IMG/VR virus record: IMGVR_UViG_3300001533_002564
Span: 40,189-104,188 of that record
Direction: 5' to 3' (one strand)
DNA: 64,000 bases
Source of the DNA: a virus
Position 1 is the first letter of the stretch, and every line of letters begins with the position of its first letter. This document shows, piece after piece, positions 1-64,000 of the stretch. Below the pieces are notes generated by a model, which worked only from the letters and a program-made list of their open reading frames with translations, ran no database searches and was not told the DNA's origin. The translations under genes were made by a program, and so were the position numbers.

Positions 1-1
1 A

Positions 2-37
2 ACATTTGCTGGTGGTGGTAGAAGTAGATTAGGATAA
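2..37 (+). CDS. 3' end of an upstream gene (partial, ...TFAGGGRSRLG*)
   Basis: Open frame from the window edge to TAA at 35-37, followed by a terminator hairpin. Confidence 0.5.
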   Translation, partial: TFAGGGRSRLG

Positions 38-58
38 TAAAAATAATATTAAAATATA

Positions 59-90
59 AAAAAACCGAAAATTAATTTTCGGTTTTTTTT
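59..90 (+). terminator. Rho-independent terminator
   Basis: aaaaccgaaaat..attttcggtttt inverted repeat followed by a T-tract. Confidence 0.75.
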
Positions 91-119
91 GTAACATATA
101 GTTTAATTAGTCGTATAAT
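88..119 (+). promoter_or_regulatory. ECF-sigma-like promoter TTTGTAACATAT-N-CGTATAAT
   Basis: Same two boxes with identical 21-nt GTAAC-to-CGTA offset recur at 34631-34662. Confidence 0.55.
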
Positions 120-136
120 AATAAAAATGATTAATT

Positions 137-550
137 ATGATACATAGAACATTTGAAGGTTTTAAGTTAACAAGAATTTATCTTGGTGGTTCTAAGAAAA
201 AAGAAAAAGATATATTTTCAACTGTCCAAGATGTTGAAAATGATTATCTTGCTTGTGATTGGTTAGAATTTAGAAGAATTATTGTAAAATATTGGGACGA
301 TATATTACATGTAATACATTCATGGGAAATTATATTAAAATTAATTACATTATTTTTATTGATATCATCAATATTATTATTTAAATATCAACATACTTCC
401 TTGATATTGTTTAGTATTTCAATAATCTTTTTTTCTATTTATTCTTATATAAAACAAAGAAGAATTCATATATTAAAAATGTATGGTTTTACATTATCAA
501 TAACTAATGATAAAATAAAAGAATTATTTGGTTTTGATTCATTAGTTTAA
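137..550 (+). CDS. Hypothetical membrane protein (2 predicted TM helices)
   Basis: 137 aa ORF with two hydrophobic stretches. Confidence 0.65.
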   Translation: MIHRTFEGFKLTRIYLGGSKKKEKDIFSTVQDVENDYLACDWLEFRRIIVKYWDDILHVIHSWEIILKLITLFLLISSILLFKYQHTSLILFSISIIFFSIYSYIKQRRIHILKMYGFTLSITNDKIKELFGFDSLV

Positions 551-572
551 GTATTTATATTAAAATCATATT

Positions 573-1058
573 ATGGATTACGATGAAAAAAATTTAAAGC
601 TAATTTATGTATTAAAAATTGGTTATAATGCAAAAGATGAAGGATTATATGAATTTATTTTTTCATTAGACCCAGAAAATATTGAAGTTGAAGATTGGTG
701 CTGGGATTTAAGTCCTGCGTGTGACAATGTGTTACCACCAACTGAAAATTATATTAATGGTATTTTTAATTTAAAAACAAGTTCATTTGATTTATTCTGT
801 TTGCATGAAGCTGTTGATAGAGAATATATGCATGGTTATCATACAATTCATGCATTAGCTTATGAAATTGAGAAAGAAGATGATAGTCCAGCACCTTTTA
901 GTGATTATGAAAGTATGTTCGAAAACAATAATGATGATATTCCATTATTAGTTTTTCATTATGGTATGACGCTTGAGAAAGTTAAGAATCTATTAATTTC
1001 AAGAAAGATGATTTTAAAAAACAATAGTTTTGTTGAAACTTCATCAATTGAATTATAA
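573..1058 (+). CDS. Hypothetical acidic phage protein upstream of terminase
   Basis: 161 aa ORF preceded by GTATTTAT motif at 551. Confidence 0.75.
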   Translation: MDYDEKNLKLIYVLKIGYNAKDEGLYEFIFSLDPENIEVEDWCWDLSPACDNVLPPTENYINGIFNLKTSSFDLFCLHEAVDREYMHGYHTIHALAYEIEKEDDSPAPFSDYESMFENNNDDIPLLVFHYGMTLEKVKNLLISRKMILKNNSFVETSSIEL

Positions 1059-1200
1059 TTACTAATCTTATTATATAAAAAATTTAAATATTCAATAATT
1101 AAGTTCATCTTGCCGTTCAGAAGAAGGAAATCGAAACACGATATATTAAAATATATGTCGTGTTTTGCTATTTATAGTATTTATTTATAAATATTTATAA

Positions 1201-3621
1201 ATGACTGACGAACTTGATATTAATTTAGATTCTTCTGAAAAAAATGATGTTAGTTTAAATCTTAATTTAAATGAACAATCTAAAAGTGATGATTCTAATT
1301 TTCCAGAACACATTCCTTTAATACCTATTGATACACAAAGACAACAAGAAAAGGATGATGCAAGAAAATTAGCTAAAAAATTAAAAAAACAAGGAAAGAT
1401 TCAACCAATTATCATCACAAAAACTCGTGGTGTTAAAAAGGTTAGTGAATTAAATTTTACTGAACAAGAAGATGAAATTCTTCGTTGTGCAATGAATCCA
1501 ATTTATTTCATTGAAACATATTTAACAATTTTTGACCAAACACAAGGTGTTTCTGGTACAATTGTACCATTTAAATTATTTGACTTTCAAAAAGATTTAA
1601 TTAAATCATATCAAAACCATCGATTTGTTGTTGCTAATAAATATCGTCAGGCTGGTGTTAGTACAACAACATGTGCATATATTGCTTGGTATATAATGTT
1701 TAATCGAAATAGACAAGTTGCAATTGTTGCTGATAAATTAGAAACAGCCACTGGTGAATTAATGAGTGATGTTGTTGATTTTATTGATAGTTGTCCTGCG
1801 TGGCTTAGACCTAAAACTGGTAGAAATACTGAAAAGAATTTAAAAGATACTCAAAAACTTAAAATATATGATAATGATTCAAAATTAGGTGCATTCGCAT
1901 CTAAAAGTTTACGTGGTTATACACCAACATTATTATTTTGGGATGAAACTGCATGGGCAGAAAAAGGAAATGAATTTTGGACAGCAGCTTTACCATCATT
2001 AGTTACTGGTGGTCGTGCAATAATGGTTAGTACGCCTTCAGGACTTGATGCTGTTTTCTACAAAACATTTGATGGTGCAAGAAAAAATGAAAATAATTTC
2101 CATGCAGTTGAACTTTGGTGGTATAATGACCCAAGATATAATAAAGACTTGGTTTGGTTAAAAAATAAAGGTAAGAAAAATGAAATTACATTAGAAGATA
2201 ATGGTAGGTCTCATGAACAAAGAAAACAATTAGTTGAAGATGGTTGGGAAGCAAGTAACGCTTGGTTTGATATACAAGTGCGTAATGCTAATGGTGATAT
2301 GCGTAAAGTTGCACAAGAGTTATTGTGTGTTTATGGTAATGCATCATTAACTATTAGAAATAAAAAAACTGGTGAAATTGGAAAAATTAGTATTGAAAAT
2401 TTATATAAAAAATTAAAAGAGCAAAACAATTCTTCTGAGTATTTATATAAAAGTAAATTTATGAATAAAATAAAATTATTAAATAAGATATTATCGATTA
2501 ATATTGAAAAATATAGAATAAAAGGTGGGTTATCAATGTTTAATAAAGATTTTCCAAATTTAATTAATGTAGTTAATGAATATACTAAAGACATGCAAAT
2601 ATGTTCCATGAATAAAACATTATATGCAAAATTATTATTTTTAAAAAAATATTATTGTAATATTAACAATATCACAATAAATGATAAAATAATGGTTTTT
2701 GATAGAACCATAGGAGATTTTATTGAAAAATCAGATAACTCAGCAAAAAAATATTGGGATAATATAAATCAAACTATAAAAAACACCAATAAATTTTATA
2801 CTAAAGAAGAAACAATTGAACTCTTAAAAAATGATTATAAAAATTATTTAGGAAAATCAGGTAATAGAAAATTAATTTCCAAAGATATTAATTTATATTG
2901 TAGTGTTTATCATCACACCAAACACATGGATAATTTAAATAAAAATTTAAATAAATTTTCATATAGATTATTAATTTTAATTAATAATGTTAATATTTAT
3001 TGTGAAAAACACAATAAATTAAAACATTGGAAGTTCAATGCAGATAATGAATTGGTTATCGGGTGTGCACAATGTGAGCCTAAATATCCATCAAAAAATT
3101 GGTTTAAATTAAAATTTGGTGATGATTGGAGAAAGCATTATGAATTTAGAAAAAATAAGGTTAAATTAAATAAAACAAATAGTTTAGAATGGCATATTAA
3201 TAAATATGGTGATGTAGGCATTGAAAAATATGAAAAATATGTTTTAAAAAAAATGAAGACATTAACTAAATTAAAAGCAAATCGATATAGTAAAATTTCT
3301 CAAGAATTATTTTGGGAGTTATATGATTCAATTCCAGATAAAGAAGACACATATTTCCATAATTTAAATCATGAATATGTTATCCGAATACCAAAGAAAT
3401 ATAATCACGAAAATATAATAATGATGATAGATTTTAAACATAAAAATAAAATTATTGAATATAATGGAAATTATTGGCATAATAAAGAAAAGAATAATAT
3501 TAGATATTCAATTTTAAGAAAGATGGGTTATCAAATACTAATTATTACATCTGACGATTATAATCGAAATAAAAAACCTAAAGAAATTATCAATAAATGT
3601 CTTAAATTTTTAACATGTTAA
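1201..3621 (+). CDS. terL: Terminase large subunit N-part (ATPase) + split-intein N-fragment + in-frame Vsr-like endonuclease
   Basis: T4 gp17-like motifs (NPIYFIETY, L(F)DFQKDL, KYRQAGVST, Walker B LFWDETAW, VSTPSG); intein starts at CVYG (2326). Confidence 0.9.
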   Translation: MTDELDINLDSSEKNDVSLNLNLNEQSKSDDSNFPEHIPLIPIDTQRQQEKDDARKLAKKLKKQGKIQPIIITKTRGVKKVSELNFTEQEDEILRCAMNPIYFIETYLTIFDQTQGVSGTIVPFKLFDFQKDLIKSYQNHRFVVANKYRQAGVSTTTCAYIAWYIMFNRNRQVAIVADKLETATGELMSDVVDFIDSCPAWLRPKTGRNTEKNLKDTQKLKIYDNDSKLGAFASKSLRGYTPTLLFWDETAWAEKGNEFWTAALPSLVTGGRAIMVSTPSGLDAVFYKTFDGARKNENNFHAVELWWYNDPRYNKDLVWLKNKGKKNEITLEDNGRSHEQRKQLVEDGWEASNAWFDIQVRNANGDMRKVAQELLCVYGNASLTIRNKKTGEIGKISIENLYKKLKEQNNSSEYLYKSKFMNKIKLLNKILSINIEKYRIKGGLSMFNKDFPNLINVVNEYTKDMQICSMNKTLYAKLLFLKKYYCNINNITINDKIMVFDRTIGDFIEKSDNSAKKYWDNINQTIKNTNKFYTKEETIELLKNDYKNYLGKSGNRKLISKDINLYCSVYHHTKHMDNLNKNLNKFSYRLLILINNVNIYCEKHNKLKHWKFNADNELVIGCAQCEPKYPSKNWFKLKFGDDWRKHYEFRKNKVKLNKTNSLEWHINKYGDVGIEKYEKYVLKKMKTLTKLKANRYSKISQELFWELYDSIPDKEDTYFHNLNHEYVIRIPKKYNHENIIMMIDFKHKNKIIEYNGNYWHNKEKNNIRYSILRKMGYQILIITSDDYNRNKKPKEIINKCLKFLTC
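2326..2424 (+). mobile_element. Atypical split intein, short N-fragment (~30-35 aa, CVYGNASLTIRNKKTGEIGKISIENLYKKL)
   Basis: Intein block A starting with Cys after the extein AQELL; resembles AceL-TerL IntN (CVYG...IEDLYK.L); end position approximate. Confidence 0.8.
2461..3621 (+). mobile_element. Vsr-like (PD-(D/E)XK) homing endonuclease, 386 aa, with own ATG and late promoter
   Basis: ATG at 2461 preceded by GTATTTATATAAA at 2439; C-terminal SKISQELF...IDFKHKNKIIEYNGNYWH...GYQILIIT nuclease motif; K/N-rich composition unlike the terminase. Confidence 0.75.
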
Positions 3622-3938
3622 TAAATACCGATTTTGAAATATTAAATTCGTCAGGTGAGTTCGTTGATTTTGCAGGTATTAGTAAAACAAAAAAAGATAT
3701 CGCATATAAGATTACTCTTGAAAATGATGATACAATTATTGTTAGTGAAGACCATGTATTTATTGCAGGTAATGTTAATGTTTTTGTTAAATCTATTGTA
3801 CCTTACGTATCATATTTAACTACAACTGATGGTGATTTTTTTGTTAAATCAATTGAGATTGTTGATGGGTGTGATTTTTATGATGTGATTGATACTGAAA
3901 ATGCTGAATATTTTGCAAATAATATATTAAATCATAAT
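3615..3938 (+). mobile_element. Atypical split intein, long C-fragment (108 aa)
   Basis: Block B (VSEDH), block F (FYDV) and block G (NHN) with Cys+1 at 3939. Confidence 0.85.
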
Positions 3939-4916
3939 TGTTCTTTCCTTGGTTCAGGTGATAACTTTATTGCTAAAGAATATCTTAAAAGAATTCAAGA
4001 TAATGAAATTTTACCACCAATACGTCAAGAATATGTTGATAATAATATGTGGATTTGGGAAGAACCTGTTGTTGGAGAGAATTATATAATGGCAATGGAT
4101 GCTTCACCGGGTCATGGAGAAGATTTTTCAACATTAAATATGTTAAAAACTGTTGAAATTATTGAAGAAAAAGTTATTAATAAAAATGGTAAAATAAAAA
4201 AAGTAAAAATTAAACGACATAAAGTAGAACAGGTCGCTGAATATTATGGTAAAATAAGTCCACAATTACTTGCAGAAATTGCATATCAATATGGTAAAAG
4301 ATATAATAATGCATATGCTGTTATTGATATTACTGGTGGTCATGGTGTCCATACTGTTGAAAAGTTGCTTGAAATTGGTTATGATAATGTGCATCATGCT
4401 GAAATAACACATAAACCTACTAGAGATAGATTACAAGGTTATATCAAAAAAGGTCAAAAAACTATGTCTGATGGTGCTATATCGGCTGTTGATTTAATTC
4501 CCGGGTTTTACATCGGTAATAATCGTCCATCAATTTTACTTGAGATGCAAAGAGCAATTCATTTAGAAGATGTTATTATTAGGTCAAGTAGATTATTATC
4601 TGAATTAAAAACATTTATTACTGTCCCCGGAAATCGTGTAGCTGATCATAAACGTACATTTCATGATGATAGTATAATGGGTTTGGCAATTGGTTTATTT
4701 GTATTAAATTTTGATATGGCTAAATTCAAACAAAATAGAGGTATTAATGAAAAAATGATTAAAGGCATTCTTACCTTAAATGATATTGATGAAATAGGGA
4801 AAAATATAAAAAATTTAAAGAAACCAATGTTTGATAGAGATGAAGCAAATCCTCTAAATCCGTATGGTGCAAACTCATGGTTATTTAAAGAAATTAAAGA
4901 AACAAATAAAAGATAA
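3615..4916 (+). CDS. terL: Terminase large subunit C-part (split-intein C-fragment + RNase H-like nuclease domain)
   Basis: IntC ends YDV...YFANNILNHN followed by CSFLGSG; nuclease motifs YIMAMDASPG.GEDFST and HDDSIMGLAI. Confidence 0.9.
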   Translation: MLINTDFEILNSSGEFVDFAGISKTKKDIAYKITLENDDTIIVSEDHVFIAGNVNVFVKSIVPYVSYLTTTDGDFFVKSIEIVDGCDFYDVIDTENAEYFANNILNHNCSFLGSGDNFIAKEYLKRIQDNEILPPIRQEYVDNNMWIWEEPVVGENYIMAMDASPGHGEDFSTLNMLKTVEIIEEKVINKNGKIKKVKIKRHKVEQVAEYYGKISPQLLAEIAYQYGKRYNNAYAVIDITGGHGVHTVEKLLEIGYDNVHHAEITHKPTRDRLQGYIKKGQKTMSDGAISAVDLIPGFYIGNNRPSILLEMQRAIHLEDVIIRSSRLLSELKTFITVPGNRVADHKRTFHDDSIMGLAIGLFVLNFDMAKFKQNRGINEKMIKGILTLNDIDEIGKNIKNLKKPMFDRDEANPLNPYGANSWLFKEIKETNKR

Positions 4917-4987
4917 TTTGTATTTATATTTAACTGACTTTTCCAAAATATTAAAGTATTTATAAAAAACTATAAAAAATTATAAAA

Positions 4988-6973
4988 ATGGCTGCCGAAA
5001 AAGAAAATAAAGGAACAATATACCAACAATTAAATAAGATGTTAAATCTTGATGGTTTTGGTCATCAAGAAGCATCACCAATTGCACCTGTAGCAAGTCC
5101 TGATAAATCAAAGATTGTTATTAAAGGGAATAGTCCTGAAGAAATACATAGAAAAGGATTAGAATTAGAACAAAAACGTGAACTTCAAAGTAAATTTTTC
5201 CGTACAACAGATAGGGGATTTCAAAAAGCACTTCAATATGAAGCAGCAAGACTTCCAGCATATATTGATTATGAAGGTATGGAGTATTATCCAATAATTA
5301 GTAGTGCATTGGATTTATTTATGGAAGAAGCAACTAGTATTGGTTTGAACGGTAAAATGATGAATATTTATTGCAATAAAGAAAGAATAAAACTATTATT
5401 AGAAGAATTCTTTTATGATATTGTAAATGTTAATGTTAATTTACCTTTCTGGGTAAGAAATGTTTGTAAATATGGTGATAATTTTGTTTTATTATATGGT
5501 GAACGTAAAAAAGGTATTACTCACGTAAAACAGTTGGTTAATTACGAAATTGAACGATTTGAAAGAATTCAAGACGGTAAACCAATGGTTAAGTTTAAAG
5601 AAAGAATGACTGGTGACGAATTTAATGTATTTGAAATTGCTCATTTTAGACTATTAGGTGATGATAAATATTTACCCTATGGTTCATCATTATTGAATAA
5701 GGTGCGTAGAGTATTTCGTCAATTAGTAATGGCTGAAGATGCTATGCTTACTTATCGTATTATTCGTGCAGGTGAGAAAAAAGTATTTAAAATTGATGTT
5801 GGAAATATTGATGAAGACGATATTGAAGATTACATCTATAAAGTTGCAACAACTTTTAAGAAAAAAGCACAAGTACAGCCAAATGATGGTCAAATTGATT
5901 ATCGTTTTAATATATTAGGTAATGATGAAGATTACTTTTTGCCTGTAAGAAATGCCAATACCGAAACAGGTATTGAAACGCTTCCGGGTGCTTCGAATCT
6001 TGACCAAATACACGATATTGAATATCTTAGAGATAATTTATTTATTGGTCTTGGTATCCCTAAACCATTTTTAAGTTTTCAAGATGCCACTGGTGGTGGA
6101 AAAAATATGGCACAATACGATATTAGATTTGCAAAAAAAATTAATCGTATTCAACAAGCAATGATTCAGGAACTTAATAAAATGGCGATGGTTCATCTTT
6201 ATTTATTAGGTTATAGTGGTGAAGATTTAAGTAGTTTTTCAATAACATTAACAAATCCTAGTACACAACAAGAATTATTGAAATCAGAATTACTTCGTGA
6301 TAAAGCACAAACATATACTGAATTAACTCGTGGTGAAGGAGGTATTGCAGCAATGTCACATACAACAGCAAAACGTATGATTTTCAATATGAGCGATAGA
6401 GAAATTGTTGATGATTTGAAACAACAAAAAATGGAAAAAGTTGTTATGCAGGAATTACAAGATTCTCCAGTTACAATTAAGAAATCTGGTTTATTTACTG
6501 ATATTGACAAGAGATTTGGTGAACCTATTGAAGATATGCCACTTACTGGTGATACTCAAGGTGGAATGCCACCAGAAGAAGGTGGTGAAGAAGGTGAAAT
6601 GCCACCATTAGGTGGTGGTGCTCCTCCTGCTCCTGTAGGTGGTGAAGAAGGTGAAATGCCACCATTAGGTGGTGGTGCTCCTGTTGGTAGTGGTGCTCCA
6701 CCTATGATGGAAAATATGAGCGAAGATGAATACATTAAACAAGTAGAGAAATTAGTTTATGGTAGTCCACAAGAACCTGAAAAAGATAAACAAGTTAAAG
6801 AAAAAGAAATAATTCAAGAAAATAATAATATTAATGATAAATTAAATAAAGGTGCTGAAAATATGATTAATGAGATTGATATTTTATTAAAATCAACTGA
6901 AAGCATTAATAAAACAGAAAAAATAAACGAAACTCAAGATATTGATATTGAAAATATTGACTTAGAAGAATAA
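4988..6973 (+). CDS. Portal protein (T4 gp20-like)
   Basis: YGSS.L, LVMAEDAMLTYRIIRA.EKKVFKIDVGN, EDYFLP, IETLPG motifs; follows terminase. Confidence 0.93.
   Translation: MAAEKENKGTIYQQLNKMLNLDGFGHQEASPIAPVASPDKSKIVIKGNSPEEIHRKGLELEQKRELQSKFFRTTDRGFQKALQYEAARLPAYIDYEGMEYYPIISSALDLFMEEATSIGLNGKMMNIYCNKERIKLLLEEFFYDIVNVNVNLPFWVRNVCKYGDNFVLLYGERKKGITHVKQLVNYEIERFERIQDGKPMVKFKERMTGDEFNVFEIAHFRLLGDDKYLPYGSSLLNKVRRVFRQLVMAEDAMLTYRIIRAGEKKVFKIDVGNIDEDDIEDYIYKVATTFKKKAQVQPNDGQIDYRFNILGNDEDYFLPVRNANTETGIETLPGASNLDQIHDIEYLRDNLFIGLGIPKPFLSFQDATGGGKNMAQYDIRFAKKINRIQQAMIQELNKMAMVHLYLLGYSGEDLSSFSITLTNPSTQQELLKSELLRDKAQTYTELTRGEGGIAAMSHTTAKRMIFNMSDREIVDDLKQQKMEKVVMQELQDSPVTIKKSGLFTDIDKRFGEPIEDMPLTGDTQGGMPPEEGGEEGEMPPLGGGAPPAPVGGEEGEMPPLGGGAPVGSGAPPMMENMSEDEYIKQVEKLVYGSPQEPEKDKQVKEKEIIQENNNINDKLNKGAENMINEIDILLKSTESINKTEKINETQDIDIENIDLEE
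6580..6682 (+). repeat. 46 bp exact direct repeat (6580-6625, 6637-6682) encoding GGEEGEMPPLGGGAP twice in the portal C-terminal tail
   Basis: Read directly from the sequence. Confidence 0.9.
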
Positions 6974-7053
6974 TTCAAGTATTTATTAATAAATTACATG
7001 AAATAAATATTTGTAATTAATAATAGTATTTATATTAAATCAAATTATATAAT

Positions 7054-7833
7054 ATGAAAAACATCAACATAGGAATTGCTAATATAATAATTTCTAATAA
7101 ATTAAATGAATCATATCTAAATGATAAATTAATTGAAGAATCAAAAAAAATCGCATTTGATTTTTTTGATGTCATAAAAAAATCACCTGTTCTTCAATTA
7201 GAATTTAAAGTGTTTAATAATATTGAAAGTAAACACATAGATAATGATATTTTCGCTAAAGAATATATTGATAATAATATTAAATTATTTGAAGTTTATA
7301 CTATTGATGAAATTATTAAGGAACGTCAAAAATTAAATAAATTCATTAATGAAGATATTCTAAATGAAGATGATGAAAAGGTTCAATTATATAATGCAAT
7401 TAATAATCTAATTGATGAATCATTAAAAACTAATGATGATGTTGATGTTGATAAAATTCATGAATCATTTACATTCGTTTTTAATTATATTAAAACTCCA
7501 AAGAAAGCATTACTTGAAAATGTTGATGTCGAAGAAATAAATGAAGATGTTATTGAAATTGCTGTTAGTAAATTTAACGAAAAATATGAAAGTCTTGATG
7601 AAGGTGATAAAGAATTATTAAAAACACTAATTAAAGCAAGTACTAAGGAAAAAAAATCATTACTTGAAACTTATAAGAAAGACACACTCAATATTTTAGA
7701 AGGAATTGATAAAGCTAATATTCAAGACAATATTCAGAAAGCAATTGAGAAAATAAAAGAAATGGTTTATAATCAAAAAAATGTTGATGATAATATTATT
7801 GGACTCCATGATTTGAAGAAGGAATTATTATAA
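7054..7833 (+). CDS. Hypothetical head-module protein (helical, late)
   Basis: 259 aa; late motifs at 6979 and 7026; lies between portal and protease. Confidence 0.7.
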   Translation: MKNINIGIANIIISNKLNESYLNDKLIEESKKIAFDFFDVIKKSPVLQLEFKVFNNIESKHIDNDIFAKEYIDNNIKLFEVYTIDEIIKERQKLNKFINEDILNEDDEKVQLYNAINNLIDESLKTNDDVDVDKIHESFTFVFNYIKTPKKALLENVDVEEINEDVIEIAVSKFNEKYESLDEGDKELLKTLIKASTKEKKSLLETYKKDTLNILEGIDKANIQDNIQKAIEKIKEMVYNQKNVDDNIIGLHDLKKELL

Positions 7834-7851
7834 ATTAATAAACGTTTTAAT

Positions 7852-7885
7852 AAAAAAGGTATGTATTATATTACATACCTTTTTT
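7852..7885. terminator. Bidirectional terminator between convergent genes
   Basis: aaaaaaggtatgta-ttatat-tacatacctttttt. Confidence 0.8.
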
Positions 7886-7887
7886 AT

Positions 7888-8727
7888 TTAACCAAGAGTA
7901 CCAAAAAATTTATCGAAATTTTTTGCTCCTTCTTCTGTTATATTAAGTTGTTTATAACCAAATCTATCATATAATAATTTAAATATTTTATATACATAGT
8001 TAATGCCTTCAAGCTCATAGTTTGGTTCATGTCTTTTTGCAGCATTTATCCAAATGGTATATGATGATGATGGTTCATTTAATAAATACGGTCCACGACT
8101 GTATCCAAATAACGTACAACTTGCTAAATCATCACATTTTTTTGAAATCTCATCCATATATACACACTGTGCTTTAATCATAATTTCAGGATTATCGATA
8201 ATGTTTTGAAAAATTATTATTCTATTTTCTAATCCTTCAGAATTGTTTTGAATGAATGATTTTTTTGATGGAATTTCGTCTGGTTTATATGTGTAATCAA
8301 TCATACCCTTTGTAATTGCTTTTATATCACTACCATTCATTCCTTTAAATTTGTTATCAATAATAACATCATAAATTGTTGGATATGTAAATTGACTAAT
8401 TCCAGATGCGCTACTAGGAAATGGAGCATAATTCCATACTTTATATCCTGATTCAATATATGCTTGTGCTGCTATAATATTTGCGTCAACATTATATAAT
8501 GCAGCATACTTATTATACCAATTAATTATTGCTTTAGCAAGTTCATCGTTGGTTTCAATACCACCATTAATATCTGGATTTGAAGTCCAATATCTATCTG
8601 GTGATATTGGTGTTGGAGTAAAAGGTAAAACATAATCATTTTTTCCTTTAAGATTTGAATTACCTTTCCCTTTACATTTTTCTTTAATATGTTCTTCACC
8701 TAATGTTGTTAATCTTTTATATGGCAT
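7888..8727 (-). CDS. Lytic transglycosylase (SLT domain), probably virion-associated
   Basis: IIAAQAYIESGY and ASGISQF SLT motifs. Confidence 0.8.
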   Translation of the reverse strand: MPYKRLTTLGEEHIKEKCKGKGNSNLKGKNDYVLPFTPTPISPDRYWTSNPDINGGIETNDELAKAIINWYNKYAALYNVDANIIAAQAYIESGYKVWNYAPFPSSASGISQFTYPTIYDVIIDNKFKGMNGSDIKAITKGMIDYTYKPDEIPSKKSFIQNNSEGLENRIIIFQNIIDNPEIMIKAQCVYMDEISKKCDDLASCTLFGYSRGPYLLNEPSSSYTIWINAAKRHEPNYELEGINYVYKIFKLLYDRFGYKQLNITEEGAKNFDKFFGTLG

Positions 8728-8731
8728 ATTA

Positions 8732-11700
8732 TTAAATTTTTAATGTAATTTCATTTTTATCATCAAAATTATTTGGGTACATTGCCAAATAATGTGTCTG
8801 AACATTATTACTAACAGTAATTTGACTTTGTTCAAAAGCAAGAGTAGCTGCATCTGCTCCGCTTAATCCATTATATCTACTTAAAGCATTTGCTTCTAAT
8901 ACTCTTGGTATTGGATATTCTAATAATTTTGTACCACTAAAACTTGTTATCATTTTATTTGGAGTTATATCATGTTCAACATTTAAGATAATATATGCCC
9001 CATTAAATAATGGAATATTTTCTAATTGAAAATATTGTGTTGGTTGAATCATTACATTTCCTAATCCAGTAACTGTTGCTTTATATGACCTGTTCTCATA
9101 TAAATTATAAAGATTTTGTCCAATTGGAACTTTAGCATCTGGACTATTATCACTAGCCAATCTTGATAAAATTTGAATACTTTCATTAGTTTCTGGATAT
9201 TCTTTACTATCAATTTTTATATCAGTAAACATTGATTGGTTTTGTTCTCCAAATCTAACTCTAAATGCTCTTACTTGACTCCAAGGAAAATTATCATTTT
9301 TTTTAACTTGATTAACATTTTCAGTATAACTTTCTTCATCAGTATTTCTTGAAAACCCACTAATATTTGGTTTACTAATATCGATAATCCCATCATTTTG
9401 AAAACCATTATTTGATATTGATGGATAACTTGATGACCCACCAACATACATACATACAAAATGTGTATTTTGAATATCATCATATCCACCATCATGTATT
9501 TTAAATGAATCAACCCAACTATTTTTTGTTTCAAAATTTAAAAAATTTTGTAATGGAAAAAATTCAAAACCATTTAATGATAATAATTGTGATAACACTG
9601 AAAACAGACTAATATTAGGGTCTTCTAACATTTCAGTTAAAATTTCACAATTAATGATTGTTTCACCAATTGGGTTCATTCCTCTATCAACAAATGCAAA
9701 TGAATCAATTAAATTTTTATTTTTATAATTAAATGGATATTTTTTATCACTATTTGATTGATTATACAACCATTTATCATTAATATTTTTAAATGAATAA
9801 TATAATTGATTTATAATGTGGTCATTTCCTTTTATTCTTTTTAATTCATCATTTTTATTATCAATCTCATCTTGAATTTCATTAAGATTTTTTTTTAAAT
9901 TTAAAAAAAAGTTTTTAAAATATTTTTCATTATATTTTTCATAAACAGAATTTTCTTCATTTAATGATTTAATTGAAGAATAATTAGTTGGGTATGTTTC
10001 TACCATCTTAAATGTTTGTTCTGAAAAATTAATTATATTTTTTCTTTCAATTAAATTACTTAAAATAGGATTAAAATATATTCCTTTATTACCAATATAA
10101 TTATATTCATCATATTTATTACCTATATTTGAGTCTAATAGATAAAGGTAAATCGAGATTTTACTATTATATTGAATTTCTTTCATTTTTGTTAAGCCTT
10201 CAATATCTTTACTATCAATATATTTTCCTTTATTTGTAACATTAACAGCGTCATACATATCTTTAATACTTAACACAATACCATTATGAATATTATTTTT
10301 ATATCTATTATATATTAATTTAAATTGTTCTTTATCATAATCAGATAAATACTTATTAACGTCATGTAAATCAGCTAAAACATAGAATCCACGATTTTCA
10401 AATTTACTACCAGTTTTTGTTGTAAAATATTCAAAAATATCATCATCCCATCCATCTTCAATCGCAGTGAGAAGTGCACCAATATATGGTGAATAAAATG
10501 CTGGAACTTGAAATACTGCTGCATTATTAAAAATTTGAGAATTTAATGAATTTTTATATACATTAAATGGACTAATTGTGTATCCAAAATTAGATAAAAT
10601 TAATAATCGACTTAAATTTTGTGTTGTTGAACCAATAATTGTATCAATTATTTCATTATCTAATTTACCAAAAATAGTTGCCCATATTGTAATAATATTA
10701 TTACCATAATCAAAAACATTATTTTCATCTAATTGTTTAAATGAAATATTACCAAGATCTCGTGCAATTGTTTGTCTTTCAGAATCAGTACCAGTTCCCG
10801 GGAAGTCGGTATTTTTTGTTGAGAAATCAAATTTTGGGTCTGGATAAGCATATTTTTCTCTTTCACTATAATAACTTAAGTATTCACCCTCTGCTAAATA
10901 CCTGCTATAAGTTTGTACACCACCAATAACGTTTTCATCTCTATCTTTACTCAAGAATGAGTCCGTAACAACATTAGTAACATCTAATATATATATTAAA
11001 TTTTCTGTTGTATATTTAAAATAATATTGAATATCATTTAATTTTAAATATTTAGTATACCAAGCATCAGTACCAAATGTATTTAACCAAGTATTGATTG
11101 ATGTTTCAGAAGATGTATCTCCTTGATAACTTATATTATTAACTTCCAAGTTTACACCCTTAAAATTGGGATTTTTTTTATCAACATAAACATCGCCATC
11201 ACCAATTTGAAAACTTTCTGGTTCATCTGAAAAATCATATATTGTACCATAATCAGTATTTATTTTACCCATTGCAGTATATAAATTATTAATTGATTTA
11301 GAATATTTATTAACCATATCAGTAAAAAGACCAATGTTTTTTTCAGTAATAAATGACATTAAATTAATTGCTTCGGCTTCAGAATATAAATCAATATTTG
11401 CGCTAGCTAATGAAATATATTCATCATTTATTGGGTAAAATGATTCTGTAAGTGTTCCTTGACTTAAAACATAAAAACGTTCAACTAATTTTTTTAATAC
11501 TTCATCATGAATGTTATCTGTTATTTCTAAGTATGGACTTTTTGATGATGCACCACCAAGTGTTGAATCATATGGAGATATTGGTATCCAATTATTAACA
11601 TTATCTTCATTTTTATCGTCTCTAGCAAAATATTGTTGAGTAAAAGTGATTTGGTCACTAAATGCATCAATAAATTTATCAACAAGATTAAGTTCAGGAA

Positions 11701-13387
11701 AAGGAACTTTTCTACTCAATTCTAGTGGTGCTACACGACTTTGTCTACCTGCTGTAGTGTTAACTATTAATGGAAATGGATAAATATGAGGATTATTTTC
11801 TTTATCTTCATTATATGAACTATCAGCTAAAATTATTCTTTTATTTGAACTTATATTATGTGACTCATCAGCAGTAGTTACTGTTGAATTTAATGTAAAA
11901 AAGAATTTATCTACATCATCTAATATTATTTTAAATATATTGTATATTGACGGGGTCATTCCCAATTTTTCTAGAGTTAATGCATTAATTTTTGTTGTTA
12001 ACTCTATTGCAATATTTCTATTTTTTATTTCTAATTTATCTTTTTGTTTATATAACTTAGTATAATATGTTGTAATATCAATACCATAATATTTTGTATT
12101 AGTTTTACTATTATTATCTCTAAAATCTTTTATATTATAAAATGATTCTGGTTTACCAATATCACTATCACTAATATTATCTAATAATACATTTTGATTT
12201 AGTAAAATTTTTCTATATTCAAGCAATGGTGTTTCAAATAATGAATTGTCTTCAGTTGTAAATTCCCAAAAAGATTCTTTGGGTTTATTTTCACTAATTG
12301 TTTTATTTGTTCCAGCAACATAAAGAATAAATAATTTTGTTGATGATAATGTTTCAATACCATTTGATTCTTGATTTTTAATTCTATTATTAATTACTGA
12401 TAAATCATTAATTTCTGTTATATCATTATCACTTAGAATACTGTTTTGAGTGTTATCTTGATTTTTTACATGATTCGTATCAACCATAACTAAATATGAT
12501 TCATTTTTATTTAATATTTCATTATTTTTAATATTTGAAGGATTTAACATTTCCATAACTGAATTAATTGATTTAATAATGTCAAGATTATTCTTTATAT
12601 CATTATTTTCTTGTTCAGTTTTCAATAAATCAGAAGTCGCACTATAAAGACTTTTTAATTGTAATATTAATTGAAAAGTGTTCTTTGGTATTTCTTTTGG
12701 TTCAGGGTTCATTGAGTTATTACCATCATCATTATTATCAATTAATGATGTATTAACAACATATCCAAATAAAATATCTGTTAATGGTGCAAATGTTAGT
12801 GCAACAAATTGTGCATCAATAACAAAATTACCATTAGCAGCATTAAATTCTGATGTATATTTAACTAAGTGTAAGTCATATGCTATTGGTTTTCCATAAT
12901 ATCCTTTAACTGTTAATTTAAATATTGGTGGTGGAAAATCAAATAGCATTTGATATGGTGAATCAGTTTGATTAAAAAATGCCAATCCTCTAATATCAAT
13001 AAATTGAATATTGACTTGTGGAATAAACGATGAATTTATTGTAATTTTTATATTATTAATACCGAAACCTTCATAATGCTGTCCATCTGGATTACTTCCA
13101 TCATAATAATTTGTAGTAAAATTTAAATGATTGGGGTCGTTCGTTTCATTATCTTGATTGTTACCAATAAAGTTAATTGGGGGTTTTGATTTAGTACTAC
13201 TTACATTATTATCAATGATAACAGTTCTTTCTTTACTTTTTGCAGTTAATTCAGCAAAAATATACATATTTTCATATTGAGGTATACCATTAACAATATT
13301 ATTATTAATATTTATTGTATTTGGGTCAATTAATATTACGTTACCATTATCATCTACATTCTCTTCAGCCATTATTATATTTTTCAT
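8732..13387 (-). CDS. Large virion structural protein (baseplate hub-like), 1551 aa
   Basis: Late motif at 13388-13395; C-terminal VTGLGNVMIQPTQYFQLENIP..NGAYIILNVEHDI resembles hub/late-control-D folds; next to SLT gene. Confidence 0.55.
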   Translation of the reverse strand: MKNIIMAEENVDDNGNVILIDPNTININNNIVNGIPQYENMYIFAELTAKSKERTVIIDNNVSSTKSKPPINFIGNNQDNETNDPNHLNFTTNYYDGSNPDGQHYEGFGINNIKITINSSFIPQVNIQFIDIRGLAFFNQTDSPYQMLFDFPPPIFKLTVKGYYGKPIAYDLHLVKYTSEFNAANGNFVIDAQFVALTFAPLTDILFGYVVNTSLIDNNDDGNNSMNPEPKEIPKNTFQLILQLKSLYSATSDLLKTEQENNDIKNNLDIIKSINSVMEMLNPSNIKNNEILNKNESYLVMVDTNHVKNQDNTQNSILSDNDITEINDLSVINNRIKNQESNGIETLSSTKLFILYVAGTNKTISENKPKESFWEFTTEDNSLFETPLLEYRKILLNQNVLLDNISDSDIGKPESFYNIKDFRDNNSKTNTKYYGIDITTYYTKLYKQKDKLEIKNRNIAIELTTKINALTLEKLGMTPSIYNIFKIILDDVDKFFFTLNSTVTTADESHNISSNKRIILADSSYNEDKENNPHIYPFPLIVNTTAGRQSRVAPLELSRKVPFPELNLVDKFIDAFSDQITFTQQYFARDDKNEDNVNNWIPISPYDSTLGGASSKSPYLEITDNIHDEVLKKLVERFYVLSQGTLTESFYPINDEYISLASANIDLYSEAEAINLMSFITEKNIGLFTDMVNKYSKSINNLYTAMGKINTDYGTIYDFSDEPESFQIGDGDVYVDKKNPNFKGVNLEVNNISYQGDTSSETSINTWLNTFGTDAWYTKYLKLNDIQYYFKYTTENLIYILDVTNVVTDSFLSKDRDENVIGGVQTYSRYLAEGEYLSYYSEREKYAYPDPKFDFSTKNTDFPGTGTDSERQTIARDLGNISFKQLDENNVFDYGNNIITIWATIFGKLDNEIIDTIIGSTTQNLSRLLILSNFGYTISPFNVYKNSLNSQIFNNAAVFQVPAFYSPYIGALLTAIEDGWDDDIFEYFTTKTGSKFENRGFYVLADLHDVNKYLSDYDKEQFKLIYNRYKNNIHNGIVLSIKDMYDAVNVTNKGKYIDSKDIEGLTKMKEIQYNSKISIYLYLLDSNIGNKYDEYNYIGNKGIYFNPILSNLIERKNIINFSEQTFKMVETYPTNYSSIKSLNEENSVYEKYNEKYFKNFFLNLKKNLNEIQDEIDNKNDELKRIKGNDHIINQLYYSFKNINDKWLYNQSNSDKKYPFNYKNKNLIDSFAFVDRGMNPIGETIINCEILTEMLEDPNISLFSVLSQLLSLNGFEFFPLQNFLNFETKNSWVDSFKIHDGGYDDIQNTHFVCMYVGGSSSYPSISNNGFQNDGIIDISKPNISGFSRNTDEESYTENVNQVKKNDNFPWSQVRAFRVRFGEQNQSMFTDIKIDSKEYPETNESIQILSRLASDNSPDAKVPIGQNLYNLYENRSYKATVTGLGNVMIQPTQYFQLENIPLFNGAYIILNVEHDITPNKMITSFSGTKLLEYPIPRVLEANALSRYNGLSGADAATLAFEQSQITVSNNVQTHYLAMYPNNFDDKNEITLKI

Positions 13388-13461
13388 ATAAATACCTTAG
13401 AATAAAAAATATAATAATTACTACCAAATTGAATTATTTAAACTATTTATATTAAACGAAA

Positions 13462-13878
13462 ATGATGTTATTAAAAGCAACAGAGATATTAAATCAAAAT
13501 ATTCATTCAATTTGGGAAAATATATTCTTCTATTTATTTATTGTAATAATATTATTTTTTTTAATATCAATATTTTTCCATATAAAAATTTTTAGAAAGA
13601 AGAATAATGAAATTAAATTATTACAACAACAAAATATAACACGAATAGATAATATTAGAAAAGAAAATTCAAGTGTTTTAGATAATCTTAGAGTTGAAAT
13701 GTTAAAACATGAAAATGAGAGAATCCGTCAATGGATGGAAAGTGAAAAAGAAACCCTTCATGTTTTAAATGGTGTTTCAACATTATTAGAATTAAGTGAT
13801 AAAGTTGATAAGGTTGAATTTAAAAATATTCGTGAAGCATTAAATGTAATTGAAAAATTAATAAAAGACCTTAAATAA
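13462..13878 (+). CDS. Membrane-anchored coiled-coil protein (possible lysis/holin-like)
   Basis: One strong TM segment then coiled coil; CTATTTAT motif at 13443. Confidence 0.5.
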   Translation: MMLLKATEILNQNIHSIWENIFFYLFIVIILFFLISIFFHIKIFRKKNNEIKLLQQQNITRIDNIRKENSSVLDNLRVEMLKHENERIRQWMESEKETLHVLNGVSTLLELSDKVDKVEFKNIREALNVIEKLIKDLK

Positions 13879-13890
13879 AATAGAATTCTG

Positions 13891-14040
13891 ATGGGAAAAA
13901 TTAATAAACTTAAGGAAATTAATAAGAAAATAAGTAGAATATTAAATGACTTAGAGACGGATATATTTATAAAAAATATTGATATTGAAAACAATAGAAT
14001 CATTAAGAAATATAATCAAACCCTTATTAACTCAAAATAA
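13891..14040 (+). CDS. Small hypothetical protein, 49 aa (MGKINKLKEIN...)
   Basis: ATG-TAA ORF filling the gap; below the ORF-track size cutoff. Confidence 0.5.
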   Translation: MGKINKLKEINKKISRILNDLETDIFIKNIDIENNRIIKKYNQTLINSK

Positions 14041-14072
14041 AATTATTAACTATTTATTAAAAACAAATTAAT

Positions 14073-14789
14073 ATGTTTAAAAAAAAATTAAGCAGAATAT
14101 TAGAAGAAGGTGATACTGGTTTCGGTATTTTAATTGAACATGATGCTGGATTTATTAATTCTGAAATTAACAAAAATATCCTTAATGAAAATTTTGAATT
14201 AAAACCTAATGAACCCGTACTAGTTAATTGTATATTACAAAAATGGGGTGTAAAAAATAAAAATGGTAGGATTTATCCAAAGGAAGTATTATTACCACAA
14301 GTTAATATATATCAAGAATTAGTTAATACAAATAGTGCTGTATCTGAAGCAGACCATCCTGATTCATCAATAATATCATTAAATAATATATCACATATGA
14401 TAACTAAAATGTGGTGGGGTATTGGTGAACAAGAAAATGTATTATTTGGTCAATTAAAATTAATTGTATCACCGGGATACATTAATTTTGGTATTGTTTC
14501 AGTTATTGGTGATAAAATTGTATTGTATTTACAAAATAAAATTAAATTAGGTATTTCAAGTCGTGGAGTAGGAACTTTAAAAGAAATTAATGGTGAAAAT
14601 TTAGTTCAAGATGATTTTGAATTAATTGGGTTTGATTTAGTGGCAACGCCAAGTACACCGGGAGCATTTCTTTTTCCTGAAAAAAATGGTGATATGAGTT
14701 TCGGAGAAAATTATGTAAATAAAAACGGTATTTTATTAAAAGAAGATAACAATAAAATAATAACTGCAATAGATAAATTTTTATTATAA
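14073..14789 (+). CDS. Prohead protease (T4 gp21-like)
   Basis: KNKNGRIYPKEVL, EADHP, SH, LGISSRGVG, FDLVATPSTPGA motifs. Confidence 0.92.
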   Translation: MFKKKLSRILEEGDTGFGILIEHDAGFINSEINKNILNENFELKPNEPVLVNCILQKWGVKNKNGRIYPKEVLLPQVNIYQELVNTNSAVSEADHPDSSIISLNNISHMITKMWWGIGEQENVLFGQLKLIVSPGYINFGIVSVIGDKIVLYLQNKIKLGISSRGVGTLKEINGENLVQDDFELIGFDLVATPSTPGAFLFPEKNGDMSFGENYVNKNGILLKEDNNKIITAIDKFLL

Positions 14790-14918
14790 AAGCGCATAAT
14801 ATAATGATAAAAAATTGTATATGCAAGAAAATTAGGTGTTTTTTATTAAAAATTACACTTTTTCATAATAAGAATGTATTTATATAAAAATTATAGTATT
14901 AGATATTACATATAAATA

Positions 14919-16445
14919 ATGAAAAACGATAAAAAAAAATCGGTAATTAAAGAAGCACTTGTTGAATATACTGAGATTCAAGAAGCTGCTATTGCTAATG
15001 CTAAAAAAAATTTAGCTGAAAAATATCCTGAAAAGTTTAATGATTTATTAAAGGAAGAATTAAATAAAAATAAAAAGACAAAAGAGTCATATAAAAAAAT
15101 AGACGAAAGTAAAGAATCTGAAAAAGATGATGTCGAAACTAATAAAGAAGATGATGTTATGAAAAAACAAACTAAAGAGACTAAAAAAGTTGTAAAAGAA
15201 GGTAAAGAAAAGAATCAACCATTTGATGAAAAAGCACCAGAAAACGGACCTGACGTTGTGAAAGAAGAACGTGAGAAAGATTTCATGGGAGATGTTGAAA
15301 AAGATACTCCTAATAAAGCTGATGGTAAAACCGAAGACGGTGATACTTACAGTGAAAAAATTACTACAAAAAAAGAAACTCTTGCGAATAAGACTTCTGT
15401 AAAAGAAGAGTTTGATATGACAGACCTTGACCAACAAGCTGTTGGTTCTGCAATCGAAGAAGCAGAAGATGATGATGAAATTATCACAATGAATGAAATT
15501 GAAAATGAAATTCAAGGGATGGACTCTTTAGAAGAAGAACTTAGCGACATGAGTGGATTGCCTCGTCCAGAATTAGAACCACGTGGTTCTGCTCAAGGTC
15601 AAGAAGGTGATGCATTTACTAAATTAGTTAAGATGAGAGAACAACTTGACGAAATGATAAGTGGAATGAATGTTGCCGAACAAAAAAATAATGGTGGACA
15701 GGGTGCTAATAAAGTAAATGCTGGCGGACCGACTCAATCAATGATTGATGAAGAAGATATTACTGATGCTGATGTTGAAGCAGTTTTAGGTTCTGCTCCA
15801 GAAATGGATGAACAAGAAATTGTTGATGAACAAGAAGTTGATGAAAATATGGAACATACTCAAACTCATCATAATGCAAGAAAAACAGGTTCTCATAACA
15901 ATACCAATTATGGTAAAGAAAATAGATTGCGTGACGCAATGAAAGAAAATGAAAATAAAAAGATTAGTAGTTTAATTAGTGAAAACAAAGGTTTAACAAA
16001 GAAATTGAACGAAACTAAGAAATTCAAGCAGTCAGTGACTACATTAGTAGAACAATATAAGTCTGCACTTGAAAAATATCGTAATCAACTTAAAGAAATG
16101 GCTACATTTAATACCAATTTGGCACATGTAAATAACCTATTGGTTAATGAAAGTCTTGCTTTAACTCAACAAGATAAAATTAAGATTATCAACGAGTTTA
16201 AAAAAGTAGATACAATTGCTGAATCACAGAAAAAGTATAAAACATTTTTATCAGAAATGAAAGAAAATAAACCTACTTTATCTGAAAGTATTGAAAAAAA
16301 GGTGAGTGCCTCTATCTCACCATCTTCAAAACAAAATATTGAGGAAGCAAAAGAAGTAACAGCATACGCAGATGATGAACACATCAATAAAATGAAAAGA
16401 TTAATCGAGTATGTTGAAAAAAGAGAGAATAAAAAAATAATTTAA
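14919..16445 (+). CDS. Prohead scaffold/core protein (gp22-like)
   Basis: Very acidic, coiled-coil protein between protease and major capsid protein. Confidence 0.75.
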   Translation: MKNDKKKSVIKEALVEYTEIQEAAIANAKKNLAEKYPEKFNDLLKEELNKNKKTKESYKKIDESKESEKDDVETNKEDDVMKKQTKETKKVVKEGKEKNQPFDEKAPENGPDVVKEEREKDFMGDVEKDTPNKADGKTEDGDTYSEKITTKKETLANKTSVKEEFDMTDLDQQAVGSAIEEAEDDDEIITMNEIENEIQGMDSLEEELSDMSGLPRPELEPRGSAQGQEGDAFTKLVKMREQLDEMISGMNVAEQKNNGGQGANKVNAGGPTQSMIDEEDITDADVEAVLGSAPEMDEQEIVDEQEVDENMEHTQTHHNARKTGSHNNTNYGKENRLRDAMKENENKKISSLISENKGLTKKLNETKKFKQSVTTLVEQYKSALEKYRNQLKEMATFNTNLAHVNNLLVNESLALTQQDKIKIINEFKKVDTIAESQKKYKTFLSEMKENKPTLSESIEKKVSASISPSSKQNIEEAKEVTAYADDEHINKMKRLIEYVEKRENKKII

Positions 16446-16467
16446 AAAACATAAAAAATATAAATAA

Positions 16468-18138
16468 ATGGGATTTTTAATGGAAAGTGCGGAAGTTGGT
16501 AATATTGGATTAAAACAACTCCGTGAACAAAGAGAAATAACATCTAATCGTTGGGAAAAGATTGGATTGTTAGAAGGATTAGAAGGAAATATAAAAGAAA
16601 ACTGTGCTCAATTATTTGAGAATCAGTTGTCACACATGATTAATGAATCATCAGATTCATCTAATAGTGGTCAATTTGAAACAGTTGCTTTTCCTGTAAT
16701 TCGAAGAGTATTCGCTAAATTATTAGCAAATGATATCGTGTCAGTACAAGCACTTAACTTACCTATTGGTAAATTGTACTATATTAACCCTAAAACTAGT
16801 GTTAGATCAGAACAAACTGCTGGCGTTCATACTTCACCTGATGGTGCTTATGGAAATGCTGCTGATAAAGCTGCTGATTCAAGAACTCAGTTCGAAACTC
16901 GTTCATTATATGATGCATTCTATGCAAGTAAATATGATGAAGAAGGTACATCATTATTTGACCGTTCAAAAGGTGATATTACTGTTGTAACTGGTGCAAC
17001 TACTGCTGAAACATTTACAATTGGTATTGATAAATATGTACAATTAACTGTTGGTGATATTTATAGTACTGCTGAAGGTAAATTGGTAGGACCTACTGGT
17101 GTTCCAATGGACACTGAATCATTCCTTGCTGGTTTAAGAGTTGTTGCTGACGTTGATTTAACTGCTCCAGCACCTTATACTGAAGAAGGTATTACTGCTG
17201 GTGATGCAATTCCTTTCAATGTAAAAGTACAGAAATACGGACAAGCTATTGTAAGTAAAGACGGTGAATTAATTTTACTTGTTGACCTTACTTATGCTGG
17301 TACTAATGGTTATCAACCACTTAGTGGTGCAAGTACACTTAATTTCAGTGTAACTTACAGAACATATTCTGACCTTGAAGAAGACTCAAGAATGGCTGAA
17401 GTTTCCTTCCAATTAGACCAAGTTCCTGTTTCTGTTGAAACACGTAAAATGCGTGCTATGTGGACACCTGAATTAGCCCAAGACGTTTCTGCATTCCATA
17501 ATATCGATGCTGAAGCAGAATTAACTGCTTTATTATCTGAACAAATGGCTGCTGAAATAGACCGTGAAATTCTTCGTGACTTACGTAAAGGTGCTGCTTG
17601 GACTGCTCGTTGGGATTATAATGGACTACGTAAACAAGGTAGTACTAATCAATATTACGGTGTACAAAAAGACTGGAATCAAACATTGGTTACTAAAATC
17701 AATCAGATTTCTGCACAAATTCACAAAGCAACACTTCGTGGTGGTGCATCTTGGGTAGTTGTTTCTCCTGAAGTATCTGCTGTATTTGATGACCTTGAAT
17801 ATTTCCACGTATCTAATGCTGCTCCAGAGCAGGATAAATACAACATGGGTATTGAGAAAATCGGTATTTTAAGTGGACGTTATTTAGTATATCGTGACCC
17901 ATATTCTCCAGCTAACACTGTGCTTATTGGTCATAAAGGAACTAGTATTCTTGAGACCGGTTACATATATGCGCCATACGTTCCTATGCAGTTAACTCCT
18001 GTAATGTATAATCCGTTTGATTTCACACCAATACGTGGTATCATGACTCGTTATGCTAAGAAAATGGTATTAAACCGTTACTATGGTAGAATCTATTGCG
18101 ATGGTCTTCAGACTTTCGGAATCGGTGACTTACAGTAA
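16468..18138 (+). CDS. Major capsid protein (T4 gp23-like)
   Basis: LLENQ-like LFENQ, DIVSVQAL, RKMRAMWTPELAQD..AFHNIDAEAEL, EIDREI, YAPYVP, GIMTRY. Confidence 0.96.
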   Translation: MGFLMESAEVGNIGLKQLREQREITSNRWEKIGLLEGLEGNIKENCAQLFENQLSHMINESSDSSNSGQFETVAFPVIRRVFAKLLANDIVSVQALNLPIGKLYYINPKTSVRSEQTAGVHTSPDGAYGNAADKAADSRTQFETRSLYDAFYASKYDEEGTSLFDRSKGDITVVTGATTAETFTIGIDKYVQLTVGDIYSTAEGKLVGPTGVPMDTESFLAGLRVVADVDLTAPAPYTEEGITAGDAIPFNVKVQKYGQAIVSKDGELILLVDLTYAGTNGYQPLSGASTLNFSVTYRTYSDLEEDSRMAEVSFQLDQVPVSVETRKMRAMWTPELAQDVSAFHNIDAEAELTALLSEQMAAEIDREILRDLRKGAAWTARWDYNGLRKQGSTNQYYGVQKDWNQTLVTKINQISAQIHKATLRGGASWVVVSPEVSAVFDDLEYFHVSNAAPEQDKYNMGIEKIGILSGRYLVYRDPYSPANTVLIGHKGTSILETGYIYAPYVPMQLTPVMYNPFDFTPIRGIMTRYAKKMVLNRYYGRIYCDGLQTFGIGDLQ

Positions 18139-18159
18139 TCAATAAACTGAAATATTTTT

Positions 18160-18190
18160 AAAAAGAGTTGGAATGTTCCAACTCTTTTTT
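18160..18190 (+). terminator. Terminator after major capsid gene
   Basis: aaaaagagttggaa-tg-ttccaactcttttt. Confidence 0.85.
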
Positions 18191-18198
18191 TATTTTTG
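18168..18198 (+). promoter_or_regulatory. Bacteroidota housekeeping-sigma promoter (TTG-N20-TATTTTTG)
   Basis: Matches -33 TTG / -7 TAnnTTTG; overlaps the terminator; 22 nt before ATG at 18221. Confidence 0.5.
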
Positions 18199-18220
18199 TA
18201 TTGCATTAACACATATCTTT

Positions 18221-19678
18221 ATGGAAGCATATCAATTTAAAATAAGAAAACAAAAATCTCAATCAGAAAAAATTGATTTTGATTTAAATCAAATTACGCT
18301 TAAAAATTCTGAAATTAAATTAATTGATAAAGAAACAGCAAAAAAAATAATTATTGAATATGAATGGTTAGAATCAATGCCATTTATAGTTAAATATTGT
18401 TTTGGTATTTATTTTAACGTTAATAATAAAAAACAAATTGGTGGTGTATTAGTTTTTAGTAATGATTATGCCGATAATACTGGTGTCTGGGATAAATATG
18501 GTTTTACTGATAAATTAATATTATTAAGTAGAGGAGTTTGTTTATGGTGGACACCAAAAAATACAGCATCATATTTTATATCAAAAGCTACTGATTGGTT
18601 AAAAAAGAATACTAAATATAGAATAATAACAGCAACAGTAGACCCTGCTGCTGGTGAAGTTGGAACAATATATCAATCATTAAATTGGAAATATGTTGGT
18701 GTTATGAGTGGAAATTATTATCATAAAAAAGAATCTAAGAGATTTGGAGTCATAATTGATGGAAAATTGAGAGGTAGTAGGTGGTGTAGAAGTAATTTAG
18801 GTTGTATGAAGAAAGAAGTTATTTTATCGAAATACCCTGATGCTAAGTTTGTTCATCAATATAGAAAAAAACGATATTTTTATTTTATCGATACTAAAGC
18901 AAATAATAAAAAACATCTAAATGCAATTAAACATCTTCTTTTACTCTATCCTAAAAGGAATCAAGATATAATTGGTATCATTTATTTAATTAGGAATAAA
19001 GTAAATGATAAAAAATATGTCGGTCAAACAATTCGTGCATTAAGTGATAGAATTAATGACTATAAAAGAGGTTTTGGTAATGATTATTTAAATAATTCAT
19101 TTAATAAATATGGTTGGGATAATTTCGAATTTTCAGTTATTGATTCAGCACAAACTATTGAAGAACTAAATTCGAAAGAAATTAAATACATTTTAAAATA
19201 TAATACAACTAACAAAGAATTTGGATATAATATTGAAATAGGTGGTTGTAATTCAATTCCAAATATCGAAACTTTAGAAAAAATGTCCAAATCTCATTTA
19301 GGTATTAAACAAACAGATGAATGGATTAATAAAAGAATAGCTAAAGCAGGAACTGATAATGCTAAAAAATATGGTAAAATAAAGACTGATGATGAAAAAC
19401 AAGAACTTAGTCTAAAATCACCAAAATATTGGTTAGGTAAAAATCATGATATTGAGACAAGAGAAAAAATAAGTAAAACAAAAAAAGAAAGGGGTTTATC
19501 TGTTAAACAAAAAGAAGTGTTATGTAAGAAAGTATATAAAATAAATATTATTGATAATAATACAATTGATTATGATTCAACAAAACATGCTTCAATAATT
19601 GAAGGTGTAAATCAATCAACAATATCAAGATGGTGTAAAAACAAAAAAACTATTAATGGATTTTTATGGAAATATTAA
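18221..19678 (+). CDS. Mom-like (GNAT) DNA-modification domain fused to GIY-YIG endonuclease with NUMOD/HTH tail
   Basis: LSRGVC..TPKNTASYFIS..IITATVDP..GEVGTIYQSLNWKYVG; then IIGIIYLIRN..KKYVGQT, GYN, NUMOD3-like and HTH repeats; start moved from 18173 (inside terminator) to 18221. Confidence 0.75.
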   Translation: MEAYQFKIRKQKSQSEKIDFDLNQITLKNSEIKLIDKETAKKIIIEYEWLESMPFIVKYCFGIYFNVNNKKQIGGVLVFSNDYADNTGVWDKYGFTDKLILLSRGVCLWWTPKNTASYFISKATDWLKKNTKYRIITATVDPAAGEVGTIYQSLNWKYVGVMSGNYYHKKESKRFGVIIDGKLRGSRWCRSNLGCMKKEVILSKYPDAKFVHQYRKKRYFYFIDTKANNKKHLNAIKHLLLLYPKRNQDIIGIIYLIRNKVNDKKYVGQTIRALSDRINDYKRGFGNDYLNNSFNKYGWDNFEFSVIDSAQTIEELNSKEIKYILKYNTTNKEFGYNIEIGGCNSIPNIETLEKMSKSHLGIKQTDEWINKRIAKAGTDNAKKYGKIKTDDEKQELSLKSPKYWLGKNHDIETREKISKTKKERGLSVKQKEVLCKKVYKINIIDNNTIDYDSTKHASIIEGVNQSTISRWCKNKKTINGFLWKY

Positions 19679-19689
19679 TTTACTTATTT

Positions 19690-19971
19690 TTATTCTTCTA
19701 AAGCAATCCATTTTAATACACTAAATCCTTTATTTAAATTTTCAAATTCATCAACTCTTTTATTCAGAATAAAAAGAACTTGTTCCATATTTTCTTGAAT
19801 ATCTTCTAATGAAATATCTAATTTATCATGAATAATTTTACTAAAAATTTCCCAATTATTTTTAGCTTTATATTCACCATTAAAAATGATTTTTTCATCA
19901 ATAGGATTAAATATTATTCGAATCCTTTTATTCTTGTTTTCTTCACCTTCTATTTTAACAATCCAATCCAT
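19690..19971 (-). CDS. Hypothetical protein
   Basis: 93 aa ORF; start overlaps the end of the upstream HEN. Confidence 0.7.
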   Translation of the reverse strand: MDWIVKIEGEENKNKRIRIIFNPIDEKIIFNGEYKAKNNWEIFSKIIHDKLDISLEDIQENMEQVLFILNKRVDEFENLNKGFSVLKWIALEE

Positions 19972-20773
19972 GATTAACTTTTTTTATCCATTTATAATTA
20001 TTATATATCTGACTTTTACTTATATTACATGCATATCTTAACGCATTATCAGAAGTTTTATTAATTCTTGCTGCTTCTTTGTATGAATCATAGGTTTCTA
20101 CAATACGATTTGTTTTTATATCTATTTTATGAATCTTAATAGATTTTCTCTTATTAGACAAATGTTTTTCAGTTTCTTTAATTTTTCTTATTAAATTTTC
20201 AACATTAAATTCATTTTCATACATCCATATATATTCACCAGATGAATATCTTTTTCCTCTTAAACAATTACTTATTGATGAAATTGAAATATTAGAATAT
20301 ATCGATGCCTTTTTTATGGAAGAAAAATGTTTAATAAATTGACCATCGATTGTAAACATAATAATTTCTTTTCTATTTACAGCATTTTTACCATAATTAT
20401 AATGTTTTTCACCACGACATGCATCACCAATTTTCTTTTTATGACTTTCAGTAAATTCTCTTTTTTTAATAAAATTAATTCCACTACCTCCCTTAGTCAT
20501 ATTTTTTAAATCACTACCGTAGAATGATATCCAATATTTTTCTCTATTATTTAATAGTTCAATGTCAATTTCTTCAATTAATTCGATTATAGGTAATGAA
20601 TTTTTATCTAATAAACTATTAATCCATAAATATATATTTTGATTTTTAGTTTCTTCATACCTACAATTTCTAATGTGCTCATTAAGTCTCTTAATTAAAC
20701 TAAATTTAGTTTGACCAACATATTTAATTTTATTAGTTATAGGGTCTTTTAATGAATATATTTTTCCTTTCAT
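19955..20773 (-). CDS. Free-standing GIY-YIG homing endonuclease (NUMOD3 + NUMOD1)
   Basis: GKIYSLKDP...KYVGQT, REKYWI, FSSIKKAS, YDSYKEAAR; late-motif variant at 20787-20794. Confidence 0.85.
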   Translation of the reverse strand: MKGKIYSLKDPITNKIKYVGQTKFSLIKRLNEHIRNCRYEETKNQNIYLWINSLLDKNSLPIIELIEEIDIELLNNREKYWISFYGSDLKNMTKGGSGINFIKKREFTESHKKKIGDACRGEKHYNYGKNAVNRKEIIMFTIDGQFIKHFSSIKKASIYSNISISSISNCLRGKRYSSGEYIWMYENEFNVENLIRKIKETEKHLSNKRKSIKIHKIDIKTNRIVETYDSYKEAARINKTSDNALRYACNISKSQIYNNYKWIKKVNHGLDC

Positions 20774-20837
20774 AACATCTTTTAATGTAAATACTAAGAA
20801 ATTATAAAAAGTTTGCTCATGTAAAGTCTAAGTAAAA

Positions 20838-23348
20838 TTAATCTTCATCTGACCAATTATGGTCATAAATTAAGTCTAAACGACTTCTTGTTATTGCGAC
20901 ATATTCCAAGTTTTTTTCTTGAGCAAATTGCCAAGGTTTTGCTGTTTGCATTGGTAATAAATCTGGTCTGATAATAAAAACTCTATCTGTTTCTAATCCT
21001 TTAATTTTATGTACTGTACTTAATACAATTCCCTGTATTTCATCAGTAAAAATTGTTTTTATTTTATATTTTAAATCCAATATGCTATCAGAAATTCTAG
21101 CAAGAAATAATAATGTCATTACTTTATCTTCAAGTGCTGTATATCCACTATGGTCATTTGGGTTTAAAATGCCTTCTTTTTTTAAATCTTTTCTAAATGA
21201 CTGAAGTTCTGTTTCCCAAAAACTTTTTAATTTTTCAATATTATTAATTTTACCAATTAATTCAATTAAATGAACTCCAATATCACTTCCCTTAATAATT
21301 GCTTTTTTACGTTGTGTAAGAAATTCAAAAAAGAGTTTTACTAGTGGCATTGTTGTTCTACAAAGTACAAAATCACCACTACGTGCTTCTTCTAAAACAT
21401 TACCATCTCTAACACTGCCTTCTGGAGCATCTGGAAGTGCTTTTATATTAGGAACAATCTCTTGCGCTTTTCTAATAACTGCTTGTGAACATCTAAATGA
21501 TACTGAAAGTGGTAATATTTTAGTATTAGGAAATTTCTCAAACCACTGAAAACTTTTTTCATCAGCAGCATTAAAACCATAAATTCCTTGAAAGAAATCT
21601 CCGACACTAATTAATCTACCTTCAAGTTTTTTTGTTGTTCGATTACGTTTTAAAACCTTTTCAATTATTCTAATCTGACAACGATTTAAATCCTGTACTT
21701 CATCAACAAAAACATAGTCTTGTGGAAAAAACCAAATACTATTATCAATTGCAGGTAGAAAAACCATATCTGTATAATCAAATGTTTTTCTATCTGTTGT
21801 CATAAAATCCAATACTTTTAAGATACGTTTAATATCTTTTGGTTTATTAAGTGGAATATCATAGCGTTCTGATATATATGGAATAAATTCTGGTTTTATT
21901 GTTAAAGTCAATCTACATAAATTACAGAGTTTCTTCATGTTATTGAGGTATATCGAAATTTCTTCTTCAGATTTTAATTCATCATCCAATCCCCATGATT
22001 TCGATTTTTTTAAAATAACCTTATCTGCCTTAAATTCATCAAATTGGATTTTATCACCATATTTTCTTTTAATTGCACCCATACCCAAACCATATGTAGT
22101 ATAACATCTAACGTGTTTAGGTAATTTTGTACCAAGTTCTTCTTTAATATGTTTATTAAACGCCAAAAACATTATTGATTTATCAACAGGTAATAATTTA
22201 ACTGCTTCAACAATTGTACTAGTATTGTGTGTTATTGTGAAATCACCTAATAAAAATCTTCCATTACCGTCTAATGTAAAACCATAATATTTTCCAATAC
22301 CAATATTTTTAACCTTAAATCCTGTTCTTAAAACAGATTTTATTTGTTTTCTTGCTTCACATTTCTTTCTAACTAATAAACAAGGTAGATTTTCAAATGA
22401 ACCTGTTATTATTATTCTCCAATAATTACCAATAAAGTTTAGTAATTTAATTCTCCCCTTTTTAGGTATGATATATGCACCAAAACCCAAACTTCTTGCA
22501 AGAAATAATAAATCTTTTGCAAATTCAGTATGTTTTGTTGTAATCTCATAATATTTATTATTTGAATGTCCATCACTATCAATGATTCCAGCCAATAGTT
22601 TTAATCTATTCTCTTTTGAATTAATTAAATAATTTTTAGGTATTGAAAAACTACCATTAGTATTTAAGCATTTCTTAAACTCATCTCTTACTATATTATT
22701 TACTTTTCTCCCGTTAAAATTAGGTGTGGTTAATGAGACAGTTATTAATTTTTTTTGATATTCATTGAATTTTGGTGTAATATTTTTATATTTAATATTA
22801 CCTAAATATTCTAAGATGGGTTTTTCATTAACATTTACTGAAATTGTCGGTGACCCATTTTTTTTTGTTCCATCACCTAACCATAAACCCATTAAATATG
22901 GGTCAATTTTTATTGTCTGTGTCTTAAAATCAACCCCAACTCTTTGTAGTCTTGCATACTTGAAATTACCGTTTGGGTATTTAGGGTAATTTAATTCATT
23001 TAATGGAATATCCAATAATTTCTTTTTTTGTTCATGATGGTGAGTTAAAACATGAACATCATTACATACCCATTCATCCCCTTTTGTTGGTATCACCTTA
23101 AATAAATCACCAAAACCATTATTAGTTTTTAATACTTTTCTCGGTGTTGAATCATCACCAATTAATAAATCACCAATTTTAATATCTTGAACAAATTTAA
23201 TTGTACCATCATACATTAATATTGGAGTATTAATTCCTAGACATTTTCCTGTACCTGCGTATGCCTTAATCAAAATATTTTCAGGTCTTTTTCTCGTGAA
23301 CATGAATATTCTTTCCTGTTCTGGTGTTGCTATAATCATACTATCCAA
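20838..23348 (-). CDS. UvrD/Rep-like SF1 DNA helicase containing an intein
   Basis: AYAGTGK/T Walker A, LAFNK, VDEVQD, VGD..Q.IYGF, SFRCS, STVHKIKGLE, YVAITRS. Confidence 0.92.
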   Translation of the reverse strand: MDSMIIATPEQERIFMFTRKRPENILIKAYAGTGKCLGINTPILMYDGTIKFVQDIKIGDLLIGDDSTPRKVLKTNNGFGDLFKVIPTKGDEWVCNDVHVLTHHHEQKKKLLDIPLNELNYPKYPNGNFKYARLQRVGVDFKTQTIKIDPYLMGLWLGDGTKKNGSPTISVNVNEKPILEYLGNIKYKNITPKFNEYQKKLITVSLTTPNFNGRKVNNIVRDEFKKCLNTNGSFSIPKNYLINSKENRLKLLAGIIDSDGHSNNKYYEITTKHTEFAKDLLFLARSLGFGAYIIPKKGRIKLLNFIGNYWRIIITGSFENLPCLLVRKKCEARKQIKSVLRTGFKVKNIGIGKYYGFTLDGNGRFLLGDFTITHNTSTIVEAVKLLPVDKSIMFLAFNKHIKEELGTKLPKHVRCYTTYGLGMGAIKRKYGDKIQFDEFKADKVILKKSKSWGLDDELKSEEEISIYLNNMKKLCNLCRLTLTIKPEFIPYISERYDIPLNKPKDIKRILKVLDFMTTDRKTFDYTDMVFLPAIDNSIWFFPQDYVFVDEVQDLNRCQIRIIEKVLKRNRTTKKLEGRLISVGDFFQGIYGFNAADEKSFQWFEKFPNTKILPLSVSFRCSQAVIRKAQEIVPNIKALPDAPEGSVRDGNVLEEARSGDFVLCRTTMPLVKLFFEFLTQRKKAIIKGSDIGVHLIELIGKINNIEKLKSFWETELQSFRKDLKKEGILNPNDHSGYTALEDKVMTLLFLARISDSILDLKYKIKTIFTDEIQGIVLSTVHKIKGLETDRVFIIRPDLLPMQTAKPWQFAQEKNLEYVAITRSRLDLIYDHNWSDED
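22224..23243 (-). mobile_element. Cis intein (340 aa) with LAGLIDADG endonuclease, inserted in Walker A
   Basis: GTGK|CLGINTPILMYDG...LLGDFTITHN|T; internal GLWLGDG and LAGIIDSDG motifs. Confidence 0.93.
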
Positions 23349-23592
23349 TTATTTCAATATTTGTTTCACGTATATCTAATTCATCATGTGTCATTTTGGG
23401 GTATTCAATACTTTTAGTTAAGAATCTTCTACTACTTAAATGCAATATATTATCTAATTCTATTAAAGATATTGTATTATTTAAATCACATTCATAAATA
23501 TTTTTTGTAAATAATTCTAAAATTAAAGAATATTCTTTTCGTGATAATCCCTGCACATCCAATTGGATATTAAATTTAATATTATTTATCAT
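23341..23592 (-). CDS. Hypothetical protein
   Basis: 83 aa; overlaps both neighbours. Confidence 0.6.
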   Translation of the reverse strand: MINNIKFNIQLDVQGLSRKEYSLILELFTKNIYECDLNNTISLIELDNILHLSSRRFLTKSIEYPKMTHDELDIRETNIEIIG

Positions 23593-24136
23593 TTCTATCT
23601 AATTTTTCATTAATTTCTTCAGTACTTAATTTAACCCAATGGTCATTAGTTATTCCATCAACTAATTCATATATTTCAATAATTGGTGAGAAATCATGTT
23701 GTCTATAAAAATATTTATTTTCACCACGTGGGTCACTATTAAGTTGAACACGTAATCCTTCTACCCTATCAAATAGTTTACCATTAAAAAAAATTTCTTT
23801 ATTAGGTAATGCGTCTCTTTCTTCAATAGATTTTACATTAATATGATATAACTTATCTAACATCATATTTAATTCTCCTTGTGCCTTCATATTACCGTAT
23901 AATAGTCCAGCTACTTCATCACCTATTTGTCCAATTACTCTTTCAGACTCATCAATTGCCGTTATAATTTGTTGGTCTAAGTCTTGTATTCTTCGTGTAA
24001 GTAAATCTTGTAACATCCATCTTGCTATTTCAATTACAAAAAAACGGTCTTCGGGTTGGTGTTCATAATCTTCAGGTAATTCAATATAAGGTCTTCCTTG
24101 TTCGTTTAATCCAATATTATATTCGATTTTATACAT
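23582..24136 (-). CDS. Hypothetical protein
   Basis: 184 aa; TATATTTG promoter box at 24162-24169. Confidence 0.75.
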   Translation of the reverse strand: MYKIEYNIGLNEQGRPYIELPEDYEHQPEDRFFVIEIARWMLQDLLTRRIQDLDQQIITAIDESERVIGQIGDEVAGLLYGNMKAQGELNMMLDKLYHINVKSIEERDALPNKEIFFNGKLFDRVEGLRVQLNSDPRGENKYFYRQHDFSPIIEIYELVDGITNDHWVKLSTEEINEKLDRNDK

Positions 24137-24161
24137 AATACATAATTTACGTTAATAACTA

Positions 24162-24169
24162 CAAATATA
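24162..24169 (-). promoter_or_regulatory. Bacteroidota -7 box TATATTTG
   Basis: Upstream of the minus-strand helicase operon. Confidence 0.5.
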
Positions 24170-24238
24170 TAATAAACTTTTGATATTGAAACCCTTTTTT
24201 AAAAAAACTTTATAGTATTTATATTAAACATTTAAATA

Positions 24239-25363
24239 ATGGCACTAATAACTGTAGCAGAAAAGAATAAATTATACCTTAAAGTTAAACATGAATTAGG
24301 GTATCCGTTAAGACCATGCATAATAAAAGATAAAATGATGGATTCTTATTTAGAAATGGTTGTTGAAGATTATTCTTCAATTGTTAATCAATGGTTAATT
24401 CATCAACAATGGATTGGTTTAGAAGGAATGAATAAAGAAACAGGTGATTTTCTTGCAGCATTCACAACTAAATCAAATGCATATATGGAGAATTTTACTT
24501 ATGCATATAGTCATCAAGTTGGTTTAGGTACAAATGCTCCAGCAGCAAGAGGCTGGGAGCTTAAAAGAGACTTTATTATTACTTCAGCACATACTCAACA
24601 TTATATTATACCTGCTGGTAGAGAAGTTAATGAAGTACTTTGGGAAACACCACCACCAATTGATGGTGGATTAGTTGACCCGTTTGCATTAAATGCTTGG
24701 AGTGCTGGTATGATGGGAATGTCTTATCTTGGTCGTCCTGCATTATATGTTCAACCAACATATTCAACATTATTATCAGCACAAGACCGAATGACAAAAA
24801 GAAGAATTTTACAATCAATATTAACTTATCGTATAACTGGTTTGGCTTCTGGTGAGAAAATGTTACATCTATATCCAGTACCTAATGACCGTCACGAAAT
24901 AGCAAATAGTTGGGGAAAACATTATAGTGGTAGAAAAGTCTGGTATTGGTATTATGATACTGATGGTACTGATGAAAGTAGAGAAAAATGTTTAAATGAT
25001 AATAAAGATGTCGTTAAGTTACCATCAGACCCACCAACAACAATATTAGAATGGAGTAAAATGAATGATGTGGCGAAGCAACAAATCAGAAATTTTTTAA
25101 TTGCTAAAGTAAAAATGGTAGTTGGTGGTATTAGAGGTTTTTATGGTGGTGAACTCGGTGTTACCGAAAAACAACTAACAATGGATTATCGTCATTTACT
25201 TGATGAAGGAACTAAATTAAAAGAAGAAACTGAAAAAATCATACTTGACCAATTAACAAAAATTAGTCAAGCTAATTTAACTAAAGAACGTGCAGAAATT
25301 GCTGAAAACGTTAATAAAGAACGTGGTTATCAACCACCAATGTTCCCAATTATACCGATTTAA
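24239..25363 (+). CDS. Neck/head-completion protein (gp13-like)
   Basis: KVKHELGYP start and LLDEG..L.EE end typical of gp13-like proteins; late motif at 24215. Confidence 0.7.
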   Translation: MALITVAEKNKLYLKVKHELGYPLRPCIIKDKMMDSYLEMVVEDYSSIVNQWLIHQQWIGLEGMNKETGDFLAAFTTKSNAYMENFTYAYSHQVGLGTNAPAARGWELKRDFIITSAHTQHYIIPAGREVNEVLWETPPPIDGGLVDPFALNAWSAGMMGMSYLGRPALYVQPTYSTLLSAQDRMTKRRILQSILTYRITGLASGEKMLHLYPVPNDRHEIANSWGKHYSGRKVWYWYYDTDGTDESREKCLNDNKDVVKLPSDPPTTILEWSKMNDVAKQQIRNFLIAKVKMVVGGIRGFYGGELGVTEKQLTMDYRHLLDEGTKLKEETEKIILDQLTKISQANLTKERAEIAENVNKERGYQPPMFPIIPI

Positions 25364-25377
25364 TATTCTAATTACTA

Positions 25378-25941
25378 ATGAAAAAGAAAAAACAGTTCAA
25401 AAATATTGAAGATGAAAGAATGGGGTTATTTATGAATAATAATTCTTTTGATTTGGATATTATGTATGGTAGAAATTTTTTACAAACAGATAATGCACAA
25501 ACAGTTATTATTCATAAAATAAATCTTATTGAAACTAAATCACATGCTTTATATGGTCAATCAAAAACTAAAGATAAAAAATTTATGACACCAGTAACTA
25601 TAAATGTTATGGTTAATATTGAAGATAGTAAACAAGAATATTATGGTAATAGTCAGGGTGGAATATCACGTGATGATAGTGGAAGTATTAGTTTTGGTGT
25701 TTATCTCGAAGAATTAAAAGAAAAACAGATTGAAATTGATAGAGGTGATATTATTGAATACAATATGAGTGGTGAAAAAAATAGATATTACGAAGTTGAA
25801 AATGCAAATAATGTTACTGATGAAACAAAAAAAACAATTGGAGGATTCAAAAGTTACTGGAAAAAAGTTACTGGAGTTCCCGTAAAATCCGATTCAGTCC
25901 CATTTTATGATAATGAAGAAACTGGTGAATCAATGGTCTAA
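25378..25941 (+). CDS. Head-closure protein (gp14-like) with HEN-supplied C-terminus
   Basis: HALYGQS, I.RGDII..YYEV motifs; follows gp13-like gene. Confidence 0.6.
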   Translation: MKKKKQFKNIEDERMGLFMNNNSFDLDIMYGRNFLQTDNAQTVIIHKINLIETKSHALYGQSKTKDKKFMTPVTINVMVNIEDSKQEYYGNSQGGISRDDSGSISFGVYLEELKEKQIEIDRGDIIEYNMSGEKNRYYEVENANNVTDETKKTIGGFKSYWKKVTGVPVKSDSVPFYDNEETGESMV

Positions 25942-26970
25942 ATATATGTAATTAGTGAAATTATTACTTCTTAATCTATCCCAAATTAATTGTTGTTTCA
26001 ATTTAAGTTTATTTGATGCATCAGTTAATGAATGATATTTAACATCATCAATTTTAAACGGTTTATTATTTAATGCGTAATTATTACCCTTATTTTTTTT
26101 TGATATTTTTTTATTTATTTCTTCAATTGTTATTAATTCATTAATATTTTTTGGTTTGTTTTTATAAAAATAATTCATAAATGTTATAGTATTACTATTA
26201 ATACGATAAATTAGTGTTGCGTATTTAATTTTCAATTTTTGTGATGCTATTTTAGGGTTAATATATTCAACATCATTAATGACAACAGGATTGTTTTTAT
26301 ATGTTTGTTTCTGATTTTTTTTACGACAATCTTTATGATATTTAGCATATTTACTAATTTCTTTTCCGCATCCGCATATACAATAATATTTTTTCTTAAT
26401 AAATGGTTTATAAAAATATATTTTATGTTTTATAGAATCATATTCACCTATTTTTGGATTGTTTTCGTAATACCAGTTTTTATTTTTCCAATTTTTAAGT
26501 TTACTTGAAATTGATTTAATATCAACACATAATTCATTAGCAGCATCTTGTAATTTATCATATCTAATATTATTAATATAAAATGGTTTAGTGTGTTTAC
26601 CTAAATTACCAACACTCATTTTAAGACGAATTTCTTTTTGATTTGGATGTATTGATAAATCATAATTATTTCCTGAAGCAATTCGTGAAATATTATATAC
26701 GTTTTTCCAATTACTTATATTATTTAAATAATTTTGTTCTATCAATAAAACATCACTTTTTTTACACTTTTCTAATAATTCAACAATAAAAACATTTTTA
26801 CCATATTTATTATATGCATTTTGTAAATGTATACTATGATGACAATTTCTTTTTAATAATTCAAAATGTTTACGTATTCTTATTTTTATGTTATATGATG
26901 AACCAACATAATATTTATTATTGATAACATTAGTTATTTTATAAATTCCAGACACATTTAAATCTTTCAT
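25930..26970 (-). CDS. Free-standing GIY-YIG homing endonuclease
   Basis: SGIYKITN..NNKYYVGSS, HLQNAYNKYG, EQ.YL, YN; three repeated IND..Y.S...AS..L DNA-binding modules; late motif at 26985-26992. Confidence 0.88.
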   Translation of the reverse strand: MKDLNVSGIYKITNVINNKYYVGSSYNIKIRIRKHFELLKRNCHHSIHLQNAYNKYGKNVFIVELLEKCKKSDVLLIEQNYLNNISNWKNVYNISRIASGNNYDLSIHPNQKEIRLKMSVGNLGKHTKPFYINNIRYDKLQDAANELCVDIKSISSKLKNWKNKNWYYENNPKIGEYDSIKHKIYFYKPFIKKKYYCICGCGKEISKYAKYHKDCRKKNQKQTYKNNPVVINDVEYINPKIASQKLKIKYATLIYRINSNTITFMNYFYKNKPKNINELITIEEINKKISKKNKGNNYALNNKPFKIDDVKYHSLTDASNKLKLKQQLIWDRLRSNNFTNYIYLDH

Positions 26971-26999
26971 ATCACTAATTTAATATAAATACTTAGAAA

Positions 27000-27071
27000 T
27001 GGAAAAGAATTGTTGAAGTTCCTATTAAGGAAGATGTTGTTCCATTTTTAAGTGAAACAAAAGGGAGTTAA
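27000..27071 (+). pseudogene. Relic original 3' end of the gp14-like gene (WKRIVEVPIKEDVVPFLSETKGS*)
   Basis: 9/16 identical to WKKVTGVPVKSDSVPF at 25858; its stop abuts the convergent gene. Confidence 0.75.
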
Positions 27072-27082
27072 TTAACTCCCTT
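27061..27082. terminator. Perfect 22 bp palindrome spanning two convergent stop codons
   Basis: aagggagttaa-ttaactccctt. Confidence 0.6.
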
Positions 27083-27320
27083 CATTTTTTAAGTGTTTTT
27101 TCTTAATCTTTTCTAATTCTTCAACAAGTTTTTTATGTTGGTCTTTAGATTGGATTCCTAAGTCATCACCATATTCTTTAAAAATATCTATAACAAAAAT
27201 AATAAATTCTTTTTCTTTTTTAGATAAATATATTGATTTTTTAGCAAATAAATATAATGCCATTGCAAGCAATAGTATAACTACTACTAATAGTAAAATA
27301 ACTATATACGACATCGGCAT
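27072..27320 (-). CDS. Small membrane protein
   Basis: N-terminal hydrophobic helix. Confidence 0.7.
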   Translation of the reverse strand: MPMSYIVILLLVVVILLLAMALYLFAKKSIYLSKKEKEFIIFVIDIFKEYGDDLGIQSKDQHKKLVEELEKIKKKHLKNEGS

Positions 27321-27325
27321 TCAAT

Positions 27326-27598
27326 TTATTTAAGTATTTTTTCTCTAACTAATGCGATATGTGCTTCACCCATTATTTTACTCCAAGGAATTGGAACACC
27401 ATTTTCAACAAAATCATTATAATAATCTTGCATTTTTAAAAACCAACGTGTTTCTTGATTCATACCATTATAAACTAAACCACGTTCTTTCCAAGTATCA
27501 CCCCAACGCTTTTCATCATCTGATAATTGGTCTTCTACATCGCAAAATGTTTGACCTAATTCATTAATTAAATCAATATCCTTTAATCTTTCGTCCAT
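27326..27598 (-). CDS. Hypothetical protein
   Basis: 90 aa ORF in the thyX operon. Confidence 0.7.
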   Translation of the reverse strand: MDERLKDIDLINELGQTFCDVEDQLSDDEKRWGDTWKERGLVYNGMNQETRWFLKMQDYYNDFVENGVPIPWSKIMGEAHIALVREKILK

Positions 27599-27601
27599 AA
27601 T

Positions 27602-28243
27602 TTAATATTTTATATCATCAAAAATTATTGGTAATAAATCTTTGATTTCTTCAAGTAATGGTATTGCCAATTCTCTCATTTGTGGGTGTGCTGCCTTTGA
27701 ACATCTTAATTTTAAAAAATGTCTCCATTCCCTTAAATTCATTTTTACATTTATTTCTGTTTTTAATCCATTTGGTAATATATATCTTGCTTCTTGTGGT
27801 GATGCACCTAAATCGATTAATTTATTATATGCTTTTTCAATATCAATTAAAACTTGTTTTAAAATTGCATATTTTTCACAATCATCATCAGATTCAGGAC
27901 AATTTGACCAAAAATTGGGTTGAATGTAAGTAATTTGATTTCCAAACTTATCTTTTGAATAATTACAATATCTTGTACTTTCTTCTGCATAACTTGCTAA
28001 TCTATGTCTAACAATTTCATGTGAAACACCTCTATCACATATGAATTTAACTGTAATATCAAAAAATTCAATCATTGCTTCATGACCACTATTAATTAAT
28101 CGTGTAATTAATTTTTTTGATGATTCATTATCAATTTTATCTTCTGACTTATAACAAGTTCTTGCTATTTTTTCAATTGTTTTTAAAATTTCATCACCAT
28201 TAATTGTTGTTAAAATTTCATAATTTGGTTTAATAATTTTCAT
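27602..28243 (-). CDS. thyX: FAD-dependent thymidylate synthase
   Basis: RHRLASYAEESTRY signature, GHEAMIE, ARYILP, NLREWRHFLKLR..AHPQMR. Confidence 0.95.
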   Translation of the reverse strand: MKIIKPNYEILTTINGDEILKTIEKIARTCYKSEDKIDNESSKKLITRLINSGHEAMIEFFDITVKFICDRGVSHEIVRHRLASYAEESTRYCNYSKDKFGNQITYIQPNFWSNCPESDDDCEKYAILKQVLIDIEKAYNKLIDLGASPQEARYILPNGLKTEINVKMNLREWRHFLKLRCSKAAHPQMRELAIPLLEEIKDLLPIIFDDIKY

Positions 28244-28254
28244 AATTTTTAATT

Positions 28255-28941
28255 TTATTGTTTATATTTCCATTTATATCCAAATGCTGTTTTATTTCGT
28301 TTTCTTAAACATTGCATTATACCACTACGACCATAATTAAGAATTCTTGATGCTTCACTAATTGATTCAAATTTATTAATTATATTCTCATTTAAATCTA
28401 ATTGTAATATTGGTTTTTTATTAACCACATTACGTTTCATATTTAAATAATCAATTTTTCTATTTTTTATTGATTTCTTCCATGAAACCCAATCAGTATT
28501 TTCTTTAATTTTTCTTAATCTTTCTGGATTATTATAATCAATTTTTAATGTTCTATTTTTTATAAATAACTTCTTTTCCTCTTCAGATGAAAAATTATTT
28601 AAATGTTTACTTCTTTCAAAAGTATGAAATATTTGTTTATTATAATCAATATATTTTGAAGTGTCACCACCATCACCATTTTCAATTCGTAAATTTGCCC
28701 AAACTTTAGATTCTACCACATTATATTTTAAACTAAATTCAATTCCTTTTTCTATTAATGTTTTTTCATTATCAGTTTCTAATATAATTTCTGTTTGAAT
28801 GTCGATAGATTTTAAATTATGTTTTTTTAAATGTCTTTTCCATAATTCACCACTACCATTATATTTAAACGGATTTTTTGTTGTTTTACCTAAATATTTT
28901 AATCCTAACGGACTTGTTTTAACATACAAATAGTATTTCAT
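28255..28941 (-). CDS. Free-standing GIY-YIG (Seg-like) homing endonuclease with NUMOD1
   Basis: YLYVK...LKYLGKT, Y.GSG..W..HLKKH; C-terminal FESISEASR...GYKWKY; late motif at 28956-28963. Confidence 0.82.
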   Translation of the reverse strand: MKYYLYVKTSPLGLKYLGKTTKNPFKYNGSGELWKRHLKKHNLKSIDIQTEIILETDNEKTLIEKGIEFSLKYNVVESKVWANLRIENGDGGDTSKYIDYNKQIFHTFERSKHLNNFSSEEEKKLFIKNRTLKIDYNNPERLRKIKENTDWVSWKKSIKNRKIDYLNMKRNVVNKKPILQLDLNENIINKFESISEASRILNYGRSGIMQCLRKRNKTAFGYKWKYKQ

Positions 28942-28991
28942 AACTTAATTTTATTATAAATACTATGGTGATGGATATTGGTGTTACTTTT

Positions 28992-29177
28992 TTATACTCT
29001 TTTATTTAAAACTTCAATTTGATTATTAATGCGTTTTTTATCTCCATCGGTTAATGGAATTTTTTTGGTTGTTGTTTTACCATCATTTTTTTCAGGTTTT
29101 AAACCTGTTTTAAGTTGTGCTTCTAATTGTTCTAAAGCACTATTTCTTCTTAATCTATGTCCTGATTTACCTTTCAT
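28992..29177 (-). CDS. Small basic hypothetical protein
   Basis: 61 aa ORF. Confidence 0.65.
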   Translation of the reverse strand: MKGKSGHRLRRNSALEQLEAQLKTGLKPEKNDGKTTTKKIPLTDGDKKRINNQIEVLNKRV

Positions 29178-29574
29178 AATTATTTAATTTAGAATTTAAT
29201 TATTTTTATTTTAATTCCTTCTATCCAATATTGATTCATATAATTTCATTTTCTGATTATATATATTAACATTTTTATTTTCATATGATAATATTATGAT
29301 TTTTATTATTTCATTAAATATATTAATATTTTTATTATAATCATTCACATCTATTAACGAATTCATTAATATCATTTTTGCTAGTTCTTCATATGAACTA
29401 GGGTTTATATATTCTACAATATCGATAACTTCAGACATCTTTATTTTAGGTTTAACTAAATTTAAACAATCGAAAACCCATAAATCAAAATCATAATAAT
29501 TTAAATATTTTATTTTTTTCATATGGATTTATTTTCCTAATTTACCTTTCATAATTATTTAATTTAGAATTTAA
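29160..29574. repeat. 40 bp direct repeat (29160-29199 and 29535-29574, one mismatch) flanking a 103 aa ORF
   Basis: tcct(g/a)atttacctttcataattatttaatttagaatttaa; includes the leader and MKGK start of the 61 aa gene. Confidence 0.9.
29211..29522 (-). CDS. Hypothetical protein inserted between direct repeats
   Basis: 103 aa ORF. Confidence 0.6.
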   Translation of the reverse strand: MKKIKYLNYYDFDLWVFDCLNLVKPKIKMSEVIDIVEYINPSSYEELAKMILMNSLIDVNDYNKNINIFNEIIKIIILSYENKNVNIYNQKMKLYESILDRRN

Positions 29575-29582
29575 GTATATAT

Positions 29583-30056
29583 TTATTTTCCTGAACTACC
29601 AAAACCACCTCTATTTTTAAATTTTAAACTATTAGTTTCAATAAATTTAATTTTATTATCAATTAACCATTTTAATTTAATATACCAAGGTGCTTTCATT
29701 ATTAATCTAATTTCAAATTGACAAATTCTATCGCCAGTATTGACTTCAGTATTTTTTAAAGCAATTGCATTAAACATCCAAATATCATTATTGCCCGAAT
29801 ATCCATCAGAAACATTGTCAGGTCCATCCACAACACCATAATGATTTGCCTGAATTAACGAATATTTTTTATATGTTCCACTTCTGGGTACTATATTTGC
29901 TTGATAATATTTAGGTAAGCGTATTGAAACACCTAACGGAATTAATTTATTTTCAAATTTTTTAAATTGAATATTTTCTGATGATTTTAAATCAATCCAA
30001 TTACCGTGTTGTTCTAAATAACAATTTTTATTATGATATTTAACTAATATATTCAT
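29583..30056 (-). CDS. dut: Trimeric dUTPase
   Basis: WIDL, VPRSGT, GVVD..Y.G, GDRICQF, RGGFGSSG motifs. Confidence 0.92.
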   Translation of the reverse strand: MNILVKYHNKNCYLEQHGNWIDLKSSENIQFKKFENKLIPLGVSIRLPKYYQANIVPRSGTYKKYSLIQANHYGVVDGPDNVSDGYSGNNDIWMFNAIALKNTEVNTGDRICQFEIRLIMKAPWYIKLKWLIDNKIKFIETNSLKFKNRGGFGSSGK

Positions 30057-30668
30057 TAATATTTTCTTTTTGTTTAATAATATTTAATGGTAATAATTTT
30101 TTTGCTTTTTCAGGATTTTTACACCAAGAACATAATTCTTCTAAAGATACTTTATTATGACAATATGCCCATAATGTTGCATTTCCAAAATTTTTATGTA
30201 ACCATCTATGATTACTCCAAGTAATTAGTAATAAATTTTCTTCCGAATTATTAGTAATTTCACAATCCCTATGATGAACACAATAATTTTCAGGTAATTT
30301 ATTAATATCTAAATATTCAAATACTACTTTATGATGTAATTTTATTCTACCAAATCTAGGTAAATTACTCAATAAATATTCATTATCATGTGTTGTGTTT
30401 CTAAAATTAGGATTTTTATCACCAAAATATGCTTTTTTTCTAAAATTAGCAACACATTTGGTTGAACAAAAATAGCCATGAGTTCTTTTGTATCTTTTTT
30501 GGAAGATTCTTTTAAATGAAATAATTCACCACATTCAGTACAAACAGTATTTAATTCACCTTTTAATTTTTCGTTTGCACAAACTTTAGAACAATATTTA
30601 GCACTATCTTCTCTACTATTAATAACTTCGAATCTATTACCACAATTTAAACATTTTTTCTCAACCAT
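30040..30668 (-). pseudogene. HNH homing endonuclease with N-terminal zinc fingers, split by a 1-nt frameshift in an A6 run near 30495-30500
   Basis: MVEKKCLNCG..YCSKVC..CTECG, then other frame GYFCSTKC...YCVHHRD...NNSEENL..H..LH; late motif at 30684-30691. Confidence 0.8.
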
Positions 30669-30735
30669 AATATTTACATTAGAATAAATACTCGGTGTTA
30701 TTGAAAATAACAATAAACACAAGATTATTTTATAT

Positions 30736-31050
30736 TTAATCTGTATCATTAATTTCTTTAATTTTATTAATTATATTTATAATATTTTCAGGAGTTTCTT
30801 CTTTTTCTACATTGTTAATAATTTCATCATAATCAGACTCAATTTTTTTATTAATCTTATCTAATTCATTAATAGTTTTTAATACAAATCTTGCTTGATG
30901 ACCATTATCTATTGCAACTGGAGCATCTCTATTTTTATAAAACAAATAATTTTCTTCATTAGCATAAAATAATAATGCTTGTTTTAATAATTCAATAGTA
31001 TTTAAATAATTTTCTTCATTAATCATCTTCTTCAGATTTATTTTCAACAA
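30736..31050 (-). CDS. Hypothetical protein
   Basis: ~100 aa ORF overlapping its neighbours. Confidence 0.65.
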   Translation of the reverse strand: MLKINLKKMINEENYLNTIELLKQALLFYANEENYLFYKNRDAPVAIDNGHQARFVLKTINELDKINKKIESDYDEIINNVEKEETPENIINIINKIKEINDTD

Positions 31051-31351
31051 TATTTTTTAATTCATTTATTTCATTAGGATAAAGTGTAAATTCTTTACGA
31101 TAAGGATATTCGTCTTTCTTATTTATATTTTTATAAAAAAATTTACCATGTGATTCAGCATCTTCAAATTCTTCATAAAATTCAGGTGTAATATTTTCAT
31201 AAGAATATGTATGACCACGACTAAATGCAATATATAATCGCTGCATTTTTGGGAAATATGTTGTTTTTAATATATTATCTGATTTAAAAACAGATTCAAT
31301 ATATCCTATTGACTTGTCTTCATTTAATATTTCTTTTCTTTCTACTATCAT
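31019..31351 (-). CDS. KTSC-domain protein
   Basis: S.NI...Y..L.I.F..G.TYSYENI....YEEF..AES.GKFF..NI pattern. Confidence 0.8.
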   Translation of the reverse strand: MIVERKEILNEDKSIGYIESVFKSDNILKTTYFPKMQRLYIAFSRGHTYSYENITPEFYEEFEDAESHGKFFYKNINKKDEYPYRKEFTLYPNEINELKNIVENKSEEDD

Positions 31352-31358
31352 AATTGAG

Positions 31359-31389
31359 CAAATATAATTAATTAATAATTAAAATCAAA
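31359..31389 (-). promoter_or_regulatory. Bacteroidota promoter TTTG-N19-TATATTTG
   Basis: Full consensus match; back to back with the late motif at 31392. Confidence 0.7.
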
Positions 31390-31413
31390 GAGTATTTATA
31401 TAAAAAAGTTTAA

Positions 31414-32181
31414 ATGGCACTTCCTAAAAAGAAAAATAAATTAACATTGGATATTAATCCACCTGAAGTAGGTACTAAATACTTGAAATATGGTTTTGAC
31501 AGAATTGAAGAACTTATGGGAAAAACAGATGTCAATACTAAGTATCTACCAAGAACAATTTTATTAGAAGACCTCGACCAAGCACTTTTTAATTATATTA
31601 ATGAAGAAGGTATGGAATTAACCCTCGATGGTAAATTAGTTCCTAATTTTTATCTTGATAATGACCGTTGGGGTGAATTTAGTAAGACATGGAAGTTTAT
31701 GGATAATGATAAAAATGTACCAACACCATATATTACTGTTAGACGTATTGATAAACAAGCAGGTACAAGGCTTGGTACTAAATATAGGATACCACAACCA
31801 CGTAGTTTTAGATATATTAATGTTCCAATTATGGATGAAGGTCAATTAATTTATTTACAAATTAAAATACCTGAACCAGTAAACGTTGATATGATTTATG
31901 AAGTTGCTTTATTTACAAAATATCGTGTTGATGTAAATCTATATGATGAACAAGTACTAAAGAATTTCGCAAGTCGTCAAGAATATGTTTGGGTTAAAGG
32001 AAATCCATTACCATTACTTTTCGAAGGATTTGCTGAGTCTAATCCAATTGAAAATATTGATGGTGATAGATTCTTTGTATCAAAATATGCGTTAAAAATA
32101 TTAGGTTTTATTCAAGATGAAAAAGAATTTGAAATTGTTAAAACTATTAGAGTTCCTAGAGTTGGTTATAATGTTTCATAA
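31414..32181 (+). CDS. Tail terminator/sheath stabiliser (gp15-like)
   Basis: PYITVRR and PEPVNVDMIYEV motifs; late motif at 31392. Confidence 0.6.
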   Translation: MALPKKKNKLTLDINPPEVGTKYLKYGFDRIEELMGKTDVNTKYLPRTILLEDLDQALFNYINEEGMELTLDGKLVPNFYLDNDRWGEFSKTWKFMDNDKNVPTPYITVRRIDKQAGTRLGTKYRIPQPRSFRYINVPIMDEGQLIYLQIKIPEPVNVDMIYEVALFTKYRVDVNLYDEQVLKNFASRQEYVWVKGNPLPLLFEGFAESNPIENIDGDRFFVSKYALKILGFIQDEKEFEIVKTIRVPRVGYNVS

Positions 32182-32996
32182 TCACCATTTTCAGGATTAA
32201 ATATATTACCATCTGGATATTCTTGTTGTTTATTATCAAATTTCTCAACACTATCATTAATTTTATTTGAATATAAATTATTTAATGGAATTTGATATGC
32301 TTTTTGAAATGAACCTTCATCAAAATACCATGTCATGTTTAATAAATCTAATTTTACTTTAAAATATAATTTTTCGGCAGTACTAAGACTTTCATTATAT
32401 TTATTATAAAATAATGAAATCTGACCTGTTTTAGCATTATAAAAACTGAATTTAATATAACCTTCTGCAATTATATTTCCAGATAATAAATTATTGTCAA
32501 TAAATCTTTTAGGTACATACCAATAATTAAATTGATTTATTTTATTATCAGATAACCTATATTTTGGTATTGGAATGTAATTACTTACTTCACTATTTAA
32601 TATTTGTGTGTTGTAAATGGTAAAGAACTTATTTTGGTCATAATAATTGAAATTATCATAAAAATCCATAATAAAGAAACTTTTTCTTAAATTAATACTT
32701 TTATCAGAAATTTCTTTTGATGTAAAATTAGCTGCACCTGAAAGAAAAGAATTATCATATGAATTACCATTAGTAATGAAGTAAAAAATGATATTACTTG
32801 TGAAAATTGTAGATGTTTTATATTTAAATCTTCTAACTTCATTATCAATAATTGGATTAGTTAAATCTACTTTAACTTGTTCAGTTAATTTGTCAATTTC
32901 TTGTTGATAACCAATATGATTAGTATTTCTATCTAAAGTAATTTTTAGATTAATATCTTGATTAGTTGATTTTATTCTTTCTTTAATTATTGACAT
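32166..32996 (-). CDS. Putative virion structural protein
   Basis: 276 aa; co-oriented with a late operon. Confidence 0.55.
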   Translation of the reverse strand: MSIIKERIKSTNQDINLKITLDRNTNHIGYQQEIDKLTEQVKVDLTNPIIDNEVRRFKYKTSTIFTSNIIFYFITNGNSYDNSFLSGAANFTSKEISDKSINLRKSFFIMDFYDNFNYYDQNKFFTIYNTQILNSEVSNYIPIPKYRLSDNKINQFNYWYVPKRFIDNNLLSGNIIAEGYIKFSFYNAKTGQISLFYNKYNESLSTAEKLYFKVKLDLLNMTWYFDEGSFQKAYQIPLNNLYSNKINDSVEKFDNKQQEYPDGNIFNPENGDYETL

Positions 32997-34597
32997 GGTT
33001 TTCCTATATTATCTAACTCAGTTATTGGTGTTTTATCGATAATTGTTGCATCATCACTAAATGATATTTCATTAAATACATTAATGGTATTTGTATGTTT
33101 TTCAAAACTTTCATTACTTAAATTCGGAACAACACTAAATGTTATTGGTGAAAATAAATATCTTTTTCCATTAAAAAATGGATAGTCAACACCTAAATTA
33201 GAAATTGGTTCGGTATATCCTTGTTGAACAATATCACGCCAAACATATTTACCATCATTTTCAATAATCGTTGCAAAATCAGGTATTATTTCTAATTTTC
33301 TTTCATTTGGATTTGGAATAAGACCAACTCTTATTCTTATGTAATCACCAGAATTATAATATTTTTCAATTATAACTCCTTCAGTTGAATTTGTTTCAAG
33401 ATATTTTCTAGTTGTATTTGGTATTTTAACCCAACTAGTTCCATTAGTTGATTTTTCTAAATATGTTTCTGCTAAATATTTGTCAGTACCATCAGATAAA
33501 TATATTTGTGTTTTAAAATTAATTTTATATGTTCTAGAATTTAAAAATTTAAGTGTACCTGTATTGGCATTAAAATTAAAATATGTATTTGTTTGAGTGT
33601 CCCAATTAGTAATTGTTCTTGTTATTGTATTAAGATTTTGTTTTAAACTTTTAGTTGCGTTAATCTTATTTTTTGAACTATCATCTATTTTATATACATC
33701 AAGAGTTGTTGTGTTTTCGACAATTTTACTTAATTTAGCTGTACTAAGTACGCCATCAAAATATCTTAATTTAAACGGAATTAATGGATTATAACTCCAT
33801 TCAAGATATTTCGTTGTACTACCTACTTTATATGGTGTTCTTATATAATATTTTTGATTTTCAATTTGGTTTTGTGAATATTCACTATCATTATATTCTA
33901 TAAAATCATTAATTAATCCACCGTTTACTTGAGCAAGATTATCACCAATATTTATATGTGCTGATGGTCTTCCAACATAACTACTTTTAAAATGATTACC
34001 TCTTGATGACCACTTAATATATGACATTGATTCGGAAGTAATTTTCTTATATTGAGCATATAAAAATAATTCAGTTATTGGAAATCCAAAGGCATCATAT
34101 AAATTATTAACATCAAAATCTAAATTAAAACTAAATGCGTAACTTTGTTCACCAAATACATTATTACTAAATCCTGCATTATATATTTCAAAATTATTTG
34201 GTTTTGCCAGTACTTTAAAACTTCTTTTATATTTATTAGTATTTCTTCCTATCTTAATATAACCAGTATCTGATGGTGCTACTAAATAAAAATCAAATGA
34301 ATTAAATATATCTTTAAAACTTCCAGTCTTTTTAGGGTTAAAAAAATCTTCTAATTTATCATAACCTGATTTTAATCCATTTAATAATGATAAATATTCA
34401 ATTCTACCATATATTCTATATATAGCATTAGCTTCTCTTTCATTATCAAATTGTTCTGTAGCATTTACAACATCATTAACAGTAAACTCAGTTATTCTAC
34501 TTTCTTTTTTTGTTAATTCAATTTTATTGTAGTTGTCAACATTAACACTATTAATATTTTTCTCACTACCAAGTAATATTTTTAATTTATTATCCAT
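32987..34597 (-). CDS. Putative virion structural protein
   Basis: 536 aa; late motif at 34603-34610. Confidence 0.55.
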   Translation of the reverse strand: MDNKLKILLGSEKNINSVNVDNYNKIELTKKESRITEFTVNDVVNATEQFDNEREANAIYRIYGRIEYLSLLNGLKSGYDKLEDFFNPKKTGSFKDIFNSFDFYLVAPSDTGYIKIGRNTNKYKRSFKVLAKPNNFEIYNAGFSNNVFGEQSYAFSFNLDFDVNNLYDAFGFPITELFLYAQYKKITSESMSYIKWSSRGNHFKSSYVGRPSAHINIGDNLAQVNGGLINDFIEYNDSEYSQNQIENQKYYIRTPYKVGSTTKYLEWSYNPLIPFKLRYFDGVLSTAKLSKIVENTTTLDVYKIDDSSKNKINATKSLKQNLNTITRTITNWDTQTNTYFNFNANTGTLKFLNSRTYKINFKTQIYLSDGTDKYLAETYLEKSTNGTSWVKIPNTTRKYLETNSTEGVIIEKYYNSGDYIRIRVGLIPNPNERKLEIIPDFATIIENDGKYVWRDIVQQGYTEPISNLGVDYPFFNGKRYLFSPITFSVVPNLSNESFEKHTNTINVFNEISFSDDATIIDKTPITELDNIGKPCQ

Positions 34598-34630
34598 TTA
34601 ACATAAATACATTTATTTTTTTTTCTGATT

Positions 34631-34662
34631 TTTGTAACATATTAATTTTTATACCGTATAAT
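34631..34662 (+). promoter_or_regulatory. ECF-sigma-like promoter (second copy)
   Basis: TTTGTAACATAT...CGTATAAT, same spacing as 88-119. Confidence 0.55.
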
Positions 34663-34690
34663 GAGTATGTTTAACTAAAAACTTATAAAA

Positions 34691-35182
34691 ATAAAAAAAT
34701 TAACTTATTTATTATTAGCAATGTTCGCAGTTGTACTTATGAGTACAAGTTGTGAAGAAGAAAATGTTACTCCTGATGAACTTACTGAAACACCAAAAAT
34801 TACATTAGAAGAATTCGAAGATTTATGGAATTTTGTTCAAGCCGAATATGATGATAAAACTTATTATAGTTGTGCTGATGTTGAAGATGACCCTGATGCC
34901 GATTCAAGATTACGACTTGTTGAGATTAGAATTGAATTGATTCCATCTAATTATATTGTTGAAGAATATAATTGTAAAATATATTATAACCCTATTTGTC
35001 AAGATGGAAATGTTTGGGGTATTTATTGTAACTTAGATGAAACACAAAATACTTTTAAATTAGAAGGTGGGATGGTATTTAAAATATTAGAATATAATAA
35101 ATCAACAGAAGAATTAAAAGGAGAATTAATTGAAGGTTCGGGATATAATCTAGTTGGAGTAAAATATGTTTGGCAAAAATAA
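34691..35182 (+). CDS. Bacteroidota-type lipoprotein (lipocalin-like); signal peptide begins at an ATA codon
   Basis: (I/M)KKLTYLLLAMFAVVLMSTS-CEEE lipobox followed by acidic residues; in-frame stop at 34676 excludes an upstream ATG. Confidence 0.7.
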   Translation: MKKLTYLLLAMFAVVLMSTSCEEENVTPDELTETPKITLEEFEDLWNFVQAEYDDKTYYSCADVEDDPDADSRLRLVEIRIELIPSNYIVEEYNCKIYYNPICQDGNVWGIYCNLDETQNTFKLEGGMVFKILEYNKSTEELKGELIEGSGYNLVGVKYVWQK

Positions 35183-35202
35183 TTTATTAAATTATAAATT
35201 TT

Positions 35203-35228
35203 AAACCCACCTAATTGGTGGGTTTTTT
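35203..35228. terminator. Terminator between convergent genes
   Basis: aaacccacc-taatt-ggtgggtttttt. Confidence 0.85.
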
Positions 35229-35229
35229 A

Positions 35230-37320
35230 TTAAATATTTAATATTGATGCAACAAATTTAATTGAATCTGCTGAGTCAAATCCTTTGTAAAAATAAAATT
35301 TATCATCTTTAGAATTAGTATTACTCACAGGATTGCCATTATTACCACCCCCTTTTATTGGGCATGGGTCTCCACCCCAAGAAGGTGGTGTTTTACCATT
35401 TCGATAATCACCTTTTAAGTTATTATCTGCTAAATAATTATCTGTTGTATTATCAAATCCTTTTTTATTAAAATTATTTAATATTTTTATGTCGGTTTTA
35501 GGTACTTTAATAAAATCAGTCCAATGTAAATCAGAACGTAAATACCATTTATTATTAACAATTCCATCAGCAATTAATCTTTCATTATTATTAGTAAAAA
35601 AATCATTATAACTACCATTATATCTTTGAAAATATGAATTAGTTTTCATATTACCAAAATCACTCGTGACAACATAACCGATGTTAGGTAAATAAATTGA
35701 AAAATTTAACCAATTTGAACCAAAAGCCTTCGTAGTTGAAACATTAGTAGTACCATTACTTGGAAATTCATTATCATCATCAATTACTACAACACCAACA
35801 TTCCAATTTGGGTCAAATTGTAATTTATTTATAGTATCACTGTTTTCAAAACCATTATCTGGTGTTCCTGTTTCAGACCCACTAGTATTTGCTACAAGAC
35901 CGTTAAATTTTGCAACACTATATACTTCATTTGCTTTAAATGTATAATGTTGATTATTCCATTTAAATGCATGTGGATAATACGAAAAATCCTTATTTCT
36001 TGGTGCGTGTTGAGGAATTTTTATTCTTGTTCTAAAAACAGTAACTGAATTATTATTACTGCCAATAGCATTATCATATTTTTTATTTGGGGTTGATAAA
36101 TCTTCTTCGGTTATTTCTAAGGTTATGAATCCTTTAAACTCAGTATATACACCACCATCATATGAATCATCAACTTCTATTGGGTCGCCTACTTCATTCT
36201 CAATTATTTTTTTCCGATTACAATTGATAATAAAAACAAATTCACCATCATTTTTATGAATAGTATATTGGCTTTTATCTAAAACTAACATTTTTTTTGC
36301 TAGTTCTTCAGTATAATAATTTTCATTTATTTCAGTATCACTAATATTGTTTGGATAATAATATATTTTTTCAGTAATATTACCAATTCGCTTACTACTA
36401 ATTTTATAATTATCACCTTTATTAATTCTATATAATTGTTCAACAGCATGAACTTCATTATCACTTTCCCAATTAGCCGCCCATCTTGATTCATATGCAT
36501 CAGTAAATATACTTCCAAAAATAGTAAATGTATTGTTTAGTTCAGCACGAATTCTAAAATCTTGTCTTGTAATACCTATTTCAAAATTTTCAACATCACC
36601 CCAAAACGGAATAATATCAACACTAATTTCTTGTGTTTCAATATGTGGTAAATCAACTAAATCTTTACTTGGTTTTATTCTAGTATTATTGTTTGTAAAT
36701 AAATTAGGTGAATAACCTAGATTAATAACCATTGCAGCAGGTGTCATACTATATTCTCCAATATCTGTAATATCAACACTCAAATGAACAGTTTGTGTAC
36801 CAACAGGTACTCCAAAAATCATATAATCACCATTACTATTGGTTAATGCAGTATATTTATAATATTTTTTATATATATCAAGATATTGTTTATTAGCTAA
36901 TATTTCTTCTTTAGTTGGAAAACTCCCAAATGATTGTTGTGGTGTTATAAGTTCAGTATTGGGGTCTTTAGTTGAGACTCTCGGTAATAAATTATATTTT
37001 TTACCTTCATTATTTTTTATTCTCGGAGTACTATATGGATATATACTATATATATCTGAATTTAATGCATCTTCTTCTGTTAGTGGTATAAATATACTGA
37101 TTTTAGCATTAGGAATTCCAATCCCTTTATTTGCAATCACTCTACCAACTAAAACACCATAATCTGAATTAAAATTTTGATATATATCAGCAGTTCCTAT
37201 TTTTAAAGACATGAACTCAAGTGTTTCAACATCTTGGTCAAGCTTGACTTTAATATATTTATCTTGATTTCGGTTACCAGTATCACCTGTACTCAAATAA
37301 ATTCGTTGTGATTTGTTCAT
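35230..37320 (-). CDS. Putative virion structural protein with carboxypeptidase-regulatory-like beta-sandwich N-terminus
   Basis: GVLVGRV...GIPNAKISIF and TNSNGDYMIFGVPVG motifs; late motif at 37336-37343. Confidence 0.55.
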   Translation of the reverse strand: MNKSQRIYLSTGDTGNRNQDKYIKVKLDQDVETLEFMSLKIGTADIYQNFNSDYGVLVGRVIANKGIGIPNAKISIFIPLTEEDALNSDIYSIYPYSTPRIKNNEGKKYNLLPRVSTKDPNTELITPQQSFGSFPTKEEILANKQYLDIYKKYYKYTALTNSNGDYMIFGVPVGTQTVHLSVDITDIGEYSMTPAAMVINLGYSPNLFTNNNTRIKPSKDLVDLPHIETQEISVDIIPFWGDVENFEIGITRQDFRIRAELNNTFTIFGSIFTDAYESRWAANWESDNEVHAVEQLYRINKGDNYKISSKRIGNITEKIYYYPNNISDTEINENYYTEELAKKMLVLDKSQYTIHKNDGEFVFIINCNRKKIIENEVGDPIEVDDSYDGGVYTEFKGFITLEITEEDLSTPNKKYDNAIGSNNNSVTVFRTRIKIPQHAPRNKDFSYYPHAFKWNNQHYTFKANEVYSVAKFNGLVANTSGSETGTPDNGFENSDTINKLQFDPNWNVGVVVIDDDNEFPSNGTTNVSTTKAFGSNWLNFSIYLPNIGYVVTSDFGNMKTNSYFQRYNGSYNDFFTNNNERLIADGIVNNKWYLRSDLHWTDFIKVPKTDIKILNNFNKKGFDNTTDNYLADNNLKGDYRNGKTPPSWGGDPCPIKGGGNNGNPVSNTNSKDDKFYFYKGFDSADSIKFVASILNI

Positions 37321-37601
37321 TTTAAAATGTTTACTATAAATACTAATACGAAAAAAACTAAAAAATATTGATTTTTTTTATTTTAAAATTTAAAGAAATT
37401 GAAACAAATTTAAACTAAAAAATCTCATTTTTTTTAAAATTAACACATAAAAATTAAAAAAACAATAAAATCAGGTCTTATTGATAAGAATAGCAATATT
37501 ATAATAATTAAATCAAAACTTCTTTTCGATATTTTTTAAGTATTTATTGAAAAGAACGAGCATAATAAAATAAAAATAATAAAATTTAAAATAAAAATAA
37601 T

Positions 37602-40358
37602 ATGGCAGATTTCGTATTCACCTCTCCGGGTGTAAAATTTAAAGAACGTGACCTTACTTTTGTAACACGTAATGTGGGTATAACAACATTAGGTCTAGTT
37701 GGTGAAACATTGAAGGGTCCTGCATTTGAACCTGTTTTCATTCAAGACCAAGGACAATTTTCAGATAAATTTGGAACGCAAAGCACAAAAAGATTTCAGA
37801 ATAAAACATTACAATATCAATTACCTTATATTGCAAATGCATATTTAGGTGAAGCACAACAACTTTGGGTAACCAGAGTTCTAGGACTTAGTGGTTATCA
37901 GGCAGGAACTGCTTGGAACATTACTTTAGATGCTGGTGTTGATACTTCTACTAGTGGTGTTACTAATACAATTACAAATACAGGTATTGCGTTTACAGAT
38001 AATACATATTTAGGTGTACCATTAACAGACACAGATGCAACTGGTTCATTAGAATCTGGTTATACAAAAAATGGAAGTACTTTTACTCAGGTTGTTCATG
38101 AATTTACTGCAACAACATATAATGGTACTACAGGTGATGGTGAAGTTACAGATAAAGAAACTACTTATACAGCATCATCATATGTTGAATATGAAAATAT
38201 GGTTCTTGCTACAATTAGAAGTAGAGCTGATTCAAAAACACCAATTGATAGTGCTCCTGTTACGACATTCATAACAGATAGTCTTGAAATAACAGCTAAC
38301 ACTACTTCTGGTGCAATGAATCCAACGGGTGATTTATTTAGTAATTTTACTTTACTTGCAAAAGATACTGGTGGAACAACTATTGGAACATATAAGGCAT
38401 CATTAAATCCAAATGATAGTAATTATTTACCAAATGTAATTGGTAATGAACCAAAAGATAAAAATACTGCTATTTGGGTACAAGCAATTTATCCTGACTT
38501 AATAAAAAAACTTGATGAAGATGGTATTGCATATGCAATCAATACTAAAATGATTACTGGTTCTACTGATGTATTTACTGATTATCAAATTGGATTTCAA
38601 ACACCTGAAACACCTTGGGTTGTTTCACAATTAAAAGGTAATGGTGTTGAAAGATTGTTTAAATTCATTAGTATATCTGATGGAGATAGTGCTAATCAAG
38701 AAATTAAAATTACAATTGGTAATATTGACTCATATACTGGTGAATTTGATGTTGCTATTCGTAATTTTTATGATACTGATGCAAATCCTATTACATTAGA
38801 AACATATACTAAGTGTAGTATGCTTAAAAGTGCTTCAAATTATGTTGGTCAGCGTATTGGTACAAGTGATGGTGAATTTACTCTTAAAAGTGATTATGTG
38901 ATGCTTGAAATGGCAGAAGACATTTCATTAGATGTATATCCAGCAGGTTTTGAAGGTTATATGTTTAATAATTATGCTAGTTCAGCTACAGGTGATGGTA
39001 CTACAACAGGTATTGCACCAAAAATATTCTATAAAACCGAATATGAAGATACAGATAAAGTTTCTAAAACATATTTAGGTATTTCTGAACTTGCACATAC
39101 TAATGATGGTATTAATCAAAACATGTTTAACTTTAATAATTGGTATAATGGTCAAGATTCAGATGATTTTAGTAAATCTAAAGGTTTTCATATGGATTCT
39201 GGAGCAACTAGTATATTAATTGATGGTAATATTACTGGTGAATTTGAAGTGGGTGAAGGAACATTTGGAGCAGTAAGTGATATTAATACAGATAATCCTT
39301 ATTTTGATAAAAAGAAAAGAAAATTTACTTTAGTTCCTGCTGGTGGTTTTGATGGATGGGATGTTCATAGAAAAGAACGTTCATATGGTGATATGTTTGT
39401 GCAGGGTGGTAGACAGAGTGGTCATCCGGGTGAGCCATTAGTGATTCCAACTAATGATTTTCAAGCATGGGAAATGGCAGTTGATACTTTTGCTAATCCT
39501 GAAAATATTACAATTAACCTTTTTGCAACTCCGGGTATTAATTGGGCATATCAAACTACATTAGTTCAGAACACAATTGATATGATTGAACAACAAAGAA
39601 CTGATACATTATATGTGATTGATTCACCTCAAGGTTCTGTTGAACCAACTGTTGCTGATGGTGGTAAGGCTGATGTTAATGCAGCAGATGATATTGTCGG
39701 ATTACTTGGTGATACTGAAATCGATAGTAGTTATGCTTGTACTTATTATCCTTGGATTCAAATGAGAGACGTTCAAAATAATGTTAATGTTTATATTCCA
39801 CCTACTGGTGAAGTAGTAAAAGCAATGGCATTCACTGATAATATTTCATTCCCTTGGTTTGCACCTGCTGGTTTAAATCGTGGTGTAACTAATGCAAGAA
39901 AATCACAATATAAATTATCGTTAGAAGCACGTGATATTCTTTATGAAGCAAGAATTAACCCAATGGCAGATTTTGCAGATAGTGGTACTGCAATTTTCGG
40001 ACAGAAAACACTTCAAGTTAGAGAAAGTGCACTTGATAGAATTAATGTTCGTAGATTATTGCTTCAGATTAAAGTTCTTATTTCAAATATTGCAGTTAGA
40101 CTTTTATTTGAACAAAATGACCAAGCAACAATTGACCAATTCTTAAATAAAGCAAATCCTATTCTTGATAGTATTAAAAGAGAACGAGGCTTAACTGATT
40201 TTAGAATAACTATGGATAATACAAATAATACTCCAGAAACTAGAGATAGAAACGAATTATATGGAGAGATATTTTTAAAACCAACTAGAGCAGTTGAATT
40301 TATTGGAATTACGTTTACTATTACTCCTTCAGGAGCATCATTTGATGATGTATCATAA
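37602..40358 (+). CDS. Contractile tail sheath protein (gp18-like)
   Basis: FTSPGV..KERDL, PWFAPAGLNRG, FGQKTLQ..SALDRINVRRLL, KPTRAVEFI. Confidence 0.95.
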   Translation: MADFVFTSPGVKFKERDLTFVTRNVGITTLGLVGETLKGPAFEPVFIQDQGQFSDKFGTQSTKRFQNKTLQYQLPYIANAYLGEAQQLWVTRVLGLSGYQAGTAWNITLDAGVDTSTSGVTNTITNTGIAFTDNTYLGVPLTDTDATGSLESGYTKNGSTFTQVVHEFTATTYNGTTGDGEVTDKETTYTASSYVEYENMVLATIRSRADSKTPIDSAPVTTFITDSLEITANTTSGAMNPTGDLFSNFTLLAKDTGGTTIGTYKASLNPNDSNYLPNVIGNEPKDKNTAIWVQAIYPDLIKKLDEDGIAYAINTKMITGSTDVFTDYQIGFQTPETPWVVSQLKGNGVERLFKFISISDGDSANQEIKITIGNIDSYTGEFDVAIRNFYDTDANPITLETYTKCSMLKSASNYVGQRIGTSDGEFTLKSDYVMLEMAEDISLDVYPAGFEGYMFNNYASSATGDGTTTGIAPKIFYKTEYEDTDKVSKTYLGISELAHTNDGINQNMFNFNNWYNGQDSDDFSKSKGFHMDSGATSILIDGNITGEFEVGEGTFGAVSDINTDNPYFDKKKRKFTLVPAGGFDGWDVHRKERSYGDMFVQGGRQSGHPGEPLVIPTNDFQAWEMAVDTFANPENITINLFATPGINWAYQTTLVQNTIDMIEQQRTDTLYVIDSPQGSVEPTVADGGKADVNAADDIVGLLGDTEIDSSYACTYYPWIQMRDVQNNVNVYIPPTGEVVKAMAFTDNISFPWFAPAGLNRGVTNARKSQYKLSLEARDILYEARINPMADFADSGTAIFGQKTLQVRESALDRINVRRLLLQIKVLISNIAVRLLFEQNDQATIDQFLNKANPILDSIKRERGLTDFRITMDNTNNTPETRDRNELYGEIFLKPTRAVEFIGITFTITPSGASFDDVS

Positions 40359-40382
40359 CAATAATGATAACAAATAAATATA

Positions 40383-40410
40383 AAAAAACCTGCAAATTTG
40401 CAGGTTTTTT
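40383..40410 (+). terminator. Terminator after sheath gene
   Basis: aaaaaacctgca-aatt-tgcaggtttttt. Confidence 0.85.
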
Positions 40411-40460
40411 ATTTTACAAGTATTTAGATATAAATTATAGTAATTAAAATTTAAATAATT

Positions 40461-40922
40461 ATGATTAGAAAAAAGAAAAATGTTCTTAATCAAAATATAA
40501 AAAAGGAACCAATAATCGAAAAAGAGAATATTGAAGAAGAAGAATTAAAATATAATGAAGATTATGTTGAAAATACTGAATCAAATAAAAATAGATGAGA
40601 AAATTCACCTTATTTACTGGGTTTAAATGGTAATACTGATGAATCAAAAACAAAATTATTTGAAGCAACTCCAAAACAACGAGTACCTGAAAATAATGAA
40701 TTAAATAATCAAGATTCATTAACTGGTTTAAAAAATGATGAACAACCACAATATCCATTACAAGATGAAAATATTGAAGAAGCTCCTGAAGAAATTGTTC
40801 AACAAATATTAGAATATTATCCAAAAAAAGATAAAGTGGAAGAAAAACCATAAAGAACATTAAAGAGTCTTAGTAAATCAGAACTTAGATTTTATCAAAG
40901 AACAGGTATTATGCCTAAATAA
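40461..40922 (+). pseudogene. Acidic low-complexity ORF (153 codons) interrupted by two in-frame stops (TGA 40596, TAA 40851)
   Basis: One frame with phage-like codon usage from MIRKKK to ...SELRFYQRTGIMPK*; missed by the ORF track. Confidence 0.65.
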
Positions 40923-41013
40923 CATTTATTAATAATATTCAGTATTGTTTTCAAATACACGAGTATTTATTATTAAACGTAAAAATAAATAAAACAAATT
41001 AAATTTAGATAAA

Positions 41014-41511
41014 ATGGCAGCAGAAGAAACAATGATAAGAACGATGCCTTTTGATTACGAACCAAAAAGAGTCAATAGATTCTTTGCAGTTTTTAATGAT
41101 TCATTAGGAATTCAGGTTTGGAAGGTTCAAAAGTTTAAAAGACCTTCAATGAAAATAAATAGTGTTCCAATTCAATATATGAACGAGCAAAACTATGTTG
41201 CTGGTAGATATACTTGGGATACTATGTCGATTACATTTCTTGACCCAATCGGTCCGTCTACTTCACAACAATTAATGGAATGGGTTCGTTTACATGCAGA
41301 ATCACTTACTGGACGTATGGGTTACGCAGCAGGTTATAAAAAAAACATAACACTTAAATCATTAGACCCAACAGGTGTTGAAGTTGAAAAATGGTTTTTA
41401 GAACAATGTATGATAACAAGTATTGATTTTGGTGAAAATGATTATACTAATGATGAATTAACTAATATAACATTAGAGATTCAGCCGTGGAGATGTATTT
41501 TAAATCTGTAA
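41014..41511 (+). CDS. Tail tube protein (gp19-like)
   Basis: EPKRVNRF, YVAGRYTWDTMSITFLDPI, LMEWVR, LDPTG..VEKW.L; follows sheath; late motif at 40963. Confidence 0.9.
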   Translation: MAAEETMIRTMPFDYEPKRVNRFFAVFNDSLGIQVWKVQKFKRPSMKINSVPIQYMNEQNYVAGRYTWDTMSITFLDPIGPSTSQQLMEWVRLHAESLTGRMGYAAGYKKNITLKSLDPTGVEVEKWFLEQCMITSIDFGENDYTNDELTNITLEIQPWRCILNL

Positions 41512-41530
41512 TAATCAAATATTTAAAATT

Positions 41531-41570
41531 ATTTATTTAAAGCCACCAATATTGGTGGTTTTAAATAAAT
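41531..41570. terminator. Long inverted repeat/terminator after tube gene
   Basis: atttatttaaagccacca-atat-tggtggttttaaataaat. Confidence 0.8.
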
Positions 41571-41598
41571 TAATAATGGGAAACGTAAACAAATTAAT

Positions 41599-42261
41599 AT
41601 GAAAAATCAAAAAGTAAATGCAATTGATTTTAAAGAAATTAAAACATTAGCACATGCATATATCCTTGGGTTGTTATGGGCAGATGGAACAGTAATTTTT
41701 GCAAATAATAATGCTAAAACACCACAAATAAAACACTCTGCAAAAAAAGATGACAATATATCATTTAGAAAAATTTTTTAAATGACTGGTGATTGGGGTT
41801 TATATAAAACAAGAAATCAGGGGTCATTTACTAAAAAAAATAATATTCTTGAAGTAAATTGGACATCTAATAGAGAATTAGGTGAATTTTTAATTCAAAA
41901 TGATTATAGAAATAAAATAAAATCACCAAATAAAATATTAAATAAGTTAGGTGTATTAGAAAAACAATTATGGTTTAGAGGTTTTTTTGATGGTGATGGT
42001 TCAATTACTATTATACCTAATGGACATCATTCAATAGCATTTACTGGTTCAAAATTTCAAAATTGGGAGTTTATTAAAAATTTATTTAATGAAATTGGAA
42101 TTGAGCGATATAAGGAAAGAATTATTAAAAGTAGAAATGCGTTTTCTTCACAGATAAGAATAACTAATAAAAAAGATATTAATATATTCTATAATTATCT
42201 ATATCAAAATTCGTTAAATATTGGATTAATGAGAAAACAAGAAAAATTTATATTACTTTAA
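41599..42261 (+). pseudogene. Two-motif LAGLIDADG homing endonuclease broken by in-frame TAA at 41779
   Basis: AYILGLLWADG in the first ORF, WFRGFFDGDG in the second, same frame. Confidence 0.82.
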
Positions 42262-43033
42262 TTTCATCAATTCTTTTACTTATAATAAGATTTACATAAT
42301 ATGATAAATCTTTCATCTTAATAATTTTATATGATGAATTATTATGAGAATACCAAATAATATATGATTTTCCGAGCTTAATTCCTGTAACTTTCTCTAT
42401 AATATATTTATATATTCCTAATTGTAATGAATATATATTTAAATCAGAATCATCTAACATAAAAAGTTCATTATTCATTTTCCTTTCAGAACTTAATGAT
42501 AGTTTTTTGTTTGTTTTATGGTCCCAAATTTGAAATTCTTTGGCTTTAACGTTATAAAATAACATATCAAGCATTCCTCCAATCAATGATTCTTTATCAT
42601 AAACAATCATTTCTGTTCGAATTGGTATTAACTTACCTTTAACGTCTTTATGAAATTTATCAACATGTTTTTTTGTAATATTATATTCTTCTAAAATAGG
42701 GTCAAAACCAAATTCATTTAATATTTGTTGTTTTGGGTATGGGAATATTTTATTTAAAAAAAGATTTTCAGCATAATCATGAATTGCTGAACCTTTCATT
42801 GTTCCTTTTTTATTAATAAATCTCCAAGCACGTATAACTTCTTTTTGTGAAATACCGTATTCCTGACTTTTAACTTTTGACCAATATTCTTCATTAAATT
42901 CTTCTTTATATTTATGAAGTATTGTTGTTACACTTATTAATTCTTTATTATTAATATAATATTTATGTGGTTCATCATGATAAACCACATTATTAAAGGA
43001 AGTATATAAAATATTAGGTATTTCGATATTCAT
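42248..43033 (-). CDS. PD-(D/E)XK family exonuclease
   Basis: H.YY, SVTTIL, G.AIH..AE, TEM.V, GMLDML, IWDHKTNK, YSLQL..Y. Confidence 0.8.
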   Translation of the reverse strand: MNIEIPNILYTSFNNVVYHDEPHKYYINNKELISVTTILHKYKEEFNEEYWSKVKSQEYGISQKEVIRAWRFINKKGTMKGSAIHDYAENLFLNKIFPYPKQQILNEFGFDPILEEYNITKKHVDKFHKDVKGKLIPIRTEMIVYDKESLIGGMLDMLFYNVKAKEFQIWDHKTNKKLSLSSERKMNNELFMLDDSDLNIYSLQLGIYKYIIEKVTGIKLGKSYIIWYSHNNSSYKIIKMKDLSYYVNLIISKRIDEIKVI

Positions 43034-43037
43034 TAAG

Positions 43038-43066
43038 CAAATATATGAAAAATTAATTAATTACAA
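43038..43066 (-). promoter_or_regulatory. Bacteroidota promoter TTG-N18-TATATTTG
   Basis: Directly upstream of the exonuclease ATG. Confidence 0.55.
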
Positions 43067-43946
43067 TATTATTTTGCATTATTTGTTCAAATTGAATTGA
43101 TTCGAGTTTATTAATAATATCATTTTTATCTGCAGAAATACCAGAATATCCATGTATATGATTAATTAAGGCAAGTCTTATTATTTCCAATGCTTCAACA
43201 AGTACATCAGCACGTGCCATAGGATGTCCTTGTTCAAATATTCTTTTTCTATCTTCTGATGATAATTTTGCTGCTTTAAAATTAGGAATTCCATCATGAC
43301 TAATTATTGCTATTTTATCACTTTGAATAACAGTATTACTATAATAATTATCATTATTTTCTTCAGTTGGTTCAAAAACCATATTAATTGAAGCAGGATT
43401 TTCAGTATTAAGTTTTAAAATATTATTATTTTCATGTTTACCTGCTCTAATATGGACTTCATTAACTCTTAAAATAACATCAGTATTAACTTTTCCAACA
43501 ATAGCAATATCTGATTTTAATGGAAATACACCTTCGGCATCAGGATATGTTGATGGTGCTTTTTCTGGTCTGGTTAAACCAAGATTAGTTGTTGAAAGTG
43601 CAGTAAATTTAGAATCAAAACCAATTTTTTGTGGTTGAGAAATTATACTTCCAATCCAAAATCTACTTCTTTCAGGGAATTTGTTATCTTCAATAAGAAT
43701 TCTAACCATTTCACCAACTTGTGGATAAACATGAAAAAACTTAGGTAATAATGGATATGCCCAAGGTAAATGATTATTTGCTGTTTGATTATCTAGTTCA
43801 GGTATTTTAACTTTTATTCTACCACCATCACTATCATCAGTAATACTTATTACTTCACCATAAAAAATCGTTCTATTCCTAACAATACTTGCATATTCTT
43901 TTTTATTAGGATTACTTGTTTGTATTATCGGTTTATCAAATCCCAT
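43053..43946 (-). CDS. Baseplate spike/hub protein, gp5/VgrG OB-fold
   Basis: GEVISITD...GRIKVKIP...LPWAYPL...PQVGE.V....RFWIG. Confidence 0.8.
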   Translation of the reverse strand: MGFDKPIIQTSNPNKKEYASIVRNRTIFYGEVISITDDSDGGRIKVKIPELDNQTANNHLPWAYPLLPKFFHVYPQVGEMVRILIEDNKFPERSRFWIGSIISQPQKIGFDSKFTALSTTNLGLTRPEKAPSTYPDAEGVFPLKSDIAIVGKVNTDVILRVNEVHIRAGKHENNNILKLNTENPASINMVFEPTEENNDNYYSNTVIQSDKIAIISHDGIPNFKAAKLSSEDRKRIFEQGHPMARADVLVEALEIIRLALINHIHGYSGISADKNDIINKLESIQFEQIMQNNIVIN

Positions 43947-44149
43947 TATTCTACTAGTTTTTCAATAATCATTACATATTTTTTTTCAAGGTCTTCTAAA
44001 TTTTTTATTTTAACATTAATTTTATCTTCAAGTTCTTGCATTTCATATGTATGGTCAATAATTTCTTTTTTCAAGGCATCATGTTGTGCTTTGATATCAT
44101 TACCCATTTTTTGAAGTTGTATTGCTGTATATTTATCTAAATCTTTCAT
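43946..44149 (-). CDS. Small coiled-coil hypothetical protein
   Basis: 67 aa; TAATG overlaps on both sides. Confidence 0.7.
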   Translation of the reverse strand: MKDLDKYTAIQLQKMGNDIKAQHDALKKEIIDHTYEMQELEDKINVKIKNLEDLEKKYVMIIEKLVE

Positions 44150-44556
44150 TATTGTGCTATACCATATGCTTTAGTTAATGTTATTGTTGAGCCAAATACG
44201 GATACAGGTCCAGCAGCCGAAACTCCTGCTGCAGTTAATGTTATACCCGGGGGAATTGCAACACTTATAATCATATCTTGTTGTATTGCTTTAATAATTT
44301 CTTCAACTCTAATTCTTTCCATTATTTCATCAGGATTAATTCCACCCGATGGTAATGCGCCAATTGGTAAACCTGCTTCAGATTTCCTTGAAATTATATT
44401 TGATGCGATTTTAGTTGGTGATAATCCAGTACGAGTAGGTACACCAACTAAAATAAGTGGTGTTGGTATGGAAGGTGGTCCTCCAATCGATGAAAGACTT
44501 AATACTTTAGTAAATCCTCCAATAATCCCATCAATACTACTAAAATCAATTGCCAT
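44149..44556 (-). CDS. Hypothetical (possible baseplate spike-tip-associated) protein
   Basis: 135 aa, G/P/S-rich, adjacent to the gp5-like gene. Confidence 0.5.
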   Translation of the reverse strand: MAIDFSSIDGIIGGFTKVLSLSSIGGPPSIPTPLILVGVPTRTGLSPTKIASNIISRKSEAGLPIGALPSGGINPDEIMERIRVEEIIKAIQQDMIISVAIPPGITLTAAGVSAAGPVSVFGSTITLTKAYGIAQ

Positions 44557-44557
44557 A

Positions 44558-44731
44558 TTATTTCATTTTTAATTTTTTTATATCAATCCATTTCCAACCT
44601 AAGAATAATTTCATGCATAATCTCCTAAACCAATTTGGCTTAGAAGTAGTTACAAGTTGAGTACCTTCTTTTTTTCCATCGATAAGATATACTCCAACAA
44701 ACGGTTTATTTAATTTTTGGTCTATTATCAT
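44558..44731 (-). CDS. Small hypothetical protein, 57 aa (MIIDQKLNKPFVG...)
   Basis: ATG-TAA ORF filling the gap; absent from the ORF track. Confidence 0.55.
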   Translation of the reverse strand: MIIDQKLNKPFVGVYLIDGKKEGTQLVTTSKPNWFRRLCMKLFLGWKWIDIKKLKMK

Positions 44732-44742
44732 AATTTTATGTT

Positions 44743-46053
44743 TTAAATACTAACTGGTATTAAACTTTTTAAAAGGTCAATATATTGTTTTACCTTTTCT
44801 TTAATAACCCTTTTTATTACTGGTTTTAATAATTTAATTAAATATGAAACAGCTAATAAAAATAAAAACTCAGATATTAGTGTTTTTATTTCTTTTGATA
44901 AACATTTAATTAATGTTTTAAAATTTTTTGCTGTATCAACAACATTATTTGATAAACTTCCAATTCCACCTTGAAGTTTATCCATTATCGCAAATAATAC
45001 TAATATTTGAGGTGCTGCTGTTAATGCTTCAATTATTTTAAGAATAAATGTATTAATTAATAATTCAAAAAACCCATTCTTTACAGTTTCTTTATTTTGA
45101 TTTGTTGTTTCAGGTGAAGTACTACTTTCATCAATTGTTGATTCAAGCTGGTCACCAACATAATATGGGTCTGTTGACCCAGAAATATTTTTTATTAATT
45201 TATCAAAATCATCAAAATTTAATTTAGATGAAATTAAACCACAACCCATATCATAATTAATAATTCCTTTAGATATTTCCTGTGCTTTATTAAGTAATTT
45301 ATCATTATCTTCAGGTGATATTTCAAAAGAGTCATCGCCTTCAATAACTTGTTTTAAACTTTGTTCAAGAACTAATTCATTATATATTTGTTCTGATGTT
45401 TTATTTTGGTTATTACTTAATGTTCCATAAACACTATCCATAACTGAACTAATTATTTCTTTTTCATTTAATATTTCAGTATTGTCAATATAACTATTAA
45501 AAAATTCTCCAACATTTTGATTTCCTAAACTTGAATTAGGTTTAATTTGAAAACTATCACTACTTTCAATATATTTAATTGATAGATTATTATATGTTTC
45601 AAAATTTCCTGAATTTTGAATTGCATCATATGCTGTTGCATCAAAACTATCTGATGGTGAACCGTAAATTAAACTTCCAGTATTTGAATTTGGATTAGTT
45701 TTAAATTTATTTTTATTGTCAATTGATTTAACTGATGTAGTTATACCATTAGTTTTAAATGTACTTGAAAATTCTTGGTCTGAATTTGATTGTGTTAATT
45801 GTTTCTTTAGTGATGTTTTTAATTTTGGTTCAACTTCTTTTATTAAACCAGAAAATATTTTACCTATGGTAGATTTAACTGCTTCAGTACCTGCAATAGA
45901 ATTCATTACATTAATAATAAAAGAAAAACTATTGTCTTTATTATTAATTGATGAAAACGTATCATTTAGTAATGCAGGTTTTTGTTCTTCATCTAAAGAC
46001 TTATATACACCAACCTGATTTATAACACTTCTTTTATCATCAGCAATACTCAT
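44743..46053 (-). CDS. Hypothetical late protein with hydrophobic C-terminal helices
   Basis: 436 aa ORF in a late operon. Confidence 0.65.
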   Translation of the reverse strand: MSIADDKRSVINQVGVYKSLDEEQKPALLNDTFSSINNKDNSFSFIINVMNSIAGTEAVKSTIGKIFSGLIKEVEPKLKTSLKKQLTQSNSDQEFSSTFKTNGITTSVKSIDNKNKFKTNPNSNTGSLIYGSPSDSFDATAYDAIQNSGNFETYNNLSIKYIESSDSFQIKPNSSLGNQNVGEFFNSYIDNTEILNEKEIISSVMDSVYGTLSNNQNKTSEQIYNELVLEQSLKQVIEGDDSFEISPEDNDKLLNKAQEISKGIINYDMGCGLISSKLNFDDFDKLIKNISGSTDPYYVGDQLESTIDESSTSPETTNQNKETVKNGFFELLINTFILKIIEALTAAPQILVLFAIMDKLQGGIGSLSNNVVDTAKNFKTLIKCLSKEIKTLISEFLFLLAVSYLIKLLKPVIKRVIKEKVKQYIDLLKSLIPVSI

Positions 46054-46436
46054 TATTTTTTACCTTTTTTTTCAAGTTCTTCATGAACAAAACTTAATAA
46101 CTCATTTCTTCTGTCAGTACCAACTTCACCAGTTTCATCATCACCACCTGATACATTTTTTATTGTACCTTCACCTTTTTTATCAAAAACAACTTCTTTT
46201 AAATAACGTAATAACATAATTTTTTGGTCTTGATTTTTTGCTTCTGCTGATATAAGTTTAACTATTTGATCGCCAATTGCAGCAACTTCACCAGTTTCTT
46301 TTATTTTAGTTTCCCATTTAGTAAATAATCTAGTGATTTTTGCTTTCTGATTATGACTCTCATCATAGATTTCTTGAAGAAGTTTATTAACACTTTCTTC
46401 ATCAAATTTTAATTTTTTTCTTTTTGGTCTACTCAT
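46053..46436 (-). CDS. Hypothetical coiled-coil protein
   Basis: 127 aa; start overlaps the HEN stop. Confidence 0.7.
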   Translation of the reverse strand: MSRPKRKKLKFDEESVNKLLQEIYDESHNQKAKITRLFTKWETKIKETGEVAAIGDQIVKLISAEAKNQDQKIMLLRYLKEVVFDKKGEGTIKNVSGGDDETGEVGTDRRNELLSFVHEELEKKGKK

Positions 46437-47046
46437 TGTCGTATAATATTAGTCTTTTTTTATAATTTATGATATCACTAATATGTGATGGGTCAACATT
46501 ATACATATTAGCTAATATACATTGTTTTATATTATCATTTTCATATAATAATCTAATCTTCTTCACATCATTATTTAACAATTTTCTTTTATAATTATGT
46601 AAACCAATTAATCTTTTTGCTTCAGAACTATGTTTTTTATTATAAAAATTATTTCCTTTACCACTCATTCTTCTTTTTTTATCTTCAATACCCCTTTGAT
46701 GTTTAGAACCTAAGTTATTTTTTGCTAAAGGGCAGATATTATAACCATATTTATTATTAAATGATTTATATTTATTAATATAGTTTTGTTCAATTAATAC
46801 TAAATTATCAATATTGTTTATTATTTCAATAACACCAAATATAAACATATTTTCGCCATATTTATTCCATGCATTTTATAAATGCCTAGAATGATATTTA
46901 TTATTATTTAATAAAAATCGATGACTTGATAATCTACTAATTAAACATTTAGCACTTCCAATATAGACTTTACCATTATATAAATTTTTTATTAAGTAAA
47001 CACCCGAATCTTTTATATTTATTCCATATTTACTTGATCGTGCCAT
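46429..47046 (-). pseudogene. GIY-YIG homing endonuclease with premature TAA (46878-46880)
   Basis: MARSS...SGVYLIKN..NGKVYIGSA...HSRHL*NAWNKYG (paralog at 25930 has HLQNAYNKYG), then GYN, NUMOD3, HTH; late motif at 47061-47068. Confidence 0.82.
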
Positions 47047-47072
47047 ACTTTTTATTTATTATAAATACTAAT

Positions 47073-47361
47073 CATTCTAAAAGATATTCACTAATAATTG
47101 ATTTTCTATAATTTAAATTAAATGATGATTTTATTGATGTTTTAAATTCTTTATTAAGTTCAGGGTTAAATTTAATTATTAAATATGATTCAATAATATG
47201 CATGTTTGAAATATTTTTTAATTCAAAAATTTAAATCTTATTAAACATTTTATTTACAGTGTATTATTTAATAAGTTTTAATCATCTAAATTGTAATTAA
47301 TAAAAATTCTCTTATCATAAAAATCATTACCGTGTATATGTATAATATATGCAAGTTTCAA
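47073..47361 (-). pseudogene. Heavily decayed ORF, possibly GIY-YIG-like
   Basis: MKLAYII start, several stops and a frameshift, then AYIIESYLIIKFNPELN (E..LI....P.LN motif). Confidence 0.4.
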
Positions 47362-47412
47362 TAATTTTAATTATTTAATTAAATAATTAATATCGTCTTC
47401 TTTTATTTTTTA

Positions 47413-48288
47413 TTAATCATCTAAATAATCTAATTTTTCAAAAAAATAAATTTCCTTAAATGGTTTAATGCCGATTCTAATTTCTTTTGTTGTTAAACCT
47501 GTTTGTTCTTTTAAATATAATAAAATTTTATTTTTTGCAAATTTATTGGTAACACGTTTTTCATAATTACCTTCAGGACTATCTTCCATAAATAATATTT
47601 GCCAATTTTTTAAAATATTAGCAATTGCATCACCAACAAGAATTTCATTTTTTTTCATTGTTGAATTATTATCTATGAGGTCTTCAATTTTTTTAACAAC
47701 ACAATTAATTAATTTTTCAAGTTGATGCTGATTTTCCATTTCCATCTCATAAGTATATTCAGTATTACTATTAATTTCATCAACATAATTATCAAAATTT
47801 AAATTAGTCTTTTTTTCATTATAACTTTTTTTACTATGGTCTTTATAATAATTTCGAATAATTGTTTGACAATAACTAAATGCTTTAGATTTGAAAATTC
47901 TATAAGTATATCCATCATCAGATTTATTAATTTCTTTTAATTTTTTATTAGCGTCTTCAATATAAATAAATCGATAATCATTACCTAGTTTATACCACTT
48001 ATCATCAGTAGAATTATTTTTTTTACGTTCAATTATATATAATTTATACTTAATCATGTGTTCAATTAAGTGTGTGAGTGCATTAGATTCAACCTCTTCC
48101 ATATCGTAATTACCGATATGGATGGGGTATCTTCTTAATATTGATTGTATCATTTTTCTAAATGGTTCAATCAATATTTCATTATAGATTTTATTTTTTT
48201 CTTCAAATGAATCAGAATTAATATAATCTATAACTGCTTGTTCTTCTTTCTCTGCAAAATATTGCGTTGTGATTTCGGGTTTCTTCAT
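47413..48288 (-). CDS. Late-transcription sigma factor (gp55-like)
   Basis: YF...EEQAVIDY; KAFSYCQTIIRNYY region-2-like motif. Confidence 0.65.
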   Translation of the reverse strand: MKKPEITTQYFAEKEEQAVIDYINSDSFEEKNKIYNEILIEPFRKMIQSILRRYPIHIGNYDMEEVESNALTHLIEHMIKYKLYIIERKKNNSTDDKWYKLGNDYRFIYIEDANKKLKEINKSDDGYTYRIFKSKAFSYCQTIIRNYYKDHSKKSYNEKKTNLNFDNYVDEINSNTEYTYEMEMENQHQLEKLINCVVKKIEDLIDNNSTMKKNEILVGDAIANILKNWQILFMEDSPEGNYEKRVTNKFAKNKILLYLKEQTGLTTKEIRIGIKPFKEIYFFEKLDYLDD

Positions 48289-48310
48289 TCATATGTTATA
48301 AACTATATAG

Positions 48311-49123
48311 TTATTCAGCTATTACAATTTTTTTGATTTTAGACAAATCAATTGGTCTGTCATTCATAAAATTAGATTCTTTTGTTGCTGTTTCAAACCA
48401 GAATTTCCTTTCATCAATACTCATATTTTTTTGATATTCACCAAATAAACTATCTTCACGAGTTGCAAGATGTTTATAACCGATTTTTGGTATAGTAAAT
48501 ATTTTAGATGCATTATTTAATGCTCTAAGTAAAAATTCATACATAAATGCTAATTTTATGTTTGATTTATATTTACCAATATTTTCGAATTCAGATTTTT
48601 TTATAATTGCACCACTTAATTTAAAATCGGTATATTGTTTTAATATATTAATATTTAAATAACCAATTTCACCATTTTCGCCAACAAATTGTTGTGCCCA
48701 AACAGTTTCATTTGTTAATTTAATACCTTCATTTTTCTCATTTACTTCAATCATCATAGTTAAAAATATATCGATTTCAGGATAATTTTTAATATAATTT
48801 TCACCGTTTTTTATAAATGTTGAACTTAATTCATCATCAAATTCAACTACAGTAAAATATTCGGTAGTTACTGAATCAACAGCAAGATTAACTTGTGATT
48901 GATAATCAGTATTACCTTCATTTTTAATAAATGATATATTTGATTGAGTTTTACCAGAAAATTTAGATTTTATTTCATTCATCACTGATTCTGGTGATAC
49001 AATTAATATTTGTGGTAATTCTTTATTACCAACTTGTTTTGATATAGATTCAACTGCTTTATCCAAATATTTTTCAACAGTTTCATTAAATTCATGTATT
49101 GGAATTATTATTGATATATTCAT
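48311..49123 (-). CDS. Glycosyltransferase family 2 (GT-A)
   Basis: ISIIIP.H, AVESI..Q, N.AV....TEYFTVVEFDD. Confidence 0.8.
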   Translation of the reverse strand: MNISIIIPIHEFNETVEKYLDKAVESISKQVGNKELPQILIVSPESVMNEIKSKFSGKTQSNISFIKNEGNTDYQSQVNLAVDSVTTEYFTVVEFDDELSSTFIKNGENYIKNYPEIDIFLTMMIEVNEKNEGIKLTNETVWAQQFVGENGEIGYLNINILKQYTDFKLSGAIIKKSEFENIGKYKSNIKLAFMYEFLLRALNNASKIFTIPKIGYKHLATREDSLFGEYQKNMSIDERKFWFETATKESNFMNDRPIDLSKIKKIVIAE

Positions 49124-49147
49124 TTTAATTTAATTTAAAATTTATTA

Positions 49148-50296
49148 TTATTTTTCTTCAGTAACAGGTAATTCAAGTGATTTTTCTAATAAACTAATTC
49201 TTTTATCAGTTAATTCAGTATATATATCAATTATTTGAGATTCACTGTTATTTTGAGTATATTTAGCTACAACATTATTCATTGATTCATAAATTTCAGG
49301 TGAAATGTCATCATCTAAAAATTTCATAATTGTATTTCCAAGTAAAATAGGTAAATCATAATAATTTTCACTCCAAATACCAGCATTATCATTTGCTTTA
49401 ATTGGTTTATCATTTTCATCTCGTTCAATCATGTATTCAGGCATAATATCTGGTTTTAAACAAATAGGTATTGTTCCTGATTTCATACATTCTAAAGGAA
49501 ATGTTCCAAAAGAAGAAATTCTGTCAATCCAGATTGCTGCAAAATTATTTTGTAGTCTTTTTGCAAAATCTACTCTACGCATTGGTTGTGGTGGTTTACT
49601 TTTTGTTAACATAGTATCAAAAGTAATCCAATTATATTCAGGAAATTTATTAAAAAATAATTTTACAAATTTTGAAATTTCATTAGCATTTCTACCAATA
49701 ACAGAAATTACTGGTTTTTGTGGTTTATCTGTTTTTTCAAAATATTCAGGAATACCAATATCATATGTTTTAATATTAAATCTATTTTCACCATAATATA
49801 TTTCAAATAATTTTTTTAATGTTTCTGATGTAGTTATAACATCTTGAATACCAAAAGACGACCAATCAGTACCGGGAATCAAGGAATTCGTCATATAATC
49901 AATCGACTGTAATAAACCTACTCTCAAACAAGGTAAATTTTTTGTTTGTTCCATTATGTTTGAATATACTTCTGGAATTATCATCACATCTTCAGGACCG
50001 ACCATCAATTTAGGGTCTGCCATTGACATATGTACGTGGTCGGTAAGTTCTTTTTCAATCCAAGTTGGTACGACATAATCACCTTTTTCAACCATTACAA
50101 TTACTTCATAACCTAAATTTTTTACAACTGTTGCATGAAAATAAATCTCATATATACTTGCAACAGGACTTTGTGATTCAGGCACAATAAATAAAAATTT
50201 TGATTTCTTATTTTTTAACTTATCGAGACTAGTTTTAATTTTCTCGATTTTTTCTACTTCAGCATTTTGTGCTGCATTTGTTAATTCTTCACTCAT
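49148..50296 (-). CDS. GT-B-fold glycosyltransferase-like protein
   Basis: DVMIIPEVY and SSFGTFPLECMKSG motifs. Confidence 0.7.
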   Translation of the reverse strand: MSEELTNAAQNAEVEKIEKIKTSLDKLKNKKSKFLFIVPESQSPVASIYEIYFHATVVKNLGYEVIVMVEKGDYVVPTWIEKELTDHVHMSMADPKLMVGPEDVMIIPEVYSNIMEQTKNLPCLRVGLLQSIDYMTNSLIPGTDWSSFGIQDVITTSETLKKLFEIYYGENRFNIKTYDIGIPEYFEKTDKPQKPVISVIGRNANEISKFVKLFFNKFPEYNWITFDTMLTKSKPPQPMRRVDFAKRLQNNFAAIWIDRISSFGTFPLECMKSGTIPICLKPDIMPEYMIERDENDKPIKANDNAGIWSENYYDLPILLGNTIMKFLDDDISPEIYESMNNVVAKYTQNNSESQIIDIYTELTDKRISLLEKSLELPVTEEK

Positions 50297-50297
50297 T

Positions 50298-51038
50298 TTA
50301 TTTTTTCCTTTTATATTTAATTATTTTTTCAAAATCACTATTATTAATTAAATCAGCAATTTGTAAGACTTCTAATGAACCTGCTTTAATATTTTCATTA
50401 TAAGGTCTTTTTATTTTTATAATCTTCTTACCCCAAGGAGCACCGATTTTTAAAATTTCTGGGTCTGTTGTTATTAAAATATCAACATGTTTCCACATAT
50501 CTGTTGATTTATTAACAAATTTATAATTATTAAATCTCGATGATATTTTACTTAAAAAGAATAATGTCGGTGGTATACTAAATCTGTTTTCAACAGATAA
50601 TACAGTATAATCAACCTTATTTTCATATTTTTGTAAAAAATTATTTACATCTAAATCTAATTGCGGATACATTTTAGGAGCAGCACCATGAATTTCAAAA
50701 AGAAAATCTTCATACATAAATCTATTATATACTTCTTTTGCACTTAATTTAACTTTTTTAACTGGCTTAAATAACATAAAATCAGCAGGTGCTTCACCAT
50801 TTTTATCTAATTGATAATCAATCGGATTAATTTCTTCAGGTGTGTCTTCTGGTTCACGCATTTCTTTTATTTCTTCAACAACATCCTTCCAAGGATAATT
50901 ATTAAAAAAATCATAAACATATGGTTGTTCTTCTGGGATATCTTTATCACCAAATTCTTGTACATAGAATCTATCAAATTGTAACCATTTTGCTCTTAAT
51001 ATTTCATCAATATCAATACCTATTTTTTTCTTACTCAT
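50298..51038 (-). CDS. HAD-superfamily (5'-nucleotidase-like) protein
   Basis: IGIDIDEILR motif I; DILIT..P; RPYN. Confidence 0.65.
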   Translation of the reverse strand: MSKKKIGIDIDEILRAKWLQFDRFYVQEFGDKDIPEEQPYVYDFFNNYPWKDVVEEIKEMREPEDTPEEINPIDYQLDKNGEAPADFMLFKPVKKVKLSAKEVYNRFMYEDFLFEIHGAAPKMYPQLDLDVNNFLQKYENKVDYTVLSVENRFSIPPTLFFLSKISSRFNNYKFVNKSTDMWKHVDILITTDPEILKIGAPWGKKIIKIKRPYNENIKAGSLEVLQIADLINNSDFEKIIKYKRKK

Positions 51039-51312
51039 TATTATCTTTTTTTAATTCTTTCAATTGATGTTGAAGTTCTTCTTCTAACTTTTCCATCAAT
51101 TTAGTATGTTTATTAATTAAGTTTTTTCTTGTAATATATTCTGGATTAATACATTCAATTCTAGTATCAGATGATTGTACAGGTATAACAATTATTTCAC
51201 CTTGAAATGTTGAAGGAATAATTTTTTTTGCAATTTTATTTGTGTAATACTCAATATCTTCAATTCTGATACCTTGAACACCAATATATATAACTAATAT
51301 TTTATTTTTCAT
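51031..51312 (-). CDS. Hypothetical protein
   Basis: 93 aa ORF. Confidence 0.7.
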   Translation of the reverse strand: MKNKILVIYIGVQGIRIEDIEYYTNKIAKKIIPSTFQGEIIVIPVQSSDTRIECINPEYITRKNLINKHTKLMEKLEEELQHQLKELKKDNNE

Positions 51313-51314
51313 AA

Positions 51315-52121
51315 TTAACTATTTAATAATTGTCTTCTATGATTTTTTTCTTTTATATCAACATTATCAAAATACTCATTATATTTATCTTCAATGACAC
51401 TTATTAATGGATTTCTGATGTTTGTATCGGCTTCTGACATCTTGATAACACCTATCTTCGAAACGTCTTCAAATAGGCTTAAAAGTACTTCTAATGAACT
51501 TTCTTTTTTATTTCTAATATCAATTTGATTAGTATCTCCAAGTAATATTATTTTTGAATTATTACCGATTCTAGTAAGTAATGTTCTTGAATTATCTAAA
51601 CTTACATTTTGCATCTCATCAGCAATAATAATACAATCATCAAGACTAGCACCTCTAATATATGCTAAAGGACAAGGTCTGATAATTTCTTTTTCAATTA
51701 ATGACTTTATTGAACTTTCTAATACAAGTTTTTCCATATTAAGATAAAAACTCCACATTATAGGTTCTAATTTTTCTTTTAAATCACCTTTAAGAAAACC
51801 AACTTCTTCATTTTTTAATGTAGTAACTGATTTTACTAAATATATTTTTTTAAATCTATTATTTGCTTTTCTTAATAAACTTAAAGCATATGCCATTGCA
51901 ACATAGGTTTTACCAGTACCTGCTGGACCGGCAGCAATCGTAATTTCATTATTTTTTATAGATTTTATTAAATTTTTTTGACTTTCATTTTTTGATACAA
52001 TTTTAATATCTTTTGCTAATAATGAACTAACTTCTTTTTTTATTTTAGAAATTTCCATTTCACTATTAACAGAAATTATTTCTTCAAATTCTTTATCTTC
52101 TTTATATCTATCTCTACCCAT
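51315..52121 (-). CDS. phoH: PhoH-like ATPase
   Basis: GPAGTGKT, GFLKGDL.EK, LAYIRG.S, IIADEMQN, LLTRIG, GDTNQID; start placed at MGRD (52121). Confidence 0.92.
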   Translation of the reverse strand: MGRDRYKEDKEFEEIISVNSEMEISKIKKEVSSLLAKDIKIVSKNESQKNLIKSIKNNEITIAAGPAGTGKTYVAMAYALSLLRKANNRFKKIYLVKSVTTLKNEEVGFLKGDLKEKLEPIMWSFYLNMEKLVLESSIKSLIEKEIIRPCPLAYIRGASLDDCIIIADEMQNVSLDNSRTLLTRIGNNSKIILLGDTNQIDIRNKKESSLEVLLSLFEDVSKIGVIKMSEADTNIRNPLISVIEDKYNEYFDNVDIKEKNHRRQLLNS

Positions 52122-52277
52122 ATAATATTTAATGTTATTATTTAAATAATTTTTATAATTAAAACACATTCACATATATATGTTAATACGAAAAAAATAT
52201 TTTTTTCTTGAATTATGTATAAAAATTTTTTCATAGTATTTATGGAAAATGATAATAAAATATAAAATATTATAAAA

Positions 52278-53249
52278 ATGGAAAATAATCAAGTACCTTC
52301 AAAAGAACCAATTGGTGATTTATTAAAAAAATATAAACAAATGCATAATGACGGAACATTACCACCACCAGAATCAGTACAATCTGTACCGATTGATAAT
52401 GTACCAACAGAACCACCTGTGTCTGCACCCTTACCTTCATCATCAATTCCATCAGCAGCATCAACTTTTAATGCTGAAGAATATGAAAATATTATGAATA
52501 AAGAAACCGACCCAGATTTAATGACTTCATATGAAATAGTTAAATTACCATCAAAAGGATTATTTTATAAAAATAGAATTTCAGAAGTAAGTGTTGAATA
52601 CATGACATCTAAAGATGAAGATTTACTTACTACACCATCACTAATTGAAAATGGTACTGTTATAGATGTTTTATTAAAGAGAAAAATTAAAACAAAAGGT
52701 GTTGATATTAATAATTTACTTGCTGGTGATAGAAATGCTATAATATTATTTTTACGTAGTTCAAGTTATGGTTCAGAATATACTGTACAAGTACCTGACC
52801 CAAGAACAAATAAATCATTTAAAACAACTGTTGATTTACTTAAATTAAAATATAAAAAAGTTAATGAATTACCTGATGAAGAAGGACATTTTACAATAAA
52901 AATTCCAATGCGAAAGAAAACTGTTAAATTTAAATTATTAACTTCTGGTGAAGAAAACATTTTACTTAAACAAGCTGAAGCACATAAAGATGCTTATAAT
53001 CAAGAATTTAGTGAATACACCACTCTTAAATTAAAATCACATATAGTTAGTATTGATGGTAAAACTGACAGAACTTATATAAGTAAATTTGTTGATGCTA
53101 TGCCAGCAATGGATGCTTTAACTATTCGTACAAAAATATTAGATATAAGTCCTGATGTCGATATGAATTATGAATTTACAGCTAAAGACGGTTATAAATT
53201 TAATGCTGAATTATCTGTTGGTATAGATTTTTTTTTCCCAAACATCTAG
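52278..53249 (+). CDS. Tail/baseplate assembly chaperone (gp26-like)
   Basis: V.LPSKGLFY, YMT.KDEDLL, LL.GDRNAI..FLR..SYG..Y, ends DFFFP; precedes tape measure. Confidence 0.75.
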   Translation: MENNQVPSKEPIGDLLKKYKQMHNDGTLPPPESVQSVPIDNVPTEPPVSAPLPSSSIPSAASTFNAEEYENIMNKETDPDLMTSYEIVKLPSKGLFYKNRISEVSVEYMTSKDEDLLTTPSLIENGTVIDVLLKRKIKTKGVDINNLLAGDRNAIILFLRSSSYGSEYTVQVPDPRTNKSFKTTVDLLKLKYKKVNELPDEEGHFTIKIPMRKKTVKFKLLTSGEENILLKQAEAHKDAYNQEFSEYTTLKLKSHIVSIDGKTDRTYISKFVDAMPAMDALTIRTKILDISPDVDMNYEFTAKDGYKFNAELSVGIDFFFPNI

Positions 53250-53428
53250 CAGGTGAATATAAAAAAATGGTCGATGAAGAAATTTATATATTGACCAATC
53301 ATGCTAATTTTCAAGCAGAATATATTGAAAGAATTCCTATATATAGAAGAAGACATTTTTTATTTTTATTAAATAAAGAAAATGAAGAAATAGAAAAAAT
53401 AAGAGATAGAGAAAAAAATAAAAGATAA
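53228..53428 (+). CDS. -1 frame extension of the chaperone (or separate 53 aa gp51-like gene from ATG 53267)
   Basis: T9 run at 53228-53236 leads into an open -1 frame PKHLAGEYKKMVDEEIYIL...IPIYRRRHFL. Confidence 0.65.
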   Translation, partial: FFFPKHLAGEYKKMVDEEIYILTNHANFQAEYIERIPIYRRRHFLFLLNKENEEIEKIRDREKNKR

Positions 53429-53431
53429 AAA

Positions 53432-53478
53432 ATAAATACAAAAAACTGAGATAATAAAACTCAGTTTTTTGTATTTAT
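53432..53478. terminator. Perfect 19 bp inverted repeat whose arms include the late motif
   Basis: ataaatacaaaaaactgag-ataataaaa-ctcagttttttgtatttat. Confidence 0.75.
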
Positions 53479-53497
53479 ATTATAAACAAGAAATAAA

Positions 53498-56026
53498 ATG
53501 GCTGATAAAATAGATGCTAAATATTTACAAGAACTTTTAAAATATCAAAAGAAACTAAATAATTCAATGGGTAGTGCTATAAATATCCAAGATAAAATTA
53601 GAATAAATGAAGAATTAATTAGTAATGAAAAACGTATTCAAAATGAATATGAAAATGCATCTAAATTATCAAAAAAAGAAATATCTAATTTAACTAATGA
53701 TGAACAGAAATTATTAAATGATATTATTAATAAAGAAAAGTCCATTAATTCCGAATTAGATAAACAAATAAAAAGAAGACAGAATACTGTTAATTTAGCA
53801 AAACTATTAACTCAACAATTAAAAATAGGTTGGAAATATCTTCAAGACCAAGATAAAATAATTAAAAGTACTAATCTTAGTCTTGGTATGTCAGGAGCAA
53901 AAGCAGTTGCAATGCGTGATGCATTTGAAAAATCTGCTGGATACGTTACTAGATTAGGTGGAACAATAGGTGATATTCAAAGTGTTATGCAGGGATATGC
54001 CGATGAAACTGGTCGTGCTCGTGTAATGAGTGCTGAAATGGTTAAAGATATAACTAATATTGGAAAAGGTACTACACTTGGAATTGAAAACGCAACTAAA
54101 TTAGGAGCACAATTTGAATTAATGGGATATGATGCCAGAAGAACAATGGAATTTGTTCAAGGTGTTGTTGATACAACAGAAAGAATGGGTGTTAATACTA
54201 CAAAAGTACTTAAAGTAGTTAATGATAATTTTAAAAAATTAAATACATATACTTTTCAACAAGGTGTTAAAGGTTTTGCTGAAATGGCAAGCTATGCCGA
54301 AAAATTTAAAATTGATATTTCAGATGCACTTAATGCTGCTGATGTTGCACGTAGTCTTGAAGGTGCAATTGATTTAGCTGCACAACTACAGGTAATGGGT
54401 GGTGAATTTGCAAAAACAGACCCATTTGAAATGTTATTCCTTAGTCGTAATGACCCAGCAAAATTTACTGAAAAAATTGCTGATATGACTAAAGGTGTTG
54501 TTAGTTTTAGAAAAGTAACTGATAGTGCTGGAAAAACAGTATTTGAAAAATTTATTAGTCCTGCTGACCGTGATAGACTTGCTGCTGTTGCAAAATCATT
54601 AGGTATGGAAGCCAGTGCTTTAACTGAAATAGCACAAAGACAGGCTGAAATTCAAAAAATGCGTCAACAAATGAGTGGTTTAGGTTTATCTAAAGAACAA
54701 AAAGAAATTATTGAAGGCGCAGCACATTTTGATACAAAATCAGGTAAATTTCAAGTACAACTTGGTCAGACTATGCATAATATTGGTGAATTAACATCAA
54801 AACAAGCAGAAAAATTTAAAGTTGAACAAAAATTATTAGAAGAACGTGCTAAACAAGCAATGACATTTGACGAAACCTTTAAAGCAACAATTGAAACACT
54901 AAAAGCAAGTCTCTTACCATTATTAAAACAAGTAAATTGGTTACTTGACCATACAATCAAACCAATTGCTGACCTTGCATCAAAAGGTTGGGGTGTAGGT
55001 GGTGCTGCTGTTGCATTAATTAGTGCAGCACTTGTATGGAAAGGAGTAACTAATAAATTAGGAAATGTTGTTAGTAAATGGGTTCAAAATAGTGGTGGAA
55101 AAGGTATTGCTGGTGCTTTTGGTAAAGTCAATCGTGGTGGTAGTTTAACTGAAACATTATCTACTCAAGGAAGTGAATCAGGACTATTCGAACAACGAAA
55201 AGGTATTGGAATGGGTGCTGCTGCAAAAGGACAGGGTATGGAAAGTCTTGGTAAAGGTGTTGGTATTGGTGCTGCTGGAGCAGGTGTTGGTGCTGGTATT
55301 ATGATGGGAGCAAAAGGTATTGGTGAATTAGCTCAAGCAATTAAAAATGTTGATGTTGATAAATTAAAGGTAATGAATGGTACTATAGCAATATTAGGTG
55401 TAACAATGGTAGGAATATTAGTACCAGCAATCTTTGCAATGGGTGGTGCAGGTACTGCTGGTGCAGTAGGTTTACTTGCAGTAGGTGCAGCAGCAGTTGG
55501 AATTGGTTTCGGTATTAATCTTGCAACAAAAGGTATTGGTAAAATGAGTGAAGGTATTGCTAAAATGAATAAAACTGGTGGAGGTGCTGGTAAAGAATTA
55601 CTTGCTATTGCTGGTGGTATTGGTGCAATTACTGTTGCTATGGCTGGTGGTGGTATATTAGGTATTGCTATATTTAATAGACAATTGAAAAAAATGAATG
55701 AAAATATTGGTGGAATTCAAAAAATTGGTGCTGCATTTGCTAATATTGAAGCAGTATTATCTGGAAGTAAAGATGATTTTATTGCTGTTCAAAATGCAGT
55801 TACTGCAATTGGAAATACTAATATTAAAAGTGGTGGAATGTTTTCAGAATTAGCTAAATTATTAAAAAATCCACTTCAAGTAGAATTCAAAGATAAAAAT
55901 GTTGCCGTTGTTAGTAATATTACAATGGAAATTGATGGTAAAAAATTATTTAATCAATCATATAGTGTTTCTGGTGCAGTTCAAAAAGAACAAAATCTAA
56001 GACATAATAAAGGAGATTTATCATAA
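53498..56026 (+). CDS. Tail tape measure protein
   Basis: 842 aa helical protein with a G/A-rich hydrophobic C-half; follows the chaperone. Confidence 0.8.
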   Translation: MADKIDAKYLQELLKYQKKLNNSMGSAINIQDKIRINEELISNEKRIQNEYENASKLSKKEISNLTNDEQKLLNDIINKEKSINSELDKQIKRRQNTVNLAKLLTQQLKIGWKYLQDQDKIIKSTNLSLGMSGAKAVAMRDAFEKSAGYVTRLGGTIGDIQSVMQGYADETGRARVMSAEMVKDITNIGKGTTLGIENATKLGAQFELMGYDARRTMEFVQGVVDTTERMGVNTTKVLKVVNDNFKKLNTYTFQQGVKGFAEMASYAEKFKIDISDALNAADVARSLEGAIDLAAQLQVMGGEFAKTDPFEMLFLSRNDPAKFTEKIADMTKGVVSFRKVTDSAGKTVFEKFISPADRDRLAAVAKSLGMEASALTEIAQRQAEIQKMRQQMSGLGLSKEQKEIIEGAAHFDTKSGKFQVQLGQTMHNIGELTSKQAEKFKVEQKLLEERAKQAMTFDETFKATIETLKASLLPLLKQVNWLLDHTIKPIADLASKGWGVGGAAVALISAALVWKGVTNKLGNVVSKWVQNSGGKGIAGAFGKVNRGGSLTETLSTQGSESGLFEQRKGIGMGAAAKGQGMESLGKGVGIGAAGAGVGAGIMMGAKGIGELAQAIKNVDVDKLKVMNGTIAILGVTMVGILVPAIFAMGGAGTAGAVGLLAVGAAAVGIGFGINLATKGIGKMSEGIAKMNKTGGGAGKELLAIAGGIGAITVAMAGGGILGIAIFNRQLKKMNENIGGIQKIGAAFANIEAVLSGSKDDFIAVQNAVTAIGNTNIKSGGMFSELAKLLKNPLQVEFKDKNVAVVSNITMEIDGKKLFNQSYSVSGAVQKEQNLRHNKGDLS

Positions 56027-56060
56027 TTAAAAATATTTTTTAATAATATTATAAAAATAC

Positions 56061-56091
56061 TTGTTTCTTAATTTATTTTTTTATAACTTTG
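56061..56091 (+). promoter_or_regulatory. Bacteroidota promoter TTG-N20-TAACTTTG in a non-coding gap
   Basis: Consensus match; no ORF follows for about 310 nt. Confidence 0.5.
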
Positions 56092-56404
56092 ACAAGTTTT
56101 TCAAATATTCAAAACTCTTACTTCGTCTCTTCGAAACAAAGTACAAAGATTATAAGTTTATCTTTAAATTCTTCGAATATAAATAAAACTTAATATTAAG
56201 GGATAACTATATTTATTTCTAAACGAAATAAATTAAATAATCTAGTGTTATTATTTAATAAATTAACTTAATTTTATTTAACATTATCCAAAAATTTTTT
56301 AATCGTAAGATATATTATCACGTTTTTCAGTTGACATAGTTTTTGGCAAGGTAAAAATATACATTATAAAATTATTATACAAGTATTTATTAAAAAACTT
56401 TTAA

Positions 56405-59400
56405 ATGTCAAGATTATTAGATGGAAATATTGAGTATAACGGTAGAACAATTTCTATTGAAGAATATCGTGAAAAAATATCTGCACGTAGTTTATATAGT
56501 ATTGATAATGAATATGAAAATACTAATTTATTTTCATTAAATAATAAAGGTAATGTTGCAAGTAGTATTTCCACAGTATTAAATGTAATTCCACAATATA
56601 ATAGAATGCAAGTTAATACCAATTTATTAGGTAATACATTTGATGTATTAAGAGATGATGGTTCAGCATTAGCCAAAATAGGTTTAATCATGTTAGGTAA
56701 ACATATGGCATATAATTCAGCAATGAATTTATCTGTTAAATATATTCCTAGTGTTGATTTATCTCAAGCACTTAAAGGTAATCTTAAAGATGTTTTTACT
56801 ATTAATCATAATAATACTATTACTGTAAAAGATTCTGATAATAATACTTTTTTAGATAATGTCGGAAATACTGCAAGTAATATTTTAGGTATTGATACTT
56901 ATGATGTATTTGGTAATGCAAATCCATTTTCAAAAAATCCAAGTAATATTGATTATTTAGAAAATACAGGAAAAGCACAATTATCACGTTTTTTAGGTGC
57001 AGTAAGTTTAAATATTTATAAACCATTAAATAATCTCACTAATTCACAATATTCTCAAGTATTAACAGAGAAAATGAATACGGTAGGTCCTAAACTACTT
57101 TCATCTGCAAAAACAATATTTTCTGATAATAATTCTGGTCAATATAGACCAATTTTTAATTTTGATGATAATAAAGCACATCCTTATTTTAATAGATTTT
57201 TATCATTTAAATTAAGTATTGCTAATGTTGAAGCAAGTGAAAATATGATTTTAAGTTATAGTGTTACTGGCGATACTGTACAAGAATATGCACCTACTTC
57301 TGAATATATTAGATTTAACTTTGGTGATACTACAAAAAAAAGACCTGAAGATGATATTAATGAAATCGTTAAGGATATTTCAAATTTTAGTGGCGAAGAT
57401 TTAAATAATCAAATTGTTTGGGGTCGTGATGGTGTTGGTGATGAAGCTAAAAATTATATTAATAATTTAAGAGGTAATAATGACTCGGCTGATAATCATC
57501 CTGATAGTAATATTTTTAATACTAATAATATACGAAAAGGTATATTAGAATATACAAGAAATCTTTTAAATGCTAGTGAAGGTAATTTTGTTGACATGAC
57601 GAGAAAAGTATTTAAAAATGGTAATCATATTATTGGTTTTAATGGTTCACCATTATGGACAGGTAATAATTCTGAATATTCAAGTGGTAGTAGAAATGAT
57701 GGTAAAACTGGTATAAGACAACATACAATATTAGACCCATATGATAAAGTAAGTAAATTAATAAGATTTAAAGGAAATACTGTATATAATAATGATAGCG
57801 GAAATAAATATTCTGTAATATATAAAAATGTTTTACCAAGAATTCATCCAACAGATGATGAAAATAGTAATAAAAACTTAATGTTTAGTCTTGAAAATCT
57901 TGCAATTGGAACAATTAGAAGAGATAGATTTGGTATTATTGATGATGAATTTGGAACACCAATTCCATTAAGTGAAGTAGGACAATTTGGTGGACGTAAA
58001 ATGTGGTTTCCACCATATAATATTCAACTTAATGAAGTATCTACTGCTAAATATGAGTCAACTGTGATGGTTGGTAGAAATGAACCAATGTATAATTATC
58101 AGAACTCTGAAAGAAGTGCAGTACTTAGTTTTTCATTATTAGTTGATTATCCCGAACAATTAAGAAATTTAATTGGTAAAAATAAAAATAAAGAAATTGC
58201 TGATTTTTTTGCTTTTGGTGGTGATAAATTACCATTAGAATCAGATTTACAACAAATTGAGAAAAAAATTGATAAATTAAAAAAACAATTGGACGATGAT
58301 AGTCCAACAGAACCAAGTGATTTATCTTCAAAATCAGATAAATCTGTAAATATTTATTTTCAAAACAATAAACCAGCAAAAGGTGAAGAATCAGTAGTTA
58401 TTCAAACAATGTATGATAACCCAAATCATTATGAAATTATTGAAGGTTTATTATCTGCTAATGATGAAAATGGTTTTGGACTTAATAATGATATTTATTA
58501 TGTTCAAGGTGTAGTTGAAAAATCTAATAGTATAAATGCTAATGATAAATATATATTAATTGGTGGTGTTAATCAATATGATAAAGGAATTAATGATAAT
58601 TTTGGTAATGTTAATAGATTAACTGAATATTTAAAAGATTTTTTTGATGACGAAGATAATAGAAAATATTATAATATAACTATTTCGGGTTATGCATCAA
58701 AATTATTTTTAGTCGAAGGTGGATCAACATACAATAAAAAAATTGCTGAAAGACGTATTAATGCAGCAATTGTGTTAATAAAAGCAAGATTAACTGCTTT
58801 ATATGATGCAACTGTTGCTAATGATATTATTAATAATAATATACAAACAATTAATTATGGTGATAGTCGTGCCAATCCTATATCAGCAGACCCTAAAAAT
58901 ATTCATGATAAAGAAGTAAAAGAAGAAAGAAGAGTAACTATAAAATTTGCTAGAAATAGTGTACCAGTTGATAAAAAAGAACAATTAAAATCAGCAAGTG
59001 ATATAGAAAGAGAAGAGAAAATAAAAAAAGAAATTAATATTCTTGAAAATGAACGTAAAATTATTGAAAATGATATTAAAGAAAATATTTTTAAAGAAAG
59101 AGATGAAGTTATTTTAAATAGTTTTGAATCAATAAGTAAAAATAAATATTATCCAGTATTTCATTCACAAACACCTGAAGATTTTCATAGAAGATTAACA
59201 TTTTTACAACAATGTACAAGACAAGGTGCTGCAAAACGATATGATGTTGTTGATGAAAACGGTGTTTTAAGAGCTAAAAATTCTGTTTTTGGTAAACAAC
59301 CAATATGTATTTTAAGAGTTGGTGATTTTTTTAATACTAAAGTTATTATTGAAAGCGTTACTATTGATTATAATGATACTACTTGGGATTTAAATCCTGA

Positions 59401-59683
59401 AGGATTTGGATTACAACCAATGATTGCAAATATAACATTACAAATGAAATTAATTGGTGGTCAATCATTGAAAGCACCAATTGACGCACTTCAAAATGCA
59501 GTTAGTTTTAATTATTATGCTAATTCAACATTTACTGATAGAGGTGTTTATAAAGCTGCAACAGAAGTAGCAAATGATAATTATTCTTATTTAAAAGGTG
59601 TTGTTATTAAAGAAAAAAATGAAAAATTAAATGCTGCATATGAAACATTAATTAATGATAAAGTAAAGGAAGGAGATGAATAA
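56405..59683 (+). CDS. Baseplate/tail-tube-initiator-like virion protein with inserted OmpA-like domain
   Basis: MWFPPY..., GRNEP.YNYQN.ER, PICILRVGDF..TKVII; internal ITISGYAS..YN..IAERR..TINYGD..RRVTI. Confidence 0.6.
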   Translation: MSRLLDGNIEYNGRTISIEEYREKISARSLYSIDNEYENTNLFSLNNKGNVASSISTVLNVIPQYNRMQVNTNLLGNTFDVLRDDGSALAKIGLIMLGKHMAYNSAMNLSVKYIPSVDLSQALKGNLKDVFTINHNNTITVKDSDNNTFLDNVGNTASNILGIDTYDVFGNANPFSKNPSNIDYLENTGKAQLSRFLGAVSLNIYKPLNNLTNSQYSQVLTEKMNTVGPKLLSSAKTIFSDNNSGQYRPIFNFDDNKAHPYFNRFLSFKLSIANVEASENMILSYSVTGDTVQEYAPTSEYIRFNFGDTTKKRPEDDINEIVKDISNFSGEDLNNQIVWGRDGVGDEAKNYINNLRGNNDSADNHPDSNIFNTNNIRKGILEYTRNLLNASEGNFVDMTRKVFKNGNHIIGFNGSPLWTGNNSEYSSGSRNDGKTGIRQHTILDPYDKVSKLIRFKGNTVYNNDSGNKYSVIYKNVLPRIHPTDDENSNKNLMFSLENLAIGTIRRDRFGIIDDEFGTPIPLSEVGQFGGRKMWFPPYNIQLNEVSTAKYESTVMVGRNEPMYNYQNSERSAVLSFSLLVDYPEQLRNLIGKNKNKEIADFFAFGGDKLPLESDLQQIEKKIDKLKKQLDDDSPTEPSDLSSKSDKSVNIYFQNNKPAKGEESVVIQTMYDNPNHYEIIEGLLSANDENGFGLNNDIYYVQGVVEKSNSINANDKYILIGGVNQYDKGINDNFGNVNRLTEYLKDFFDDEDNRKYYNITISGYASKLFLVEGGSTYNKKIAERRINAAIVLIKARLTALYDATVANDIINNNIQTINYGDSRANPISADPKNIHDKEVKEERRVTIKFARNSVPVDKKEQLKSASDIEREEKIKKEINILENERKIIENDIKENIFKERDEVILNSFESISKNKYYPVFHSQTPEDFHRRLTFLQQCTRQGAAKRYDVVDENGVLRAKNSVFGKQPICILRVGDFFNTKVIIESVTIDYNDTTWDLNPEGFGLQPMIANITLQMKLIGGQSLKAPIDALQNAVSFNYYANSTFTDRGVYKAATEVANDNYSYLKGVVIKEKNEKLNAAYETLINDKVKEGDE

Positions 59684-59994
59684 TGCCATATAGAGATTAT
59701 AATAGATATGAAATATTAAAAAATAGTAATGGTACAACCGATGCAATGCCATTTATTAATTTACCTGTGAATACAAGTGATAAATATGAATATTGGAATT
59801 TGGGTTTTAGTAGAATGGATAAAATCGCTCAAAAATATTACGGAAATCCATTTTATGATTTTCTAATTTTATATGCAAACAAAATTTATTTAAATGAATT
59901 TGATATACCTGATAGCGCACTTATTCGTATACCATTTCCTTTAAACAAAGCTAAAGCAGATTATGAAGCACTTCTAACTAACTTTAAAAAATAA
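59683..59994 (+). CDS. Baseplate wedge LysM-like protein (gp53-like)
   Basis: RMDKIAQKYYGNP....LIL.AN...IP....IRIP. Confidence 0.75.
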   Translation: MPYRDYNRYEILKNSNGTTDAMPFINLPVNTSDKYEYWNLGFSRMDKIAQKYYGNPFYDFLILYANKIYLNEFDIPDSALIRIPFPLNKAKADYEALLTNFKK

Positions 59995-59999
59995 ATTCC

Positions 60000-60030
60000 T
60001 TGTATTTCTCATAATAAATTATTAGGTTTG
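60000..60030 (+). promoter_or_regulatory. Bacteroidota promoter TTG-N20-TAGGTTTG
   Basis: Upstream of the Bro-N gene. Confidence 0.6.
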
Positions 60031-60061
60031 CAGTTACACAAATTGTAAATATGATAATATC

Positions 60062-60859
60062 ATGAAATTTAATGAAATTGTACATCAATTCCAACACAAT
60101 GTTTTTGGAAATCTTACAACAATAAGGAGTTTTAAAGATAAAAATAAAATTTGGTTTCTTGGTGCAGAAGTTCAAAAGTTTATTGGTCACAGTAATTTAA
60201 CACAAGCAATTAAAGATGCAAATTTAAATTTTGATGAATTTTTTAAATTTAAAAAACTATCTAATCCTCAGTTCTTTACAGAGGTGACTAAGCAGTCCTT
60301 AGTCGGCTATGGAAAGTATTCATCATCAATTACTTTCATTTCAGAGAGTGGACTTTATAAACTAATCCTTCGTTCAAATAAACCTGAAGCACAAAAATTC
60401 GCAGATTGGATAACTAGAGAAATTCTCCCTAAATTAAGACAAGCAGTTGAAGAAGATTTAGTATTTAAAAATACTTCTGTTGAAATTAGCAGACATCTTG
60501 ATATCTTACATCAAAAGCAAGAATCAAAAAATATTAATGGGTTTAATTTTCGAACTGGCGGTGTAAATAAAGCAGTAAAATATAATCGAAATAGTTGTTT
60601 AGACCATTCAGGACAAACACCTAGTGAATAAAAAAAATGGGCAGAAGAAAATGGTATACCTTCATCAAAAAGAACGTCAGGTAAAAAAGTTTTAAGATTA
60701 GTGAATATGCCTGTAGCAGCATCAATGTCATTAACTGATAGTTTGGTTTCAAATGGTATTTCATATGAAAAAGCATTACCAATAAGTAAATGTGCTGGAA
60801 AAGAATTATTTAAACAATTAATTGAAATAGGTGTAAAATCTAAAGAATTAGAATTATGA
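60062..60859 (+). pseudogene. Bro-N (antirepressor-like) DNA-binding protein with in-frame TAA at 60629
   Basis: FISESGLYKLILRSNKPEAQKFADWITREILP; frame continues 75 codons past the TAA to a TGA overlapping the next ATG. Confidence 0.75.
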
Positions 60860-60987
60860 AAAATAACATCGTAGTAATATTTTCTTCACATCTGAGCGAA
60901 GAAGAAAACCAAAAATTCATAAAACATATTGATAATACAATTGGTGTTAAACATAAAGTAGTTTGTTATCCTAATTTTAATAATTAA
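60856..60987 (+). pseudogene. Relic original 5' end (43 aa) of the downstream glycosyltransferase
   Basis: MKNNIVVIFSSHLSEEENQKFIKHIDNTIGVKHKVVCYPNFNN*; 30/42 identical to the N-terminus of 62016..63644. Confidence 0.9.
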
Positions 60988-61012
60988 GTATTTATATAAA
61001 AAATACTATAAA

Positions 61013-62035
61013 ATGAAAATATGGACGAATGAAGAAAAAGAATTTTTAACCAATTATTTTTCAATAAGTGGAACTAATTTTTGTATAAATGAACTAAATA
61101 GGAGTTGGTCATCGGTTATTGGAATGGCTACTAAATTAGGATTAAAAGCAAAAAAATCTAATTCATATACTAATAATGAATTAGATTTTTTAATAAGAAA
61201 TTATTCATCTCATGGTGTTGAATATTGTATGAATTATTTAGGAAGAACAAAACAAGGAATATGTGCGAAAGCACATAAATTAAATTTATATGTTGATGAT
61301 AATACTAAATCACAAAATATTAGTGAGAAAAGGAAAATTAATAACTATAAAAAATATGATGTTAATAATATAATTAATATTAATGATAAATATGTTATTT
61401 ATTTTTTAGGTTATTTGTGGGCAGATGGTAATTTAAATAAAACAAATTCATATTTAACATCAATTAATTTAATTAAAGATGATGCTGAGTTTTTGTATGA
61501 AATAATTAATTTATTTAGTTCTGGGTGGACAATTGGTGGTGAAATAAAAAAATATTGGAAAAACGATAAAGGTAAAATCAAACAAGCAAAAAATCAAAGA
61601 ACAATACGATGTTATTCACAAGAATTATATAAATTTTTATCCGAAAATGATTATAAAAATAAATCTGATGTTAATTTTTATAAAATTTGGAATAAATTTC
61701 CAAATAAATTTAAGTCATATTTTTTGTTAGGCTTATTTGATGGTGATGGTCATTTTAATTATCAATTTAGAAAAAACAAATATCATTCTGGAGAATTTGT
61801 AGTTAGTGGTTTATATAATTATGATTGGAGTATTTTAGAAAATTATTTTAATAATAATAATATTAAATATTCAATATATAGACTTAATGTTAAATTAGGT
61901 CAAGTATCAAGAATTATAGTAAGAAAGAAAGAATCATTAATTATATTATTTGATTTACTTTATCCTAATGAATTTCATGGTTTAGAAAGAAAATATTTAA
62001 AATTTTTAAAATATTATGAAAAAACGAAAAAATAA
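61013..62035 (+). CDS. Free-standing LAGLIDADG homing endonuclease with N-terminal Myb-like repeats
   Basis: WTNEEKEFL / YTNNELDFL repeats; YFLGYLWADG and FLLGLFDGDG; late motif at 60988. Confidence 0.87.
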   Translation: MKIWTNEEKEFLTNYFSISGTNFCINELNRSWSSVIGMATKLGLKAKKSNSYTNNELDFLIRNYSSHGVEYCMNYLGRTKQGICAKAHKLNLYVDDNTKSQNISEKRKINNYKKYDVNNIININDKYVIYFLGYLWADGNLNKTNSYLTSINLIKDDAEFLYEIINLFSSGWTIGGEIKKYWKNDKGKIKQAKNQRTIRCYSQELYKFLSENDYKNKSDVNFYKIWNKFPNKFKSYFLLGLFDGDGHFNYQFRKNKYHSGEFVVSGLYNYDWSILENYFNNNNIKYSIYRLNVKLGQVSRIIVRKKESLIILFDLLYPNEFHGLERKYLKFLKYYEKTKK

Positions 62036-63644
62036 AATTGTTGTAATATTTTCATCACATTTAGGTGATGAGAAAAATAATAAATTTATTAATCATATAC
62101 ATGAGACAATTGGGGTAAAACATGATGTTGTTTGTTACACGAATTATAATCAATATAGTCTTACTGAAATATATAATGATGCAATTGATAAATATAATAA
62201 TGAAAATGTAATTATGGTATTTTGTCATCCAGATATAATAATAAAAACAAAAAATTGGGGTAAGATTTTATTAATAAAATTTAATAGTACTTATTTAGAT
62301 ATAATTGGTGTTGCTGGAAGCACGTTTCTACCTGAATCAGGTACGTGGTGGGAAGACCGAAGTAAAATGTGTGGTATTGTTGAACATACAAATGAAATAA
62401 ATACTTGGGTTAATGAATATAGTCCAGAAATTCGTGGAATTAAGGAAGTAGTTATAATTGACGGATTATTTATGGCAGTTGATTGTAATAAGATTGTTCA
62501 TAAATTTGATATAAATTATAAGGGATTTCATTTTTATGAGATTTCAATGGTAGTTCCTAATTATCTGGATGGTTGTAATATAGGAGTAAGTACTTCAATA
62601 AGAATTTTACATAAGTCCGTTGGTCAAACTAATCAAGAATGGGAAAATAATAGACAGCAATTTGCAAAACAATATGCTGATGAACTTCCAATAAAACATG
62701 TTAGTGAAGATAAATTAAAGGTGTTAATCTGTTGTCAATTCTTTAAAAATTATACTGGTTCTGAAGTCAGTAATTATGAATTATCAAAGGAATTAGTTAA
62801 ATTAGGTTGTGATGTTACAATTATTTCATCAATGATAGGTGAACCATTATTAAGTAAAGCACAAAAAAATGGTGTTAAAGTTTATGGATTTAATAATTTA
62901 CCTAATCATAAATTAGTTGATGGAAAATTTAATTTTTATCAAAATGAAGTTGATTTTGATATTATTCATATTAATCATAAACCAATTGGTGAAATAATAT
63001 TACAACTTTATCCAAATACACCTGCTGTAATGCATGTTAGAAGTGAAGTAATACCAAGATTTGAAGAACCAATTATTAATCCAGTAATTAAACGTTATAT
63101 TAGTATTAGAGAAAGTATTACCGAATATATTAAGACATTTGGAATTGCTGATAATAAAATTATTGAAATTGACAATCCTTTTGACTCAACACGTTTTAAT
63201 ACTGATTATAAACCAGTAAAAAATAAAAAAGAAATTATATTATTTATTGGAACATTGGATTATTTACGGGAAATGATTTTACATGATTTAGCCAAAATGG
63301 TTAGAGAAAATAATCAAGAACTCTGGATTATCGGTGCTGATAATGGTGGGTATTCTGGTGAATTTACAAATCAGGAAAATATAAAATATCTTGGTGTTAA
63401 ATCAAATGTTGAAGATTATATTAAAAAATGTGATTATACTGCTGGTATTTTTAAAGGTAGAACAACAATTGAAGGATTTCTATGTGGAAAAAAAGGTTGG
63501 ATATATTATGTTGATAAAGACGGTAAGATTTTAGATAAAAAATTAACAGATGTTCCAGAAGATATTGAAAAATATAAATCGGAGTTTTCAGCAAACCAAG
63601 TATTTAAATTATATAATGATGTACTTGACGAAACTTGGTTATGA
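62016..63644 (+). CDS. Two-domain glycosyltransferase (GT-A + GT-B)
   Basis: YN.AI...VFCHPDI, IIGVAG, DGLFMA, GFHFY; then YTGSE...ELSKEL...G.DV, FIG, GRTTIEG. Confidence 0.82.
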   Translation: MKKRKNKIVVIFSSHLGDEKNNKFINHIHETIGVKHDVVCYTNYNQYSLTEIYNDAIDKYNNENVIMVFCHPDIIIKTKNWGKILLIKFNSTYLDIIGVAGSTFLPESGTWWEDRSKMCGIVEHTNEINTWVNEYSPEIRGIKEVVIIDGLFMAVDCNKIVHKFDINYKGFHFYEISMVVPNYLDGCNIGVSTSIRILHKSVGQTNQEWENNRQQFAKQYADELPIKHVSEDKLKVLICCQFFKNYTGSEVSNYELSKELVKLGCDVTIISSMIGEPLLSKAQKNGVKVYGFNNLPNHKLVDGKFNFYQNEVDFDIIHINHKPIGEIILQLYPNTPAVMHVRSEVIPRFEEPIINPVIKRYISIRESITEYIKTFGIADNKIIEIDNPFDSTRFNTDYKPVKNKKEIILFIGTLDYLREMILHDLAKMVRENNQELWIIGADNGGYSGEFTNQENIKYLGVKSNVEDYIKKCDYTAGIFKGRTTIEGFLCGKKGWIYYVDKDGKILDKKLTDVPEDIEKYKSEFSANQVFKLYNDVLDETWL

Positions 63645-64000
63645 AAAGTAAGAAACGTAATGTAAAAAAAATAATAAAAAAAAGAATTGAATTACAACAA
63701 ACAAAAATGGGTATAAGAGACAAAATAAGAATATCTAGAACTCCACCAAGACCAATGCCTGTTGATTTAGTAAGTAGAAGTGAAATAAGGAGTAATATAG
63801 TTGTTATTGGTAAAAAAACCCTACCTTTACCAGAAGAAAGAAAACCAATAAGTATTATTATTACTGCATATAAATCAGAAGAATTTATTGAAGAAACATT
63901 AGATTCAATTGAAAACCAAACATATTTCATTAATAATGACAATTATGAGGTGTTAATTGGGGTTGATGCATGCGAAGAAACCTTACAAAAAATACTTGAA
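63641..64000 (+). CDS. Glycosyltransferase family 2 (partial, runs off the window)
   Basis: ATGA overlap; ISIIITAYKSEEFIEETLDSIENQTY...EVLIGVDAC. Confidence 0.8.
   Translation, partial: MKSKKRNVKKIIKKRIELQQTKMGIRDKIRISRTPPRPMPVDLVSRSEIRSNIVVIGKKTLPLPEERKPISIIITAYKSEEFIEETLDSIENQTYFINNDNYEVLIGVDACEETLQKILE

Follow-up and report, generated by a model that had tools for sequence, protein, structure and literature searches.

A displaced glycosyltransferase start upstream of a free-standing LAGLIDADG endonuclease gene and a domain-chimeric glycosyltransferase in an environmental jumbo phage

The mORFs of fungal mitochondria are inserted ORFs encoding LAGLIDADG or GIY-YIG endonucleases (PMC3630166, PMC6279837). 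Described cases include atp6 of Allomyces macrogynus and atp6, atp9, cox2, and nad3 of Glomus sp. (PMC3630166), together with partial duplications of cob and atp6 in Endoconidiophora (PMC6279837). In phage T4, the free-standing homing endonuclease genes (HEGs) for SegF, SegG, SegB, and MobE move by intronless homing, during which flanking genes are co-converted (PMC2988022, PMC2330249, PMC2790892). If one flank is without homology, homing in T4 can be one-sided, with illegitimate repair of the double-strand break at microhomologies, according to PMC2988022, which cites Parker, Belisle and Belfort 1999. HEGs also split phage genes, as in Aeh1 nrdA/mobE, T4 gene 39-60/mobA, and phage 25 gene 43 (PMC2988022).

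The DNA analyzed here (the window, 64,000 nucleotides in full) is a jumbo-phage fragment that holds two glycosyltransferase (GT) starts: a relic ORF at 60856-60987 and the start of a working GT at 62016-63644. They are separated by a LAGLIDADG HEG at 61013-62035. The two kinds of start are referred to as type A (native) and type B (new). The features are as follows, in window coordinates:

60062..60859, + strand: gene of the Bro-N family, given as context (Pfam Bro-N, E 9e-19)
60856..60981, + strand: relic, equal to codons 1-42 of the native (type-A) GT; its ORF continues to a TAA at 60985-60987
60974..60984, no strand: left junction, where ATTTTAAT fits the native GT at 8/8 positions and the HEG-upstream spacer of contig L138 at 7/8
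60982..61012, + strand: 5′ flank of the HEG cassette, which gives relic codon 43 and the stop
61013..62035, + strand: free-standing two-motif LAGLIDADG HEG, 340 aa, with two N-terminal helical repeats (Pfam LAGLIDADG_3, PHROG endonuclease)
62016..63644, + strand: working GT, 542 aa, type-B N-domain and L001-like GT4 C-domain (Pfam; discordant domain trees)
62016..62690, + strand: foreign (type-B) GT segment, comprising the start and the entire Glyco_tranf_2_5 domain (tree, codon alignment)
62690..63165, + strand: interval predicted to hold the right-hand homologous crossover (informative sites)

Since phage records in INPHARED gave no match to the region in blastn and tblastn searches, relatives were drawn from IMG/VR and from metagenomes, the metagenome scan yielding at least two loci.

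In BLASTP, the relic matches the 542-aa GT with 30/41 identities at GT residues 5-45 (E 7e-18), in agreement with an earlier interpretation made from the letters alone (the sequence-only reading); in DNA, the two starts agree at 93/123 positions (76% nt). That reading also took the relic for the native start, and the relatives bear this out. The relic is of type A, sharing 36-38/41 aa with the starts of the HEG-less loci L001, L002, L004, and L145, and its identity to L001, the closest backbone relative, is 85% nt, about that of the upstream backbone (84% nt). The ATG of its 43-aa ORF overlaps the TGA of the upstream Bro ORF as ATGA. In ~30 syntenic relatives a single start is joined to the GT body; neither a stand-alone relic nor a double start, either of which in HEG-less relatives would have spoken against the sequence-only reading, occurs at any of these loci. 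The Bro-N gene has an in-frame TAA at 60629-60631, where relatives encode Leu or Ile; aligned with complete homologues of 265-280 aa (L151, L139, and L042), the window has PSE*KKWAE and the homologues PSELKSWAE.

The record is a metagenome assembly, and related strains co-occur in such samples, conditions under which a type-A strain might be joined artificially to an HEG-bearing type-B strain. Such a chimera is nevertheless very improbable: the joint between codon 42 and the spacer shares only ~8 nt, far under any assembler k-mer, and the exact 43-aa ORF, which spans the junction, is recorded on five contigs from two assembly sources (JGI and Logan), which argues against a one-off assembly error. 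The window HEG and the window GT are recorded on four contigs each.

The relic is probably a functionless by-product, although the ATGA overlap still places it for translation. It might instead have been retained for a function, either as a small peptide or as an upstream ORF that channels ribosomes or transcription toward the HEG, a possibility that is compatible with the same origin but that we regard as quite unlikely. Its 42 codons are intact and the ATGA overlap is kept, as a functional ORF would predict; a recent origin accounts for the intactness, given that relic and backbone have diverged from L001 to the same extent. Feeding of the HEG would fit a relic stop 25 nt before the HEG ATG (in L138, the stop of a KilA-N gene lies 32 nt before it) and a scan for sigma-70-like promoters 5′ of the HEG that did no better than chance. 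However, the relic is confined to the window lineage, with a stand-alone homologue in 0 of ~30 relatives, and the one other member returned by a cluster look-up was a fragment of a type-A GT, either truncated or frameshifted. With 42 residues of a GT-A fold, the peptide would also be unlikely to fold by itself.

DNA alignment with L138 and with native sequences located the end of the native homology past relic codon 42, inside an 8-nt microhomology. In L138, the spacer 5′ of the homologous HEG aligns with relic codon 43 (AAT), the TAA, and 'GTATTTATATAAA...' after it, all of which therefore belong to the incoming element. This 5′ flank, AATAATTAAGTATTTATATAAAAAATACTATAAA, aligns with L138 AATAATGAAGTATTTATGT-AGAAATACGTTAAA, immediately 5′ of the L138 HEG ATG; the two flanks are conserved, and that of the window starts exactly where native homology ends. 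Of the 43-aa native start proposed in the sequence-only reading, codons 1-42 are thus native, whereas codon 43 and the TAA come from the HEG 5′ flank. As the native sequence ends within the microhomology, the relic end (near CY.N.N), previously taken for the crossover, is the illegitimate, non-homologous left junction of native codon 42 with the HEG 5′ flank. In an AT-rich genome, an A/T microhomology of 8 nt is weak evidence for such a junction.

The last 20 nt of the HEG are shared with the GT, whose new start is at 62016; such an overlap with the new ATG had been described before. The proposal that this start came with the HEG agrees with metagenome contig L138, where the same HEG (74% aa) sits in an intergenic spacer and again runs 20 nt into a GT start of type B, with no relic. 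The GT start of L138 and the new start of the window are identical at 32/36 residues. The closest HEG lies on L138 and on a 4403-nt Logan contig, in both cases before a whole GT with a type-B start, the 20-nt overlap being kept. In nucleotides, the new start shares 88% with L138 and L144 and 76% with L001, and the stretch formed by the HEG 3′ end and the GT start shares 93% with L138-type sequences, against 80% for the backbone.

Two copies of the GT start in direct orientation flank a mobile gene, an arrangement that an intragenomic tandem or target-site duplication with later divergence of the copies could also yield. This is the least probable of the explanations considered: the copies share 76% nt with each other but 85% (relic with L001) and 88% (new start with L138 and L144) with other phages, they fall in separate tree groups, and L138 links the same new-type start to the HEG without duplication. 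Each copy being closer to alleles in other phages than to its counterpart, the dismissal of a target-site duplication in the sequence-only reading stands and extends to intragenomic duplication.

Reversed polarity is unlikely too, although it is the strongest of the alternatives. Here, the HEG and an L138-like type-B GT would be native, and a Bro gene with the first 42 codons of a type-A GT would have come in by one-sided recombination, landing in the cargo slot from a 103-aa gene to the HEG. The junction anatomy expected is identical, the order Bro to type-A GT is found in L139 and L040, and the interval from the 103-aa gene to the GT is a hot spot for cargo: some loci have Bro-N, KilA-N, a methyltransferase, or an AAA ATPase there, and others have no gene. 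Three observations speak for the opposite polarity: (i) L001 is the nearest relative, at equal divergence, of the relic, of the backbone upstream, and of the C-domain of the GT (85/84% nt; 84% aa; clade support 98/98); (ii) the HEG-proximal DNA is nearer to L138 (88-93%) than the backbone is (80%); and (iii) an extra earlier event would be required to place a type-B N-domain on an L001-like C-domain.

The working GT, with the Pfam domains Glyco_tranf_2_5 and Glyco_transf_4, is chimeric at the level of domains. Residues 46-225 group with L039, L140, and L141 (support 98/96), an N-domain clade with L001 and L002 being rejected by the AU test (p 1e-4), and the type-B segment has the 2-codon DE insertion typical of type B. 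In contrast, the C-domain forms a clade with L001 and L002 at 98/98 and has 84% aa identity to L001. Informative sites were scored against fused type-B GTs (P0041 and P0042) and L001-clade GTs; they are B-like to residue ~225, uninformative at 226-380, and L001-like from ~383, pointing to a homologous crossover between residues ~225 and ~383. The foreign tract had been put at ~45 codons, too short an estimate, since type-B sequence extends across the complete N-terminal domain. In lineage, both the GT start next to the HEG and the N-domain differ from the backbone and the C-domain, as expected if flanking donor sequence was co-converted. The GT is whole and presumably remains active.

A crossover exactly at the domain boundary (between DELP and IKHVSE, nt ~62690) was considered and set aside: fused type-B GTs such as P0041 share this boundary, so the joint may be older, and the interval was therefore widened to residues 225-383. 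The proposition that all fused GTs form one N-domain clade was likewise given up, and the contrast based on it dropped, because the AU test allows the window N-domain inside that clade (p 0.13) and the fused GTs L005 and L009 lie outside it. Among 120 homologues, for which genomic context was lacking, patterns were too noisy to reveal a directional excess of 5′-B/3′-A mosaics. The GT family is strongly mosaic over the first 50 codons and fused type-B GTs occur elsewhere; part of the discordance between N- and C-domain could thus predate the HEG event, and the HEG could have brought in a tract that falls short of the full N-domain.

The HEG scores 24.8 bits against Pfam LAGLIDADG_3, above the gathering cut-off of 22.5, and matches the PHROG 4645 endonuclease (E 6e-14). 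Its motifs LGYLWADG (D138) and LGLFDGDG (D243/D245) are invariant or nearly so among 20-21 homologues. An AF2 model (pLDDT 89.3) has the pseudo-dimeric alpha-beta-beta-alpha-beta-beta-alpha fold, and Foldseek matched it at probability 1.0 to bI3 maturase, I-AniI, I-SceI, I-OnuI, and I-DmoI; an HMM search of the HEG profile against PDB sequences gave no match. The gene has its own start and stop, its L138 homologue sits in an intergenic spacer, and a search for a surrounding intron returned no Rfam family at E<=1 across 60000-63000. It is a free-standing (intronless) homing element of the monomeric two-motif LAGLIDADG type. At this locus, the HEG is present in the window, in L138, and, as a paralogue, in L062, and missing from ~28 syntenic loci; paralogues occupy two sites of the same GT cluster. 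The closest homologues include P0002 (75%, on a 45-kb contig) and P0004-P0007. Site-specific cleavage of the HEG-less allele is predicted, by which the HEG may have cut the recipient GT. As a guess, its target would lie around GT codons ~38-48, a stretch that showed no unusual DNA conservation among type-A genomes.

We consider one-sided homing with illegitimate repair on the left the probable origin of the locus. In the ancestral order, the Bro gene would have been followed by a type-A GT with the ATGA overlap, and the donor would have been a co-infecting relative with a LAGLIDADG HEG just 5′ of a type-B GT, as in L138. The recipient GT would have been broken at or 3′ of codon 42, most likely by the donor HEG. 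The right end may then have been mended by recombination with homologous donor DNA far downstream, at a point between GT residues ~225 and ~383, a repair that would have copied in the donor's type-B N-domain, start codon, and HEG. The cargo of the donor (KilA-N) is unrelated to that of the recipient (Bro), which would have deprived the left end of homology close by. This end would have been joined illegitimately through the 8-nt A/T microhomology that native codons 40-42 share with the spacer preceding the HEG. The product of what would be a single event consists of native codons 1-42, a 31-nt HEG flank that brings the stop, the HEG, and a foreign N-domain fused to a native-like C-domain. The true donor is unsampled, the best relatives of the N-domain being 76-79% identical and those of the HEG 74-75%.

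Type-B starts are associated with HEGs beyond the window. Among eight loci with a type-B start, four have a recognizable HEG directly upstream (two LAGLIDADG lineages and a phrog_3339 homing endonuclease) and one more has an ORF associated with GIY-YIG, compared with 0/23 non-type-B loci with an upstream HEG. Tentatively, and with more doubt than confidence, the type-B GT 5′ segment may be a portable cleavage-immunity allele that forms a composite cassette with whichever HEG lies upstream, be it of the two LAGLIDADG lineages, the phrog_3339 homing endonuclease, or possibly a GIY-YIG-related gene. Such a cassette could enter related jumbo phages via one-sided homology. HEGs would then be a recurrent cause of exchanges of entire catalytic domains in the glycosyltransferase clusters of phages, and hence possibly of changes in specificity.

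The locus is a clean natural record of a free-standing HEG that would have entered a genome with an upstream neighborhood different from the donor's, with homologous repair at one end and joining through microhomology at the other. A stranded gene start would be the cost of entry, and a domain-swapped enzyme the consequence. The relic end gives a position for the putative HEG target, at or 3′ of native GT codon 42, and types A and B form a putative natural pair of sensitive and immune alleles. To our knowledge, terminus replacement of the mORF kind is rarely so clean in phage. The data suggest that HEGs help to shuffle glycosyltransferase domain modules in environmental jumbo phages.

Compared with the HEG-split phage genes, the HEG here likewise lies within what is a single gene in relatives; both halves of the split genes are functional and assemble, whereas the upstream piece in the window is superfluous, the HEG having brought a complete replacement. 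As in intronless homing of T4, the HEG sits between genes, cleavage is presumed to fall in the neighboring gene of HEG-less relatives, and donor flank markers are inherited along with it, leaving chimeric neighbor genes. The T4 events differ in being homologous on both sides, without duplication, and in their enzymes, which are GIY-YIG or HNH rather than LAGLIDADG. One-sided homing in T4, as described in PMC2988022, has homology on one side and a microhomology junction after degradation on the other; the locus in the window is correspondingly homologous on the right, with 8 nt of microhomology at the left end, where cargo genes differ. That T4 case was an engineered laboratory intron/plasmid system, whereas the present locus arose naturally and is fixed in a phage lineage from the environment.

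With the fungal mitochondrial mORFs (PMC3630166, PMC6279837), the locus shares an endonuclease ORF accompanied by a diverged foreign terminus that keeps the gene whole, a native terminus left beyond the ORF as a relic, and a native piece that fits a close relative while the inserted piece groups elsewhere. In the mORFs, the C-terminus is replaced and the relic lies downstream, in organelle genomes; in the phage, the N-terminus with its start codon is replaced, the relic lies upstream, coupled to the stop of the neighboring gene, and the replaced tract is a whole catalytic domain (at least 225 codons). With its endonuclease ORF between a foreign functional terminus and the displaced native one, the phage locus is the mirror image of a mORF, and it extends the pattern, in which an endonuclease carries the replacement for the terminus it displaces, from the C-termini of fungal mitochondrial genes to a phage and to an N-terminus that includes the start codon.

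The window comprises the final 64 kb of an IMG/VR virus record that is 104 kb long and an estimated one third or so complete. Contigs bearing its relatives span 220-360 kb, and the window is therefore only part of the genome of a jumbo phage, which is AT-rich. Within 59683-64000, the genes on the + strand are arranged as follows.

Gene order in window 59683-64000
First in 59683-64000, + strand: conserved 103-aa gene
60062-60859, + strand: Bro-N family gene with an in-frame TAA inside
60856-60987, + strand: 43-aa ORF; its ATG and the Bro stop overlap as ATGA
61013-62035, + strand: LAGLIDADG gene, 340 aa
62016-63644, + strand: glycosyltransferase (GT), 542 aa, Glyco_tranf_2_5 + Glyco_transf_4

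The GT start sits 20 nt inside the 3′ end of the endonuclease gene. The TAA of the Bro-N gene lies at 60629-60631 (PSE*KKWAE in the window vs PSELKSWAE in homologues), where whole homologues of 265-280 aa at the related loci L151, L139, and L042 carry Leu or Ile; it could reflect a nonsense mutation, a split gene, or a consensus error. Elsewhere in the window, a GIY-YIG-type ORF (25930-26970, - strand) lies antisense and adjoins the end of a + strand gene (window 25378-27071).

Aligned with GT residues 5-45, the 43-aa ORF is identical at 30/41 residues (E 7e-18) and at 93/123 nt, which confirms the duplicated GT start that the sequence-only reading had placed upstream of the homing endonuclease gene (HEG). 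Two allele types are seen among GT starts, type A (...SEEENQKF...HK..CYPNFNQ.SLP) and type B (...GDEKNN.F...HD..CYTNYNQYSLT). The stranded copy, or relic, is of type A, sharing 36-38 of 41 residues with the relatives' loci L001, L002, L004, and L145 (85% nt identity to L001). The working start is of type B; 38 of 41 residues are identical to L144 and L151, and nucleotide identity is 88% to L144 and L138 but only 76% to L001. L001 is also nearest for the adjoining 806 nt of upstream backbone (84% nt; L138, 80%) and for the GT C-domain (84% aa; the clade of window, L001, and L002 has support 98/98). Relic, backbone, and C-domain therefore have one shared history and the working start another, which agrees with the earlier proposal that the relic is the native start. 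Local duplication followed by divergence was ruled out, because each copy is closer to alleles of other phages than to its partner; these affinities also bear out that the new end came from another phage and not from a target-site duplication.

About 30 distinct syntenic loci were present among the matches listed (IMG/VR scans and one metagenome scan), in which a large 1092-aa protein, the 103-aa gene, a variable slot, and the GT follow one another. The slot is a cargo hot spot, which may be empty or contain Bro-N, KilA-N, a methyltransferase, an AAA ATPase, small unknown ORFs, or endonuclease genes. A second start copy was sought by tblastn: in every one of these ~30 listed loci the GT start occurs once, joined directly to the GT body, with no relic found. 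That the relic is functional, as an upstream ORF serving the endonuclease, is possible but unsupported, and we regard it as quite improbable.

In another lineage, the endonuclease gene and the type-B start are physically linked as one unit. Metagenome contig L138 has the order 103-aa gene, KilA-N gene, 32-nt spacer, LAGLIDADG gene (74% identity to the window's), GT start, with the same 20-nt overlap and no relic found; its GT start matches the new start of the window at 32/36 residues. Over the endonuclease 3′ end and GT start, nucleotide identity between window and L138 is 93%, against 80% for the backbone. A Logan contig (4403 nt) likewise pairs the same endonuclease with a full-length 541-aa GT bearing that type-B start.

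On the left, window 60979-61012 aligns with the L138 spacer as far as the endonuclease ATG (window AATAATTAAGTATTTATATAAAAAATACTATAAA; L138 AATAATGAAGTATTTATGT-AGAAATACGTTAAA). Native homology ends after codon 42 (type-A relatives: ...CCN AAT TTT AAT / CAA TAY AGT...), and relic codon 43 and the TAA therefore come from the incoming element. The switch point lies within ATTTTAAT, which matches the native sequence at 8/8 and the donor at 7/8 positions. By this alignment the joint is non-homologous and of microhomology type, and not the crossover previously placed at the relic's end. An assembly chimera is unlikely, given that only ~8 nt are common to both sides of the joint and that the exact junction-bearing ORF occurs on five contigs from two assembly sources. 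The junction anatomy would also be compatible with reversed polarity, in which the Bro gene and 42 type-A codons are the incoming piece; since relic, backbone, and C-domain share L001 as nearest at equal divergence, this requires an extra event and we consider it unlikely.

On the right, the foreign tract extends well into the GT. Residues 46-225 group with the type-B N-domains of L039, L140, and L141 (support 98/96), and their placement with L001 and L002 was rejected (AU test, p 1e-4). In the codon alignment, characters of type B, among them a DE insertion of two codons, continue through ...GAT GAA CTT CCA, and the sequence is L001-like from ATA AAA CAT GTT onward (nt ~62690). A wider protein search turned up fused GTs elsewhere that join a type-B N-domain at the same boundary (P0041, a homologous protein 79% identical overall), and this joint may therefore predate the event in the window. 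Informative sites scored against fused type-B GTs and the L001 clade are B-like to residue ~225, silent over 226-380, and L001-like from ~383. We take the homologous crossover to lie somewhere from nt ~62690 to ~63165. Of the GT swap first proposed, the foreign terminus thus stands, while the junction position and the tract are revised. The first 50 GT codons are highly mosaic (120 homologues), and the recipient may already have been mosaic, hence a shorter foreign tract. Module shuffling is frequent at one GT domain boundary, near window 62690: the N-domain is a stand-alone gene in L039, L042, L062, L063, and L139, is fused to a GT4 domain in the window and L001-L012, and is fused to unrelated C-domains in L140, L141, L144, L145, L147, and L155.

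Both LAGLIDADG motifs of the window's endonuclease, with their acidic residues, are kept in 20 homologues (56-75% identity). The AlphaFold model is confident (pLDDT 89), and the predicted fold is most like bI3 maturase, I-AniI, I-SceI, and I-OnuI. The gene is single-copy within the 104-kb record, and no intron RNA was detected at it. In relatives, paralogues are found at two sites of the same GT cluster. One site precedes the N-domain gene (L062 #1); the other separates that gene from the GT that follows (L062 #2, L063, L139). A recognisable HEG lies directly upstream in 4/8 type-B loci (LAGLIDADG in window, L138, and L062; a phrog_3339 enzyme in L039) and upstream of the GT start in 0/23 other loci, counts uncorrected for relatedness that suggest type B is the allele travelling with endonucleases. 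At a fifth type-B locus (L144:2956-4020), a 354-aa ORF with repeats (phrog_20046) extends 20 nt past the GT start and is similar to protein-atlas clusters with GIY-YIG or DUF723 in half of their members; a GIY-YIG-related gene upstream of type B is a lead only.

Several related loci show further arrangements. In L062:3248-6041, two paralogous LAGLIDADG HEGs (43% and 59% identity to the window's) flank a stand-alone N-domain gene, each overlapping the next gene's start by 14 nt. In L039:4077-5960, a 627-aa phrog_3339 homing endonuclease (DUF7487 repeats) lies immediately upstream of a type-B N-domain gene that stands alone, i.e. a HEG of a different family at the same site as the LAGLIDADG gene. 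In L151:3980-4040, Bro leads to a type-B GT without a HEG; the junction (ATGAAAAATATTATGAAGCAG...) has a type-A-like start ATGAAAAATA, then 8 nt shared with the final codons of the HEG AAAATATT, then the type-B ATG. This short, AT-rich stretch could, weakly, be a footprint left when a window-like ancestor lost relic and HEG through a deletion between short repeats. In L139:2775-3458, a Bro-N domain continues into a C-terminal part that has a motif resembling Vsr/DUF559 (..FYLPELKIGIEFDE..), and the gene may encode a Bro-nuclease fusion.

From the observed anatomy, affinities, and donor arrangement we infer a single event. A double-strand break, most simply made by the window's endonuclease during mixed infection, would have opened the type-A GT of the recipient, either at codon 42 or further downstream. 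The right end would have undergone homologous recombination with the donor at a point far downstream; the left end, opposite only unrelated cargo DNA (Bro vs KilA-N), would have been joined at microhomology to the spacer preceding the endonuclease gene.

The sequence-only reading was thus essentially right once junction and tract are corrected. In the literature searched, no report was found that describes this N-terminal form for a phage; the principle is already known from mitochondria and T4 genetics. In fungal mitochondria, endonuclease ORFs inserted in atp6, atp9, cox2, and nad3 supply a foreign C-terminus, and the native one is left stranded (PMC3630166; see also PMC6279837); the window carries the mirror case, at the N-terminus. 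For T4, one-sided homing with illegitimate repair has been demonstrated experimentally, according to a passage of PMC2988022 citing Parker et al. 1999, and the anatomy of the window is the expected product of the process as outlined there.
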